Below, one piece after another: positions 1 to 64,000 of a DNA stretch of 64,000 nt. The position numbers and the translations under genes were made by a program. This stretch comes from Oopsacas minuta. Its lineage: Eukaryota; Animalia; Porifera. The DNA lies in the NCBI GenBank assembly GCA_024704765.1, contig JAKMXF010000033.1:1-64000 (forward strand), written 5' to 3'. The notes beneath the pieces were generated by a model, which did no database searches, had not been told where the DNA came from, and saw only the letters and a list, made by a program, of their open reading frames with translations. Positions within the stretch are counted from its first letter, which is position 1. Every line of letters starts with the position of its first letter.

Positions 1-4
1 CCCC

Positions 5-500
5 CGGTTCACCCTTTTCAGCTAGAATCCAATCAAACGCCATCCGCCTACATTCATCTACTTGAAATAACCTTTAAGTCCTCCTCTATGGTTCAGTTCA
101 TAACTAATCAAGTCAACACTCCGATCAGCTAGTCAACTAGCACAGAAATCCACACAGCCGTCCCCTTGGTTCACCCTTTTCAGCTAGAATCCAATCAAAC
201 GCCATTCCAGCCGTCCGCACTCGTATCTACTTTCAAACACACTCCCCTCGTCCCGCCGTTCAAGTAATAACTAGTCCAGGCAAAACGCCACTTGCCCTGA
301 AGTTAGTTCACTTCCTTAGATACCTAGATACACAGATCCCCACCATTTCACTCACTTCTCAGCTAGAATCTTCTCCTTTACCGCCTCATCCATGGCTCAG
401 GCAATAACTAATCCAGTCTAAACTCACATCAGATAGTCAACTACCACCGTTGATCCACAGACCCTAACTGAGGCATCGGAGATTCTCAGCTATAATCATA
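5..500. repeat. Degenerate tandem repeat, about 4 units of ~125-190 bp (may continue left of the window)
   Basis: GGTTCACCCTTTTCAGCTAGAATCCAATCAAACGCCA occurs near 6 and 168. The core TTCTCAGCTA(G/T)AATC recurs near 357 and 483, and the TAACTAATC..GTC..AACT...TCAG.TAGTCAACTA block near 101 and 406. I found no frame that stays open across the units. Confidence 0.6.
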
Positions 501-677
501 TAATTATCTTATATTACGTATATGAGTACATGCTTCACTATATCATAATTATATGAACATTTAACTATTAATCTAGCACATAAATCCTACATTAAATTCC
601 TTATTTTATTTACAAATATCTAATTCCATGAAAAGTTAAAACATTCACAACTCATATCAAAATATATATACATTTCT

Positions 678-1845
678 TTACAAAGTTTTATCATGATTCT
701 GCAGTTGGCCTTGCTCCGGCTATAAATATTAGAGAAATAAATAGTTCGTAAGAATTTAAAATCAGCTGATATTACTCACTGGCTGGCTAGAAATAGCTAG
801 AATACTGCTGAGCTGTTCTGGCGCCTTGTCCATATTCAGTGTACAGAATTGCTTAACAGCTGATAGCAGATACTCTACTCTTTCTACATCTCTCTCACTT
901 AACTGTAGACTAGTCTTCAGTCCGTCATTCTTAAATATATTAATTATAAATTAGAATAATAACAGCTATAAATCTACAAACCTCCTTAACTAGTCTAACA
1001 TTATCTATCTTCAGCTGTCCTATCGAGCTCAGCGCGTCGTTTAACTTCTCTCTAAGAGAGCTGTCACTGGGATTGAGGGTCGCGATCGCAGAAGGGCTGT
1101 AGGGGAGAGGAACCTTTGTGGGAGTCAGCCTGGCGGTTGATAGAATATCGGGAGTTCTTGAAGGAGTAGTAGAAGAAGGTCTGGCGATGATTGCCTTCTC
1201 TAACATTGATAAACAATAATAAATAAATATTTTAAGCAATAAGATTGTTATATTACCTCTCATCTCCTTAGGGTTATATCCAGCAGGCCATTCAGTAAAA
1301 TTAGCGTCGTAAAAGACTTTAAACCATTGAATAAATTCAAAATTTTCCATAAAATGTCCTTTAACAAGTTTTTCTACAGGAACAGTCTAAAGTAAATAAA
1401 CAAGTAAATATATTTTCAAAATATATATAAATTTAATATTTACTTTTGTAACTTGCAAATCCTTAAATGCTTTCTGCAATATTTTGAAGTTTTCGATGTA
1501 TTGGTGCTCTGAGTTTGCATTCCATCTGACTAACTTTAGCGATATCGAATCTACAAATCAAATATCTTTATCAAAATATCTCAAACTTGTAAACTGATTG
1601 GCTGACAAACCTGGAAAGAGTACGTGTATAAATTGGCAGTAAGCAGCTCCTAAAATAGAATTAATTCTTATAAATAATTGTAAATAATTATAATCAGATG
1701 TTAGCTAACCTGAACAAAGCTCATCAATCTTATTAAGATTCATCTTAAGGGAGTCATTCACCCAGGAGATATACTCTGATCGGCCAGTAAGGGTTGTGTT
1801 AGGTTTAATTAGATTAGTAGGAGGAGGATTTACTGCTGTTGTCAT
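678..1845 (-). CDS. MAPRE1: EB1/MAPRE-family microtubule plus-end protein (multi-exon, divergent C-terminus)
   Basis: Spliced CH domain: [35 protein letters not shown]|[12 protein letters not shown]|..[20 protein letters not shown]|..[27 protein letters not shown] coiled coil follows. The last exon and stop (678) are less certain. Confidence 0.85.
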
Positions 1846-2392
1846 GGTTAATAACTAGTTAATAAGAATGGATAGAATTAGAAATTTATCATATTTATAG
1901 AGGATTAGAGGGTACACATAAGCGTAGAAATGCGTTAACTGATTAAACATTATTATGCACAAATGTGGTTGCTAGGATACAAATAATTAGCTACTGAAGT
2001 TTACGTAAGCTGAATTGGTACTGAAAGCAATAATCTTATTGGCTCTAGAAGTGATAATTAATATGTACGTAATGAACTGAATAATTACTGAGGACTACGC
2101 TTGATAGGATCTCATCGCTATCAGGCGATTCAGACCCGATTAAGCGTAGTTGACTGTAATATCCCAGATTCATTTGAATACTGATTAATAGAGGAGACAC
2201 AAGGACCCATGTTAAGGATATGAAGGACAAATTAAGATAGATCCATTCCCCTTGTCCTGTAAGGAAATAAGTATCAGAGATTGCGTTATGAATTACAGGA
2301 GTAGCATGGCATACATTGAGTGGTAAGTAATAGGCCTATAAGTACATATACTATAAATAAAAATGGTATAAAATAAGTTAGCTAAAATCCAT

Positions 2393-4514
2393 CTACATGT
2401 TCTCAAACTGTTCTACTCTTATCTTCGTATTCCCGCTGCGGATCATACGGAGAGTTTTGTACTTGTCACGTCCTGCTTTCACGTTATCCTCGTGTATCTT
2501 ATCCATAGAGGTTACCTTGTTTACGTCACGAGTAGCGGACAATTCGTCACCTAGCATTTTTAGTCTCTGGGCGGTCGTCCGATCTCTGTCCGCGTGGGTT
2601 TCCCTGTGCTCCTCTGAGCGATCATTTGTCAGATGCTCCATGGACGCTAGATCTCCGGACTGCTGGACTTCGTCTCCTAATTCGTCAGAGATGAACATTG
2701 CCGGAGGCTTGCCAACGGACTAAGTAAATAGGAATGTTAACTTAACCAATGAATTAGCAGATAGCAAATACTTACTATTGCTGTGTCTCTCTGGGTTTTA
2801 CGCAATGCGACCAATTCTAGCGCCAGCATTTCGGCCTGTCTGGACTTCTTGTCCACTTCAGAGGACAGCTCTTTACTCCGCTGCTCCATGGCGCTAGCTC
2901 GTTTCTCCAGAATGTCCCTCTGCTCGGTGCCAGTTTTGGTTTGTGAACGAATCATTTCCATTTCTAACTGAGCCTGCTGGAGCTGTAAGTTAAGAGTAGC
3001 TGTCCTATTTTCCTACAAATAAGGATAGAGCTTACATTCATGGTTACATAATGCATAATAGGTTACCTTTTCCTCTTTCTCCTCCTCCAGTATTTTTGCT
3101 TGTGTCTCTAGCTCCAACAGCTTACGGATGTGATCCTCGTGCTGATCCTCCACAGCCTTCAGTTTAGCAGCTAACTCGGCCTTCTGAGCCTCCGCGTCCA
3201 ATCTGGCTTGTTTCTCCCTCTCCAGCACTGCACGTTCCATCTGCTTAGCATACCTATATAACATTACGGTAACCATGGTAATAAATGAAATAAGATTATT
3301 ACAAATACATACTTATCCTCTCTGGCTTGAGCCTTCATTTGCTGTACTTCAATAGAATCAGGCTTACGTCTACGCATGTATAGCTCATGGTTACCGATAC
3401 ACAGGGCAAGAATGCGTTTGTTAATCCTCAGGCGGGGAGCGTAAAAGTGAAATTCTGGGGACTTTTTGTCGATTGGTTTTATTGTGAATTTTTTATCGTT
3501 GAAAGAAATATTTCGTATTTCGCTCCAAGGAAATCCGATCTTGGGTGTCAACCTGTAAATATTACTAAAGTAAACAAACAACAAACAAACAAATAAACAA
3601 AACTGACTTATCATTGTGTTCATAAATATTCAATCCCAGCGCATCAACACCTAGCCAGAGCTTGGTTCCTTTCTTGTTTTGAATTTCAAAATAATTGACT
3701 CCGTACATCTCCAGGTCTTGAGCTATTTTTAGATATTCCATCATAATGTCCTCTCGCAGCATATTGGAGTGTTCCTGATACCACTTAACTATCCGCTCCT
3801 CCCATTCCAGAGGTGTCAAGTTGTGCTATAATTAGATACATATGTAAACAGATGATATGGCAACGCGAAGGAATGTCTAACCTGATCGAGAACCCTCTGG
3901 GGTAACATTCTCTCTTTAGACAAGAATCCCGGTTTCATTTTTTCAGGATCGTAGTCTCCGTATCTCGCCTGGACTGCGTATGAGGCCAACAGGACAGATG
4001 TCTCTGGAGGACAGTAAATCCCATCTGATAAGATACCCTCCTTTACCTAGATGTACAATAAATTTAATTATGGAATTAGTTTGAATTCATAATTCCAGTT
4101 CTTGTCACCTGTAAGAAGAACATTCTCTGTGTAACCTCCTGTATCAGTTCTTCGGCTACATCTTCTGGATAGAACTTAGATAGAAATTTGAAGTGAAGAG
4201 GAACTTCCTTCTTTATGTCCTGAGCAGTAACTTTCTTGTTCAATTTTAGCCAAGTTACGTAGCTCTTATCGTCCTCGTACTGAAGTCCGAAGAACCAAAT
4301 CTCCCTTATACCAAGGGTCTTCACTACCTGTAAGTTATAAACATTCCAAATAACCAAGCCTGTATCCAACATATCACAATAAATAATTAGAAAGCATTAC
4401 AATATAAACAATTCTTACCTGATCAAACAGCTGTTTCCCGGTTGTATTCGGTTGAATTGCAAAATCTAATTCTGCATCTACGCTAGTAACTCGAACGTTG
4501 ATTGGTTTAGGCAT
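2393..4514 (-). CDS. RDX: ERM protein (co-ortholog of ezrin/radixin/moesin), multi-exon
   Basis: Starts [37 protein letters not shown] motifs [30 protein letters not shown] and [17 protein letters not shown]-terminal actin-binding tail [23 protein letters not shown]. Confidence 0.95.
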
Positions 4515-4878
4515 TTATGAGTGCTAGCTAATTGTAAGTAAACTGATTGGTCAGTTCAAAATACAATAATAAATGTCTTTATGAAGAATTTCCTATTTAT
4601 ACTTAGCAAAGAATGGATCAGAGAGGCGCTGTGTGTGGTCAAAACAAATTCGATCAGTTCTAATCCGACAGCTGAAACTTCAAAAGAATTATACACAAAC
4701 AGAATCCAAAAAATAAACCAATGAATTAATCGGAAAATATTTATAAGAAATAATGGATTTGCCATAAATTCGTGAGCCTAGTAATAGCCAATCAGATTAC
4801 AGAAACATTTCAGTCTAGAAACCAATTATAGAAACAAATTGATTAGTAAAGGAATAAATTACAAAACTAAAAATAGCA

Positions 4879-5095
4879 CTAGCAGGCTAAGTACCATCTT
4901 CCTTTTGCTCTACGTCTCTCTATTATCCTTCTGCCCGGCGCAGTTTTCATTCTGGCGGCATATCCGTGTTTCTTCTTGCGTCTGTAAGTGCTAGGTTGGT
5001 AATTGTTACCGCGACAAGTAGTACGGACTAGCTCAGGTATAAATAGAAGTGATCGAGTTATAACTGGGAGTCTGAAAATTGAGCTAAGTGACATT
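4879..5095 (-). CDS. MRPL34: Mitochondrial ribosomal protein bL34m, intronless
   Basis: [42 protein letters not shown] is the L34 signature, preceded by a presequence-like N-terminus. First ATG at 5095. Confidence 0.9.
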
Positions 5096-5172
5096 CTAAA
5101 AAGTAGCAATTTTATTGGCTGAATATAATTAAATTTGAATATGATTAATCATATAATTACTAAACAAATAAA

Positions 5173-5451
5173 CTAAACAGCTGATTGGTTATCGATTATG
5201 TCTAGAGGTGGTCTAGCAGGCGGTCTGTGGTCTGGTCTGTAGTCTGCTCGGGCGCGGATTCTCTGTCCAACTCCCTTCCAGTTCCGAGGCTGGAGATGAT
5301 ACTTAGCGGTTCGGAGTCTTCGTTTATGTCTGAGACCCTCCACGTGTCTCAGGAACCTGTCAGTGTACCCGCCGCGAGGAGACAGCTCTGTGAATGAGCG
5401 GGAAATAATAAACTGATAGTTCTGAATCTGTTGGAATAGTTTCATAAACAT
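5173..5451 (-). CDS. Small basic protein with mitochondrial-presequence-like N-terminus; possibly a shortened bL35m (MRPL35)-like protein
   Basis: 92-aa Arg-rich ORF with a TTAATTAGCAG acceptor 2 nt before the ATG. DRFLR..GL, KRRLR and RNW words recall MRPL35 (from memory, no alignment run). Confidence 0.5.
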   Translation of the reverse strand: MFMKLFQQIQNYQFIISRSFTELSPRGGYTDRFLRHVEGLRHKRRLRTAKYHLQPRNWKGVGQRIRARADYRPDHRPPARPPLDIIDNQSAV

Positions 5452-5589
5452 TTCTGCTAATTAATAAGTGTTAAAGAAGTATTATTGTAAACAATATTTC
5501 TATAATTAGAAAGAATTGATTTGATTAGTAAAGAATATCTGTGGTAAGAATAAAGAAATTTATATCAAAAGCATCCACCAATGTAATGT

Positions 5590-6400
5590 TCAGAAAGTTT
5601 TGCTGCAACCAAACAGAGATTTGTATTTGAAGTCCACAGCTATAGAATACATTCATAAGTACACAGCTCGTAACTAGGGAAATATTAAAAATACCTAAAT
5701 TCTTAACAAAGTCCATCATTAGCATATAATTCTTTCCAGAGTCACATAAGTCCTTAGCAAGAGTTGAAATTGAGAATCCCTAAACATTCCTAATATCAAT
5801 CTCGGTAGTTAGGATATATTTTTGGTGCTTACCCTTACAGTACTGGTTAATGAGTAGTTAGAAGCGATCAGGAATTGCAAACTAGCATTACTGCTCTTAC
5901 CCAGATGTCCCGCCTAAAGAACAACCAATCAAGTAGCTGAATTGATAGAGAGAATTACAGCTGTAGCTTACCTGAATTATATATCTAACACCTGAGGGTC
6001 GCTCCTGATTGGTCAGATTCAAAAATTTGATGAATCTGTAATTTCCATCTTGTCCCCCTAGCAACAGACGGAATGTAATAAACAAACTATCTGATTGATC
6101 AAATAATTAATAAACCTTTCATGAGATTATCTTTCATCAAATTTGTCAAATCTTCACTTTTCTGATCTAAAATGAACAAATTTTGGATAAATAAAATAAT
6201 AGAAATTACAAACAAATAACTTACCAACTTGAAATTCCATAGTACAACATGCGTTACCTAGGAAAAGATGAAATATTTGAAATTACATTTTTGTTACAAA
6301 ATATGATTAACTAACCGCAAGTTCCACAATCCGTCTGAGCCCTGAGCTGACCAATCAAGAGACAACTTGTAAATAGAATTAATTTTGTATATTCAAACAT
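5590..6400 (-). CDS. Secreted Cys-containing protein of unknown function (7 exons, ~165 aa)
   Basis: A hand-spliced GT-AG chain stays in frame: MFEYTKLILFTSCLLIGQLRAQTDCGTC|GNACCTMEFQV|DQKSEDLTNLMKDNLMK|GGQDGNYRFIKF...VRYIIQ|AGHLGK...STVR|GFSISTLAKDLCDSGKNY...|AVDFKYKSLFGCSKTF*. The N-terminus is signal-peptide-like. Confidence 0.7.
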
Positions 6401-6833
6401 GTTTTCTAATAAAATATATTCTCTAACAACAAGTGTGTAAACAAATAATTAACACCTGTGAAAGAGATTATTGAGTTTATTAATAATTAATATTAAATGC
6501 CTATATTTGTATTGTCAGATTTCTAAATGAAATCATAGGAACTGACAGGAGGAAGCAATCAGCTGATTGTATGAATACATACATGATTGATTGATCAATT
6601 CTAACAGATAGAAAGGTGTCATATTATTAAGATTAATGACGTATGCATGAGAAGATTTCATTGGCTAATATACGTGGGTAAGAACCGTCAGCACAATTAA
6701 GTGGAGTATTGCACCATAGCAACGCAAAAGAAATAAGGAATGTGCTGTAGTTAGGCCTAGTTTAAGCGACACCTTCCCGTATATAAATACAATTGTAATT
6801 TGATTTATCGTATTTTATTACAAAAGACAGATT
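6401..6833. promoter_or_regulatory. Probable bidirectional promoter between the secreted-protein gene (-) and EYA (+)
   Basis: 433-bp spacer between divergent ATGs. Contains ATCAGCTGAT (6558), CCAAT-type words (TGATTG, CATTGG), an X-box half site CCATAGCAAC (~6713) and TATAAATA (~6782). Confidence 0.45.
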
Positions 6834-9615
6834 ATGATTTCAAGTAAGTTATAAATACAGAAATATTTTTGGTTGCCATAGTAACGTAAAGAATTGTTTG
6901 TTTTGAATTTTGATAAAATAAACAAAATAATTTTGAGTCGGTTTCTGTGGAATTTTGTTATTTATTATTGTTTGTTAATAAATAGCACTTCCGGAGAAAG
7001 AGGAAATCAATAATCTGACAGATCTGGGATCCCCGGGGGTACAAACAGGCGGGCAAACTTACAGAGACAGCAGTCATTCTCCGGAAATAACAGATGACGT
7101 ATTTAGTCCAAATACTCAACCTCAAGAAAATAGTAAGATATCTTATTTGTTATTATTACTATTGTTATTGTTATTATTATTATTTATAGAAGTTAGCTAT
7201 TCTTATAATGAAATATCGGTTAGTTCCAGTACCAGTTCCAGTCCCAGCGAAACTAGAGAATTCAGTTATTATCAGGGCAGTCACTTCTCAGCCAATCAGA
7301 TTGCCAGGAGTGAGACAGGAGAATCGTGTCAAGATTTTGAAGAAATTATGAAAAAGGTGAGTACCCTAGTTACAGCCTTTTGTAATGGAATGTAACAAGA
7401 ATTAGGTATAATTTGTGTAGACATGACACAATTAGTGTTATCATAACAACCAATTAATCACTTGGAATGTTTATTCTTGGACACAAATATTTTGAAATAT
7501 GAGTCAATTGATTGGTGAATTCCTGCAAATACCAAACACCAAAAACAGTAACCAAGCAAATGATATAAATAGTAAAAAAAACAAATAATTCCAAATAACA
7601 AACATTATCAAATATGTTAATGGTAAGCTATTTGTTGTTATTTACATTTGGAAATTTTATTATTTATTATTTGCATTTTAGGTAGAACAAAGAAATAGCC
7701 AATCAGAGAGTGTCTTCACTGATGGACCAGCTGCACCTACATTTGGCGCTCAAAATCTTGAGCAACAGTCTCTGTCCTCTTTCACTCAGCTGATGAGTGA
7801 ATCATTCAACACCTCATTTGACCTGACAAGTATCTCTGAGAATTCTGGTCAGTTCATCCATCAGAAATCGCCACTGTATCTTGGGACACAAAAGCCAGTG
7901 ACTAGTCCTCCTCTCCCGTCTGCTAGTTTCTACCAGACCCCAGAGACAGAGTCTAGCTCAGACAAGTCCTCTATTCAACCTCCTTTCTATCCCGCACATG
8001 TAGACCCTTCCTGTATGTACTATCCAGGTTAGTTCCGATTAATCAGCTGATTAGCTCTGTATTAACCAATCAAATGCTAGGCTATTGGGCTCCTTACTCC
8101 AGTAAGGATTACATAAACAGACTCTATTACGCCAGGAGGTACGCCCCCTATCAGCAGAAGTCCTCCTCTACCTCCACACACCCTTATGCCTTCTCTAAGC
8201 CTAGCACTCCTAACGGATCCACATCCTCATTTTCCAGCTACCCCACAACACCCACGATATACCCAGCCTCTCTAAACGGGTCCTCCAGCTCATTCGACGG
8301 TGCAGGAATGTCTCTGGGGGCGGGACACTACGGGAGTACTAGCAGTTTATCACCTGTAGAGAGTCCTGTATCAGCTGGGTATGTAAGCAAGAGGAAATCT
8401 GGTAGAAGGAAGAAAAGGAGTCAACCAATCACCGCCAGTGTGGAGCCTCATACTACGGTATGTTACACATATTTGTGGTTGCTAGGGAGTAATATATTAT
8501 ATACATATTGTTCTAGAGAGTGTTTGTGTGGGATCTAGACGAGACTAGCATAATATTGATGTCACTATTGAATGGAATGTTTGCTGGGAAGTTTAACCAT
8601 GATTCTGACACCTTACAGGAAATTGGTTTATCAATGAGTGATATTATTTATAATTTAATTAACACTCATTTCTTCCACACTGAATTAGAGGTTAGTAGAC
8701 TATTGTAGATAATATTGATCATATGATTAATCCTAACACCTCTCCAGGAATGTGATCAAGTTCATTTTGAAGATGTCTCACTAGAAGATACCGGAATAGA
8801 TTTAAGGTATGCATACATACTTAATCGGTTGCTATAGAAACTAACATGGAATGTATATTTAGTTCTTACGACTTCTCTACGGATGGATTTACTTTCGCAG
8901 AAATTCAGAGTCAGTCTCAGGGACACAAAAACTCTACGAGCGGCACACCTAGCGCCACTTCTAGCACCTCTATCTCCTGCCCTGGGAGTGTCCGTAACAC
9001 ACAGGATTGGTGCAAGAAGCTGGCCTACAGGTATCGGAGGATACAGGAGATTTATTCCAAATACGGATGTGATTTAGAAAGTAAGTAATTTGATTGGTTA
9101 GTATGAATGATACATTTACTATTTGTTCTATTTTAGCACTACTCGGACAGGAGCAGTACACCACCTGGTACCAGCTCCTCTGTAAGCTAGAGAGGATCAC
9201 AGAGCAGTGGGTCAGTCAGGCAAGGAAGTGTCTAATGTTAATACAATCAACACCTGGATATATTAATATTCTTGTTAGCAGTAGTCCACTTATCTTAACT
9301 TTAGGGAAATGTCTGTTGTTTGGATTGAGTCAAGTGTTTCAAGTACAAAATGTATATTCCTCGGATAATACAGGAAAATGTGATGTGTTTGAGAGATTAG
9401 TAAACAGATTTGGAACTAAATGTACATATGTAAGTATAGGAGACTCACATGAGGACGAAGATGCTTCGAAAAAGGTGAGGAATTAATAACATTATTCAGT
9501 GAATTATATTTGTAACATGTTATTCTATTTTTAGCACAATTTCCCATTCTGGCGAGTATCTTCTCAGAACGATTTGATAGCGCTGGAGAGAGCACTACAG
9601 TTACAACATTTATGA
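6834..9615 (+). CDS. EYA1: Eyes absent (EYA) family phosphatase/co-activator, multi-exon
   Basis: S/P/T-rich N-terminal half, then the EYA domain with catalytic FVWDLDET (DxDxT), WCKKLAYRYRRIQEIY, YVSIGDSHEDEDASKK, and end FPFWRVSSQNDLIALERALQLQHL*. The start (ATG ATT TCA A|gtaagt) is inferred. Confidence 0.92.
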
Positions 9616-10727
9616 ATATTTGAGTTATGAATATTTTGATTACAAATTTTTATTTGTAAATTTCCTATTTTGTAAATATCGAAACGCTATTTTGTAAATA
9701 TTTGTGTAAATAAAGAATGTATATTTGAGTTATATAATATTAGGCGGGAAAATAATCAAACAGAAGGTGTGAAAATGATAAAATTAATTAGTAATTTAAC
9801 AATACGCCTCCCTGACAACGTAATTAGGCAATTGTAATGCGTAGTTAGTAAGTAGAATAACAAGATTATAAATTCGAAGACAGAATCATCAGAAATAAGC
9901 AAAATGTAAGAAATAATACTTCCGGTCTATTTTAGTGTAATTATTGGTTGGAGGAATTCAATACACAAATTTGATAAATACTGATATTCGATTGGTCAAA
10001 TACACTCAGTTCTATAAATGCCCGCGTATTTATTTTTAATTCTATAAATAGCACAGAATTTTCAAGCAATATTTCCAATTGAAATAAATTCCTAGATGCT
10101 TTCCTGTTGCTATGCTAGCACGAGCTGCTCCCAGATAGAACAGCCAATCAAATCCGCCCCTTTGAGTGATGAGACAATTAACTTAAGTCCTCCCACGCCA
10201 GATGCTATATGGAACTAACTTATCTGAATATGGAACTAAGAGCTAATATATAAACTCGTCATTTTCATGAGGAATTCTAATTAATCTCAGAAATTAATGG
10301 CTGACTGATCAAATATTTCAACTCAGACTTACTCTAACAAATAAGTAAACAATTAACTATGCTCTAACTAGTAAATAACAACAAATAACAACAGCATATA
10401 CTTAGCAACAACAGAATACAAATGCTGTGAAGTATTGCAACTAGCAAAATGTATAAAATCAAGCTATATACACATACGAATTCTAAAAATATGCTCATTA
10501 TTTGCAACAGCCAGACTTTTCCTTTTTATTAAGAACTAACTCAACGGATTGTTCTGGCTCTTTCTGAGGTGTCTACAGGACATAATGCAATTGGAACCAA
10601 GTACAGGAAGTATAATATATAATTGAATTAAGCTAGATAGTGGATTGACTGGCCCAGATATTCATAAATATAGTGGACATACAAAATACACATACACAAT
10701 AAAGTTAGTTCAAACAAATCTCTCCAA

Positions 10728-11920
10728 TCAGGTGCATTTGCAACCCTTGACCTTTGGTCCATAGTCTCCGTCCTGGTTAGGGAAAGTTGGATTTGAAGGC
10801 GTGTTAGCCATTGGGGTCTGTAGAAATATTCCAGTCATTCCACAGTCTAGCTTAGTAACCATGGATACGTGCGGAATTTTATAAAACAGTGGGTCTATTC
10901 AAGATTTATGAATAGACCCATAGCCCCCCCCCCCTCCATTAGAGGATCAGTTTAGCGGATAATATTTGTCACGTAATACTTACCTTTTGGAGAATTGCTC
11001 TAGCCAGGGTTTCAAACGTCTAAACAAGTAAATAAACAAGTAAACAATATATCAAATAACAAACAAACATAACTCTAACCTGATCAATATTTATGTTAGA
11101 CTTGGCTGAAGTCTCAAAAAACCGAATAGTATACTCGTCAGCAATCTAAACAAACTAATAAATAAATAAACAAACAAACAAACAATATACAAGTAATGAG
11201 CATAATTATGGCATAATTCTAGATAACAACCAATATATGAGAAAGGAATGTAACAAATAAAGAATACCCTCTGTCCCTGATCTTTAGAAATTACTCTCTT
11301 AGTTTCCATATCGCATTTATTAGCTATCAAAGTCTTCTCTACATCTGGAGACGCGTGCTAAACAACAACAATAATAACAACAAACAAACAAACCAACAAA
11401 CAAGCAAGCTCACCGTCTCTATATTATGCAGCCATTTGGCAATGTTATCAAAAGACTTTTGTTGAGTAATGTCATACACCAGGATAATACCCTAACAACG
11501 AATATATAAGATAGGTATGTATGGAATGTTATTAATAAGATAGGAATGTACTAACCATAGCTCCGCGGTAATAAGAGGTTGTTATTGTGTGGAATCTCTC
11601 CTGTCCAGCAGTATCCCTAATGATACAAATAGTTAATATCATCACACCTTTTATGATAATAATCAATTCGAATTTACCATATTTGTAGCTTTATCTTCTT
11701 ACCGTCTAACTCAATAGTCTTGATTTTGAAATCAATACCTATATAAGAAACAAACAAATTAACAAACAAACAAAAGAGTAAACAAACACCTACCAATAGT
11801 AGATATGAATGTGGTATTGAATGCGTCATCAGAGAACCTGAAGAGGACAGAGGTCTTCCCTACCCCTGAGTCCCCAATCAATAAAATCTTGAACAACAGA
11901 TCGTAAGCCTTCTTAGCCAT
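10728..11920 (-). CDS. RAB10: Rab10 small GTPase, multi-exon
   Basis: [57 protein letters not shown] (Rab10-type residues), ANKCDM, and C-terminal prenylation motif GCKCT*. Confidence 0.92.
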
Positions 11921-12546
11921 AACTAATAAATTCTATTCTTAGAAATACAAAGCCATAACATAGCAACCACATAAGACATTAGTTATGTTATCTGAGGGAA
12001 GAAGGAGGTACCCTTCCAGTTATATTTAAGGATACAGCTGTTTATCAGTAACATTAGGGAGGTATCAATCTACACCCATGAGGACGATAGGGACATATAA
12101 CACCCATGGGAAAGGACAAGGAACATTTATTTGTAGTAAATAAGAATAAAATATAAACTATCGCATAGAATAAATGTGTGCATATATATTTATGCAATAA
12201 GATATCACTGAGAGTATTGTATTATCGTCAAAACTGCAACGATATATACTCTGCATTCCTATCTACTATCATGGTAGTCAGGATATACAAATCATTCTTA
12301 TTAACCAATCAATTTCTAGGAAATAATATGGGGATTAATCATATGAATAATACGTATTATCAGAAATATCATAATTAATTAGATGTATTAACACTCACAT
12401 AAAATATCTGAGAGACTAATAGGCCTGATTAGATAAACAAATATTAGCTAATATTTATAGAATACATTATAATAAATCTTGTAAATAACAACAAATTGAA
12501 AATCCATTGTGCAATAGTGTTAGAAATCTATTTTTAGAATTCAAAT

Positions 12547-15500
12547 ATGTCTCAACAGCCGAGGTGAGTCAATACTCTCAAAGTTGATAGGTCAGTTTAT
12601 CTGTGTTCAATAGGTTGTTGGTCAGAGGACCTACGATTGATTTCGACGATGTGACGGCGTCTCCTGAGCCGGAGAAGGACTCAGAGAAGATCCACTTCAT
12701 CCGACACGACACGCGTACTCCATCTCCGACAGGTGACTATTACCTCAGTGATTCTCCAAACCCCAGGCAGAGAGAGTTCTCCCGTATGAAGAAGGGAGAC
12801 GTAGAGCTCCTTCAGATGGTAAATGCTGGATATGCTACAGCCTCTCTTCTAGTAGAGAAAGATAAGGTAACCTAGCGACCAGTATATGTCATCGAATGTT
12901 GTTATTATTTGTATTTAGACATCAGACAAAGGTCTTACAGCTCCAGCTCTTGATCAGTCATCCAGCCCAACACGTTACAAGCGATCAGAAAGATCAGCTG
13001 CTAAAACTATGAGACAGACAAAGGACCAATCATCTGTAGACCAGGTTAGTTACCCGCACATAATATGATAGAGCTAGTCACTGGCGTATCAAGCACCTTT
13101 GGTTCTTGGGGCTGAAAGGGCCCCGTGCACATTTCAGGCCAACTTGAAACTATTAGTCAAAACAAAGCAATAATAATCTATATATTCTGTAAAGATGTGT
13201 TAGATAATCCAAAGACGAATTAATAGAGTATTCAGTATAAGTCTTAGCCAGTTTAGAGAATTTTTGAAACGCCGTCCTTCAAGGAAATTACAGAAAAATT
13301 GCTTATTCGATGTCAAAAATGCGCCCTGGAAATCGAGAATTCAGGGGTGGATTAAGAGATTTCCGACAGAGAGAACTGTTAAAAACCCAAATTGTAGGTC
13401 CGAAACCGTGCAAGTCATTCCGGGAGAAATAGTCCTAAAGAATGTAATGGGAATTTTGGTCTAAAAGTCCAAAAACGGAAATAGTTTTATGGTGTTCATC
13501 TAGAACGTAAGCTCTAATCCTCTCTACGATAATAACAGCTGATATTCATCTTGTACGCCCTTTTGGCACTATAACTATAAGGTTTTGTTAATCTCTCCTA
13601 AATATTATGCACATTCGAACCTAATTGGTCGGACCCGTTTTTTTGGCCCGCCCTGTATGTGAGATGTTTATTTTCCAAATAAGCTTTGAATGTTATATGT
13701 GTAGACATGATCAGTTATATGCTAGATAAACCTTTTATAGTTTAGCGGGTTTGTATAGGAACGCAGTAACTACATCTTGGATCTCAAAAATATATAATAT
13801 AATGCATCTCTCTCAGTCAAGGTTGGCACCTCCCTCTGAGTGGCACCCGGGGTAAACCGCCCGCCCCCAGCCCCCTAAGTACGCCACTGGATCTTGTACA
13901 CATTCCATTTTATCCTTTAGGTTGATACGGTAACAATAATAAATGATTTAGTAAGTTTGTCTCAGAACAGTCCAAGTGGCGCCTCTCCTCTCCACTACGC
14001 TCAAACCTCCAGGAGCTTTTCTACCCACGTTACCGACACCCTGATTGAGGAGTTCAATATTGGTAAGAGTCTTGTTTGTTTGTTTGTTTGTTTGTTTGTT
14101 TGTTTGTTTGTTTATACGTTGTTTAATTGTCAGACATCAACATCACAGACAATGACGGTGACACAGCACTCCACTGGGCTGTGACACATTCACACCTTGA
14201 GAATATAGAGCTGTTAATTTCTAGAGGAGCTAATGAAAATATTTGCAATCAATCAGAAGAGGCGCCGATTCATTTAGCTATTAAAAGTGGAAAAGTAGAT
14301 GTAGCATATATTTTCTTTAGGTTTGTTTGTTTGTTGTTTGTTAGTTAGTTAGTTAGTTAGGTTATTTGTTTATTTATTTGTTTACTTCACAGTCTAAAGT
14401 GTGACCGTCATATCCTATACTCCTACAGAGGTCGTAACTATTTGCATTTAGCTTGCGAAGAGAATAATATAGAAATGGTTAAGCTAATTCTAAAATATTC
14501 CCCTAAGGGCAGACCTGGATCTGATGCCTTGGACCTTCCTGTTCCCCTCGTTACCCTCCTGGATCATGACAACTTAACACCTATACACACAGCTGCTAAG
14601 AAATGTGACTCCGAGGTAATATAACATTCCATCACTCCCTTAGGGTAACTATGCATTTATGCCAGTAATTGAATTAGATTCTGGACCTGTTACTCCATCA
14701 AGTGGATGGTGCTCAGTTGAAGGAGTCTACCCTCCTGTCAGAAAGCAGAGAGGGTTTCACACCTCTCCACTACTCGGTAGACGCGGGTAATCTAAATAAT
14801 GTTAAACTCCTACTCAGACACGGTGCCTCTCCTCTGACAGCTTCAAGACAGCAGCAGATCTCCTCTATACATTTGGCTGCTATTACCAGCAACACGTATA
14901 ATGAAATATTGACTGAGCTTATTATGTGGACACAGGGTAAGTTATATATACACATAAAAGGTGTGAAATTATGAACAATACCCACAGGATATGATCCTAC
15001 AATAGTAGACATCCGGGACTCCCAAGATAGAGCCCCTCTTCACTATGCTGCCACTTATAATCACGTCCAATCAGCTTCTATTCTGCATAACTATGGAGCT
15101 AATCTTAATTCAATTGACAGAGATGGTAACACCCCTCTGATAGTAGCAGCTTCTAAAGGTGCTACTAAAGTGCTACAATTTCTGTTAGATAAGGTAATAT
15201 ATTGCATTCCTATCCTCTCTTACTGTTGCTATGCTGTGTTAATCAGCTGTTTATCAGGGAGCAGATGTTACAGCTCAGAACCATAAGGGGCAGACAGCCC
15301 TTCTGGTATCCATAGAGGAGGGACACTGGAAAACCGCTCGGGAGTTGCTCACGTGTCCGGACGAGGAATCTAAGTCTGTTCTTGTCATAATTCCTGATGA
15401 CACCGGACAGACACCTCTACATGTAATCTGTAAGGGTAGTGGTGATTATAAGACAATGAGTATGCTGCTAGAACTACATGCTGATGTTAATATGCACGAT

Positions 15501-18500
15501 AGGAACAGAAGGGTTAGCTATGTCCCCTATTGGAGTATAAATATTGGGTATATTAATAAAGTAACACCTTTAGATCCCGCTACACTACGCATGCTACTAC
15601 GGGTCTAATTCCATGAGTTACAAGCTACTTCAGGAAGGTGTCTGGGGGTCTATGCTTAATGACGTAGATTACAGAGGACACACATCTCTACATATGGCTG
15701 CTAGAGAAGGACACTTAGAAATAATAAAATTATTACTCCAGAAAGGTGCACACATAACAAGATCTCTGGATCATGACTCTGCATTTTCTCTAGCTTGTAA
15801 ACATGGACACCTAAAATGTGCTCAGCTGCTATACAAGGTTGTTATTACTATTGTTTGTTGTTATTATTGTTTACTTGTGTGTATAGACTAACAACACCAT
15901 GCTGAACTGGCAGAACGTTCACGGACACACAGCTCTCCATTTAGCAGCTGGTAGTGGGAGGAAGGATACAGTATTGTGGTTATTAGATATTAATAGCTTA
16001 TTGCTATGGGATAATACCCAGAAATCATTTGCTGATATCGCAATAGAAAGGAAAGAGCAATCTCTGATGTCTGCTGTATTAGGACATAACAGGTTACTTT
16101 ACTTTTATTTGTTTACTTCTGTTGTTATTGTTGTTTATTAGATGGGGTGAAGTTATGAAGCTAAACTCTCCAGCAGCACCTCCCCCATTTGTGTCACTTG
16201 TACAGTTCTTACCAGATCTAGCCAAGGTTTGCTTGTTTACATGTTTGTTTTCTTGCTTGTTTACATGTTTGTTTGTTTAGGTCATTCTAGAGAGAGCAAT
16301 TACCAAATCTTCTGAACCTCCCGACCATAAAGATTATTATGTAAGTATATTTGTTTGTTTGTTTGTTTGTTTGTTATTTGTGCGTATTTGTAGGAAAGAG
16401 TAAATTTTACATTTCTACTATCAAACACTTCTCAAGAACAACGAACACCAAGAACTCTATCAGGTGTTTCCAAACAACTAAAAGCAAAGAGGAATATGTC
16501 AAAAATGATGTCAAATAATCTTTGTTAGTTACATAAATACACAAAAGAATATTAAGATTAATTAATAAATTCTATTTTTAGCAACTAGATGGAAAACTGT
16601 CTCCCAGGAGACAAAGCCTGTGACCCCTGTCAAGAAGAGTATTATTTCTAGGATCAAGTCCCATTACACCCTTAGCAACCTGCTTAGGAGCAGGTATGTG
16701 TACGAGGAGAGCTCCTTATACGCACTACACGTGAGTTCTATTTTTAGAAATAATAGCTATAATTAGAACAAATCTATTAAGGAGTTCTGCTGAGTTTTTT
16801 GAGAAGTTTATTATAGTTCTGTCCCATTGTGACGTCATCCTGTAAACTCAGTGACGTCATGTAGCAGTCAGCTGATTGGTCTAACTTCCCCCATAGGTGA
16901 TATAGCACTCCTATATTTAATTGGTTAATAACGAGCTAATAACTAGCATAATTATTAACATACCTAGGTTACCATGGTAACTAGCTACATCAGGACTGAG
17001 CTGAATCAGCTGTTTGTACAGATACTCAGCTTCTGAGTATTTTCCTATCTTTCCTAGATAATTAGCTTTGGAATAAATGAATTGTTGCTCGTTAGGAAAT
17101 AAAGTAATTGCCTCGTCCATGGTTCTCTCCGTTTCTTGGCTGTTCTCGTTTTGAAGAGAAAGACAGAGGTTAATCCATGAGCTAATATGATCTATTTTAA
17201 GATTAATACTCTTCCTGTACGCAGCCTGTGCCATCTCCCCCATCTCCTGCGCAAGGTACAAGTTCCCTATACAGGATGCTAATTAGATTAACTAGCTATC
17301 TGTAATCTGATTGGTTAATACCTAAGTTGTAGTAAGCGTCAGGATAATTATTCCTGTGTTTAATAGCTGTTAGAATACTCTGTTCTGATTGGCTGAACAG
17401 CTTCAAATCTGTCTCCACTGTTCCTCTATTCATCCAAGCAGCTGCGAATTTAGGCGCCACTTCTACAGCTCTAACTAACAGCTGATGAGCCTCTAATAGA
17501 TTCCCTCTCTCCTTCAAGAGATTACCCAGATTGTTAAGGGCATGCTCGTAGTCAGGGTAGAGTCTAAGGAATGTATAACCGTAGTCAGGGTAGAGTCTAA
17601 GGAATGTATAACCGTAGTCAGGGTAGAGTCTATGGAATGTGTACTAACCTTATAGCCTCCCTATATCTGAGCTCAGCCTCCTCAACCTGGTAACTAGATA
17701 TCACCTTAGCTATGTTATAATGTATCTTAGCGTTAAGCGGACAAACCTTAATACCACTCCGATACAAATCCTCCTGACTTATCCAATCCATACTCCTTGA
17801 GAATGATCTGCAAATATATGTCTAAAAATAGCCACTTTCTTGTGTATAATTAACAAACCTTATTAAGAATATTATACACAGAAGTGGTAGCAATCTCCTC
17901 AGCCACTTCACACCTCTAGACCACGAGCCACTAAATAACAGCTCCCCATAGATGGCACAAATAGTGTCCTCTCCGCCACCACAAATCCTACTCTAAATAA
18001 CAGATTAGTAGCTGGTAAGAATGGAATAGTAATTGCAACTATACCACAGCTTAGTTCCATATTCTTAACACTTCTATAAACTAGAATGGATATTAATAGC
18101 CACATTAATAAACTGATAACATTCCTTCCATCCAGTAACGTATCTATGAGAGGAATACAACCCATTGACCAATCAAAACACAGCCAGAAAGGCAGAGCCA
18201 GGAGATAGGTGTTTAGCGCCCAAATATAGTTGTAGGTTAGAATTCTTGTTAGCCAATCAGAAGCGAAGGAAGCTGGGTTGTCAACTTCCTACAAATAACA
18301 ATAACTTATTTGTTTGTTTGTTTGTTTATCAGTTACCTGGAATGTTGGAATATTTCCCTCCATCAGTATCCATCTCAAATATCCAAGTGTCAGAATTGAC
18401 ACAAAATATATCACAGAGCGACACATTACCCACCATAAGTTACACTTGTATTGTCCATTAATTATCAGTAATAATTCCCATAACATACAGACCCCTAGAA

Positions 18501-19930
18501 CCGTGATCCCCTGCTCCTTACTCAGCATAGCTAATCCTCCTAACATTCCTGTACCCAACAGCCATATTGTGCCATTAACACCTCCCCACAGAGAATTCAT
18601 CCATGTAGCTATCCCCAATAGGTAGAATATTGATGACGTCATCTCTGCCCGCCCTACTATACCACTAACAGACTCTGTGTGTATTGGATGAGAGGCAAAT
18701 AGAACAGCTGACCAATCAGCTGTATCACTGCTCCCACTCAATCTACAAGATAATAAATCAGCTGATTGATTGATTAATCAGCTGACAAGCATCAGATAAT
18801 TGTATCCTCAGAAATCAGAGTCGGATTAGATTCGTCATTTGCTTGTAAATTCAACCAATCAGTAGCTTAGTTATCAGGTGTTATCTCAGCTGTTATATTT
18901 TGGGTGCTTAATAATATCGTAAACAACTAACCGTAAACAACTAACCTCTCTACAACACTTCTGTATAACAAACAAACAACAACATATAGTATAACATTAT
19001 GTATATGAAACACAGCTGGATTCAGCTCCTCTCCTGACCAATAGGAATCTAGTCTGAACATCAGTACAGTTATAGGCCTATAGGACTTATGACTGCTCTT
19101 AGACCTTATGTCCTCTCCCCAGAAGTCATGTGAGAATACTCCCGCCATAGACCCGTTGCCTGTGACGTCACTATTGGTAAGAATAGCCTCTGTATCATCA
19201 AACACGAATCCTCCGTACAGACTGGGGTAGTTACTAATAATAGCACAAGCGAGTATACCCGCTATTCCAAGTATTCTATTCATCTATTAATAGTAACATA
19301 TTCTATTTATAGACTATGATAGAGCATTACAGAATAGGTCTGCTGACACATCCTGTAACCAAGAAGTACCTGGACTATAAATGGTATGTATAGCACCCAT
19401 TCAGTACTCCCTTGTACCGATATTAACTAGGTGTTATCATCTACAGGAGGACATATGGGAGGATATATTACACTATAAGTATACTACCATTTATATTGTT
19501 CCTGTCCCTATTGACAACTGAGATATTCTATGTTTATTATTTCTCAACTAATGCATTCTCTAACTCCAATATGGTTGCTAGGAGCAATTCCAGCTGCTCT
19601 GAAGCTTTTCAATTTAATTTAACTAAACTACAAAATGATGGTTATGTCGATGCCACCCTAGCAACCACTAACTTCTTTTGGAATTCTAATTTAAGGACGA
19701 ATGCTACTAGACTAACTTCTATTCAAAATCTCGGATGTCAGTGTTATCCACTATATCGTTTGGTAAGTAAATAATAACAATAATATTCGAGCGGACCTTC
19801 GAAATTTGTACTTCTTATCTGAAACAAAATCAGCTGATTTTGTGTAAATATTTGATGTATTAACTGTGTTAAGAACACCTGTTATAAAAATCATATTTGT
19901 ATACTCCCAAGGGTGCTCTTAGTCCTAAAC

Positions 19931-19991
<61 letters not shown>

Positions 19992-21378
19992 TTGTTTGTG
20001 TTTCAGAATGTAGTTGATGACAAAGAGCTGTATATAATATTTCCACTTTTGACTGTGACGTTGGGATACTTGCTGTTTCAGATTTACAAAATAATCAAAC
20101 AAGTGAGTAATCAATTAATCATATTATCACACCTCTTAATAATTAATAACATCCTGTAGCCAATTCTCTACTGGTTCAGTGCTGTTAACTTGTTTGAGTT
20201 AGCTACCCTCTTGGTTACTGTAACTCTAAGAGAGGGCACAGATTTCGGTATTAATTTGGACAGATCTGCTCTGGCGCTCTTTCTGGGATACGGAGCCTTA
20301 TTCCTACAGTTCCGTAGATATGCTTGGAGTGGTTTATACGTCACTATGTTCTTAGAAGTAATTTCATCAATGATAAAGGTCAGTATCCGTATATATATAT
20401 TGTCACCTTACCTAACTTCATCAATATTCTCTTGTTTAGGCTATTCTAGTATTCTTACCTATCTTGTTAGCGTACATGATAATATTCTTCCTGATGACTA
20501 GTCCCATTAAAGGATTCTCTGACATAATAGTATCCATGGTCCGTATTCCTGTTATGCTGGTAGGAGAATTAGATTTCTATGACAGTTTTCTAGCTGAAGC
20601 TGTTTGCTATAGAAATAAATACATTATTTACATTATACTAACTTTATTCATATTTGGTATTACCATATCTCTAGCTAATCTACTGGTGAGTTGTTTGTTT
20701 GTTTGTTTGTTTACTTGTTCGTTTACTTCTTTGGTGTGTAGATTGGTTTAGCAGTAGGAGATATCGACAACATTCTTAAACAAGCTGTCGTATCCAAGTC
20801 GATTGAGCAAGTTAATTGGCTTACAGATTTTGAGCTCGGTCCCATATTCCCTCTCTTCAAGAGATGGACACATTGGGAGAGCCTTATGGTGTATCCTAAC
20901 AGGAAGAGACACCTCGTGTCTAAGGTGACAATATGTTATTATTATTTAATTCCATATTAATCAGCTGTTATAGATTGTAGCAAACATTGACGTATTTGGT
21001 ATATTCAGTCAGCAATACACGACACAGAATGAGCTTAACTCTGATATAACAGATCCAAATTTGTTGTTCTTAATAGGATTAAAGGAAGAGAACAACAACC
21101 TTAAAATGCAGTAAGTGTTACACTAGCAACGGGATATGTACAATGGAATGTTTCTGTTATTAATATATATCATTTATAGATTACAAGGTGCTACAGATGA
21201 GATCTCTAATCTCCAAACAAGTTTCAATAAAGTGTTTGCGGTTGTCCAGAAAATAGATCAGAAAATAGACATGATATCTCCTCTAGATGAGAGCCAGAGG
21301 ACACTCCCCAAATCTTACAGGTCTCCTGTCTTGGAGAAGCGTCTTAAAATAACCAGCTTACAATCTACCAGTCAATAA
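12547..21378 (+). CDS. TRPA1: TRPA1-like ankyrin-repeat cation channel, multi-exon, hosting a nested gene
   Basis: Many ankyrin repeats (GDTALHWA, GFTPLHYS, GQTPLHV, GHTSLHMAA, GHTALHLAA). Linker ..SLYALH|TMIEHYRIGLLTHPVTKKYLDYKW, TM region ALFLQFRRYAWSGLYVTMFLEV, pore MLVGELDF, S6 ISLANLL|GLAVGDI, C-terminal coiled coil ending TSQ*. Confidence 0.88.
13079..13889. mobile_element. Non-autonomous hAT-like element (possibly composite) in a TRPA intron
   Basis: Ends CACTGGCGTA (13079) and TACGCCACTG (13880-13889) are 9/10 inverted. Flanks GAGCTAGT and GATCTTGT match 6/8, like an aged 8-bp TSD. An internal solo Tc1/mariner-like end (TTTTGGCCCGCCCTG-TA) lies at ~13641-13657. Confidence 0.55.
16777..19283 (-). 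CDS. TMTC4: TMTC4-like protein O-mannosyltransferase (TM + TPR), nested antisense in a TRPA intron
   Basis: GGFVFDDTEAI..FSHDFWG..SHKSYRPITV..HPIHTESVSGIVGRAE..LSKEQGIT..PFLPATNLLFRVGFVVAERTLFVPSMG, then TPRs (PKFAAAWMNRG, PDAYYNLG, PDVASYHGNLG|VLYHLWG). Confidence 0.93.
17548..17646. repeat. Three tandem 33-bp copies spanning a TMTC4 intron/exon junction
   Basis: GTAGTCAGGGTAGAGTCTAAGGAATGTATAACC at 17548 and 17581, with a variant copy at 17614. Confidence 0.9.
19931..19988. repeat. (GTT)n microsatellite in a TRPA intron
   Basis: Uninterrupted run of about 19 TGT/GTT units. Confidence 0.95.
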
Positions 21379-21567
21379 CAATACAAACAATTGTTGATAT
21401 TTATTCTTTGTATATTTGCAATATTTTTTAACTGATTTTAGCAGTTTGTATATATCTAAACTTGTAAATACAAAATGTGTTTGTTGATGCCAGATTTATG
21501 GGTTCCCCGTCCAAAATATTAAATATAACTCAAATACTCTAATTTAATTAGTCACTAATTATAATAT

Positions 21568-24384
21568 TTACGACAATTCCATTGGTTCCTGTTTCTGTTC
21601 AGATTTATCAGCTGATTCACTTGCTTCTAAACTCTGTGATTCTATTGGTTCATCTGAGGTTGCTACAGACTATAAATAGAATAAATTCATTCCTTATTTA
21701 TTCAATAATATACTCACCTCTTTCTTTGTGTTGTTATTTACATCATCAACAGCTGGAGGTGAGCTAAATAAACAATAATATAACTATATCGTAGCCCAAG
21801 TTGTGAAAATATGATAAATCATCCAGCATAATAACTTCTAAGGGAGGACAGACTAACACCTTGATATATGTATATATCTACCCGTTATAATACACACCCA
21901 TATATTATCACTCAATTAATATACAACCTCTACACTACAGTATTAATTCTATTGCCTGTGATGTAACAATGGAATTGCCGTTTGACGTAGCTAGCTTATT
22001 AGCTGTGTCTTCTGTGAAAATAATTATAACTGAGGCTATAATATAAATACTAATTGTGCTCACGTGTTGCTAGGACTGTCTGCTTTAGGAGAAATAGGTT
22101 CCTCAGTTGGTTCTTCTATTTCTGGCTATAATATATTCTATATTAGACACTATACATATGATAAATAGTTATCACCTTTTTAATCTCTGTATCGGTTGGT
22201 CCTGTGTCTGTCTCCATAGACTCAGAGGGGGCAGAAGTGTCCGCTTGTGTAACAACCTCCTCCTTACCCGTACTACCCTCTATAGTCTAGATATACACAT
22301 GCTAACACCTTGATATGCAATAATATATTCTTACCGTATCAGCTCCTTCTGATAGAAGTATCTTAAGATTCAGGTTTGCGTTGTTTGTTTGTTTGTCTTC
22401 TTCTAACTTGGCTCCTGCCTCCATGGGATCAGTGACAGGAGGTACAGAAGGGTTACTGGCCTCCTCTGACAGCTGCGGGAGAGGAGAAGCTTCCTTGTCT
22501 GAGGACATTATGGAGAGATGTTTCCTTTTCGCTTCATAAGGTGGACTATAATTAAATAATATAGAAATAACTCTCTATACTGATTGGGTATTCGTATATA
22601 ATACTGACCTGATATTCCTTTTGTCCTCATCTCCTGACAGATAGGGGTCCTCTTCGTTCCTCTCCACCTGTTGGTCCACCTCATCAGGTGTCATACGCAC
22701 ATCTGGGTCTCTCTAACAACAATAATAGTTTACTAATTGTTTGTTTATTTGTCTGTTTATTAGCTAAATACCTGAGGCGGTTCAATAGTGATCGCATCAG
22801 GAGGAACAGGTTGCATCTGTACGCTGGGTACAAATGTCAATTCCTTTAAGTTCTTAAGCAGCTGTACCTTAATCTTATCCAAGTATTCTTTATTATTATG
22901 ATTTACCATATTTGTAGGAAGAATGTGTAGCTTGAAGTCTGGACCGAAATATTCGTAGTAGTCATTATACGGTAAAACTAAATATCATAATAGGTGTCAA
23001 TGTCTGCTTATTTGGCGCCTATTTCCTGGGGTAACTCACTATTAGAAATCTCAGAATTAAGTGCTAAAGATGTCTCATAGGTCCAACACCGCGCTACATT
23101 CCTGATTGTGTAACCACCTCCTCCTAACAACATCAATGGTACATTGAATTGTCTAAGGAATTCCAAACATTTTCCGTGTCCTTTCAGAGATAAATTGAAA
23201 CATCCCAATCTATCCCCGGCTAGAGAATCAGCCCCGCACTGTAGGACTACTGCCCCCGGGTCGTAGACTTCCATCACTTTACTTACAATCTAAATATAAT
23301 AGAAGCTGTCAGCTAATCTCAGTGATTAGTGAAGATATACATAGCCTAGATTTATCATCATATCGACACAATTCTAACACTTACTGGCTCAAATATTTCC
23401 CTATATGAGCTGTCCTCTATCCCATCTCTTAGTGGGAAGTTTAGAGCGTAATATCTACCTTGATTAGCTCCTACGTCCTTCAGATCTCCTGTCCCTGGGA
23501 AATACTCTCCGTATTTATGGAATGAAACCGTCATAACTCTATCTGTAGTATAGAATGCTTCCTCTACTCCATCTCCATGATGTATGTCGATATCTATGTA
23601 CAGCACCCTCTGGTGATACCTGTATACAATATGTTATTGTTTGTTTGTTTACTAGTTGTATACAACTCACTTTAACAGCTCAATAATAGCCAGCACTATA
23701 TCATTAACATAACAGAATCCTGAAGCCTCTGATTTCTTAGCGTGATGTAATCCTCCCATCCAGTTTATAGCTATGTCTGTATTACCTTTATTCAACTTTA
23801 CAGCTGATGCTATAATGGACCAGGGATATTAGGGATACCTTGAGTTATATTCAGACACCCACAGGGTGCTTACCTATTGATCCTGCAGCTGTTATCTGAC
23901 AGAACTCAAACAATCCCTCAAACACAGGACAATCCTCTCCCACATTAACTACCAAATAATTATATCAACCTTTTAACACCTTATACATATGATTAATTAC
24001 TTACACCTCTGCTTCTGTCTTACATAATCGTGCATATTATCAGGTTTAATATTCCTCAGAAAGTTAACATAATCCTCAGAGTGGTACCGAACCATGTCCA
24101 ATGATCCAACCCTGTGTGGTCTCTATACAAAAGGTGTGAAAATGTGTATATAAACCATACATATAATAACTCACATATATTTCCATTTTCCTGTATAATC
24201 CATAGTTAAGAAGCAAATTATGAGCCATTCTAATCCGGTGCGGTTTCATAGGGTGTCCCTGTCCGTAGTAGTAGTTACCCACATCTCCTATAAACACGAT
24301 AAATCACATTTTCACACTTCCGATTATTAATAACATACCGTCATAATAATAACAGACTCTACGTCTACCTCCTGTAGTACTCAT
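21568..24384 (-). CDS. HDAC1: Class I histone deacetylase HDAC1/2 with long acidic C-terminal tail
   Basis: [16 protein letters not shown]|[89 protein letters not shown]. The distal tail exons (21568-22620) are hand-joined and less certain. Confidence 0.92.
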
Positions 24385-24550
24385 TAGCTACCTAGCAACC
24401 AGTATATGATACAGGAATGTGATTAATATATAAGCTATGATTAAACACATATTAACGCCTTTCCTATCCCAATCAATGACCATACAATTATTAATATTTA
24501 TAACTAATCACCAAGAATATCCATATGTTACTATAAATAGAACAATGTAA

Positions 24551-25996
24551 TTATTTGTGGTTGAATACTCCAGCAATAGCCAGTACTATCAAAATAATAA
24601 CAATCACTACTATGAATACTCCCAAAATAATACAGATTATAACAAATGTGAGCTTCCTGGAGCTTTTCTAGAGGATATAATAACCGGTGTTAGTTCTGGT
24701 ATATTCATATTATTAATAGTTGTTTACCTTGTATCTGTGTGCTTTTATTATTTCCTTCTCGCCCTTATTCACAGCTAAATTAGCTGTCTCTACGTGAGCC
24801 TCAATATTATCTATATATAGAACAACACGTAACCTAGCAACGGGACTGTAAGGAAACATGTATAACTAACCAATCAAATGTCCTTGATCCTGTATCATGA
24901 TACCGATATCTCTAAACATGTCATTGAGTCCCAATATGTCGGTCTATAATAAGAATTCATTTATCACAGTTTGGTAACCAAAGAATACATTCATATACGG
25001 ATTTATTAACACCTGATACATACCTCAATCTGTCTGAGAGCTATCTCCCTCTCCTCTAGCTGGGCTATTTGTTCCTGATCTCTTACTTGTGCTTGTGTTT
25101 GAGCTAATCTATAATTACACACAATTATAATATCCATAGTCCAATTCTACGTTTTACTAACCTGTCCTGTGGAATAAGTAAATTCCTCTCTTCATTATGG
25201 AAACTAGGGTCTATGGAATCCAGACCGGAAGTAGCCCTCTCTCGAGCAATGGATTCTCGTTCTTTCCTTAGCAACGTCTAAGGAATGTTTGTATAATCAT
25301 ATAGAAATGTATAATTATATAAATAACAACCTCTTGCGCTTGTTTGAATCTTTCAATTGTTTGTTTGAAATTTGCTTTTATTCTATCTAACTGCATCTTA
25401 CGAGTCTAAATAATAATAATAATAATACATTCTAGAGAGTAGTAAGCGTTGCTAGGTTACCCTATCTCCTGATTGTCTGACTTGATTCTCGAATTTCTCC
25501 AAATCGTCCCTCGTCATTTTCAGGAGAGAAGTTGTATCTTCTTTCAAATAGGAACTAAACAAACAAATCAATAGAGTAGATGGCGTATATACAAGCACCA
25601 TCCCCTGGAGTACAGGTCTCACATATTCCTGTATATTTATACCGGTTATAAGAGCATGTATTCTACTCATAAGGTGTTATATAACCGATATACACTTACA
25701 GTTCAGATCTTATCCTGCTAGCGTCTGGCGTTCCTAGCTTCTTTATCATCTTTTCCATCTCAGCGACTATAAAATATAATAAATGAATATATGAATAATC
25801 GTGAAATAAACCATTAACACCTCTATATTAACTCACCATTCCGTGTGATGTGCTGTATATTCTGTGAGAGGAGATTAGCTAGTCTGTCTATATCCATCTT
25901 GGAGTTATCTAGGTGTTAGAATTAATCATATTACACTATAAGATATAACACTTAAGTAAATATACCTGGAGTATCTTGATAAGCAGTGTAGTGCAT
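24551..25996 (-). CDS. STX7: Syntaxin-7/12 family Qa-SNARE, multi-exon
   Basis: Habc ..RLANLLSQNIQHITRN|VAEMEKMIKKLGTP.., SNARE EREIALRQIE|TDILGLNDMFRDIGIMIQDQGHLID|NIEAHVE, then tail anchor KSSRKLTFVIICIILGVFIVV..NHK*. Confidence 0.88.
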
Positions 25997-26207
25997 AAGA
26001 TAATTGAGTTATAGAATCAAATGAAGCTAATAATAGAATATACATATTATACAACTGAGGAATGTACCATGTTGGATCGAATAATAGTCCTCATAAGTGA
26101 TCCCCTACCTAGCTCTGGTGTTCACACCTTAGGGTGAAGACACCAAATTGAACAGTGGAGCGAGCATACCTATGTGAGGAATATGACATGACTGACACAC
26201 GCACAGC

Positions 26208-26812
26208 ATTTGGGCAGGAGGGGTTAAATAGAGCAAATATGTCTAACTTCCATTTGACCTGGGGGGTCTATGAATTGCCCCATCAGACAGACCAAGTTAG
26301 ACACTAATCAAAAGCAGAATTCCAACCCTCACTCCTAATCCTTGTAGTAAATACACAAATACAAATTATAAGACACAATGAGGAGTGCTCACTCGACATA
26401 ATCACCTTATTAGTGAGTTATTTATAAACACCCGTAGGTAGGGCGTACAGAAACTTCTGGCCAACCCTCAGAGCCCCAAGATCCAATCAATATTGCTATA
26501 AACATCTACAACACCTATCCGATTGGTGACATAAATACACATCCGTATTCTCAGCTAAATACAATACAATTATCTAACTTCATAATAATTATATTTGGTA
26601 TAACTGTAAATAGGATTGTGTATGGGTACAGGTGTCAATAAATTGTGTCTTATAATTTGTATTTGTGTATTTACTACAAGGGTTAGGAGTGAGGGTTGGA
26701 ATTCTGCTTTTGATTAGTGTCTAACTTGGTCTGTCTGATGGGGCAATTCATAGACCCCCTGGTCAAATGGAAGTTAGACCTATATGCTCTATTTAACCCC
26801 TCCTACCCAAAT
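26208..26812. repeat. Long inverted repeat: ~172-bp arms (26208-26379 and 26642-26812) around a 262-bp spacer
   Basis: The arms match by direct comparison with only a handful of substitutions and one 1-nt indel. Weaker similarity continues ~70 bp further outward. Confidence 0.92.
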
Positions 26813-27276
26813 ACTACGAGTGTCTGTAATTTTAGATTCCTCTCACTTGTATCCTCATTCCACTATTCAATAAATCCTATATGAGGGGAGAGACCAGTAG
26901 GCCCTGATAGATAATTGGGACACTAATCTGTTCTGTAGACAATAGTACAGGAATAGTCCATGAATTGTCTATTACAGACAGGATTGGTCCTTCCATTAGT
27001 TAGTCCAACTGGGCAGTCCCCTAGGGCAGTATAATCTTAAGATTGAGTGACTTCACATATAATAGTTGCCTAAGACAGCAAATTTTGAAACCTTTTCACG
27101 GACAGGCCCTGAATACAGAATAGTTAGATTTATTCCATCAGGTTATACCTAATGCAGATGGGGACAAGGTTACCATTTGTTACCTAGGTGTCAACATAAA
27201 ATTTGTACCCTGGGGACATGTATGGGAGAGTTCTCACAAGTCTCGAAATGTCTATAATTCTATAATTAGAATAATA

Positions 27277-28150
27277 ATGGCTAGCTACAGTGAAACTGCT
27301 AAAGTTATTAAACCTCAAGGGGCTACTATATCTGACATTGAGAAGAGTTTATCATCTGTAAGATATATTTGTTTGTTTATTTGTTTGTTTGTTTGTTTAT
27401 TTGTTTGTTATCTACCGCTTTAATTCATTTAGTCCCTGTTTGAGCTAGAGAAGAATCCAGATCTCAAACTCCTGAAGGAACTAGACATTCTTGGAGCGAA
27501 GGTATGTTACTATGAATTAATATATTATACTTCTGGTACATATATACTTCCTGTTAGGAGTTAGATGCACATGGTAAGAAAGCTATAGTAGTTACAGTAC
27601 CATTTCCACAGCTGAGAGCATTCCAGAGATTACATGCTAAGCTTACTCGTGAGTTAGAGAAGAAATATTCTGGAAAAGTTGTCGTGTTTATAGCTAAGGT
27701 AATTCAGCCACGAATCTATAGAGGTGTTATATTTATAGTTTCAGTTTCAATTTAGCGTACAATCCTACCCAGACAGACTAGGAAGACTAGGAACCAAAAA
27801 CAGAAACGTCCTACCAGGTACAGCCTCAATTCCATGAGGTGTTAGAATATGATTAATGATCTTATTTTAGCCGTACTCTAACCTCAGTACATAATGCATT
27901 GCTAGAGGATTTGGTGTACCCGGGGGAGATCGTAGGGAAGAGGACAAGGATCCGATTGGACGGTAAGAGACAAATTAAAATACATCTAGACCATCAGCAG
28001 AAGGTCCACTTGGAAACAAAGGTACAATTCTATTAATTAAATTGTAACTATAGGTGTTATGTGATTAATAATATTTAGGTGGGAGTATTCTCTCAGATAT
28101 ACAGGAAACTGACGGGAAAGGAAGTAGTGTTTGAATTTCCAGCTGTTTAG
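27277..28150 (+). CDS. RPS7: 40S ribosomal protein eS7, multi-exon
   Basis: [104 protein letters not shown]. Confidence 0.95.
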
Positions 28151-28326
28151 CTAATAACAAAAGTTAGGAATATTCATTAGGGAATAATTAGTGTTAATTA
28201 GAATTATTTTCGAATATTTGTTTACGATTTTATTAGTAAACAATAATATATTAACTATTATTTGATTGGTCAGCTCTTCTAGCTATAAATAGATATATTC
28301 TGAATTAGTGGCACAATTGTGTCGAT

Positions 28327-30212
28327 ATGGCAGAGAGAGACACTTTAACAGAAATTCGGTCTCATGCGAATATGGCAGAGACACATAGAGTACTGCATAG
28401 ATGGGAAAACAGCTGTAGACATTCCTTAGAGCATATACGGTTGTCAAGACAATTGAATGATAAATTTGAGGAATGTAAAGCGTTGCATAGTTTAGGAGCT
28501 GTTTATCATTCCAGAGGAAAGACAGAGAGTCTCAGTCTCAGAGGTAAGTAAACAAACAAACAAACAAACAAACAAACAACTAATAAAGTAATCACACTAG
28601 AGACAGTACCGGGGTGTTACCCTCCTCTGGTAACAGATCCGCTTACAGAGTCTACTATACACTATCAAGATAGTATCAATATATCAAGGGAGATACAGAA
28701 TAATCAGCTGTTAGCTAGAGGACTAGTGGATCTGGGATCTGTATATTACATGCTAGGGAGGTGTGTAGAGGGTGTCATGTGTCTACAGGAGAGACTAGAC
28801 ATAGCCATACAGGAATGTGATATATTGGCACAACAACAAACACACGGTAATCTAGGCAACACGTGAGTTATGCAACTATTGTATCTCTACCCATAGGTGT
28901 TACGATTTTCCATATTTAGTTATACATTAAGTGGAGATATGGAGCGTGCATTAGATCACTACAAGCATACACTACTATTATCCATAGAGCTACAAGATTG
29001 GACCCTAGAGGCTCGGTGTTCCTACTCCATGGGATTATGTTATTATATGATTAAGCAGTATGATCTGTCAGTAGACTCTCTACTCAAATATCTACGCACA
29101 TCTACTAGACTCAAGGATAAGGTGTGAGATGAATGATATTAAATATACATATCTATACATCTGTATTTGATAGGCAGGATGTCTCAGGGCCTGCTGGTCT
29201 CTCAGTCAATCATATTCCTCTCTCAGTAAGCACAGAGAAGCTCTCAGATACGCTAAGATACATTTATCTATAGCCACAGAGCTGAACCACCTGACAGCTG
29301 TGGAAGTGGCACAACATAATGTGTCGGCTATACAGCGACACAATTTAAGACACAAGGACATTGATCCTGAGAGGGAAGCTATGTTAGTGCTAGAGGATTG
29401 TATTACACCTGTATCCCCTGGTGATATTAAAGGTACATAGCAATGCTAATATTAACTAATAAATATGTTGTTAATTAACGAGGGCCTATTCATATTGAAT
29501 AGGAACTATAAAGTGTTATAATATGTAACTAAATAGACATATTGATTGATATGAATAGAAAAGTGATTGAAGAGACACCTGACAGACTAGATCACTTACT
29601 GGTAGAGAGACTAATGTACTCACAGAACAGACTAGAAGACCAAAGATGTCCAATGCCTCCCTCCAAACCCCTGAGAGGAACACTTCACACCTCAAAGAGT
29701 GTCGATGATTTAGTCATGTTAATAGCAGACACACAGACGGATAGAATAGAGGAACAGAGAGCTCCCCTTATCCACAAGAAGGTGATTTAGGAATTTATTA
29801 TATAAAGATGTGTGTGTGTGTGTGTGTTATTGTTCTATTTATAGAAACTTAAACATGTGAGCTTCGATCTTGTACTGGATGACGTCACAGGGATAGTTAG
29901 CTTCCTAGACAGGTAACTAGTAATTCAGATTATTGTATTTATTATATTATCATTCATTATTCACACCTTGTAGGTGTCATGATCATACCATAGAGGATCA
30001 GAGGAGTACCCTACCCCTGGCCCCAAAGAATAGGTACCAAAAGCCTGAAGAGACAGAGGACTTCTATAACTTAATAATGCAGGTTAGTTATAAGAGAGTT
30101 CCATATTCTTATTAGTTCCTTATTCTTATTAGTTCCTTATTGTACAAATTAATAGGCACAGTCTCACCGGATAGATGACCAGAGGACATCAGCTCAAGTC
30201 CCTCTCCTCTGA
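28327..30212 (+). CDS. GPSM2: Pins/LGN/AGS3 (GPSM1/2)-like TPR + GoLoco protein
   Basis: TPRs (RQLNDKFEECKALHSLGAVYHSRGK; THGNLGNT) followed by four GoLoco-like D/E-Q-R triads: RLEDQRC, RIEEQRA, TIEDQRS, RIDDQRT. Confidence 0.85.
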
Positions 30213-30425
30213 CCTATCAAATTCATTCCTGTGTTATGACATAACTATTTGTATATTTTGTTGTTATGATTGTTTGTATGAATATTTTGTATGTAAATCA
30301 GCTGATTATATAATTACAAGTGTAACGTAATAGAAATGACGTATATTCTATCATTTTATATATATATTACGAATATTTCAGTTTAGTTTAGTTTAGTTTT
30401 ATTGTGTCACTATTTTCACACCTTC

Positions 30426-33400
30426 ATGTCACAAGGACCACCTTACAATGTGTCGACAGGTTAGTGTGTAATATCGCATATTATAAAAAGGTGTTAAATA
30501 TTGAATATTCTCTTAGGTAGACAACATGTTGCAATAACAACGCCAGGAATGCAGAGTTATGCCTCTACACAGAACCAATTATATCCTCAGAATATAGCGC
30601 CTAATTCTCAGACTCCTACTCTGCCACTTAAATTCTCTCCTGCCACTAACAGACACAGTCTTACCCCACAAATGGAACATAGAGCTAATCCGTTAGCCAA
30701 TCAGATGTCTGGGTTAGCTATTTCGAATTACCCACCTAGCTCAACCAATCAATCACCCCCCTTTCCTACTCAAACAAATCAAATGTCCTTCAATCAACCC
30801 CCTGCACCCCAAACAATGCGGCATAATCAGCCCCCTCAATCCAGCCAATTTCCTAATCCTCCTCACCCTACAGTATTCTCACAGCCTCCATCTTCAAACC
30901 TCCAAACATCTAATCCAAATACTCTTCCTAATCAGTCCTTATCAAATCAATTCACCCAACTTCCTCCTACATCTGGATTAGTCAAACAGCCTCATAACCC
31001 TATGAACTTAAACCCAGTACCTCTACCCCCTACACAACCCCCTGCCTCTCATACGATTGGACACAATCTAACACCTCTTCAATCTAGCCAATTCCCTAAT
31101 CATTCCCAACCTACAGGATTTACACAACCAACGCCTTCCCAATTCACACAACCTCCATCTTCACACCTTATACCAGCTGGTCCTAACCAATTCAATCAAT
31201 TCCCTCCTACTGATGGATTACTGCCCCCTACGCAGCTCCCTCCCCCTTCCTCTACCCAATTCCCTAATCCTCCCCAGTCCTCAGGACTCACACAACCTCC
31301 ACAACAATTCAGTCCGTATCCTCCTCAGCTGATGGGTACAGGATCTGCACCCATGGGAGGAGATCAGTTCGGACCTCCAATAACATCTCAACCTAAAGTA
31401 ACTCCTGATTCTATCCCTAGCGTGGTTAGTTATACTTACATTCCTATATACCTCATGTGTAACTAAGCTATACAATAGATAGAAGTACTGGGAATAGATA
31501 AAGAACGATGGGTATCTAACGAGTACTTTACAGGATCTAGAACTCCACCCCCTGGGACCCTGATCTCCTGTCCAATAAGAGACACGGGTAACGCCTCCCC
31601 TAGGTACATAAGGAGCTCTTTGTACACCCTCCCCACATCAGCTGATATGATTAAGGAGTCTAAACTGGTAGCTGGATTAATAATACAACCTCTAGCTAAT
31701 GACCCTGACAACGATAAAGTAAGAATGCTATGTCATTATAAGATACTCATAACTAATCACTCCTATTTATAGTTACCCCTGGTAGACCATGGATCAGCAG
31801 GACCAATCAGATGTAAGCGTTGTAAAGCCTATATGAATCCATTTAACAGTTTTACAGGAGGGGGAGCTGCTTATGAGTGTATATTCTGTGGTATTTCCAA
31901 TGAAGTACCAAACACATACTTCCAGTACTGTGACGCTACAGGCAAAAGAATGGTATGTTATATCACTTTAGTTACCAGACATTGACAATGTTATGTATGT
32001 ATAGGATACAGCAGACAGATCAGAGCTGAGCAAGGGGAGCTATGAGGTGGAGGTAACCAAAGAGTACATGAGGTATCAGAAGGAGGGAGATCCGCCAGCT
32101 GTAATTCTTGTTATTGACATATCTATGAGGAGTTATAACATAGGACTAGAAGGATTCCTATCTTCACATATTGCTGGTATGTAGCAGGTGTTATATGTCC
32201 TGTTGTTGTTGTTGTTGTTATTGTTTACTTATTTAGATTTATTGGATCGTCTCCCGAAGGATGATACAGGGACCTGTCCCTTAGAGATAGGTCTAATCGT
32301 ATACGACACACAGGCATACTACTTCAATCTATCAGCTCCTCTACCTAGCATATACGTCATAACAGAATCAGCTGATCCGTTCTTACCGGAACCATCTGGC
32401 AGCTTAGTTTCCATTCCACAGGCCATAACTAGTATCAAGAGTGTGTTAGACAGATTCCCCGCACTATTCTCTCAGAGGAAGAGCGGAGGGTGTCTGGGGG
32501 TAGGAATTAAGGCGGGTATATCTATGTTATCAGAGATGAAGAGAGTTGGTAAGTTACCCCATGGGTTCATTATGATATCTGAATTATTTACTACCTCTAA
32601 ATAACAGGAAGTAAGTACATATTTTACAAGAATTCTGTTTCTAGGGAAGCTACTCGTATTTCAAGCTGATATTCCAGAGATCCAGGGTCCAGGTCAGATT
32701 AAGAGAAAAACAGATAACTTCTTTAAACCTCAGAGCTCTTTCTACGATAAGATATCAGCTGACTGTCAGAGGGCAGGGATCTGTGTAGACCTGTTCCTAC
32801 TACCCACTGCATATACGGATGTGTTTACACTAGGACAATTGTGTCACTCTACAGGAGGACAGATACACTATCACTATAACTTCTCAGGTAAACAAACTAG
32901 GAAATTTTGTAAACAAACAATTGAGTATATATTATTCTATTAATAGCATCTAAGCCATCTAGCTACTCACGTCTCCTCTCAGACCTCCAGGAGACCTGTA
33001 GCACCCAGCTGGGGTTTGATGCTGTCATGAGGGTGAGGACTAGTCCCGGTATATCAGCTGATCAATATCAGGGTGCTATACGATTGAATGGATCAGAGAT
33101 ACAGCTAGCAGGATTAGATGCTAATAAGACTATAGCAGTAGTCTTACGGTATGATGATAAGTTGAAGGAGAGCTCTTTAGTATATGTACAGGTAGCTCTT
33201 CTCTATACAAACCTTAGAGGAGAGAGAAGGCTCAGATTACACAATCTAGCTATATGTACTAGTTCACACTTTGAAGATGTGAGTTATACATAATAAATAA
33301 ACAAACAAACACCTAACTATCCTGTATACAGGTATACCTATCAGCTGATTTAGATGCCATGGTTCATCTGCTAGCTAGATTAAATCTAAGAGGGTTTATA

Positions 33401-34262
33401 GAGGAACAATTAGAGCAAGTAGGAGAGAGGTTAAGACAACAAGTAGCTCACATCCTAGCAACATACAGGAGACATTGTAATCCAGGAGTAAACAAGGGAC
33501 AGGTAAACAAATATGTTTATTTCTATATTGTGTTATTTACTATTTGTTGTCTAGCTCATCCTACCCTCTACCCTCAAACTGTTACCCTGTTACTCTAACT
33601 GTATTCTAAAACTGCCAGTCACTCCTCTAACCAGTTCCTCTCCTAACACCCCTGACATGAGATCATACAACTACTACAGATTACAGGTATATACATAAGG
33701 CTATACTCTATCGGGTGTGTTTATATTTGTGCTTACTAGTGGTTATGTACAAGAGAGTTCCTGTTACTATTATACCCCAGAGTGTATCCTGTTGATGGCA
33801 CCCTGTCCTCTCTTCCTGAACCAATCAGATCCTCTGTTACTAAGATAGAGGAACAGAAGGCTTATATTGCTACAGACGGTCAGCAGCTGATTATGTGGAT
33901 TTGTAATAATGTGAATAATCAGCTGATTGCAGAGGTTAGCTCCAGTGATAGTTCCAGTTTAATAATCCTATATTTATTAATCTTATATTCAGGTATTTGG
34001 GGTATCAAGTGTTCACCAAGTGGACCCCTCTCTGTCCACCCTTCCAAAGCTGGACAATCCTACATCCCGTCACGTACAGTGGGCTATAGAGTCCCTACAG
34101 TCCTGGACAGGTAAGCCCCTACCTCTGTCTCTCTCCAAGCAAGGAGACCCTTCAGAGAACTTATTCAGGAGTTTGCTGGTGGAGGATGGAATATCTGGTA
34201 GAGCTACATATGTAGATGCTACCTGTATGCTACACAGAGAGATTAAGAAACTACTCAGCTAA
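30426..34262 (+). CDS. SEC24C: COPII cargo adaptor SEC24C/D, multi-exon
   Basis: P/Q-rich N-terminus, Zn finger PIRCKRCKAYMNPF..CIFC, trunk domain, GFDAVMRVRTSPG, GERRLRLHNL, and gelsolin-like end ..MLHREIKKLLS*. Confidence 0.9.
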
Positions 34263-34695
34263 TTATTGTTGTTGTTATTGATGTTTACACTTGTATAGAG
34301 GCTATTTGTAGCTACTAGGAAAATTATTGGTGTATCAGTTTGAGCTATGAATTAAGTCTGTCAGTTATTAGATTTATAATTCATTGTTTCACACCTCTTT
34401 ACAAGTACACCCGTATGATATGTATAATATGGATATACCTCAGAATAATAGCACCAACAACAACAAAACAACAATTGTTGATCAATCTGTATACAAATAT
34501 TAAATTTGTATACATTTTCGTAATCTAGAGTGTTTAACACATGTGGGTGTAGACCTAATCCCTTAAACAAACAAACATACAAAGCAGTGTGTATATTTAT
34601 AACCACACATAATATAAATACAGAATAATTATCTATAATACCTACAGGATAATAATAATAGCAATTACTAATAAACAACAACAAACAACAAAATA

Positions 34696-36263
34696 TTAAT
34701 TCTTCTTAGCTTTATTTGCTTTATCTGTCTGAGCTCTTGTAGCCTGGTATGAAGCTCTGATTTTAGTAAAATCTGCCATCTCAGAGTCCAGTTGTCTCCT
34801 CTTCTCCTCTAGCTCCTTCCTCTCCTCTGCGTGCATACGTCTTAACTTCTCGAATTCCTCTTGTAGATTGTTCTCAGCGCTCACTAGTTCTGTTTCCTTC
34901 TGTTTAACCTGAATAATTTAAATATTTTATGTTACCATGACAACACAGATCACCCTCTAACACTTACTTTACTAATAAAATTAGTCTTCAGTCTCTGCTC
35001 CTTCTTCTCCAGCTCCAGCTTGTACTGCTGTCTTTTCATCTCATACATATCCTTTACATTACCTCGAATAGGTTCTGCTATCTCCTTACTACCCATACGT
35101 TGTAGCTGCTCCCTCCTGTATAGCTCATAGTGAACCTAGATACCAATTGGAATGTACAGTCAATTCTGGTTGCCAGAGAGAGCCCTGGAATTTGGCATAA
35201 CTCACGGTATGTGTCCTCTCCCTCAGATCTTCCATATTAGTCCTTATTAACATCTCTCTTAGCTTAACAAAATCACAATGAGCTTCATTCTCCACCTCTA
35301 CTACTCCCCAGGCATACTCACGGGCCCTAACCTTCTGGTTGTTAATCACTATCTCTTCTCGTGAGCCTACTACTGCAAAAGGCATCTGTTCATTCATTGT
35401 AGAGTTGACCTATAGGATCACAGAGTTCAGCCTCCTAGCAACGCATGAGATATGTGTATGTATATACCTGCATAATAGTGTCATCATCTACAGGGAATCT
35501 GTATATCTCTACATTATTGTTAATTAATTCTCTATTAATTCTCTCTTTAAACTGGTCTAGTTCATCTCTTGATATTGAGTCTGCCTTAGCTATTATCGGT
35601 ATTATATTAACCTAAAGTAAACAAGAGTAAACAAGTAGTAAACAACAATTGTATACATCTAAACAGACCAATCACCTTCTTATCTAACGCCTTCATGGTT
35701 ACCAAATCTAGTGACTTAATGGAATGTCCAGTAGGTGATAAGAAATACAAACAAACATGTATCCTCGTATCATGGTAGTTTTGAATGTTCCTATTAATCT
35801 TCAATTCTTCCTGTAGATATTTCTCGTAATGTGTATCTATGTAGCCAACTAATGGTTGATAGGAATTCTCTTTATTAATCTGATCACCATAACCTATACA
35901 TTCCAATAGGATAAATGGTAGTTAGGGAACTATAATAAGCTATAACTAACCGACACTATCCACTACTGTTAATGTCAGTTTCACATTACTCTCCATCAGC
36001 TGATAGGTGTTAGAATTAATTCCCACTCTATCCATCTTATGATGAGTCTGTTCCCCTTCAAAATTGGTCTTGAATAGTGCGTCAATTAATGTACTCTTTC
36101 CTATACCAGTCTCTCCTATACACATTATATTGAAGTCAAACCCCTTCATCGTGCTCTTAGTAACCATCTGATCAGGGAGGGAGTCAAATCCTACCTTCCC
36201 TGACAGTCTCAGCTGTCTATCTGTCTCTCCTAACACTCGACGGACCTCTACACCATTAGACAT
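34696..36263 (-). CDS. SEPTIN6: Septin, SEPT6/8/10/11 group
   Basis: [80 protein letters not shown], and a C-terminal coiled coil. Confidence 0.93.
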
Positions 36264-36739
36264 GACTAATGTATAATAGTTTCAGTTACAATCAAGATAC
36301 ACTTATGAAGTACATTAACTATCTCAAATACCAATGTACAATCTTGGTAACCAAGGCCTACTACGTATAACTCAACCATTATTCAATGAATAATAGAGTT
36401 AATAATAATGATACCTAGCAACGGTGAGTGTAGGAGGAATGAATCCATTCAAGTATATAATTAGTTATTAATGGTTATGGCAGTTGTAACAATATTGCTA
36501 TATAATGTTAGCTCCGATAGGGTATTTGTTGTTATTTATGTTTACTAATTACTAGGAATTTGTGGTATATGAAGCTAGCTGGCAAATGAATAACAGTCAA
36601 ACCCAATCGTATCTAAATTGGAACAAAAGTAGGGTATCAGTTGTCCCCCCCTCCTCCTATATCTACTAGAGACAATTCTCATCAAATACGACATATCTAA
36701 TGCCAATAATGGTAACTACAATTCTTCCTAACTAATAAT

Positions 36740-37114
36740 CTAATCATCATCTCCGTCATTAGCCACATTGAAATACCTCAGTTCATATTCATTCTTAGAG
36801 CTAGCAACTACTCTAAGGAAATCTCTCATGTTCTTCTTTTTAAGGAACTTCTTAGACAGATATTTTAGGTATCTCTTGGACATGGGTATCTTAGCCTGTA
36901 CCGTTACCTTCTTGTCCGCTCTTGACACCTGTACATTGTCCCCCAGTTGTCCTGTTTTCTTGTTTACCTTAATCCTAGCTTTAAGGAAATCTGTGAATTC
37001 CTTCTCATCCATCAGATCGTCCTCTATAGCTGTCTTACAATCTATCACAAACCTGTGACTGATCTTCTTAGGTTTTTTAGACTTTTTTAGAGATTTCTTT
37101 GCTTTAGGGGGCAT
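36740..37114 (-). CDS. RPL22: 60S ribosomal protein eL22, intronless CDS
   Basis: FVIDCK..FLKARIKVNKKTG..MSKRYLKYLSKKFLKKKNMRDFLRVVAS..YELRYFNV. Confidence 0.95.
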   Translation of the reverse strand: MPPKAKKSLKKSKKPKKISHRFVIDCKTAIEDDLMDEKEFTDFLKARIKVNKKTGQLGDNVQVSRADKKVTVQAKIPMSKRYLKYLSKKFLKKKNMRDFLRVVASSKNEYELRYFNVANDGDDD

Positions 37115-37283
37115 TCCTATTCTCCTAATCGGTTGCTAAGTAATATTACTAACCAAAGAGTGAAATAAATGAGATTAATATGTACATAAAGGTGTCAAAG
37201 CCTCAGTGTTTATAGAAAGGATACATAAACAAACTAGATATAAATACGAATAATCACTACCAGTCTATAACATAGGAATGTAT

Positions 37284-38849
37284 CTAGTAAGCATGTTTAG
37301 CTACATGGAGACTCTCTCCTGCTCCTACCATCTGATCCTCCTCTTTATTATATTTACCAGTACTAGCTAGTCCATTCATCTTAGCACGGATAGAGAACAC
37401 TTCTTGGGCTTGGGATACGTTCTCCGCCTTCCCGTTCCAGGCAGCTATAGCGCTAGCTTGTAGAGCTCTACCGTAGGAGAAAGAGAGCTTCCATGGCTTC
37501 CTCCCGGGAGCTTTGTTGATCAGGTCCAGATGATTAGTAGAGTCCAATTCAGATTGCCCTCCAGAGAGGAACACAATACCTATAATTAAGAATTAATTAT
37601 ACATATATGTAACACCTATAATAGCACCAACCTGGTACAGCAGCTGGTACAGATCTAGACAGACACCTCACGGTAGCCTCTGCTACATCCTGGGGTGAGT
37701 ACTTCTTCTTACAATCAGCTCCAGGGAGTATCATATTAACCTTAAGCAGACTACCCTCTAGATATACGTGATGATCTCTCAGAGCTTTGTAGAGTGCTAC
37801 TAGCACGTCTGTAGTCACCTGATAGGTGTAATGGAATACATGATCATATATAAACACCTGATCCCAGAGACACACAAGGATCTCACCTGTTCACAGGTCT
37901 CCAGGTCGTGATCCCCATCGGTCATAACTTCAGGTTCCACTATAGGTACTATTCCATTAGCTTGACATATACTAGCATATCTATAACATAATTAAACAGC
38001 TGATTATACGAAGGTGTTATAATATCAATGTTAATGTATACCTAGCTAACACATTAGCATTATCCTGTATGGCAATACTGCTAGGTGTTAAAGGGCCAAT
38101 ATAAAGAGTGTTCCTCCATTTAGAGAACCTACACCCGTCCTTATAGTACTGAGCACATCTATTGTCTAGATCATCTAATCCTTGCGTAGTAGTCTCACTG
38201 TTAGTACAGGACAGCTTCACTACACCCTTATCCGTCTTTATACCTAATTAATATATTAATTAAGAGACTATTGGTCCAGTAGGGGTCTAATAAGTGACCC
38301 ATCATATAACCAAGATAGAGGGTTGGTCAATAAGTCTCTCCTTAGATACAAAGAGTGATAAAGAAATTCTAACCCAGCAGCAGTAAGTCCTCTAATCAAA
38401 TTCAATTTAGTTATATTTTTAGAATCCAGTGGATGTAGGTGTTAGCTATAAGAATATGATATAACTACACCCACCAGGAATAATATTCCTCTTCTTGAGT
38501 ATATCTACAAATAGCACGCCTTCCTTGGTCTTCTGGTACACGGTCTCATGGAATAGGATAACAGCCGATATACTGTCGGTTACTTCCTGAGGAGCTGTGA
38601 ATAGTAACTCCCTATATGCCCTCCTATTCTCCTCAGTATTTTCTATACCTATTGGAGAATATACAGCCATTAGATTAGCTATTAGGGGAATTGAGGGGTC
38701 AGATACTAACCGACTTTAGAGAACCTCTTCTCGATGGTACCCGAAGACTCATCAGCTGCTAATAGACCGTGTCCATCTCTAACAATAGCATTAGCTGTCT
38801 CAGTCAGCTGTTTCTGTAGACCAGCTGATAATTCCAGATACTTAGCCAT
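37284..38849 (-). CDS. ALDOA: Class I fructose-bisphosphate aldolase
   Basis: [74 protein letters not shown], ending KHAY*. Confidence 0.95.
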
Positions 38850-39224
38850 TAATCAATCTGCTATTAGAATACTAGTTATAACTTTGGTATCTGGGGAAGG
38901 CTAATCGCAGTGTAACCTCAGATGGGATACAAGTCACGCAGAAAATTGTTACCCGTATGTACGGTTGATTTGTATGGGATTAAGAATTTGCTGTATATAT
39001 TCTAACACAATTTCTAAGGACCCCTTTGAGGTATGACAACAGGTCATGAAGAATGATTCTATCACCTCTGCTGACAGAGCATCTTAACAACGAATATAGC
39101 AGCCCCTCCCCCCCTGGTAAGTAGTAATGAATTGTTAATTAATAATGCATAATGATCGAATAAGTAATTCAGTAAGAGACGTGATAAATAAAATGTTAGT
39201 CTAAGATAGGAACAGAGAGGGGGT

Positions 39225-40586
<1,362 letters not shown>

Positions 40587-40999
40587 TTATGAGTGATGAG
40601 GTTGCTGGGTAGAAGAGAAGTGAAGAAATAATGAATTTCAAAATTATTCTACTTAAAAGCATAAATATTCTATAAATTATGGTTCTATACAAATAGATAG
40701 GAATTCGAGTAATTCAATTAGCTATAATTAGATTATTCATAACATAGTGAGTGTAGTAAACAAGTAATCACACTCTTTACGTAAACAATACTCAAGTAGA
40801 ACAATAAACACAATAATATATTTAGACTAGTCACTATTAATAATATCAAAGGATAACTTAATTAATGAATTACGTCACATGTGAATGTTGTTATAACACC
40901 ATATATGGAAATAGTAATTATAAGGTCCCGTGTGATTATATTTGTTCACTTGTTTGTTTGTTTGTTTGTTAAAAGATGTAGAATATGTGAATACCAATA

Positions 41000-41329
41000 C
41001 AGTAGATGCCAGATATAAGACTACCGGTTATAAGAAGTCGCCGGTTTTAAGAACATGCCGGTTATAAGAACATACCGGTTGTAAGAAGTCGCCGGTTTTA
41101 AGAACATGCCGGTTATAAGAACATACCGGTTATAAGAACATGCCGGTTATAAGAACATACCGGTTGTAAGAAGTCGCCGGTTTTAAGAACATGCCGGTTA
41201 TAAGAACATGCCGGTTATAAGAAGATATTACAAGAAAACGGTTGCCATACACCCCAATATAATTAATGTTGGTTATAAGAGCACTCTTAGCCTAGTAGTC
41301 TAATTAGTTCTTATAACCGGCATCCGCTG
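41000..41329. mobile_element. Tc1/mariner-superfamily (pogo/Tigger-like) MITE
   Basis: TA|CAGTAGATGCCAGATATAAGA ... TCTTATAACCGGCATCCGCTG|TA: imperfect TIRs with TA on both sides and no ORF. Confidence 0.8.
41024..41224. repeat. 17-bp minisatellite, 12 units, inside the MITE
   Basis: CCGGTT(A/T/G)TAAGAA(CATG/CATA/GTCG) repeated head-to-tail with no unique spacers. Confidence 0.95.
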
Positions 41330-42147
41330 TACCTCGTTCTGAGGTATCGTGTGTCGAATTGTTATCCAAATTTGTTGTCAAGACTTAGATAATAAACATT
41401 ATATGATATATGTCATAGATGGTATAGGAGCGTATCCTTTAGGGGGGAGAGGTATAAGACCCTCCCTCGATTAGCTTCAGCAATGTGTCTTGGATGTTGC
41501 ACAGATGTTTTCTATCTCCTAGTTGTAGTTCTGGGTGCTTGAAGCGATAGAAGGAGTGTTGAATGGGGAATTTCTTAAAACAGCCAAAATATCGTCCGTA
41601 AGTGGAGTATTATTGCATTTAATAACTATTCGAAGTGTGTAATTATGAATTTGACCTGACTACATCTGTATACCGAATTCTCCACAAACCTGTATGCATG
41701 CGATCATACATACTCGTCTCGAAGACCGGATTGGAAGGGACATACCCTCATCAACCCTACCATAACCTTACACCTCTCTCTATAACTTACAGAATGTTTG
41801 ACACCTCTTTATACGTGATTACTTAGCTCATTATCAGCGATTACATAATTCCTTATAAGGTGTTAATTACCTAACACAAATTTCCTGTAATATTTAACAT
41901 ATTTTGTCTACTTAGCAATGGGACTAGGGTACCTATCACCCTTGCTCCTCACCCTCTCCTTGGTACTGTTATGTACGTACAGACACCATATAAGGTCGCT
42001 ATTTCCTGCAATGAACTCTCCTAACACTTCATAATTCTAGAAAATTCCATAACTACACAAAGAATGAATTCAGGCGGGATTACGCTAGCCTTAAGTATGC
42101 GCAAACGAAAACTATTTATAGCAGACCGCAGGGCCGGGGGATTCTAA

Positions 42148-43539
<1,392 letters not shown>

Positions 43540-43824
43540 ATCCCCTGGCTAACTTAATTATAAACACTAGTGTTTTATTTATCACTTACTGCTACCCCTA
43601 TCATTTCATTTACCGAAATTATTCACACTTGTTCACACCTTACTTTATGACACAATTAATGGGTAACCTCGAATCTGTTAAGTCAAGTTGATTAATCACA
43701 AAAGTAGCACCTCGATGGTGGTTCATAAATGATATATATGCTAAATGATAAATACTAAAGTTGTTGAGATACTTTCCACTAATTCTATCGCCTAATAAGT
43801 AAATAACAATAACTAATAATCAGA

Positions 43825-46334
<2,510 letters not shown>

Positions 46335-46504
46335 TATGCTAATTGTATGAGATAATATGATAGGTCAGAGGCGTTATAACACTGAGGTAGGTATTGTAGG
46401 ATTAATTATTGGTTTAGCTTATATTGTAAGAAGTGGATAATAGTACTTATAATGACTTCAGAGATAATACGTGTATGTGTGTGTATGCGTAATTAATGAA
46501 GTAG

Positions 46505-49427
46505 TTAAGTAGCAGATTCAATGGATGAATCCTTATCATCTAGCAGCTGCTGATACAGCTGTACGAGCTCTAGAGCTGAGTCCAGCTGTCCTTGGAGAGA
46601 AGAGTTCTTATCCTTCAATTCAGAGTTCTCTAAGAATAGCTAGATGGATAGAAAATGTGATAACTATGTTATGAGACTGATAACACAGATGTTCTTAGAG
46701 GAGAGGACTGTGACATTTGCCCCCTAGGGAACAAGGAAAGCACTGGATAGTTTACGCGGGAATTAGAGCTTCTACTCAAATATTTAACACATGTAATACT
46801 AACTTCTTCATTCTTAGCAAGAGTTTCTTTCAGAGCTTTTCTCCTCTCCTCTGCTAGAATCCTAAAATAGTTCTCACCAGGTTCTAAATACAAACAATAA
46901 TAAATATTGTCCTGTCAAATACACAGACTATACATAGCACAAGGCAGACCCTCTAAATGTCTAATTAGAGAGACGAATCTCCGATGGATTTATAACTCAG
47001 TAACTATCTTACATGCATATTATAGAGTTAACTAATATTGTAATATGAAACTTAGGTGTTAGGAGGATAATTAGTCTAACAAAGAGTACAGATAACTACA
47101 CCCTGTATACTCTACATCCGGCATAGGTGTTAACTGAATTAACAGGGTATAATTGAATAAATGAGCTATACAACAATAACAACAATAATACTAATAAAAG
47201 TATTGAATACATAAACCAATGAAACAAGTAATAGAATAACCAAAAAACACAAATGCACTCCCATGCTTCTCAACTAGCATCGGAGGTATCAGTTGATTGA
47301 AATAAGCAGCTGAGTAACACACAAAAGTGATTATGCCAGCTGATATCCTGTTGTAATGAGGACTGAGTATCTCTCCGTATAACCACCAGCATAATGATCC
47401 CCACCCTAACGCCATTGAGAACTCAAATATAGCATTTAGGGGGAGGGGAGCATATAGGAGGGTTGTGCATAGGGCGGAATGTGGACCTGTATGGGAGCAC
47501 TTTATGACCGTTACAGAGAGATGGAAACATATACCTAACAGAAGGTTACACACCACTTGTATAAATGTAGTCACCATAAGTAATAGCTTCCATCTAACCT
47601 TGTCAATAATAAACAAGAATACAATACTTCCGAGAAGTAGAGAGAGCGCAGAGAATAGAGCTAGCACTTTAGGATTCATACTAACACCTGATTCTATTGT
47701 GTGTACATAGAAAGCAGACAGGAATATATATCCAGAGCTAACTTTAAATATCTGTACGGTACAACAGATCAATAACGGTCTAATAACAGGCCATACGAGA
47801 TAGCTAGCGACCTCCTTCCTCAGGTTAAAGTCTCCTGTACGGACTGACTGAGATATGTCTAGAGATACGCAATCCTTGCTAGAGTGGAAGTAGTCTATAG
47901 CTTGCTGAGACTTGTCTAATCTCCCCTTTAAACGGAGCCATCTGGGACTCTCTGGGAGTATCAATATGTTTGCTACCATGAATGCTGTCATAAACATGTA
48001 AAGGAGTGCTAGATACCTATATCCTATCCAGATACCTAACAGATAGCTGAAGGAGAGTCCCAGACCAATACCTATGTTAAAGAAAGAACCGTAATACTTC
48101 CTGAGATGTAGAGGAGTTATTTCTGCATTATAGATAGGTGACAATGATAGTCCCATTCCACAGTATAACCCTAGCAACGCACGGCCAATTATCATAGAAG
48201 AGGAGTCGTGAGCTAATACCAATAGCATACCGCCTGACATACCGAATACGGAGAAGAATATGAGGACAGATTTTATCCCCAACCATTCACCCAGAGGACC
48301 AGCTATTAGCGAACCTGTAAACGCACCAAGATACGTAGTAGACGCGAACACAGGGTAAATTCCAATCGTCATCAGTCCGTTGTTAAGGAGAGTATCTTCA
48401 ATTGGAGAGGAATACGAATCGATGTAGAGTGTAACCAGAAAGCTCGCGGCTGTAATGATACAAGCATGGAGAACACGGACTTTCTTAATGAAGACTAGCA
48501 TATTTAAAAATAGACATTTAGTATTTCATATATGTATACCAATGTGTAAATAACCACGTGTTTTCAGCTATTGTTTATAAGACATGGGAGCTTAATTCGA
48601 GTAAATTGTTGTTTCCATATTGTCGCTATTGTTAATGAGATATCTTATGGTATAAATCAGACATGAGGATATATCCTTTCTTGCTAGAGCAGTTGCTGTG
48701 TTAAGAGGCTTCTAAATTGTCCTAGGAGACATCAGGTTGCTCTCAAACTCAATTTTACCATTTATACATTGTATAATAATACATACAGTTAACTCCTGTT
48801 ATATCTAACACGGAAATATAGAAATACCCGCTTATATCAAAGTAATTATTACCGTCCCTTGAGCTTGGATATAACAGGAGTTGTCACTCAGAAACTAACC
48901 TTCCTGAGTAAGAAAAGCAATGACATCATCACTAGAAGAGGTTGGGTTGTCAGCTGATATCTTATCTTTAAGAGTGTTACCTGATTGGTTAGATTTAATC
49001 CTGTCATCACTACTCTTAACTGGAGTTACAGGAGAGCTATTTTTCGAATTGTTTCTATTTTTAGAATCAGGCCTTAAGCTAAGTCCTTGAGAACCAGCTG
49101 ATCCAATATTAGGAGACACATTCTAGTAGAAATAATATAATTACTGGTATAGTACCACATGGAACTGTAACTATCTGTATATATAATTAGCCGTATATCT
49201 ACCTTCCTCACCTCCTTATCATTGAGAGGGTCGAGAGACCGGTTAGACTTGTCAGTAACCTCCAGGACAAATTCCAGGTTCTCTTCATCTCCCTTACGAA
49301 CAGTCAGAACCTTCCCTTTACCTCCAGGACTCTGTCCTCCTTCCTTACTGCCCTTACTAGTAAGATAAGATTTGATATTACTCTCTCTTACATTCAGCTG
49401 TCTCCTACGTCTTGCTAAGCTAGACAT
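46505..49427 (-). CDS. GMNN: Geminin-family coiled-coil protein (4 exons, 2-kb intron)
   Basis: N-terminal D-box-like RRQLNV. The donor GAAG|GTTAGT (48899) and acceptor TTTAG|AA (46884) are both phase 1 and give IAFLTQEEPGENYFRILAEERRKALKETLAKNEE|LFLENSELK.., matching the geminin coiled-coil entry (human [25 protein letters not shown]). Confidence 0.8.
47191..48501 (-). CDS. MFS sugar-porter family transporter (GLUT6/8 or Tret1-like), intronless, nested in a geminin intron
   Basis: 436 aa with ~12 hydrophobic segments, IIGRALLG, PIYNAEIT, PESPRWL, IDKVRWK and GWG..W..YGEI. Confidence 0.88.
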   Translation of the reverse strand: MLVFIKKVRVLHACIITAASFLVTLYIDSYSSPIEDTLLNNGLMTIGIYPVFASTTYLGAFTGSLIAGPLGEWLGIKSVLIFFSVFGMSGGMLLVLAHDSSSMIIGRALLGLYCGMGLSLSPIYNAEITPLHLRKYYGSFFNIGIGLGLSFSYLLGIWIGYRYLALLYMFMTAFMVANILILPESPRWLRLKGRLDKSQQAIDYFHSSKDCVSLDISQSVRTGDFNLRKEVASYLVWPVIRPLLICCTVQIFKVSSGYIFLSAFYVHTIESGVSMNPKVLALFSALSLLLGSIVFLFIIDKVRWKLLLMVTTFIQVVCNLLLGICFHLSVTVIKCSHTGPHSALCTTLLYAPLPLNAIFEFSMALGWGSLCWWLYGEILSPHYNRISAGIITFVCYSAAYFNQLIPPMLVEKHGSAFVFFGYSITCFIGLCIQYFY

Positions 49428-49692
49428 TACCTAAACACTATAATTAAAATAGTCAGAGGATATACACCTCCTACACCCCATGGTACCTGTGTTTATGGTT
49501 ATAAGGACCTGACCGATACACTCTACCCCGTATGACGTCTGCGAAACATAATAAACTGAATTATCTATCTAATTATAGAACATAAATAAAATAGCAATCA
49601 AAATAGATACAACTAACTAACAAACAAATGGTTTATGCATAAAAATATTAAAATCAAGATATAGGAATACAACATAGTTACGGTTGGTTACG

Positions 49693-51814
<2,122 letters not shown>

Positions 51815-52469
51815 AGATGAGCGCGGAAAATGTGCAGAATTAGTTTGATATAAGATAAAATGCAAATTTCTAATTAAAATACTAAAATAGACATAACTTC
51901 TACTCTAATATTATTTTACACCCTAGGGTGCGAATTAGTCCCATACTGATCCTCCTTATGGTACAAGTAGGGGCACAAAATTCTACAAATATAAAAATTG
52001 AATAAACAGTTAAAACAGGTTAATAACGTATTTAAGCCTAACCTACAATCATTATATTCCTTTGAGGAGTATTAGATATCAAATTCCATAAGAAAATATG
52101 CAAAATATTAGCACAGACAATACTCAATAGTTACGTAATATAAGAGATTATGTATATACACATATGGAGATTGTGTCGCACTATAAGATACATAATGTAG
52201 TCAGTAATGGAGTATAAAGATTAATTGGCTAAGGAATGCATTCAGGGTTTAATAGTTAATATAAGAAAATTTCATCATCCATGGTCCATTACTCTTTCTC
52301 AATTGTATAATCAAACGTATAATGTGTTCAGGACCTAACACCTCCACTGTCCAAGCGACTAGGACAGTTTATGGGTATTCACACCTTGGGGGCAATCATC
52401 TTAATATAGAAATATAAACTTTGCTTATGTAAATGATAACTAACATAACAAACAGTAAAAGATACGTAC

Positions 52470-54314
52470 TCAAGGATCCCAATCATCAACATTAGGAAAT
52501 ACAGTCTGTGTGTCTGTATTAACAGACTTATTACCGTTACTTGATTCTACAGAGTACTTAGAGTGAAACTTAGGTGTTTGTTGTTGTTTATTAACAGAAT
52601 TCTTGTTACGCTTCGTGTTAGGCTCAGGTTCATAGTAACCAATCTTCCGTTTAGCGTTATAATATTCCTCATATGACATGATATGATATTTGGTATGTAC
52701 ACAGGATGTTCTGAAGTTGAGGAGATCAACTTTCCTCAAAGATTTTTGTAACATTACAAACACGGAGTTATTATGATACCAGAAATTATTCACACGGGTG
52801 AAGGGGGACAGGAGATCAGTTATCTCCTCCTTAGATATTTTGTCACGTGGTGATTTTGTTGAAAAATGGAGGACATTGTCTCTTTGGGGTCTTATATCTC
52901 GCTTGGTTGGGCTAAAATGGAATACACCTTGCATACCCAAGAATATCTCATTCACAAATTTATCGATTTTCACACCTAGCAACAACATAGATCCAAAGAT
53001 ATGTCCTGTCATCATAGCATCATAACCAGCTTCATGTTTATACTCTATACCACCGGGGGTATAGCGGTCAAATTGTGGAGGGAAAGTTATGTTTAAAGGA
53101 AACTTAGCACTGAATAACTCATAAACTGTAGCGAGAGATGATTGGTCAATATGGTCTCTAAATGGGTCGATACAGGCCAAGTATTTAGTGTCAAATATTT
53201 TAGGGAAAAAACTGTGTACCATGGATTTAAAATCGTCCCATTTCTCAGGCAGGGGGCCGTAGAATTGGTTCATTATGTGGAACAAGTCCAGGAATCCGTT
53301 ATGGAAAACTGTACGCTTATTCGACTGAGAGACTAGCTGTAATATTTGGTTAAATGACGTCATTATGACTAGATTATCAAAATTTGATTCAGTCTCATTT
53401 GTATCAGCTGTCAACTCGAGATCTGGTTGGTCAGCTGAGAGAATAGGCTCTTCTGTAGACAGGACTCGTTCCTATAAATACTGGATAATTATTCGTTTAT
53501 TATTAATAAATAAGAAACTGGACTTATGTAACCATGGTAACGTAATTAGTACCTTTGTATGTTCGTGTTCTCCTATTTGTGAGTATATACATCTGTTAAT
53601 TAATTCTAACTCTCTGGAGAGAGCAGGAGTAGGAGTAGGAGATAAGAGAGGTTTTGTCTGTCTAATTAAACTTTTGAGATTCATCATTGAAATGTAAGGA
53701 ATACCAGAATAGATAACTTTATTAAAGTCAAATCTAAAATAGTAAGGAATATCTAAACCGGTACTTGGAGGGACTCTCACGGGATGGCAGATATTTGAAC
53801 GGTAACATATTGAGCCTATACAATTTGAGGATCACGATCGACACATTATGTCCTTAAGTTATGACCCCTGTATATCTATCAACATACTTGTTATCGGCTA
53901 AGAATGTGAGTGTATTAGAATCACATAGAAAAGCAGTATTGAAGTCTTTGCTCTGTTCATGACTGTATGGGAATATATTGAAGTTGAAAGGATAGCATTT
54001 ATACTCTCCAGGCGTCAACAACTCGAAGCAGCATATCCCTACCTAGACAACAAATAAACAAGTAAACATCACTAATTATTGAAACAATTATTAACACCTC
54101 CCCTCTACCCTTTAACCCTTGCCTGTAGCAAAACATACTGTTTGAGATTCTTACGTAATATTTCGTATCTATCTCCGAACTCATCCAAAGGGTTCAGTTT
54201 AAGTTTATTGTAAAGACCAGAGAATTCTGCGTCAATTGCAATGAAATCTGATTGGTTGAGAGCTGATTTAAACAGCTGGAAATTCTCTTTGAAATTTAGT
54301 TTAGTCAAATCCAT
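52470..54314 (-). CDS. PARN: Poly(A)-specific ribonuclease (DEDD/CAF1 family)
   Basis: DFIAIDAEFSGL, YPFNFNIFP, FDFNKVIYSGIPY, VFHNGFLDLFH, IFDTKYLA, KHEAGYDAMMTG, then an RRM-like region. Confidence 0.9.
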
Positions 54315-54495
54315 GCTAACATACTGGAAGGTGTGAAAATGTGAATATCAAGAAATTAAGGCTACAGATCCAACTTAATGGCATTTAACCATACAACAAT
54401 AATATTTGTGTATAGTATATAAAATATGTTCATAAAAAATAGTAAACATCACCAATAAACAAACAAGTAAACATATAAATATAGCTAACACTTCC

Positions 54496-55635
54496 TTATT
54501 TATTCCCAATAAGAGGTTGATACATATGATTATAATGTACACCAGCATGTCTGTTATATGCTCTCCTCCTCTGAAGTAGTCTCCTGACAGCTTTATATAA
54601 TATTGACGCATGGAGGAGGAACATGAAGAATACAGCGAAACATACGAGTGTACTATAGAATATATTATTTAGAGTGAGCACCAGGTCCATTATTTCAGGG
54701 TGCTGGGTATACACATGACTTAACCATGGATAATCTGAGTTGAATAATATGAAATTCAAAGAGCAAGATCTAGTAAACAGAAATCTTATTACCTCCAAAA
54801 TAAATATGAACAAAATCGCAGATAGCCAAAACACCATAGCAAGAACATACAGTATAGCTCCCCATCTGTAATCCTTGCTCATTTGTTGTAATCTCTCATG
54901 TACATATCCTTCTTGTTCAAACCAAGCATCTAATCTCCTCCTCTGTAGCATGACGTATAATTTAGAACTGTATTTATGGAATAAGAATAAATGAATAGGA
55001 AACACGGAAATACACAGAACAAAGGCAAATACCAAAAATGCTCTCCAGTAGATGACGCTAAGCCAGAGGGTAACTAATTGTGTCAGCAACAACACAAACA
55101 TAAACAATTCCCGTTTAGTTAGCTTTATAACACGTTTATCAGCATAAGCATTAGACAGATAGGAAGTAAGGATATGGACCAGGGATGTGTAGGTTAGAAA
55201 TGACGACATTACTGCTGCTATAAAACACCTAATGAACATGTGATGGAATATTGCACTGAAGATTTGGTTATTACCATCGAGAGTACAGTTACCAACCAAT
55301 AGCTTATATGGCTTAAGAAGGTAAAGGCTAACTTCGATAGGTACAATGGCCAAAGTTTGTAATATCTCACAAGCACAAATAGCAGCTATGAATAAGGATT
55401 TGATGTAGTCTACTCTAGCATTTGTTAATTCCTGTTTACACCTTTCATCTGTTTGTTTCTTCAAGTAATGAATCTTCTTACTCAGGCTTCTCAAACGGGA
55501 CAGGAAGTATAGCAACCATATAGCCGCTAGGAATGTTATACCAATCAAGAATATTGAAGAAGACGTTTGAATGAACAAGACTAATCTACCATGATAACCA
55601 GCTATAAAGTAAGACACGTTCTGGAATAAACCCAT
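54496..55635 (-). CDS. Orphan 7-transmembrane protein, copy A (intronless)
   Basis: ~380-aa ORF with seven hydrophobic segments and basic loops; paralog of 61290-62420. First ATG at 55635 (the ORF track starts at a non-ATG codon at 55650). Confidence 0.85.
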   Translation of the reverse strand: MGLFQNVSYFIAGYHGRLVLFIQTSSSIFLIGITFLAAIWLLYFLSRLRSLSKKIHYLKKQTDERCKQELTNARVDYIKSLFIAAICACEILQTLAIVPIEVSLYLLKPYKLLVGNCTLDGNNQIFSAIFHHMFIRCFIAAVMSSFLTYTSLVHILTSYLSNAYADKRVIKLTKRELFMFVLLLTQLVTLWLSVIYWRAFLVFAFVLCISVFPIHLFLFHKYSSKLYVMLQRRRLDAWFEQEGYVHERLQQMSKDYRWGAILYVLAMVFWLSAILFIFILEVIRFLFTRSCSLNFILFNSDYPWLSHVYTQHPEIMDLVLTLNNIFYSTLVCFAVFFMFLLHASILYKAVRRLLQRRRAYNRHAGVHYNHMYQPLIGNK

Positions 55636-56464
55636 TAGAATGAAGCACAAGAAAAGATATTAAAATATCTATATGCATTAGACTATTATATACTAAACGG
55701 GACAGTAATATTAGTAAAAATAATTCCCAATATTGTAATCATAACTTTGTGATATTACCTAATAAGTAATCATTAATTATTACTAATGACACAAGCAGAT
55801 ATATGAACAGTTGATTATTGGATGAGGACAGCATAGTTTCAGAGTTGCCTAGGGCGACACATTTTGAAACAGCCTCAAGGACCAGCTGTTCAATATTCTA
55901 CCAACTAACGGTTCCTAACCTCGGGTCTATACACCCCTTGGTGATCCACACACGACAGCAGGGTGTGTATAATTAATAATATAAACAGCTGTAATATTAC
56001 ACTAATCAGCTGTTTCCTGTACTCTACAAGTATAATTATACATATACAGATGCATTCTAATAATATTAATAAAATGATGTAAGATAATCTGTGATTCCTA
56101 ACAGAATTATTAACAACCATAAGGTGTTACTTTGAGGTATAAGAAGAGATAAAGGATACAGGAGTATACTCGTGTTGTTGGTGTTATGGTAAAATAAACA
56201 ACAACAAATTCTGGAAGCAATTAGACACATTCCACCTCATTTACATCCTCAAAGGAACACAAATTAATGCCAATCAAAGCAGGAATAATTCTGCTTTATT
56301 GTGGACTTTAAAACAAAAGAAATATCAAATACAGAACCCATTGAATGCTATAAACGGATAATACATAGACATTAACAGCCATAGTCTCTACTATACAAGC
56401 TGTATATGTGTTATGTATAAATAGGGAAAATATGAAATTATAACAAATATAATCTTAAAGGGGA

Positions 56465-56574
56465 ATGGCGAATTCTAAAATCCTGCTTGTGACACTATTA
56501 GATGGTAGTGTTATGCAATTTGTAGTTACAAGAAAGACATTCGGTAGAGATATATTGGATCAGGTAAGACATTA

Positions 56575-56606
<32 letters not shown>

Positions 56607-59333
56607 CATTTCTGCCTTGTCTGAGTCTAAATTTATTCTCCTTTGCAAAAACTTCTATAATTTAATTTTGTATACATATACCCGATTTTCACACCTTATC
56701 TCCATCTGTTTATGAGCTAATAACATGTATACAGGTTTGTCAATCTCTGGGTGTATGGGAACAGGACTATTTCTCTCTACAGTATGATAACTTAAGAGGT
56801 GAGAAGAGATGGTTAAATAACAAGAATCCTCTCCTCCCTCAGTTACTAGAAGAGAATATAACAGCTGATACCTTCAAATGTATGTTCAGAGTAAAATTCT
56901 TTGTTCAACAGCAACAAATTCTAATGACACTAACAAGGTTTGTTTACTTGTTTATTGATAATATTTAAATGTGTACATATCAGTAAAATTCCATTCTCTC
57001 ACTTGTCTGACATAAACCACTATTTTAATCAGGAGATAGAACTAACCTCAGAATTATACATATCTTCACATACTTATGGCATAACCAGACGTATGGTAAA
57101 GTAGTTAGTTCCAATTCCAATAGGAACTATATCAATAAGTTCCAAAATCGGTTTTTGATTAATCAGTAATCCTTCCATATATTTGTTATGTAAATATTTA
57201 TGATCATACAACACATTTAAAATCACATATTTGTGAACGAAAATGATAACAAGTAGCTAACATGAGGATGCAATACCACTAGCGACACAATATTGCCATA
57301 ATGCCCGTGTAAGGGTTTGTTGTATTACTTAATGTCTAGCAATTAGTGTAGGATAGCATATTACGTATTGAATTTTATGGAAATCTAATTAGTAAATTAC
57401 CTAAGAAAAGGTGTTAGAATATTAATAACAACTATAACGTAACACAATCTGTAGTTATAAAATTTAATTTTCTTGCTGTCAGTTACACGTATGTAATAAT
57501 AATTAAATCGCCATATGAATAATCGCCATATCTTCTATCAATGTGAGGCCTAATTACAACTCTTAAGTTACAAATATTTGGCTGATAAACAATATACAAA
57601 TTACATATATCTGTTGTTATGACTACAGAGAGGATTATAATCTATAACACCTAGGTGTATAATAATAGATATTATTAGAGATATATCTTATGCAAGGGGT
57701 ACCTTGTACCTGTAGTATCTGTGGTGAATAGGAGAGGTCACACATATATACATATAAGATAACACGTTTTACGTATATTACACATAAGACCGGGATGCTT
57801 CCGAGAAATATGATATATTCCTTGCAGTTAAGAAGTGTCTATGTTGTATTTATGGAAATAATTGTAACCTCTTCACTTAGACATTTATTCTATTTGGATT
57901 TGAAGAAGAAGTTAAAAGATCAAACACTCAGAATACCCCCTCATCACCAGCGGAAAATAAAAATACTCTCTTGTCTAGCTCAAGCAGAGCTGGGAGACTT
58001 CCAACCAGACTGTGATTTAGAAATGTTATACAGGACAGTTGTACCTGGGTACACTGGTATGTATATATTGTAACAGCTTGGATTCCTAATACGAATACTA
58101 TAATATCTGCAATACAGAACCTGTAAACCATATAGCGACACAATTATGACACCTATTGCATCATCAAAACACAGTTTTAAAACAAACACAATTCGTACAA
58201 TCAATTACCTGATAGTTTAGTAACACCCACTGTGACTAGACAATACACATACAGCATATTGTATTACCTGTTAATATAGCCCGCCTAGAAATGGTCAGCA
58301 GTCCCGAGGTGATAGTTATAGGAGGGATGTCTGTATATGTAAATTTAATAGAACATTTGTAATTCTGTGTAGAATCATTATTCGAAGATTTAAAGAAGAA
58401 TCATTCAATGCTTCGGTTAACATCTAAACAAGAAGCAGAGGTGTTATTCCTTACTAAAATATCACAGGTAGTAGAGGAATACGGAACAGACAGACATGAA
58501 GTGTATGCACACGGTAGAAGTGTCATGTCAATGAATATATGTATGGAGGGTGCTACTATTATAATAAAGGAACAACCTGATAGAAGGTGAGTATATACAC
58601 ACATATAGAATTAAGAGATATGTATATTTCAGAATTATTAGGGATAAACTCATATTCTAATTTTAGTAACAAATATATTTTGTTTAGAATTCCATTCTGT
58701 AACTTCATTAGTGCAAGAGTAAATAATAACAATTTACACATGATAGTAGAGGACTTCCCTTACAAACAACTGATACCGGAAATGGATCAAATAAACATAG
58801 AAGCTCCTATAGGACTAAATATGGAGTATAACACCTTGACTGACGTATCGCTACAATTCTTAACAGCTGATCAATGCTGGCACGCTTACAGAGCATTAAC
58901 TGAGAGGATAGTGTTCTATGCTAGGAATAGAGCTGATGATATTGAAGAACCCCATTTCAAATGCCGATGGCATTCATTCGTTGCTAAGGTGAGTTATAAC
59001 TCAGATTTCCCTCTCCAAATGTGAATATTTTCAGACTTTGTTACGACATAAACACAGGTACAACCTAGTAAAGCTACTGCTCTCCGTTTGTATAACTTTG
59101 ATGTAGAACACACGAGTAAGGAGACTTATGAGAATACCTGGAATATCTTAGTTACAGATGTGGGAGAAAGGAATGCAAGCAATAAACGCGTGGTAAGTAA
59201 ATTCATACATTTGATTATAATAATTATAATTCAGTTATTCGATACTAATTTGTGTATTCCTTTGAACTCATTGGTCAGTTTAACCCCTAATTATAACCCG
59301 CCTAATCCTTGTGACACGCTAGACACAGTTTAA
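56465..59333 (+). CDS. MYLIP: MYLIP/IDOL-like FERM-domain protein (3' end uncertain)
   Basis: MANSKILLVTLLDGS..LDQ|VCQSLGVWEQDYFSLQY..WLNNKN..FRVKFFV..RHLFYLDLK..LAQAELGDF..YRALTERIVFY..LYNFDVEHTSKETYE (compare MYLIP YVFDIKRTSKEVYD). Confidence 0.72.
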
Positions 59334-60147
59334 GGTTTCATATAACTGATTTCTATAGTCATGGGTGTGAGTACAGAGTGCAAGGAGTGTTGTGTAGTTA
59401 ATACGCAAGGATTAGTTCATATTCACTCTTGTATAATCTAAGTAAGAAGTGTTAGAAATATGCTATATTTATATTATAAGACTATCTTTAAAACGAAGAG
59501 CTCAGACCCTCGGTTCACTTCGTTACCACGGGAGGTAGTCCATTAGTTGAAGTGTTAACTCAATTAATATATTATATATTTATAGACTTGCAGCATACCC
59601 CATATCAGCTGTTTACCACGTGGGTTGCTAAGGAGAAGAGGACAATCCGAACCATAATTAACATAATAATTCAAGTATTATGATTGTATATTTCAGTTAT
59701 GTTTTGTATAAATAATAAATAAACACATGAATATGGTAACATCTGATGATCAGCCACATGTAAACAGGAACTGACAAATACTAAAGTAGACATATTCACA
59801 GCTGCCATTTGTGTCACTAAATGCCAAAGCTGTTTCTTCATAACAACGAGTATGGTTGTCAATTATTTCATACCGAATAGTCCCCGAGAGCATTCGATAG
59901 AGAATTTAATTATCACTGTGGTGACAGTTATTCTGTTTCGATTGATATACAAACAACAACAGATGAGGAGTCAAGGAAGGGTCTCTACGGTCCAGTGGTT
60001 ATGTAGAAGGAGAACATACTGTTTTCATTTGTAGCAGTATATGATTATGTCATAAATATATCATATGCAATACCATAAGGGTACACATATGATTATACGT
60101 CATAACTACATTGTCTGTGTAACCATAGTAACACTCAGGCATGTATT

Positions 60148-61155
60148 ATGCTCACAGATATATATCGCAAAAGTAATCATGAAGTAAATAATCCTAAAAT
60201 GGCAGCAGAGTTTGTAAAAGGTAATTTTTCTGAGAATTATATTTTGGGGAAATCTCTCGGTAAAGGGAACTGCGGGTTTGTATACGAATGCACTGAACTA
60301 GAGACCAAACGAATATTTGCAGTGAAATTCGTTGCTAAGGGAAATGGTAGCACTTCAAAACAGCTGAGAGAGCTTTCAATGGAAATTAGAATTCTGAAGT
60401 TAGTACAACACCCTAATATAGTACAACTATATGACGTATATGAGAGTATTAAGGAGCTACACTTAATCACAGAGTTATTATCAGGAGGGAGTCTTGTAGA
60501 TTATCTTACAGAAAAAGAATACTTTACTGAAAGAGAATCAGCTGTCTACATCCATCAGCTGGTGTCTACACTCTCTTACTTACACTCTAACCAAATAGTA
60601 CACCAGGATATCAAACTTGATAATATTGTTATCAATAACCGTAACGAACAGCTGAGTATTAAAATCATAGATTTTGGTATAGCTCGACTATGCAATGGAT
60701 CTTTAGAATATCTGTCCGTAGAAGGTACAACTATATACTCACCCCCGGAAGTGTTAAGCTATGAAGTAACTGATTATTCACGTGACATGTGGTCTGTTGG
60801 TGTATGTACATATACACTGTTAAGTGGATACTTCCCTTTTGAGAGTGAAACTGACTCTAAGTTAATGCAAGAAATAATAAAAATGAATTACGAATTCACA
60901 GAGGAATTCGAATATTTGAGTAAAGAGGTCGTTGACTTTATTAGAAATCTTCTCAAACGGGAAAGGAAAGACAGACTGAGTGCTAAATCGGCATTGGAAC
61001 ACCCGTGGCTAAGAAACATCGAATATATCCCAGAGACAAAGATAGACACAAATCGAATAAAGAAACTGAGAGCTAAGATGAGATGGAAATCCTCGTACAC
61101 AGCTTTATCTGTCGCTATTACATTGAAGAGACAAAGAGAATATTCCTTACAGTAG
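60148..61155 (+). CDS. CAMK-group Ser/Thr kinase, DAPK/MLCK-like, intronless
   Basis: GKGNCG loop, AVK, HPNIVQL, HQDIKLDN, DFG, GT..Y.PPE, DMWSVGV, then a basic amphipathic KKLRAKMRWKS segment resembling a calmodulin-binding regulatory helix. Confidence 0.88.
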   Translation: MLTDIYRKSNHEVNNPKMAAEFVKGNFSENYILGKSLGKGNCGFVYECTELETKRIFAVKFVAKGNGSTSKQLRELSMEIRILKLVQHPNIVQLYDVYESIKELHLITELLSGGSLVDYLTEKEYFTERESAVYIHQLVSTLSYLHSNQIVHQDIKLDNIVINNRNEQLSIKIIDFGIARLCNGSLEYLSVEGTTIYSPPEVLSYEVTDYSRDMWSVGVCTYTLLSGYFPFESETDSKLMQEIIKMNYEFTEEFEYLSKEVVDFIRNLLKRERKDRLSAKSALEHPWLRNIEYIPETKIDTNRIKKLRAKMRWKSSYTALSVAITLKRQREYSLQ

Positions 61156-61289
61156 TATACACGATGTGTGTGAATTTATGTGTATTTATGTAGAATATAT
61201 TGTCATTAGTAAGTTTAATAAACAAAATCAAAGCAAATAAGCAAATCTACAAACAAGCAAGTAAACATATAAATATAGCTAACACCTCC

Positions 61290-62420
61290 TTATTTATTCC
61301 CAATAAGAGGTTGATACATATGATTATAATGTATACCAGCATGTCTGTTATATGCTCTCCTCCTCTGAAGTAGTCTCCTGACAGCTTTATATAATATTGA
61401 CGCATGGAGGAGGAACATGAAGAATACAGCGAATACAGTCAGAGAATTAAATAAAAACCTCTCCAAAATAAGGGAAGTTACAGCGATTGCTGTTTGGTGT
61501 TTTGTGAAGAAAGGGGTTGACCATTGAGATTGCGTATTAATCAGCTGTTTAACTTTGCAAGGGTATGCAAGTAGTAATCTGATTAGCGAGATTATAACAA
61601 ATCCCGTTAACACAATACCAAAAAGGACAGTAGAGATGGTGTATAGTAATGTACCATGTTTATAATCATTACGCATCTGTTCTAAGTTCTTATAGCTATG
61701 TATGTCTTCAAACCAAGCATCTAGTGCTCTCCTCTTAATATGAGAATACAGCTTACGACTGTACTTTATGTAAAAGAATAAATGAATTGGGATTATAGAT
61801 ATTATTACAAACGTTAAGACAAAGATAAATACTCTCCACGAGTACACGCTAAGCCAGAGGATTACTAATTGTGTCAACAACAACACAAACATAAACAATT
61901 CCCGTTTAGTTAGCTTTATAACACGTTTATCAGCATAAGCATTAGACAGATAGGAAGTAAGGATATGGACCAGGGACATATAAAGAAGCATGGAAGATAT
62001 TTCTAATGCAAAGAGACCTCTAGCTGCTGTGAAGTCTTGAATATATTCAAAGAAACGATTCCAAGTACAATTTGAATTATTGGGATCTGGGAGTACAAAT
62101 CTGGCCACTCCTAATTCAGTAGAGATTGTCATAATTAATAGCCAAGATTGTAATATCTCACAAGCACAAATAGCAGCTATGAATAAGGATTTGATGTAGT
62201 CTACTCTAGCATTTGTTAATTCCTGTTTACACCTTTCATCTGTTTGTTTCTTCAAGTAATGAATCTTCTTACTCAGGCTTCTCAAACGGGACAGGAAGTA
62301 TAGCAACCATATAGCCGCTAGGAATGCTATACCAATATCTAAGAAGGATATTGATCCAATACTTATGTAGACGAATATTTCAGAAAGGCCTTTATGCTCA
62401 CGAAGAATCGAAAAAAACAT
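61290..62420 (-). CDS. Orphan 7-transmembrane protein, copy B (intronless)
   Basis: 376-aa ORF, collinear with copy A. Confidence 0.85.
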   Translation of the reverse strand: MFFSILREHKGLSEIFVYISIGSISFLDIGIAFLAAIWLLYFLSRLRSLSKKIHYLKKQTDERCKQELTNARVDYIKSLFIAAICACEILQSWLLIMTISTELGVARFVLPDPNNSNCTWNRFFEYIQDFTAARGLFALEISSMLLYMSLVHILTSYLSNAYADKRVIKLTKRELFMFVLLLTQLVILWLSVYSWRVFIFVLTFVIISIIPIHLFFYIKYSRKLYSHIKRRALDAWFEDIHSYKNLEQMRNDYKHGTLLYTISTVLFGIVLTGFVIISLIRLLLAYPCKVKQLINTQSQWSTPFFTKHQTAIAVTSLILERFLFNSLTVFAVFFMFLLHASILYKAVRRLLQRRRAYNRHAGIHYNHMYQPLIGNK

Positions 62421-62717
62421 AATTTAGAGTTCTAAACGATTTTACCGTATTTATACCCAATAATTACAGAATTCATTATTATTTGGTGATATTACTCATA
62501 TTATTTGCAGAGATTATCCCCTGTCTGCAATATTACACAATCACATCTTTACTCATAGGATAATATAGCTATTGATTATATTAGCCTGTAATTAGTATGA
62601 CGTAGCTATAATTCTACATGAATCACCAGATTTATAGTATTATGCAGGAATAATGAGACAAAGAGGATAATAATGGTAATCTCCCAGGGAATAATTGCGA
62701 GTTTTAGGCTTGATATA

Positions 62718-62965
62718 CACTGCCTGGCCAAAAGTATTGGAACACCCTGCCACAATTAATACTTGAAACAAAGGGTATTCTACCATAGTTGTATAAGCTA
62801 AAGATGATTACAAAAAGTGTTGAACATAAATATATCGTAAAACGAATGATAACAAGCTATTGTTCTACTTTCTGGAATATCCATAGAATCTTTCAACATA
62901 TTCTCATCTAATGCCACTTGTGCACAAGTTGTAAACAGTGTTCCAATACTTTTGGCCAGGCAGTG
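62718..62965. mobile_element. Tc1-like MITE, 248 bp
   Basis: Perfect 28-bp TIRs CACTGCCTGGCCAAAAGTATTGGAACAC / GTGTTCCAATACTTTTGGCCAGGCAGTG, flanked by TA on both sides. Confidence 0.92.
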
Positions 62966-63570
62966 TAGCATTCCTAGCGGCTATATGGTTGCTATACTCC
63001 GTGTCTCGTGTTACTTAAATATCTTGGATCAGCTGGTATTTTAATTAATATGTTACGCATGGTTATAATGGAGGTAGAGAGAGAGAGAGACAATTATTCG
63101 AGGGGACTAAATAATGGACAAAAATTCATAATTAGCAAAGTCACTTAATTCCACGTTTCGTCACATTTCGACGAGACATGACACTTGTCTACCCTTGTAA
63201 AATATAATCCACATATCCTATCAAAACATTACAGTAAATTAGATACCATATTTTTGAATAAAATTCACATAATAAGAATAACAATAATCCACAGTACATA
63301 GCTAATAATATTTGGAGAGGATTGTCTTTAAAGAATTGTGTCACGGGGACACTATTAGACAAGAGCTAGTTATGTAAAATAATTAAAACAGCTGTCTGAA
63401 TAGGGAGAAGTGAAGAGGGTGTCATATCCAGCTGGCTTCTGTAAACAAGCAAACAAATAAACAAGCAAACAACAAATACAAACTATCATAACAACTGACT
63501 ATACACACAATAATGTATAATATAATTGACATACAACTGTACTCCCGTATCTACCAGCAGGCCCATGCGG

Positions 63571-64000
63571 TTATTGATCATGCGGTCTTTTACCAGATAT
63601 GTTAACTATACTGCTACGAGTTTTCTTTTGACTCTGTGAGATGGGACCTGTGAGTGCAGGTCTACTGGGGCTAAATAGATACATATGAATAACTAGCTTA
63701 GGTGTTAGATCTATAACATCCAGGATACAGGAGCATTTTCGGCCTGGCTCAGACAAGTTCGAGTCTTGACCGGAGGAGCGGGGTAGTATAAACAAACAAA
63801 CAAATACAAATATTACTACCTGTAAGGTTGAGTAGTATTAATAGTGTTAGCACGTTTGAGCACACTCGGACTCCTGGCATGAGAGACTATAATAGCTTGT
63901 ATAAGAGATATCCAGTCTCCTTTCTGTTTATCATTCTCTGATAGCAAGTACAGGTGCGATACCTCTCTCCAACCTAATATATATTCATATTTTAACACCT
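63571..64000 (-). CDS. 3' exons of a gene entering from the right edge; probable PH-domain C-terminal helix
   Basis: HLYLLSENDKQKGDWISLIQAII fits the last strand and helix of a PH domain and is followed by a GT donor and S/P-rich exon(s). The true end is unresolved. Confidence 0.4.

Follow-up and report, generated by a model that had tools for sequence, protein, structure and literature searches.

A predicted same-strand nest in the glass sponge Oopsacas minuta: an intronless sugar-porter-family gene in an intron of a geminin-like host, and the fusion of the two in the public annotation

Introduction

Does the public gene model LOD99_13893 (KAI6660305.1, 635 aa) of Oopsacas minuta describe one protein, or has a gene lying inside the intron of another been written into its host? 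Nested genes and single-exon genes abound in glass sponges, and in Aphrocallistes vastus 2432 nested genes, or 12.4% of all genes, have been listed, compared with just 83 in O. minuta (PMC10282587). Glassin is a documented example, its one exon lying within a second gene in each of the two species, and one nested gene of A. vastus appears as an exon of another gene in the O. minuta annotation (PMC10282587). Low counts of nested genes in some genomes have been attributed to prediction programs that disallow nesting, with AUGUSTUS named in the case of two placozoan genomes (PMC10282587). The O. minuta annotation was produced with Braker 1.9 and Augustus 3.2.3, using mapped transcriptome reads (PMC10280926).

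LOD99_13893 lies in the window analyzed here, a stretch of 64,000 nucleotides at the start of contig JAKMXF010000033.1. The assembly to which it belongs comprises 61,460,524 bases in 365 contigs. In the model, most of an uninterrupted transporter reading frame is spliced between the exons of a geminin-like gene. An original prediction, made from the letters of the window, had instead proposed that the transporter is a gene of its own, nested on the same strand in a geminin intron and possibly inserted there as a retrocopy. We have analyzed the exon structure of the host, the identity and relatives of both proteins, and the sequences that separate them.

Results

The host exons join in one predicted reading frame

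The host is encoded on the minus strand by four exons. Exon 1 (49212–49427) opens with an ATG at 49427 and holds 72 codons, followed by the donor GTGAGG. Exon 2 (48900–49122) is a Ser/Asn-rich, low-complexity segment of 223 nt that ends in phase 1 at the donor GTTAGT; read past this donor, its frame meets a stop one codon later (..QEG*). Exon 3 (46804–46883; 80 nt) follows an acceptor of sequence ...TTGTATTTAG, is entered in phase 1, and encodes the start of the coiled coil (PGENYFRILAEERRKALKETLAKNEE). Exon 4 (46505–46639) continues the coiled coil for 44 codons up to the stop TAA at 46507–46505. Together the exons sum to 654 nt, that is, 217 codons plus the stop, and all three donors carry a G at position +5. 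Exon 3 lacks an ATG in its frame, which is closed by a stop just upstream; an upstream exon is therefore needed. The claim that the two exon blocks join in frame only across a 2016-bp GT–AG intron (46884–48899), the coiled-coil exons having no start of their own, thus agrees with coordinates, phases, and splice sites alike. LOD99_13893 joins the identical four exons with identical outer boundaries. On these features, the four exons are predicted to make up one geminin-like reading frame of 217 codons.

The host is geminin-like in its coiled coil

Searched alone, exon 3 matched the Pfam Geminin profile (PF07412) with 22.5 bits (E = 1e-4) at profile positions 107–131, which is borderline relative to the curated cut-off of 22.2 bits. 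Within LOD99_13893 this segment reached 22.1 bits, and in a six-frame search of the genome, where it was the best PF07412 locus, 18.7 bits. The top four matches of exon 3 in the PDB were all geminin (E = 0.019–0.14), with a gapless alignment to residues 94–118 of the human protein. The host exons were searched singly, apart from exons 3 and 4, which were examined together as residues 565–635 of LOD99_13893; for these, the top three matches in the ESM Atlas were Geminin clusters with scores of 0.85–0.88. Neither exon 1 nor exon 2 matched any entry in Pfam or the PDB, exon 4 alone gave no meaningful match in either, and a word search with the exon 1 reading frame was blank, which says little.

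The proposed identification of the host as geminin thus holds for the coiled coil of exon 3, with its 26 residues, and does not extend to exons 1, 2, and 4, which have no recognizable relatives. The host looks like a geminin, an identity that rests on this one 26-residue exon, with the PDB and the ESM Atlas concurring. It shares the gapless start of the coiled coil with geminin (human GMNN; structures 1UII, 2ZXX, 2WVR, and 4BRY), and its ~217 residues compare with a 209-residue chain in structure 2WVR. An RxxL that may correspond to the geminin destruction box lies near the N-terminus: RRQL, a minimal destruction-box-like motif, occupies residues 8–11 of exon 1, although a four-residue motif easily matches by chance. 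In the joined protein the coiled coil begins at about residue 147, which fits position ~106 of the 197-position Geminin profile. Similarity to geminin is recognizable over about 26–38 residues only, and the N-terminal 146 and last 44 residues have no detectable counterpart in geminin. The host also lacks the long C-terminal extension of MCIDAS and GMNC.

The only other PF07412 match in the genome, on contig C255, was rejected as spurious, the protein being a DUF2046 coiled-coil protein. It lies ~2 kb from a paralog of the transporter, and at first sight the two resembled a duplicated host–guest pair. The locus of LOD99_13893 probably holds the only geminin-family gene of the sponge.

The intron contains a complete transporter gene

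Inside host intron 2, and on the host strand, lies an uninterrupted reading frame of 436 codons (48501–47191), as had been predicted. It matches the Pfam Sugar_tr profile (PF00083) with an E-value of 8.8e-39 (134.1 bits; cut-off 22.3) over residues 51–435 and profile positions 50–435 of 452, and MFS_1 with an E-value of 3.8e-16; residues 10–30 form the hydrophobic TM1. At 38% G+C, a reading frame of this length with such a Sugar_tr score far exceeds what chance would produce. The start and stop positions are common to nine aligned homologs. The orthologs P0002 (436 aa) and P0003 (435 aa), as well as all paralogs, start within 1–3 residues of the start of the inner frame and end at the same tyrosine, and both groups consist of stand-alone proteins of 435–447 residues. 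These comparisons support a complete, stand-alone gene whose start and stop are its own and conserved.

The closest solved structures are those of GlcP, GLUT3, GLUT4, STP, and GLUT1, and the PESPRW motif is present after TM6. In an alignment to the GLUT3 chain 5c65_A, Q280, Q281, and N286 are replaced by K253, V254, and I259, respectively, N315 by Leu, and Q159 by Asn, and the equivalents of E378 and W386 are kept. Q280, Q281, N286, and N315 are residues that coordinate the hexose, for which GLUT1 and GLUT3 use QQ and N in TM7, N in TM8, and E and W in TM10. The full-length Sugar_tr match is common to the inner protein, the SLC2/GLUT family, the plant ERD6-like proteins, and bacterial GlcP. 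However, identity to the GLUTs and ERD6-like proteins is only ~25–27%, motif A (GRR) is degenerate (GIK), and the inner protein lacks cytoplasmic tails. We therefore file it as a member of the MFS sugar-porter family (GLUT/ERD6-like) rather than as a demonstrated glucose carrier. The name given to its paralogs by NCBI is 'Sugar transporter ERD6-like 6'.

The flanks and the neighborhood

At 2016 bp, the host intron is about six times the mean O. minuta intron of 341 bp (PMC10280926). The transporter frame lies 398 bp from its donor and 307 bp from its acceptor. No canonical AATAAA was found downstream of the frame, the only similar signal being TATAAA at 46994. The upstream flank contains, 16 nt past the donor of exon 2, a MITE-like dispersed element of ~100 bp (48783–48883) with 18-nt terminal inverted repeats. 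At least 40 copies with 78–95% identity were scored in the genome, drawn from 577 first-look candidates. The element folds as a hairpin (z = −2.8), and an Rfam scan of positions 45000–51000 gave no match. The two flanks as a whole are each unique in the genome, and they are neither a segmental duplicate nor transposon cargo.

The geminin-like gene stands in a tightly packed same-strand row, between a tyrosine kinase gene and a catalase gene, with spacers of 170–265 bp between neighboring genes. When contigs of other assemblies were matched by size, the close transporter orthologs had no contig in common with the orthologs of the neighboring PARN gene. For the more distant P0004/P0033 lineage, contigs of 570,989 and 299,536 bp matched those of PARN orthologs, again by size. 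An unrelated transporter paralog, P0026, also size-matches the contig of a PARN ortholog, which weakens this contig comparison.

Origin of the transporter gene and alternative gene structures

The lack of introns had been taken to suggest a retrocopy insertion. Insertion into a geminin intron that was once small would suit an intronless gene that fills most of an unusually large intron, the other two introns of the host being merely 89 and 164 bp. However, the transporter family has 59 matches in the O. minuta genome, and the full-length members that were scored are all uninterrupted reading frames, so that no intron-bearing parent is evident; being single-exon is also the condition of ~60% of O. 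minuta transcripts (PMC10282587). Neither a run of at least six A downstream of the frame nor a target-site duplication or other direct repeat flanking it was found, and the flanks are, as noted, unique sequence. The closest O. minuta paralog is only 48% identical, whereas orthologs in other assemblies are 69–72% identical. In the tree, the inner gene forms an ortholog clade with P0002, P0003, P0005, and P0006 (support 100/100), and well-supported nodes split it from the O. minuta paralogs, each of which has orthologs of its own. The step from intronless to retrocopy is thus not borne out, and we regard such an origin as highly improbable. More probably the gene has long belonged to a large sponge-specific family of transporters that are intronless throughout, and it may have entered the intron by an ancient insertion of some kind.

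Two other gene structures compete with nesting. According to LOD99_13893 itself, the locus encodes one fusion protein with the transporter frame as an internal exon. The model keeps its frame from end to end, its prediction drew on RNA-seq hints, and the dinucleotides that it uses exist: an acceptor AG at 48496–48495, inside transporter codons 2–3, and a donor GT at 47240–47239, 16 codons before the transporter stop. This path nevertheless removes the conserved transporter methionine and the conserved last helix. The 16 C-terminal residues lost are conserved like the rest (12 of 16 identical to P0002, compared with 72% overall), and a shared tyrosine is the last residue of all the homologs, which are proteins standing alone. 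The donor is weak (GTTATT), without the +5 G of the geminin donors, and the product would make little structural sense, since ~11.5 membrane helices would split a nuclear coiled-coil licensing factor. Programs that bar nesting reportedly undercount nested genes (PMC10282587), so that a fused model would be a plausible outcome of the annotation. We consider a true fusion very improbable; the chimeric path, with its AG and GT in frame, may occur as a minor isoform. Alternatively, exons 1–2 and 3–4 could be separate units, so that three same-strand genes stand in tandem without nesting: one orphan gene made of the N-terminal exons, then the transporter gene, then a short gene for the coiled coil whose first exon has escaped detection. 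For exons 1 and 2, the searches indeed revealed no relative, geminin included, neighboring genes on this strand lie just 170–265 bp apart, and the 307-bp flank contains four tiny ATG-to-GT segments that are phase-compatible with exon 3. Against this, these alternative first exons would be just 2–9 codons long with poor donors, whereas exon 2 supplies exactly the phase 1 entry that startless exon 3 needs, through canonical sites. Moreover, a joined product of 217 residues would fit geminin in size and, by the place of its coiled coil, the Geminin profile, it would carry RRQL near the N-terminus as in the geminin destruction box, and LOD99_13893 likewise connects these exons. We consider a tandem arrangement unlikely, if less so than a fusion.

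Discussion

Nesting of the transporter gene on the host strand, with its reading frame (48501–47191) inside intron 2 of the geminin-like gene (48899–46884), is confirmed at the level of gene prediction. In our assessment the two genes are an unexceptional nested pair such as the compact O. minuta genome would be expected to contain, with an independent intronless transporter gene in intron 2 of a geminin-like gene (probability roughly 0.8). The host would be a four-exon geminin-like protein with a disordered N-terminal half containing the RxxL and a C-terminal coiled coil. Its pre-mRNA would be transcribed through the inner gene, after which the whole intron would be spliced out. The transporter would be transcribed from a promoter of its own within the 398 bp upstream of its frame and end within the 307 bp downstream; each of these flanks exceeds the spacers between neighboring genes. 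LOD99_13893 is then most simply seen as a prediction artefact, in which the transporter frame has been threaded into the geminin-like gene as an internal exon.

The locus resembles the glass-sponge nests described previously, in which one intron of a host with several exons wholly encloses a single-exon guest, in a compact hexactinellid genome (PMC10282587). Mishandling in the O. minuta annotation likewise has a precedent; here it takes the form of a three-part in-frame chimera. Neither genome paper mentions this pairing of a geminin-like host with a sugar-porter guest (PMC10282587, PMC10280926). Among the nested genes of humans and flies, single-exon guests are frequent and same-strand guests a sizeable minority (PMC3192792), whereas the sponge locus has far shorter spacers. 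In humans, 41% of nested guests are single-exon genes (PMC3192792). Most nested genes had been said to be antisense, which in humans applies to ~63% of them; the rarity argument was overstated, as this leaves ~37% on the same strand (PMC3192792) and 12.4% of A. vastus genes are nested (PMC10282587). That such nesting is frequent in glass sponges was already known, and the locus adds no new genome organization or mechanism.

It had also been suggested that 3' processing of the inner gene would compete with host splicing and that the arrangement could so couple a cell-cycle licensing inhibitor to transporter expression. Minigene tests have documented transcriptional interference, intron retention, and cryptic polyadenylation for nested genes (PMC3192792). 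One may speculate that the same-strand nesting is functional, with the 3'-end signals of the transporter truncating geminin pre-mRNA after exon 2, and that for this reason the arrangement is conserved across glass sponges, a proposal that we consider very improbable. If true, truncation would yield a 148-residue fragment with the destruction-box-like motif and without the coiled coil, and the dosage of geminin would be tied reciprocally to the expression of the transporter in proliferating as opposed to differentiated cells of the sponge.

The main news is an annotation correction: two genes appear to have been wrongly fused, and LOD99_13893 should be split into a geminin-like gene of ~217 residues and a 436-residue MFS transporter gene. 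The chimera conceals what is probably the sole geminin-family gene of the sponge, which is relevant because MCIDAS and GMNC were reported absent in the O. minuta genome paper (PMC10280926). The locus also illustrates why only 83 nested genes are listed for O. minuta, compared with 2432 in A. vastus (PMC10282587).

Exon–intron structure of the locus

The window covers the first 64 kb of the Oopsacas minuta contig C33. On its minus strand, the geminin-like host gene reads as four exons. Exon 1 (49427–49212) opens with an ATG at 49427, comprises 72 codons, and ends at the donor GTGAGG, while exon 2 (49122–48900; 223 nt) leaves a codon split after its first base at the donor GTTAGT. The first two bases of exon 3 (46883–46804; 80 nt), which is preceded by TTGTATTTAG, finish this split codon, and exon 4 (46639–46505) ends with a TAA. 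The exons add up to 654 nt (217 codons and a stop codon), with intervening introns of 89, 2016, and 164 bp. Reading exon 2 beyond its donor leads to a stop after one codon. Exon 3 contains no in-frame ATG and has an in-frame stop just upstream, and is therefore unable to start a protein. The original prediction had placed a 2016-bp intron (46884–48899) between the geminin exons and, within it, a transporter ORF of 436 codons on the same strand; both were recovered with every coordinate intact, the ORF spanning 48501–47191 and lying 398 bp from the host donor and 307 bp from the host acceptor. The intron also contains a MITE-like element (48783–48883, ~100 bp) whose terminal inverted repeats are 18 nt long; it follows the exon 2 donor at a distance of 16 nt. 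From 577 first-look candidates in the genome, at least 40 copies, dispersed over many contigs, were scored at 78–95% identity.

The geminin gene shares its strand with both neighbors, a tyrosine-kinase gene upstream and a catalase gene downstream. The spacers are 265 bp from the tyrosine-kinase stop to the geminin ATG (49428–49692) and 170 bp from the geminin stop to the catalase ATG (46335–46504), far below the published genome average of ~2 kb. The catalase and tyrosine-kinase introns carry runs of GTTT/CAAA-type short repeats (45728–46098 and 50064–50198), which read as CLFVCLFV... in ORF translation. Elsewhere in the window, two intronless alpha-tubulin-like genes of 452 aa each (39225–40583, minus strand, and 42181–43539, plus strand) stand head to head ~1.6 kb apart; their proteins agree at 449 of 452 positions, which points to a recent inverted duplication or to gene conversion.

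The inner transporter gene

The inner ORF matches the Pfam family Sugar_tr (PF00083) with 134 bits (E = 8.8e-39) over residues 51–435, and MFS_1 as well, and its closest solved structures are bacterial GlcP, human GLUT3, GLUT4, and GLUT1, and plant STP10. In an alignment with GLUT3, the equivalents of E378 and W386 and the PESPRW motif are retained, whereas Q280, Q281, N286, and N315 are replaced by K253, V254, I259, and Leu; in GLUT3, all six residues coordinate the hexose. The earlier label "GLUT-like" is thus fair for the family but does not extend to these four positions, and because they are altered we file the protein, from its sequence, as a member of the sugar-porter family rather than as a demonstrated glucose carrier. 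The ORF and its paralogs form a large sponge-specific family with Lys/Val where TM7 of the GLUTs has Gln-Gln, and the substrate may therefore not be a hexose. The inner protein has 59 matches in the O. minuta genome, and on contig C311 seven or more copies stand in tandem (paralogs at, for example, 141509–155051).

The closest database protein, LOD99_13893 (KAI6660305.1; 635 aa), presents the locus differently, as a single protein in which geminin exons 1–2 are followed by residues 3–420 of the transporter ORF and then by geminin exons 3–4. Splice sites for such a product exist, namely an AG inside ORF codons 2–3 and a GT (GTTATT) 16 codons ahead of the ORF stop. However, the orthologs P0002 (436 aa, 72% identical) and P0003 (435 aa, 69% identical), from other assemblies, are stand-alone proteins, as are all paralogs; the homologs share their start point to within one to three residues, and every one of them has the same tyrosine as its last residue. 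Moreover, 12 of the 16 residues treated as intron by the public model are identical in P0002, a conservation matching that of the rest of the protein. The inner ORF is an independent gene, and LOD99_13893 is, judged by these comparisons, a chimera of two genes. Low nested-gene counts in some genomes have been ascribed to a disabled predictor option, AUGUSTUS being named for two placozoan genomes, and only 83 nested genes are listed for O. minuta versus 2432 for A. vastus (PMC10282587). The O. minuta gene models were made with Braker 1.9 and Augustus 3.2.3, and the same disabled option may account for the fused model.

Identity of the host gene

Each host exon was searched separately. Exon 3 alone (26 residues) scored 22.5 bits against a gathering score of 22.2 for Pfam Geminin, covering profile positions 107–131, and its top four PDB matches are all geminin, aligning without gaps to human residues 94–118, where the coiled coil begins. 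For residues 565–635 of LOD99_13893, which correspond to exons 3 and 4, the best ESM Atlas matches were three Geminin clusters (0.85–0.88), a lead only. In a six-frame PF07412 scan of the whole O. minuta genome (61,460,524 bases, 365 contigs), the host locus ranked first. The sole other match was rejected: it falls in a 415-aa DUF2046 (H4-like coiled-coil) gene (C255:260432–263599, ORF 586–1833, minus strand), whose Geminin match is weak and spurious. The transporter's closest paralog is ~2 kb away from this DUF2046 gene.

The host can be recognized as geminin-like by its coiled-coil exon only; exons 1, 2, and 4, each searched including against Pfam and PDB, have no detectable relatives. For exons 1 and 2 this is not unexpected, given the disordered N-terminal half of geminin. 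The predicted linkage of the two halves draws on the splice logic, the size of the predicted protein (217 aa, its coiled coil starting around residue 147), the presence of an RRQL motif (residues 8–11), and the public gene model.

Origin of the inner gene

The lack of introns had been taken to suggest a retrocopy. However, the full-length family matches in the genome are uninterrupted ORFs of ~437–478 codons, several in tandem arrays, and of the 16,340 transcripts of O. minuta, 9872 consist of a single exon (PMC10282587), so that intronlessness is the rule here and no mark of retroposition. Neither an A-run of six or more downstream of the ORF nor a direct repeat bracketing the gene was found, both flanks are unique sequence in a genome search, and the closest paralog is only 48% identical. 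In a maximum-likelihood tree of the ORF and 28 retrieved homologs (P0002–P0029, LOD99_13893 being left out), the window protein clusters with P0002, P0003, P0005, and P0006 with support of 100/100, and the O. minuta paralogs P0011, P0014, and P0018 are each placed elsewhere beside their own orthologs; the inner gene is therefore older than the species split. Identity levels suggest that the ENA ortholog proteins come from other glass sponges. The proposed retrocopy origin is not supported.

Expression and comparison with known nested genes

We consider it probable, at roughly four chances in five, that the transporter gene is nested in the geminin intron. Its own promoter and 3′ end would lie inside the 398-bp and 307-bp flanks, both longer than the spacers to the neighboring genes, and the host polymerase would transcribe through it before the whole intron is removed. 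Among candidate poly(A) signals there is just one, a TATAAA variant at position 46994. Human minigene tests have documented that nesting can lead to interference, intron retention, and premature polyadenylation (PMC3192792), and all three are possible at the sponge locus; the proposed regulatory coupling of geminin and transporter is speculation.

The argument from rarity, that most nested genes are antisense, is not supported by published figures. Human nested genes are ~63% antisense and ~37% same-strand, and 41% are single-exon (PMC3192792), making a same-strand intronless guest a common variety. Glass sponges are also known for their nested genes: these make up 12.4% of all genes in A. vastus, "many of which are conserved", and glassin is a single-exon nested gene in both A. 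vastus and O. minuta (PMC10282587). The sugar transporter in the geminin intron is a fresh instance of this already known nesting, and the practical value of the analysis is that one chimeric public gene model is corrected and the geminin-like gene of the sponge is recovered.

Follow-up and report, generated by a model that had tools for sequence, protein, structure and literature searches.

The OR, TAS2R and V1R genes of vertebrates and the serpentine receptor arrays of nematodes evolve by birth-and-death, unequal crossing-over and gene conversion. These chemoreceptor arrays consist of intronless tandem genes that have a variable outer pocket and a conserved inner half, and their copy number varies among species. 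Kruithof et al. (2007; PMC2077338) have reported independent and lineage-specific conversions between the mammalian tandem paralogs TLR1 and TLR6 that keep the transmembrane and intracellular signalling region nearly identical. The ligand-binding part stays diverged, and the authors have read the pattern as co-evolution with common partners (PMC2077338). Noonan et al. (2004, cited in Yu et al., 2007, PMC1852091) have described regional conversion in the clustered protocadherins of teleosts, with >99% nucleotide identity that includes synonymous sites. This conversion is lineage- and subcluster-specific (PMC1852091).

A pattern of this kind is found in genes A and B of Oopsacas minuta, which lie in a stretch of 64,000 nucleotides (GCA_024704765.1 JAKMXF010000033.1:1-64000), hereafter the window. 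Overall protein identity between A and B is 59%, and the two genes share three blocks of nearly identical DNA. The genes, blocks and neighbours are located as follows:

Gene A, 54496..55635, minus strand: intronless ORF of 379 aa (P0002) from an ATG; the ORF listing has it from a TTG, as 54496-55650 (384 aa).
Gene B, 61290..62420, minus strand: intronless ORF of 376 aa (P0001), paralog of A.
Block 1, A 55353..55545 / B 62144..62336, minus strand: inner TM1, long helical ICL1 and inner TM2.
Block 2, A 55055..55185 / B 61846..61976, minus strand: inner end of TM3, ICL2 and the whole of TM4.
Block 3, A 54457..54639 / B 61251..61433, minus strand: inner TM7, C-tail, stop codon and 3' flank.
CaMK-like Ser/Thr kinase, 60148..61155, plus strand: between A and B.
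PARN-like CAF1 ribonuclease exon, 52470..53414, minus strand: flanks A.
Relic 1, 59759..59884, plus strand (opposite to A/B): decayed ICL1-TM2 part, reading CKQELTNTKVD...
Relic 2, 62941..63012, plus strand: decayed TM1/ICL1 part, reading AFLAAIWLLYSVSR, then a stop.

Block 1 holds 2 mismatches in 193 nt, and 1 in 189 nt over its core (55357-55545 / 62148-62336). The 3 mismatches in the 131 nt of block 2 all fall in the first 32 nt, the other 99 nt being identical, and this block has a halo of 85% identity over 55036-55231. The maximal tract of block 3 reaches 39 nt beyond the stop codon and holds 3 mismatches in 183 nt (2 in 176 nt over 54464-54639 / 61258-61433). The preliminary description of this DNA had given 1/189, 3/131 and 2/176 mismatches for the three blocks, and its coordinates and counts were reproduced exactly on recount. 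Directly past each block edge the DNA identity of A and B is at chance level, and their flanking intergenic DNA has no residual homology. Uninterrupted identity extends over 179, 99 and 99 nt in the longest runs, whereas permuting the differing sites 10,000 times gives runs of about 17 nt (p<1e-4). Where A and B encode the same amino acid, the codons differ at 3 of 146 positions inside the blocks and at 41 of 65 in the remainder of the genes (Fisher p=4e-23). The NG86 dS is 0, 0.10 and 0 in blocks 1, 2 and 3 (coding part of block 3) and elsewhere ranges from 1.5 to infinity, that is, saturation. ICL3, which belongs to none of the blocks, keeps its protein sequence (pN 0.27) although its synonymous sites are saturated (pS 0.65), and so provides an internal control for purifying selection alone. 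The GC3 of the window genes, which GC-biased conversion would raise, shows no clear rise in the blocks (0.29-0.41, versus 0.31-0.42 in the variable parts).

The encoded proteins belong to an undescribed family of orphan 7TM proteins with a GPCR fold. A, B, 24 further members and 10 distant ones all lacked a Pfam match, so that the orphan label given in the preliminary description stands for every member scanned, and a profile search of PDB sequences found no GPCR. The AlphaFold model has seven long helices (pLDDT 83, pTM 0.83). The top 50 matches of an unbiased structure search were all GPCRs, with Z of 15-17, and re-aligned Foldseek matches reached Z of up to 18.7 over about 265 residues, with weak raw Foldseek E-values of about 0.03. 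In B, ICL1, ICL2, ICL3 and the C-tail together hold 32 K+R versus 9 in the N-terminus and ECLs, and N-glycosylation sequons occur in the N-terminus and ECL1 only. Judged from these sequence features, the predicted topology is N-out, C-in; the earlier 7TM, N-out reading is thus in keeping with the seven-helix model, the GPCR-only structural matches and the positive-inside counts. Inner or cytoplasmic positions account for 36 of 37 invariant alignment columns. The assignment of the constant blocks to the cytoplasmic face is sound in that they are essentially inner-leaflet or cytoplasmic, and needs amending for block 2, which spans the whole of TM4. Membership of class A (rhodopsin-like, Pfam 7tm_1) was considered and rejected, as there was no profile match and no DRY, CWxP or NPxxY motif was seen in the family alignment. 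The distant Oopsacas paralog P0061 bears the UniProt name 'GPCR family 1 profile', which is PROSITE-based, and O. minuta has been reported to have 8 G-alpha subunits (PMC10280926).

The family is small, with 72 representatives among 1.8 billion, and its genes lie in tandem arrays with linkage to a CaMK-like kinase. Those members that bear a species name are glass-sponge proteins, and the family is apparently restricted to this group. An orthologue of the kinase (55% identity) adjoins family arrays in three other genomes, and the PARN-like CAF1 ribonuclease recurs next to a family member in one related genome. Relic 1 falls upstream of the kinase ATG, in a stretch that is transcribed. Relic 2 is inverted, lies about 530 nt upstream of B and has 89% identity to block 1 over 47 nt. 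Gene B is probably transcribed, its specific part being covered to a depth of 293 in an RNA-like run in which introns have a baseline of 40-50.

The mosaic was seen in four genomes, that of the window and three related ones, and the subset of cytoplasmic blocks that is homogenised differs among them. In the three other genomes, diverged paralogs with a pS of 0.6-0.9 in the variable parts have a pS of 0-0.2 in certain cytoplasmic blocks. The homogenised blocks are ICL1 and ICL3 in sample ERZ25072730, and ICL2/TM5/ICL3 between Z_295 and Z_10001. These events are independent, and the mosaic is a property of the family and no one-off. Between genomes, the block pS is 0.57-0.85 (minimum 0.44), similar to that of the variable parts, which indicates that the nucleotides themselves are without constraint. 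In genomes X and Z, some genes have a higher GC3 in their cytoplasmic blocks. The array L001, which belongs to a related genome, has at least 8 called genes versus 2 in the window genome, and all its ORFs are intact. The identity of the nearest paralog switches along the length of its genes, and the gene at 12621-13793 is a textbook hybrid of unequal crossing-over that recombines variable halves. For this array, omega amounts to 1.17 in the variable and 0.43 in the cytoplasmic parts; the value of about 1.2 for the variable segments agrees with diversifying selection and also with relaxed constraint.

Genes A and B are probably old tandem paralogs in which short-tract interlocus gene conversion has led to concerted evolution of the signalling face, while the ligand-facing side has diverged. 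The preliminary description had argued that purifying selection alone is inadequate to explain the blocks and had proposed patchwork gene conversion. Both arguments hold, the latter as the best explanation, since dS is 0-0.1 within the blocks and saturated outside them, and comparison between genomes finds the blocks saturated at synonymous sites. Conversion is inferred from the sequence pattern, which does not give the donor direction; that the proteins act as receptors, and with which partners, is inference as well. Recent conversion tracts of about 100-190 bp would have overwritten three segments in A/B, and their placement may have two mutually reinforcing reasons. Strong protein constraint would leave enough identity in the blocks to seed strand invasion, identity that each conversion would renew, and adjacent DNA with about 50% mismatches would block extension of the heteroduplex. 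Conversions that reach into the outward-facing pocket would in turn be purged by selection, and homogenisation of the cytoplasmic face would be neutral, or useful for co-evolution with common intracellular partners. The three tracts may stem from one repair event with template switches, and their six mismatches show no age difference. In the larger arrays of related species, the variable halves are additionally shuffled by unequal crossing-over.

A more far-reaching reading, which appears unlikely, is that A and B belong to a dedicated variable-receptor system. The blocks would then be selected recombination sites that exchange or diversify outward cassettes for allorecognition, immune or chemosensory purposes, and the signalling face would be kept in step with a partner encoded nearby, for instance the adjoining kinase. 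The presence of the mosaic in four genomes, the paralog switching and the joining of variable halves in L001, the omega of about 1.2 with intact ORFs, the conserved kinase linkage and the hints of variable-part variants in the reads (62107 A>G, and a variant flank of A in run X4) all speak for such a system. They have to be set against a genome in which the close copies number only two, with two tiny relics besides, the failure to find a silent donor archive, and an omega with which relaxed constraint is also compatible. The only further family sequences in the window are the two relics, which are at most 50 aa long and both match conserved parts, and a search of 5.8 billion proteins returned no third close paralog from the window genome. 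Cassette exchange, also raised in the preliminary description, is therefore unsupported in the sense of exchange from a donor archive. Programmed cassette variation of the VSG, vlsE/pilE or VLR type gained no support either, as no donor pool for the variable segments was found in the window or in the protein search. A chemosensory, immune or allorecognition role for A and B is speculation. In its broadest form, for which the odds are similarly poor, the proposal is of a lineage-specific, GPCR-like repertoire of variable receptors that glass sponges would encode in the germline. Recombination at the inner-face blocks (conversion and unequal crossing-over) would keep the copies matched to one common signalling partner, for which the syntenic CaMK-like kinase is a possibility, and would shuffle the fast-evolving outer segments for self/non-self, symbiont or chemical recognition. 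If true, this would be a recognition repertoire of a syncytial animal without nerves.

An artefact of assembly or polishing is far less probable still. The probable source assembly is a SPAdes hybrid (k up to 99) with Pilon and GapFiller, made from DNA of non-clonal specimens (PMC10280926), and paralogs could in principle have been collapsed in the de Bruijn graph or altered by Pilon correction with mis-mapped reads. The read evidence consists of k=31 contigs from four runs, all those bearing the locus and all from one sample, and gives no phasing of the variable segments across the blocks. These read-derived contigs fork precisely at the block edges 61251, 61433, 61846 and 62336. The variable segment that separates block 2 from block 1 occurs in them in both versions, each flanked by one common block sequence, and the junctions on both sides are present for both versions. 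Sampled 31-mers of A and B were found in the runs at 90-96%, paralog-specific mismatches persist within the blocks, and the mosaic is repeated in three other genomes that were assembled independently (contig names with 256-321x coverage tags), all of which argues against an artefact. Pilon polishing together with the non-clonal specimens could have erased a few true differences within the blocks.

Gene trees built per segment bear on a further reading, namely that A and B were duplicated very recently, that their variable segments have since diverged by local hypermutation or extreme positive selection, and that the blocks are the unchanged original. The tree of the blocks joins A and B as sisters (support 99) that are separated by a path of 0.046, whereas the terminal branches leading to them in the tree of the non-block regions measure 1.76 and 1.85, a contrast of about 80-fold with the blocks. 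Monophyly of A+B is not rejected by the non-block data (p-AU 0.56), so that the discordance of A and B is one of branch length, not topology. The failure to reject this monophyly and the fast evolution of variable regions in the family agree with recent duplication. The reading is nevertheless scarcely credible, because the non-block synonymous sites are saturated, ICL3 included, which is beyond the reach of protein-level selection, and because the intergenic flanks lack residual homology. Moreover, the distance from A to B in the non-block segments is as large as the distance to genes of other genomes, and the homogenised block subsets vary by genome. For P0004, the clade with its genome mates in the blocks tree was rejected by the non-block data (p-AU 0.026), and the orthologue pairing P0004+P0018 was not significantly rejected by the blocks data (p 0.2), the groups having been chosen post hoc from the trees in both cases. 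Nucleotide-level constraint on the blocks (RNA structure, an antisense transcript or an embedded regulatory element), with which the continuation of block 3 into the 3' flank would agree, is the least plausible reading of all, as the contrast of within- and between-genome divergence effectively rules it out, the blocks being as diverged as the remainder between genomes, and the homogenised set is not constant across genomes.

Gene conversion between old paralogs, as preferred here, amounts to regional concerted evolution inside one 1.1-kb gene, replicated with different tracts in four genomes. Whole-gene trees and dN/dS are misleading for such families, and analysis per segment is needed. Conservation of the cytoplasmic face, which is extended by helices, is unusually strong in this family, and the linkage to the kinase is conserved too. 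Since sponge signalling is poorly understood, the family is a concrete candidate for expression, ligand and partner screens.

Compared with known proteins, the family resembles GPCRs of classes A, B, F and T in its seven helices and N-out/C-in arrangement, with Z of 15-19 over about 250-285 residues and structural matches that include TAS2R46, FZD7, SMO, NTSR1 and GPR35, among others. Unlike GPCRs, it lacks a sequence match in either Pfam or PDB. A helical hairpin of about 30 residues makes up the long ICL1, ECL2 is nearly absent, TM5, TM6 and TM7 project far into the cytoplasm, and the C-terminus carries an invariant PL(I/L) motif. The family shares with chemoreceptor arrays the intronless, tandem genes, the variable outer side with a conserved inner half and a copy number that changes among related species, and a chemosensory role is suggested by analogy only; it has no sequence relationship to chemoreceptor families, and its contrast between homogenised and diverged parts is unusually sharp. 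Like the protocadherins, A and B are tandem single-exon cell-surface units with one region identical and the rest different. Homogenisation in the protocadherins falls on the 3' ectodomain of the variable exons, with raised GC3, whereas in A/B it is the inner, cytoplasmic face and GC3 shows no clear rise. The two also differ in protein fold and phylum. As in TLR1/TLR6, A and B are tandem receptor-like paralogs with a signalling region homogenised at the DNA level and a diverged ligand side. The TLR1/TLR6 region is one contiguous stretch, about 300 aa long and part of a single-pass LRR/TIR receptor, whereas A/B have three separate tracts (about 100-190 bp) amid variable segments of one 7TM domain; function and partners are established for TLR1/TLR6, and the receptor role of A/B is a putative one. 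Because TLR1/TLR6 and the clustered protocadherins follow the same logic, the mechanism is not new, and A/B are a clean new example of a known process rather than a new mechanism or system.

Genes A (P0002) and B (P0001) are neighbouring paralogs on the minus strand, and their ORFs are separated by 6.8 kb. The encoded proteins are 59% identical overall, and homology was not found when the intergenic flanks of A and B were compared. The preliminary description had reported three near-identical blocks, and a repeat finder and direct comparison returned exactly the same blocks and mismatch counts: 189 nt with 1 mismatch (block 1; inner TM1, ICL1 and inner TM2), 131 nt with 3 (block 2; inner TM3, ICL2 and TM4) and 176 nt with 2 (block 3; inner TM7, C-tail and 3' flank).

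Genes A and B and the maximal tracts of blocks 1 and 3
54496-55650, minus strand: gene A, uninterrupted ORF, 379 aa from the ATG at 55635
61290-62420, minus strand: gene B, uninterrupted ORF, 376 aa
A 55353-55545 / B 62144-62336, minus strand: maximal block 1 tract, by direct comparison
A 54457-54639 / B 61251-61433, minus strand: maximal block 3 tract, extending 39 nt past the stop codon

At the block edges, DNA identity falls immediately to chance level. Between A and B, blocks 1, 2 and 3 have dS (Nei-Gojobori) of 0, 0.10 and 0, and all remaining segments have 1.5 to infinity. Codons for identical amino acids differ at 3 of 146 positions within the blocks versus 41 of 65 outside (Fisher p=4e-23), and the longest identical runs are 179, 99 and 99 nt versus about 17 nt in 10,000 permutations. 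ICL3 is the key internal control, because its conserved protein (pN 0.27) with saturated synonymous sites (pS 0.65) is what purifying selection alone yields in A and B. The earlier argument that purifying selection alone is insufficient for the blocks is thus upheld, given dS of 0-0.10 there versus a saturated ICL3 despite its conserved protein. An assignment of different ages to the three tracts was dropped, since an age difference cannot be read from only six mismatches.

No hit rose above noise when A, B, 24 relatives and 10 distant members were scanned against Pfam, and a profile search of PDB sequences gave no meaningful match; as no Pfam family or PDB sequence was matched by any scanned member, the label "orphan" 7TM is apt. 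With a family alignment of 26 sequences as input, AlphaFold gave a confident model of B with seven long helices (pLDDT 83, pTM 0.83). In a Foldseek-independent search of 48,161 PDB representatives the top 50 were all GPCRs (Z 15-17) of classes A, B, F, T and adhesion. Foldseek E-values were by themselves weak (about 0.03), and the re-aligned matches reached Z 18.7 over 265 residues with the class T receptor 7xp6. A feature and shape search of the ESM Atlas returned, at lead-level scores, only other orphan 7TM families (THH1/TOM1, GPR137, PRRT), which were set aside for classification. Positive-inside counts (32 K+R in ICL1, ICL2, ICL3 and the C-tail vs 9 in the N-terminus and ECLs) and sequons confined to the N-terminus and ECL1 both indicate an N-out, C-in topology, in agreement with the N-out reading used earlier. 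In the family alignment, 36 of 37 invariant columns lie in inner helix halves, cytoplasmic loops or the C-tail, with R134 the sole invariant column on the outer side. The equation of the constant blocks with the cytoplasmic face therefore holds approximately and not strictly, as block 2 also takes in all of TM4. ICL1 forms a long helical hairpin of about 30 residues with an invariant LKKQ..ER...L.NA.V motif, TM5, TM6 and TM7 have cytoplasmic extensions, and ECL2 is nearly absent. A C-terminal PL(I/L) motif is invariant, and no DRY, CWxP or NPxxY motif was seen in the family alignment.

From the statistics, the reads, the family and the cross-genome data together, we infer short-tract ectopic gene conversion between old paralogs as the sole explanation that fits them all. 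In the window, GC3 is 0.29-0.41 in the blocks and 0.31-0.42 in the variable parts, with no clear rise of the sort expected under GC-biased conversion; in related genomes, GC3 is higher in the cytoplasmic blocks of some genes. The placement of the tracts would have both a mechanical and a selective cause. Mechanically, conversion initiation would be homology-dependent and require near-identity, which would be retained only in strongly constrained segments and refreshed by every conversion event. On the selective side, conversion over the outward-facing pocket would abolish specificity, while homogenisation of the inner face would be harmless or would favour co-evolution with shared partners, as has been argued for the homogenised part of TLR1/TLR6 (PMC2077338). 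It is possible that the A/B tracts were laid down in a single repair event with template switching; for the family, recurrence across genomes shows an ongoing process. Elsewhere in the window, an inverted repeat at 26262-26379 / 26642-26759 (118 nt, 99%) is flanked by 69-nt arms at 88%; it fits homogenisation between the arms and is another conversion-like signature.

Paralogs within each related genome show the same per-segment synonymous mosaic with different blocks homogenised. In sample ERZ25072730, ICL1 and ICL3 have pS 0-0.2 and the variable parts and C-tail 0.6-0.9. One pair in ERZ25072740 has pS 0-0.08 in ICL2/TM4, TM5 and ICL3 and 0.88 in the C-tail, and in the young array of locus L001 block pS is 0.04-0.09 vs 0.21-0.25 in the variable parts. 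In its 5' third, the L001 gene at 12621-13793 shares 94-100% identity with its downstream neighbour (13990-15108), and in the remainder 96-100% with its upstream neighbour (11323-12435); it carries an 18-codon duplication at the hybrid junction, in ECL1. It is exactly the product that unequal crossing-over between both neighbours would give. Nearest-paralog identity also switches along the length of other genes of this array. Among seven young L001 paralogs, all with intact ORFs, ML omega is 1.10-1.21 in variable segments vs 0.43 in cytoplasmic segments; the former range would fit diversifying selection acting at some of the sites.

The Oopsacas minuta assembly is a Pilon-polished SPAdes hybrid from non-clonal specimens, with 365 scaffolds, an N50 of 0.67 Mb and a G+C content of 36% (PMC10280926); that of the window is about 36-37%. 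Because of this procedure and material, a few true differences within the blocks could have been erased by assembly or polishing. The kinase of the window is present in NCBI nr. Four public runs from one sample contained 74-96% of the sampled 31-mers of both gene regions. Their k=31 contigs, placed on 56701-62700 (B side), give no phasing across blocks. The contigs branch precisely at the block edges 61251, 61433, 61846 and 62336. All four runs contain a contig with a diverged 167-nt segment of the same length between B block 2 and block 1, which is A's version, and further contigs carry B's own version of this segment. In the reads, therefore, a single block sequence is bordered by two variable versions. 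At 61286, 61334 and 61877 the alternative letters of the reads match the A-copy variants exactly. An assembly artefact was rejected on these junctions and branch points and on the replication of the mosaic in other genomes, which is the strongest argument against it. At 62107, within B's variable ECL1 segment, three of the four runs read G at a second codon position where the assembly has A. Run X4 carries a variant of A's N-terminal flank (beyond 62336) that differs in 2 of its first 8 letters from the version in X1 and X2. As the specimens are non-clonal, such read variants hint at allelic variation in the variable parts.

A word-indexed search gave 27 relatives at 35-58% identity, and when 1.84 billion representatives were searched exhaustively with a profile, only 72 matched at E<1e-3. 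The named members are a transcript of the glass sponge Vazella pourtalesii, a homologue that originates from a transcriptome, and an Oopsacas minuta protein; the others come from ENA metagenome-type assemblies whose contig names carry 256-321x coverage tags. Family genes in the related genomes are intronless and tandemly arrayed (at least eight called genes in L001). As in the window, they show linkage with both a PARN-like gene and a CaMK-like kinase, the latter an orthologue (55% identity) of the kinase sited between A and B. The distant Oopsacas paralog P0061 (KAI6657932.1, GCA_024704765.1; 383 aa) is an intronless 7TM gene at L005:10001-11152; a look at its locus for an array showing the mosaic gave a single nested gene and no array. 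A called zinc-finger gene (9356-11505) spans it, a further case of gene nesting in this genome, which is compact. A third close paralog in the Oopsacas minuta genome was not found by protein search.

Kinase genes and family relics
60148-61155, plus strand: CaMK-like Ser/Thr kinase, between A and B
L001:7210-8154, L003:2576-3544 and L004:3462-4478: CaMK-like Ser/Thr kinase copies beside 7TM genes of related genomes
59759-59884, plus strand: decayed family relic corresponding to a conserved part
62941-63012, plus strand: decayed family relic corresponding to a conserved part

Cassette exchange, which the preliminary description had offered beside conversion, is not borne out as exchange from a donor archive, as the window contains only these two relics, both of conserved parts, and the protein search gave no third close paralog. 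The TM1/ICL1 relic at 62941-63012 (plus), upstream of B, forms a short imperfect inverted repeat (47 nt, 89%) with B block 1 at 62148-62336 (minus) and may be what is left of an inverted duplicate. The kinase, with its basic RWK-type tail, adjoins 7TM genes in four of four genomes despite saturated synonymous sites between genomes; the window and L004 copies share 55% protein identity. The adjacency may reflect a functional link or merely conserved microsynteny.

Run X4 is RNA-seq-like, with exon-level depth at 350-2200 against 40-50 for the intron baseline. B is probably transcribed, because depth over its specific segment 61501-61700 is 293 in X4 versus that baseline. Five GT..AG joints in X4 (56935>57879, 58055>58372, 58584>58686, 58986>59056 and 59191>59585) outline a spliced transcript on the plus strand, upstream of the kinase ORF; this transcript could be a separate gene or the kinase gene's 5' exons. 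The relic at 59759-59884 lies within its last transcribed part.

Between genomes, the blocks have pS 0.57-0.85 (minimum 0.44), saturated like the remainder, and pN 0.18-0.38. Their nucleotides are therefore unconstrained as such, and nucleotide constraint on the blocks was rejected; block identity is a within-genome property, that is, concerted evolution. Hypermutation of the variable segments was rejected on the A/B synonymous divergence (dS and pS, including ICL3). The tree of the blocks joins A and B as sisters (path 0.046); in the tree of the non-block regions, A and B have terminal branches of about 1.8 substitutions per site each. By an AU test, A+B monophyly in the non-block regions was not rejected (p 0.56), so the proposal of separate orthologues for A and for B in other genomes was dropped. 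For P0004, another family gene, the non-block data reject the genome-mate clade supported by the blocks tree (p-AU 0.026), and the reverse AU test was not significant (p 0.2). The trees agree with concerted evolution of the blocks.

Overall, A and B are a real case of region-restricted concerted evolution, and a very clean one, in an undescribed GPCR-fold family that appears to be restricted to glass sponges. A chemosensory, immune or allorecognition function, as proposed earlier, is speculation. Region-restricted conversion is already known from TLR1/TLR6 (PMC2077338) and the clustered protocadherins (PMC1852091), and the process in A and B is the same as in these and other families.
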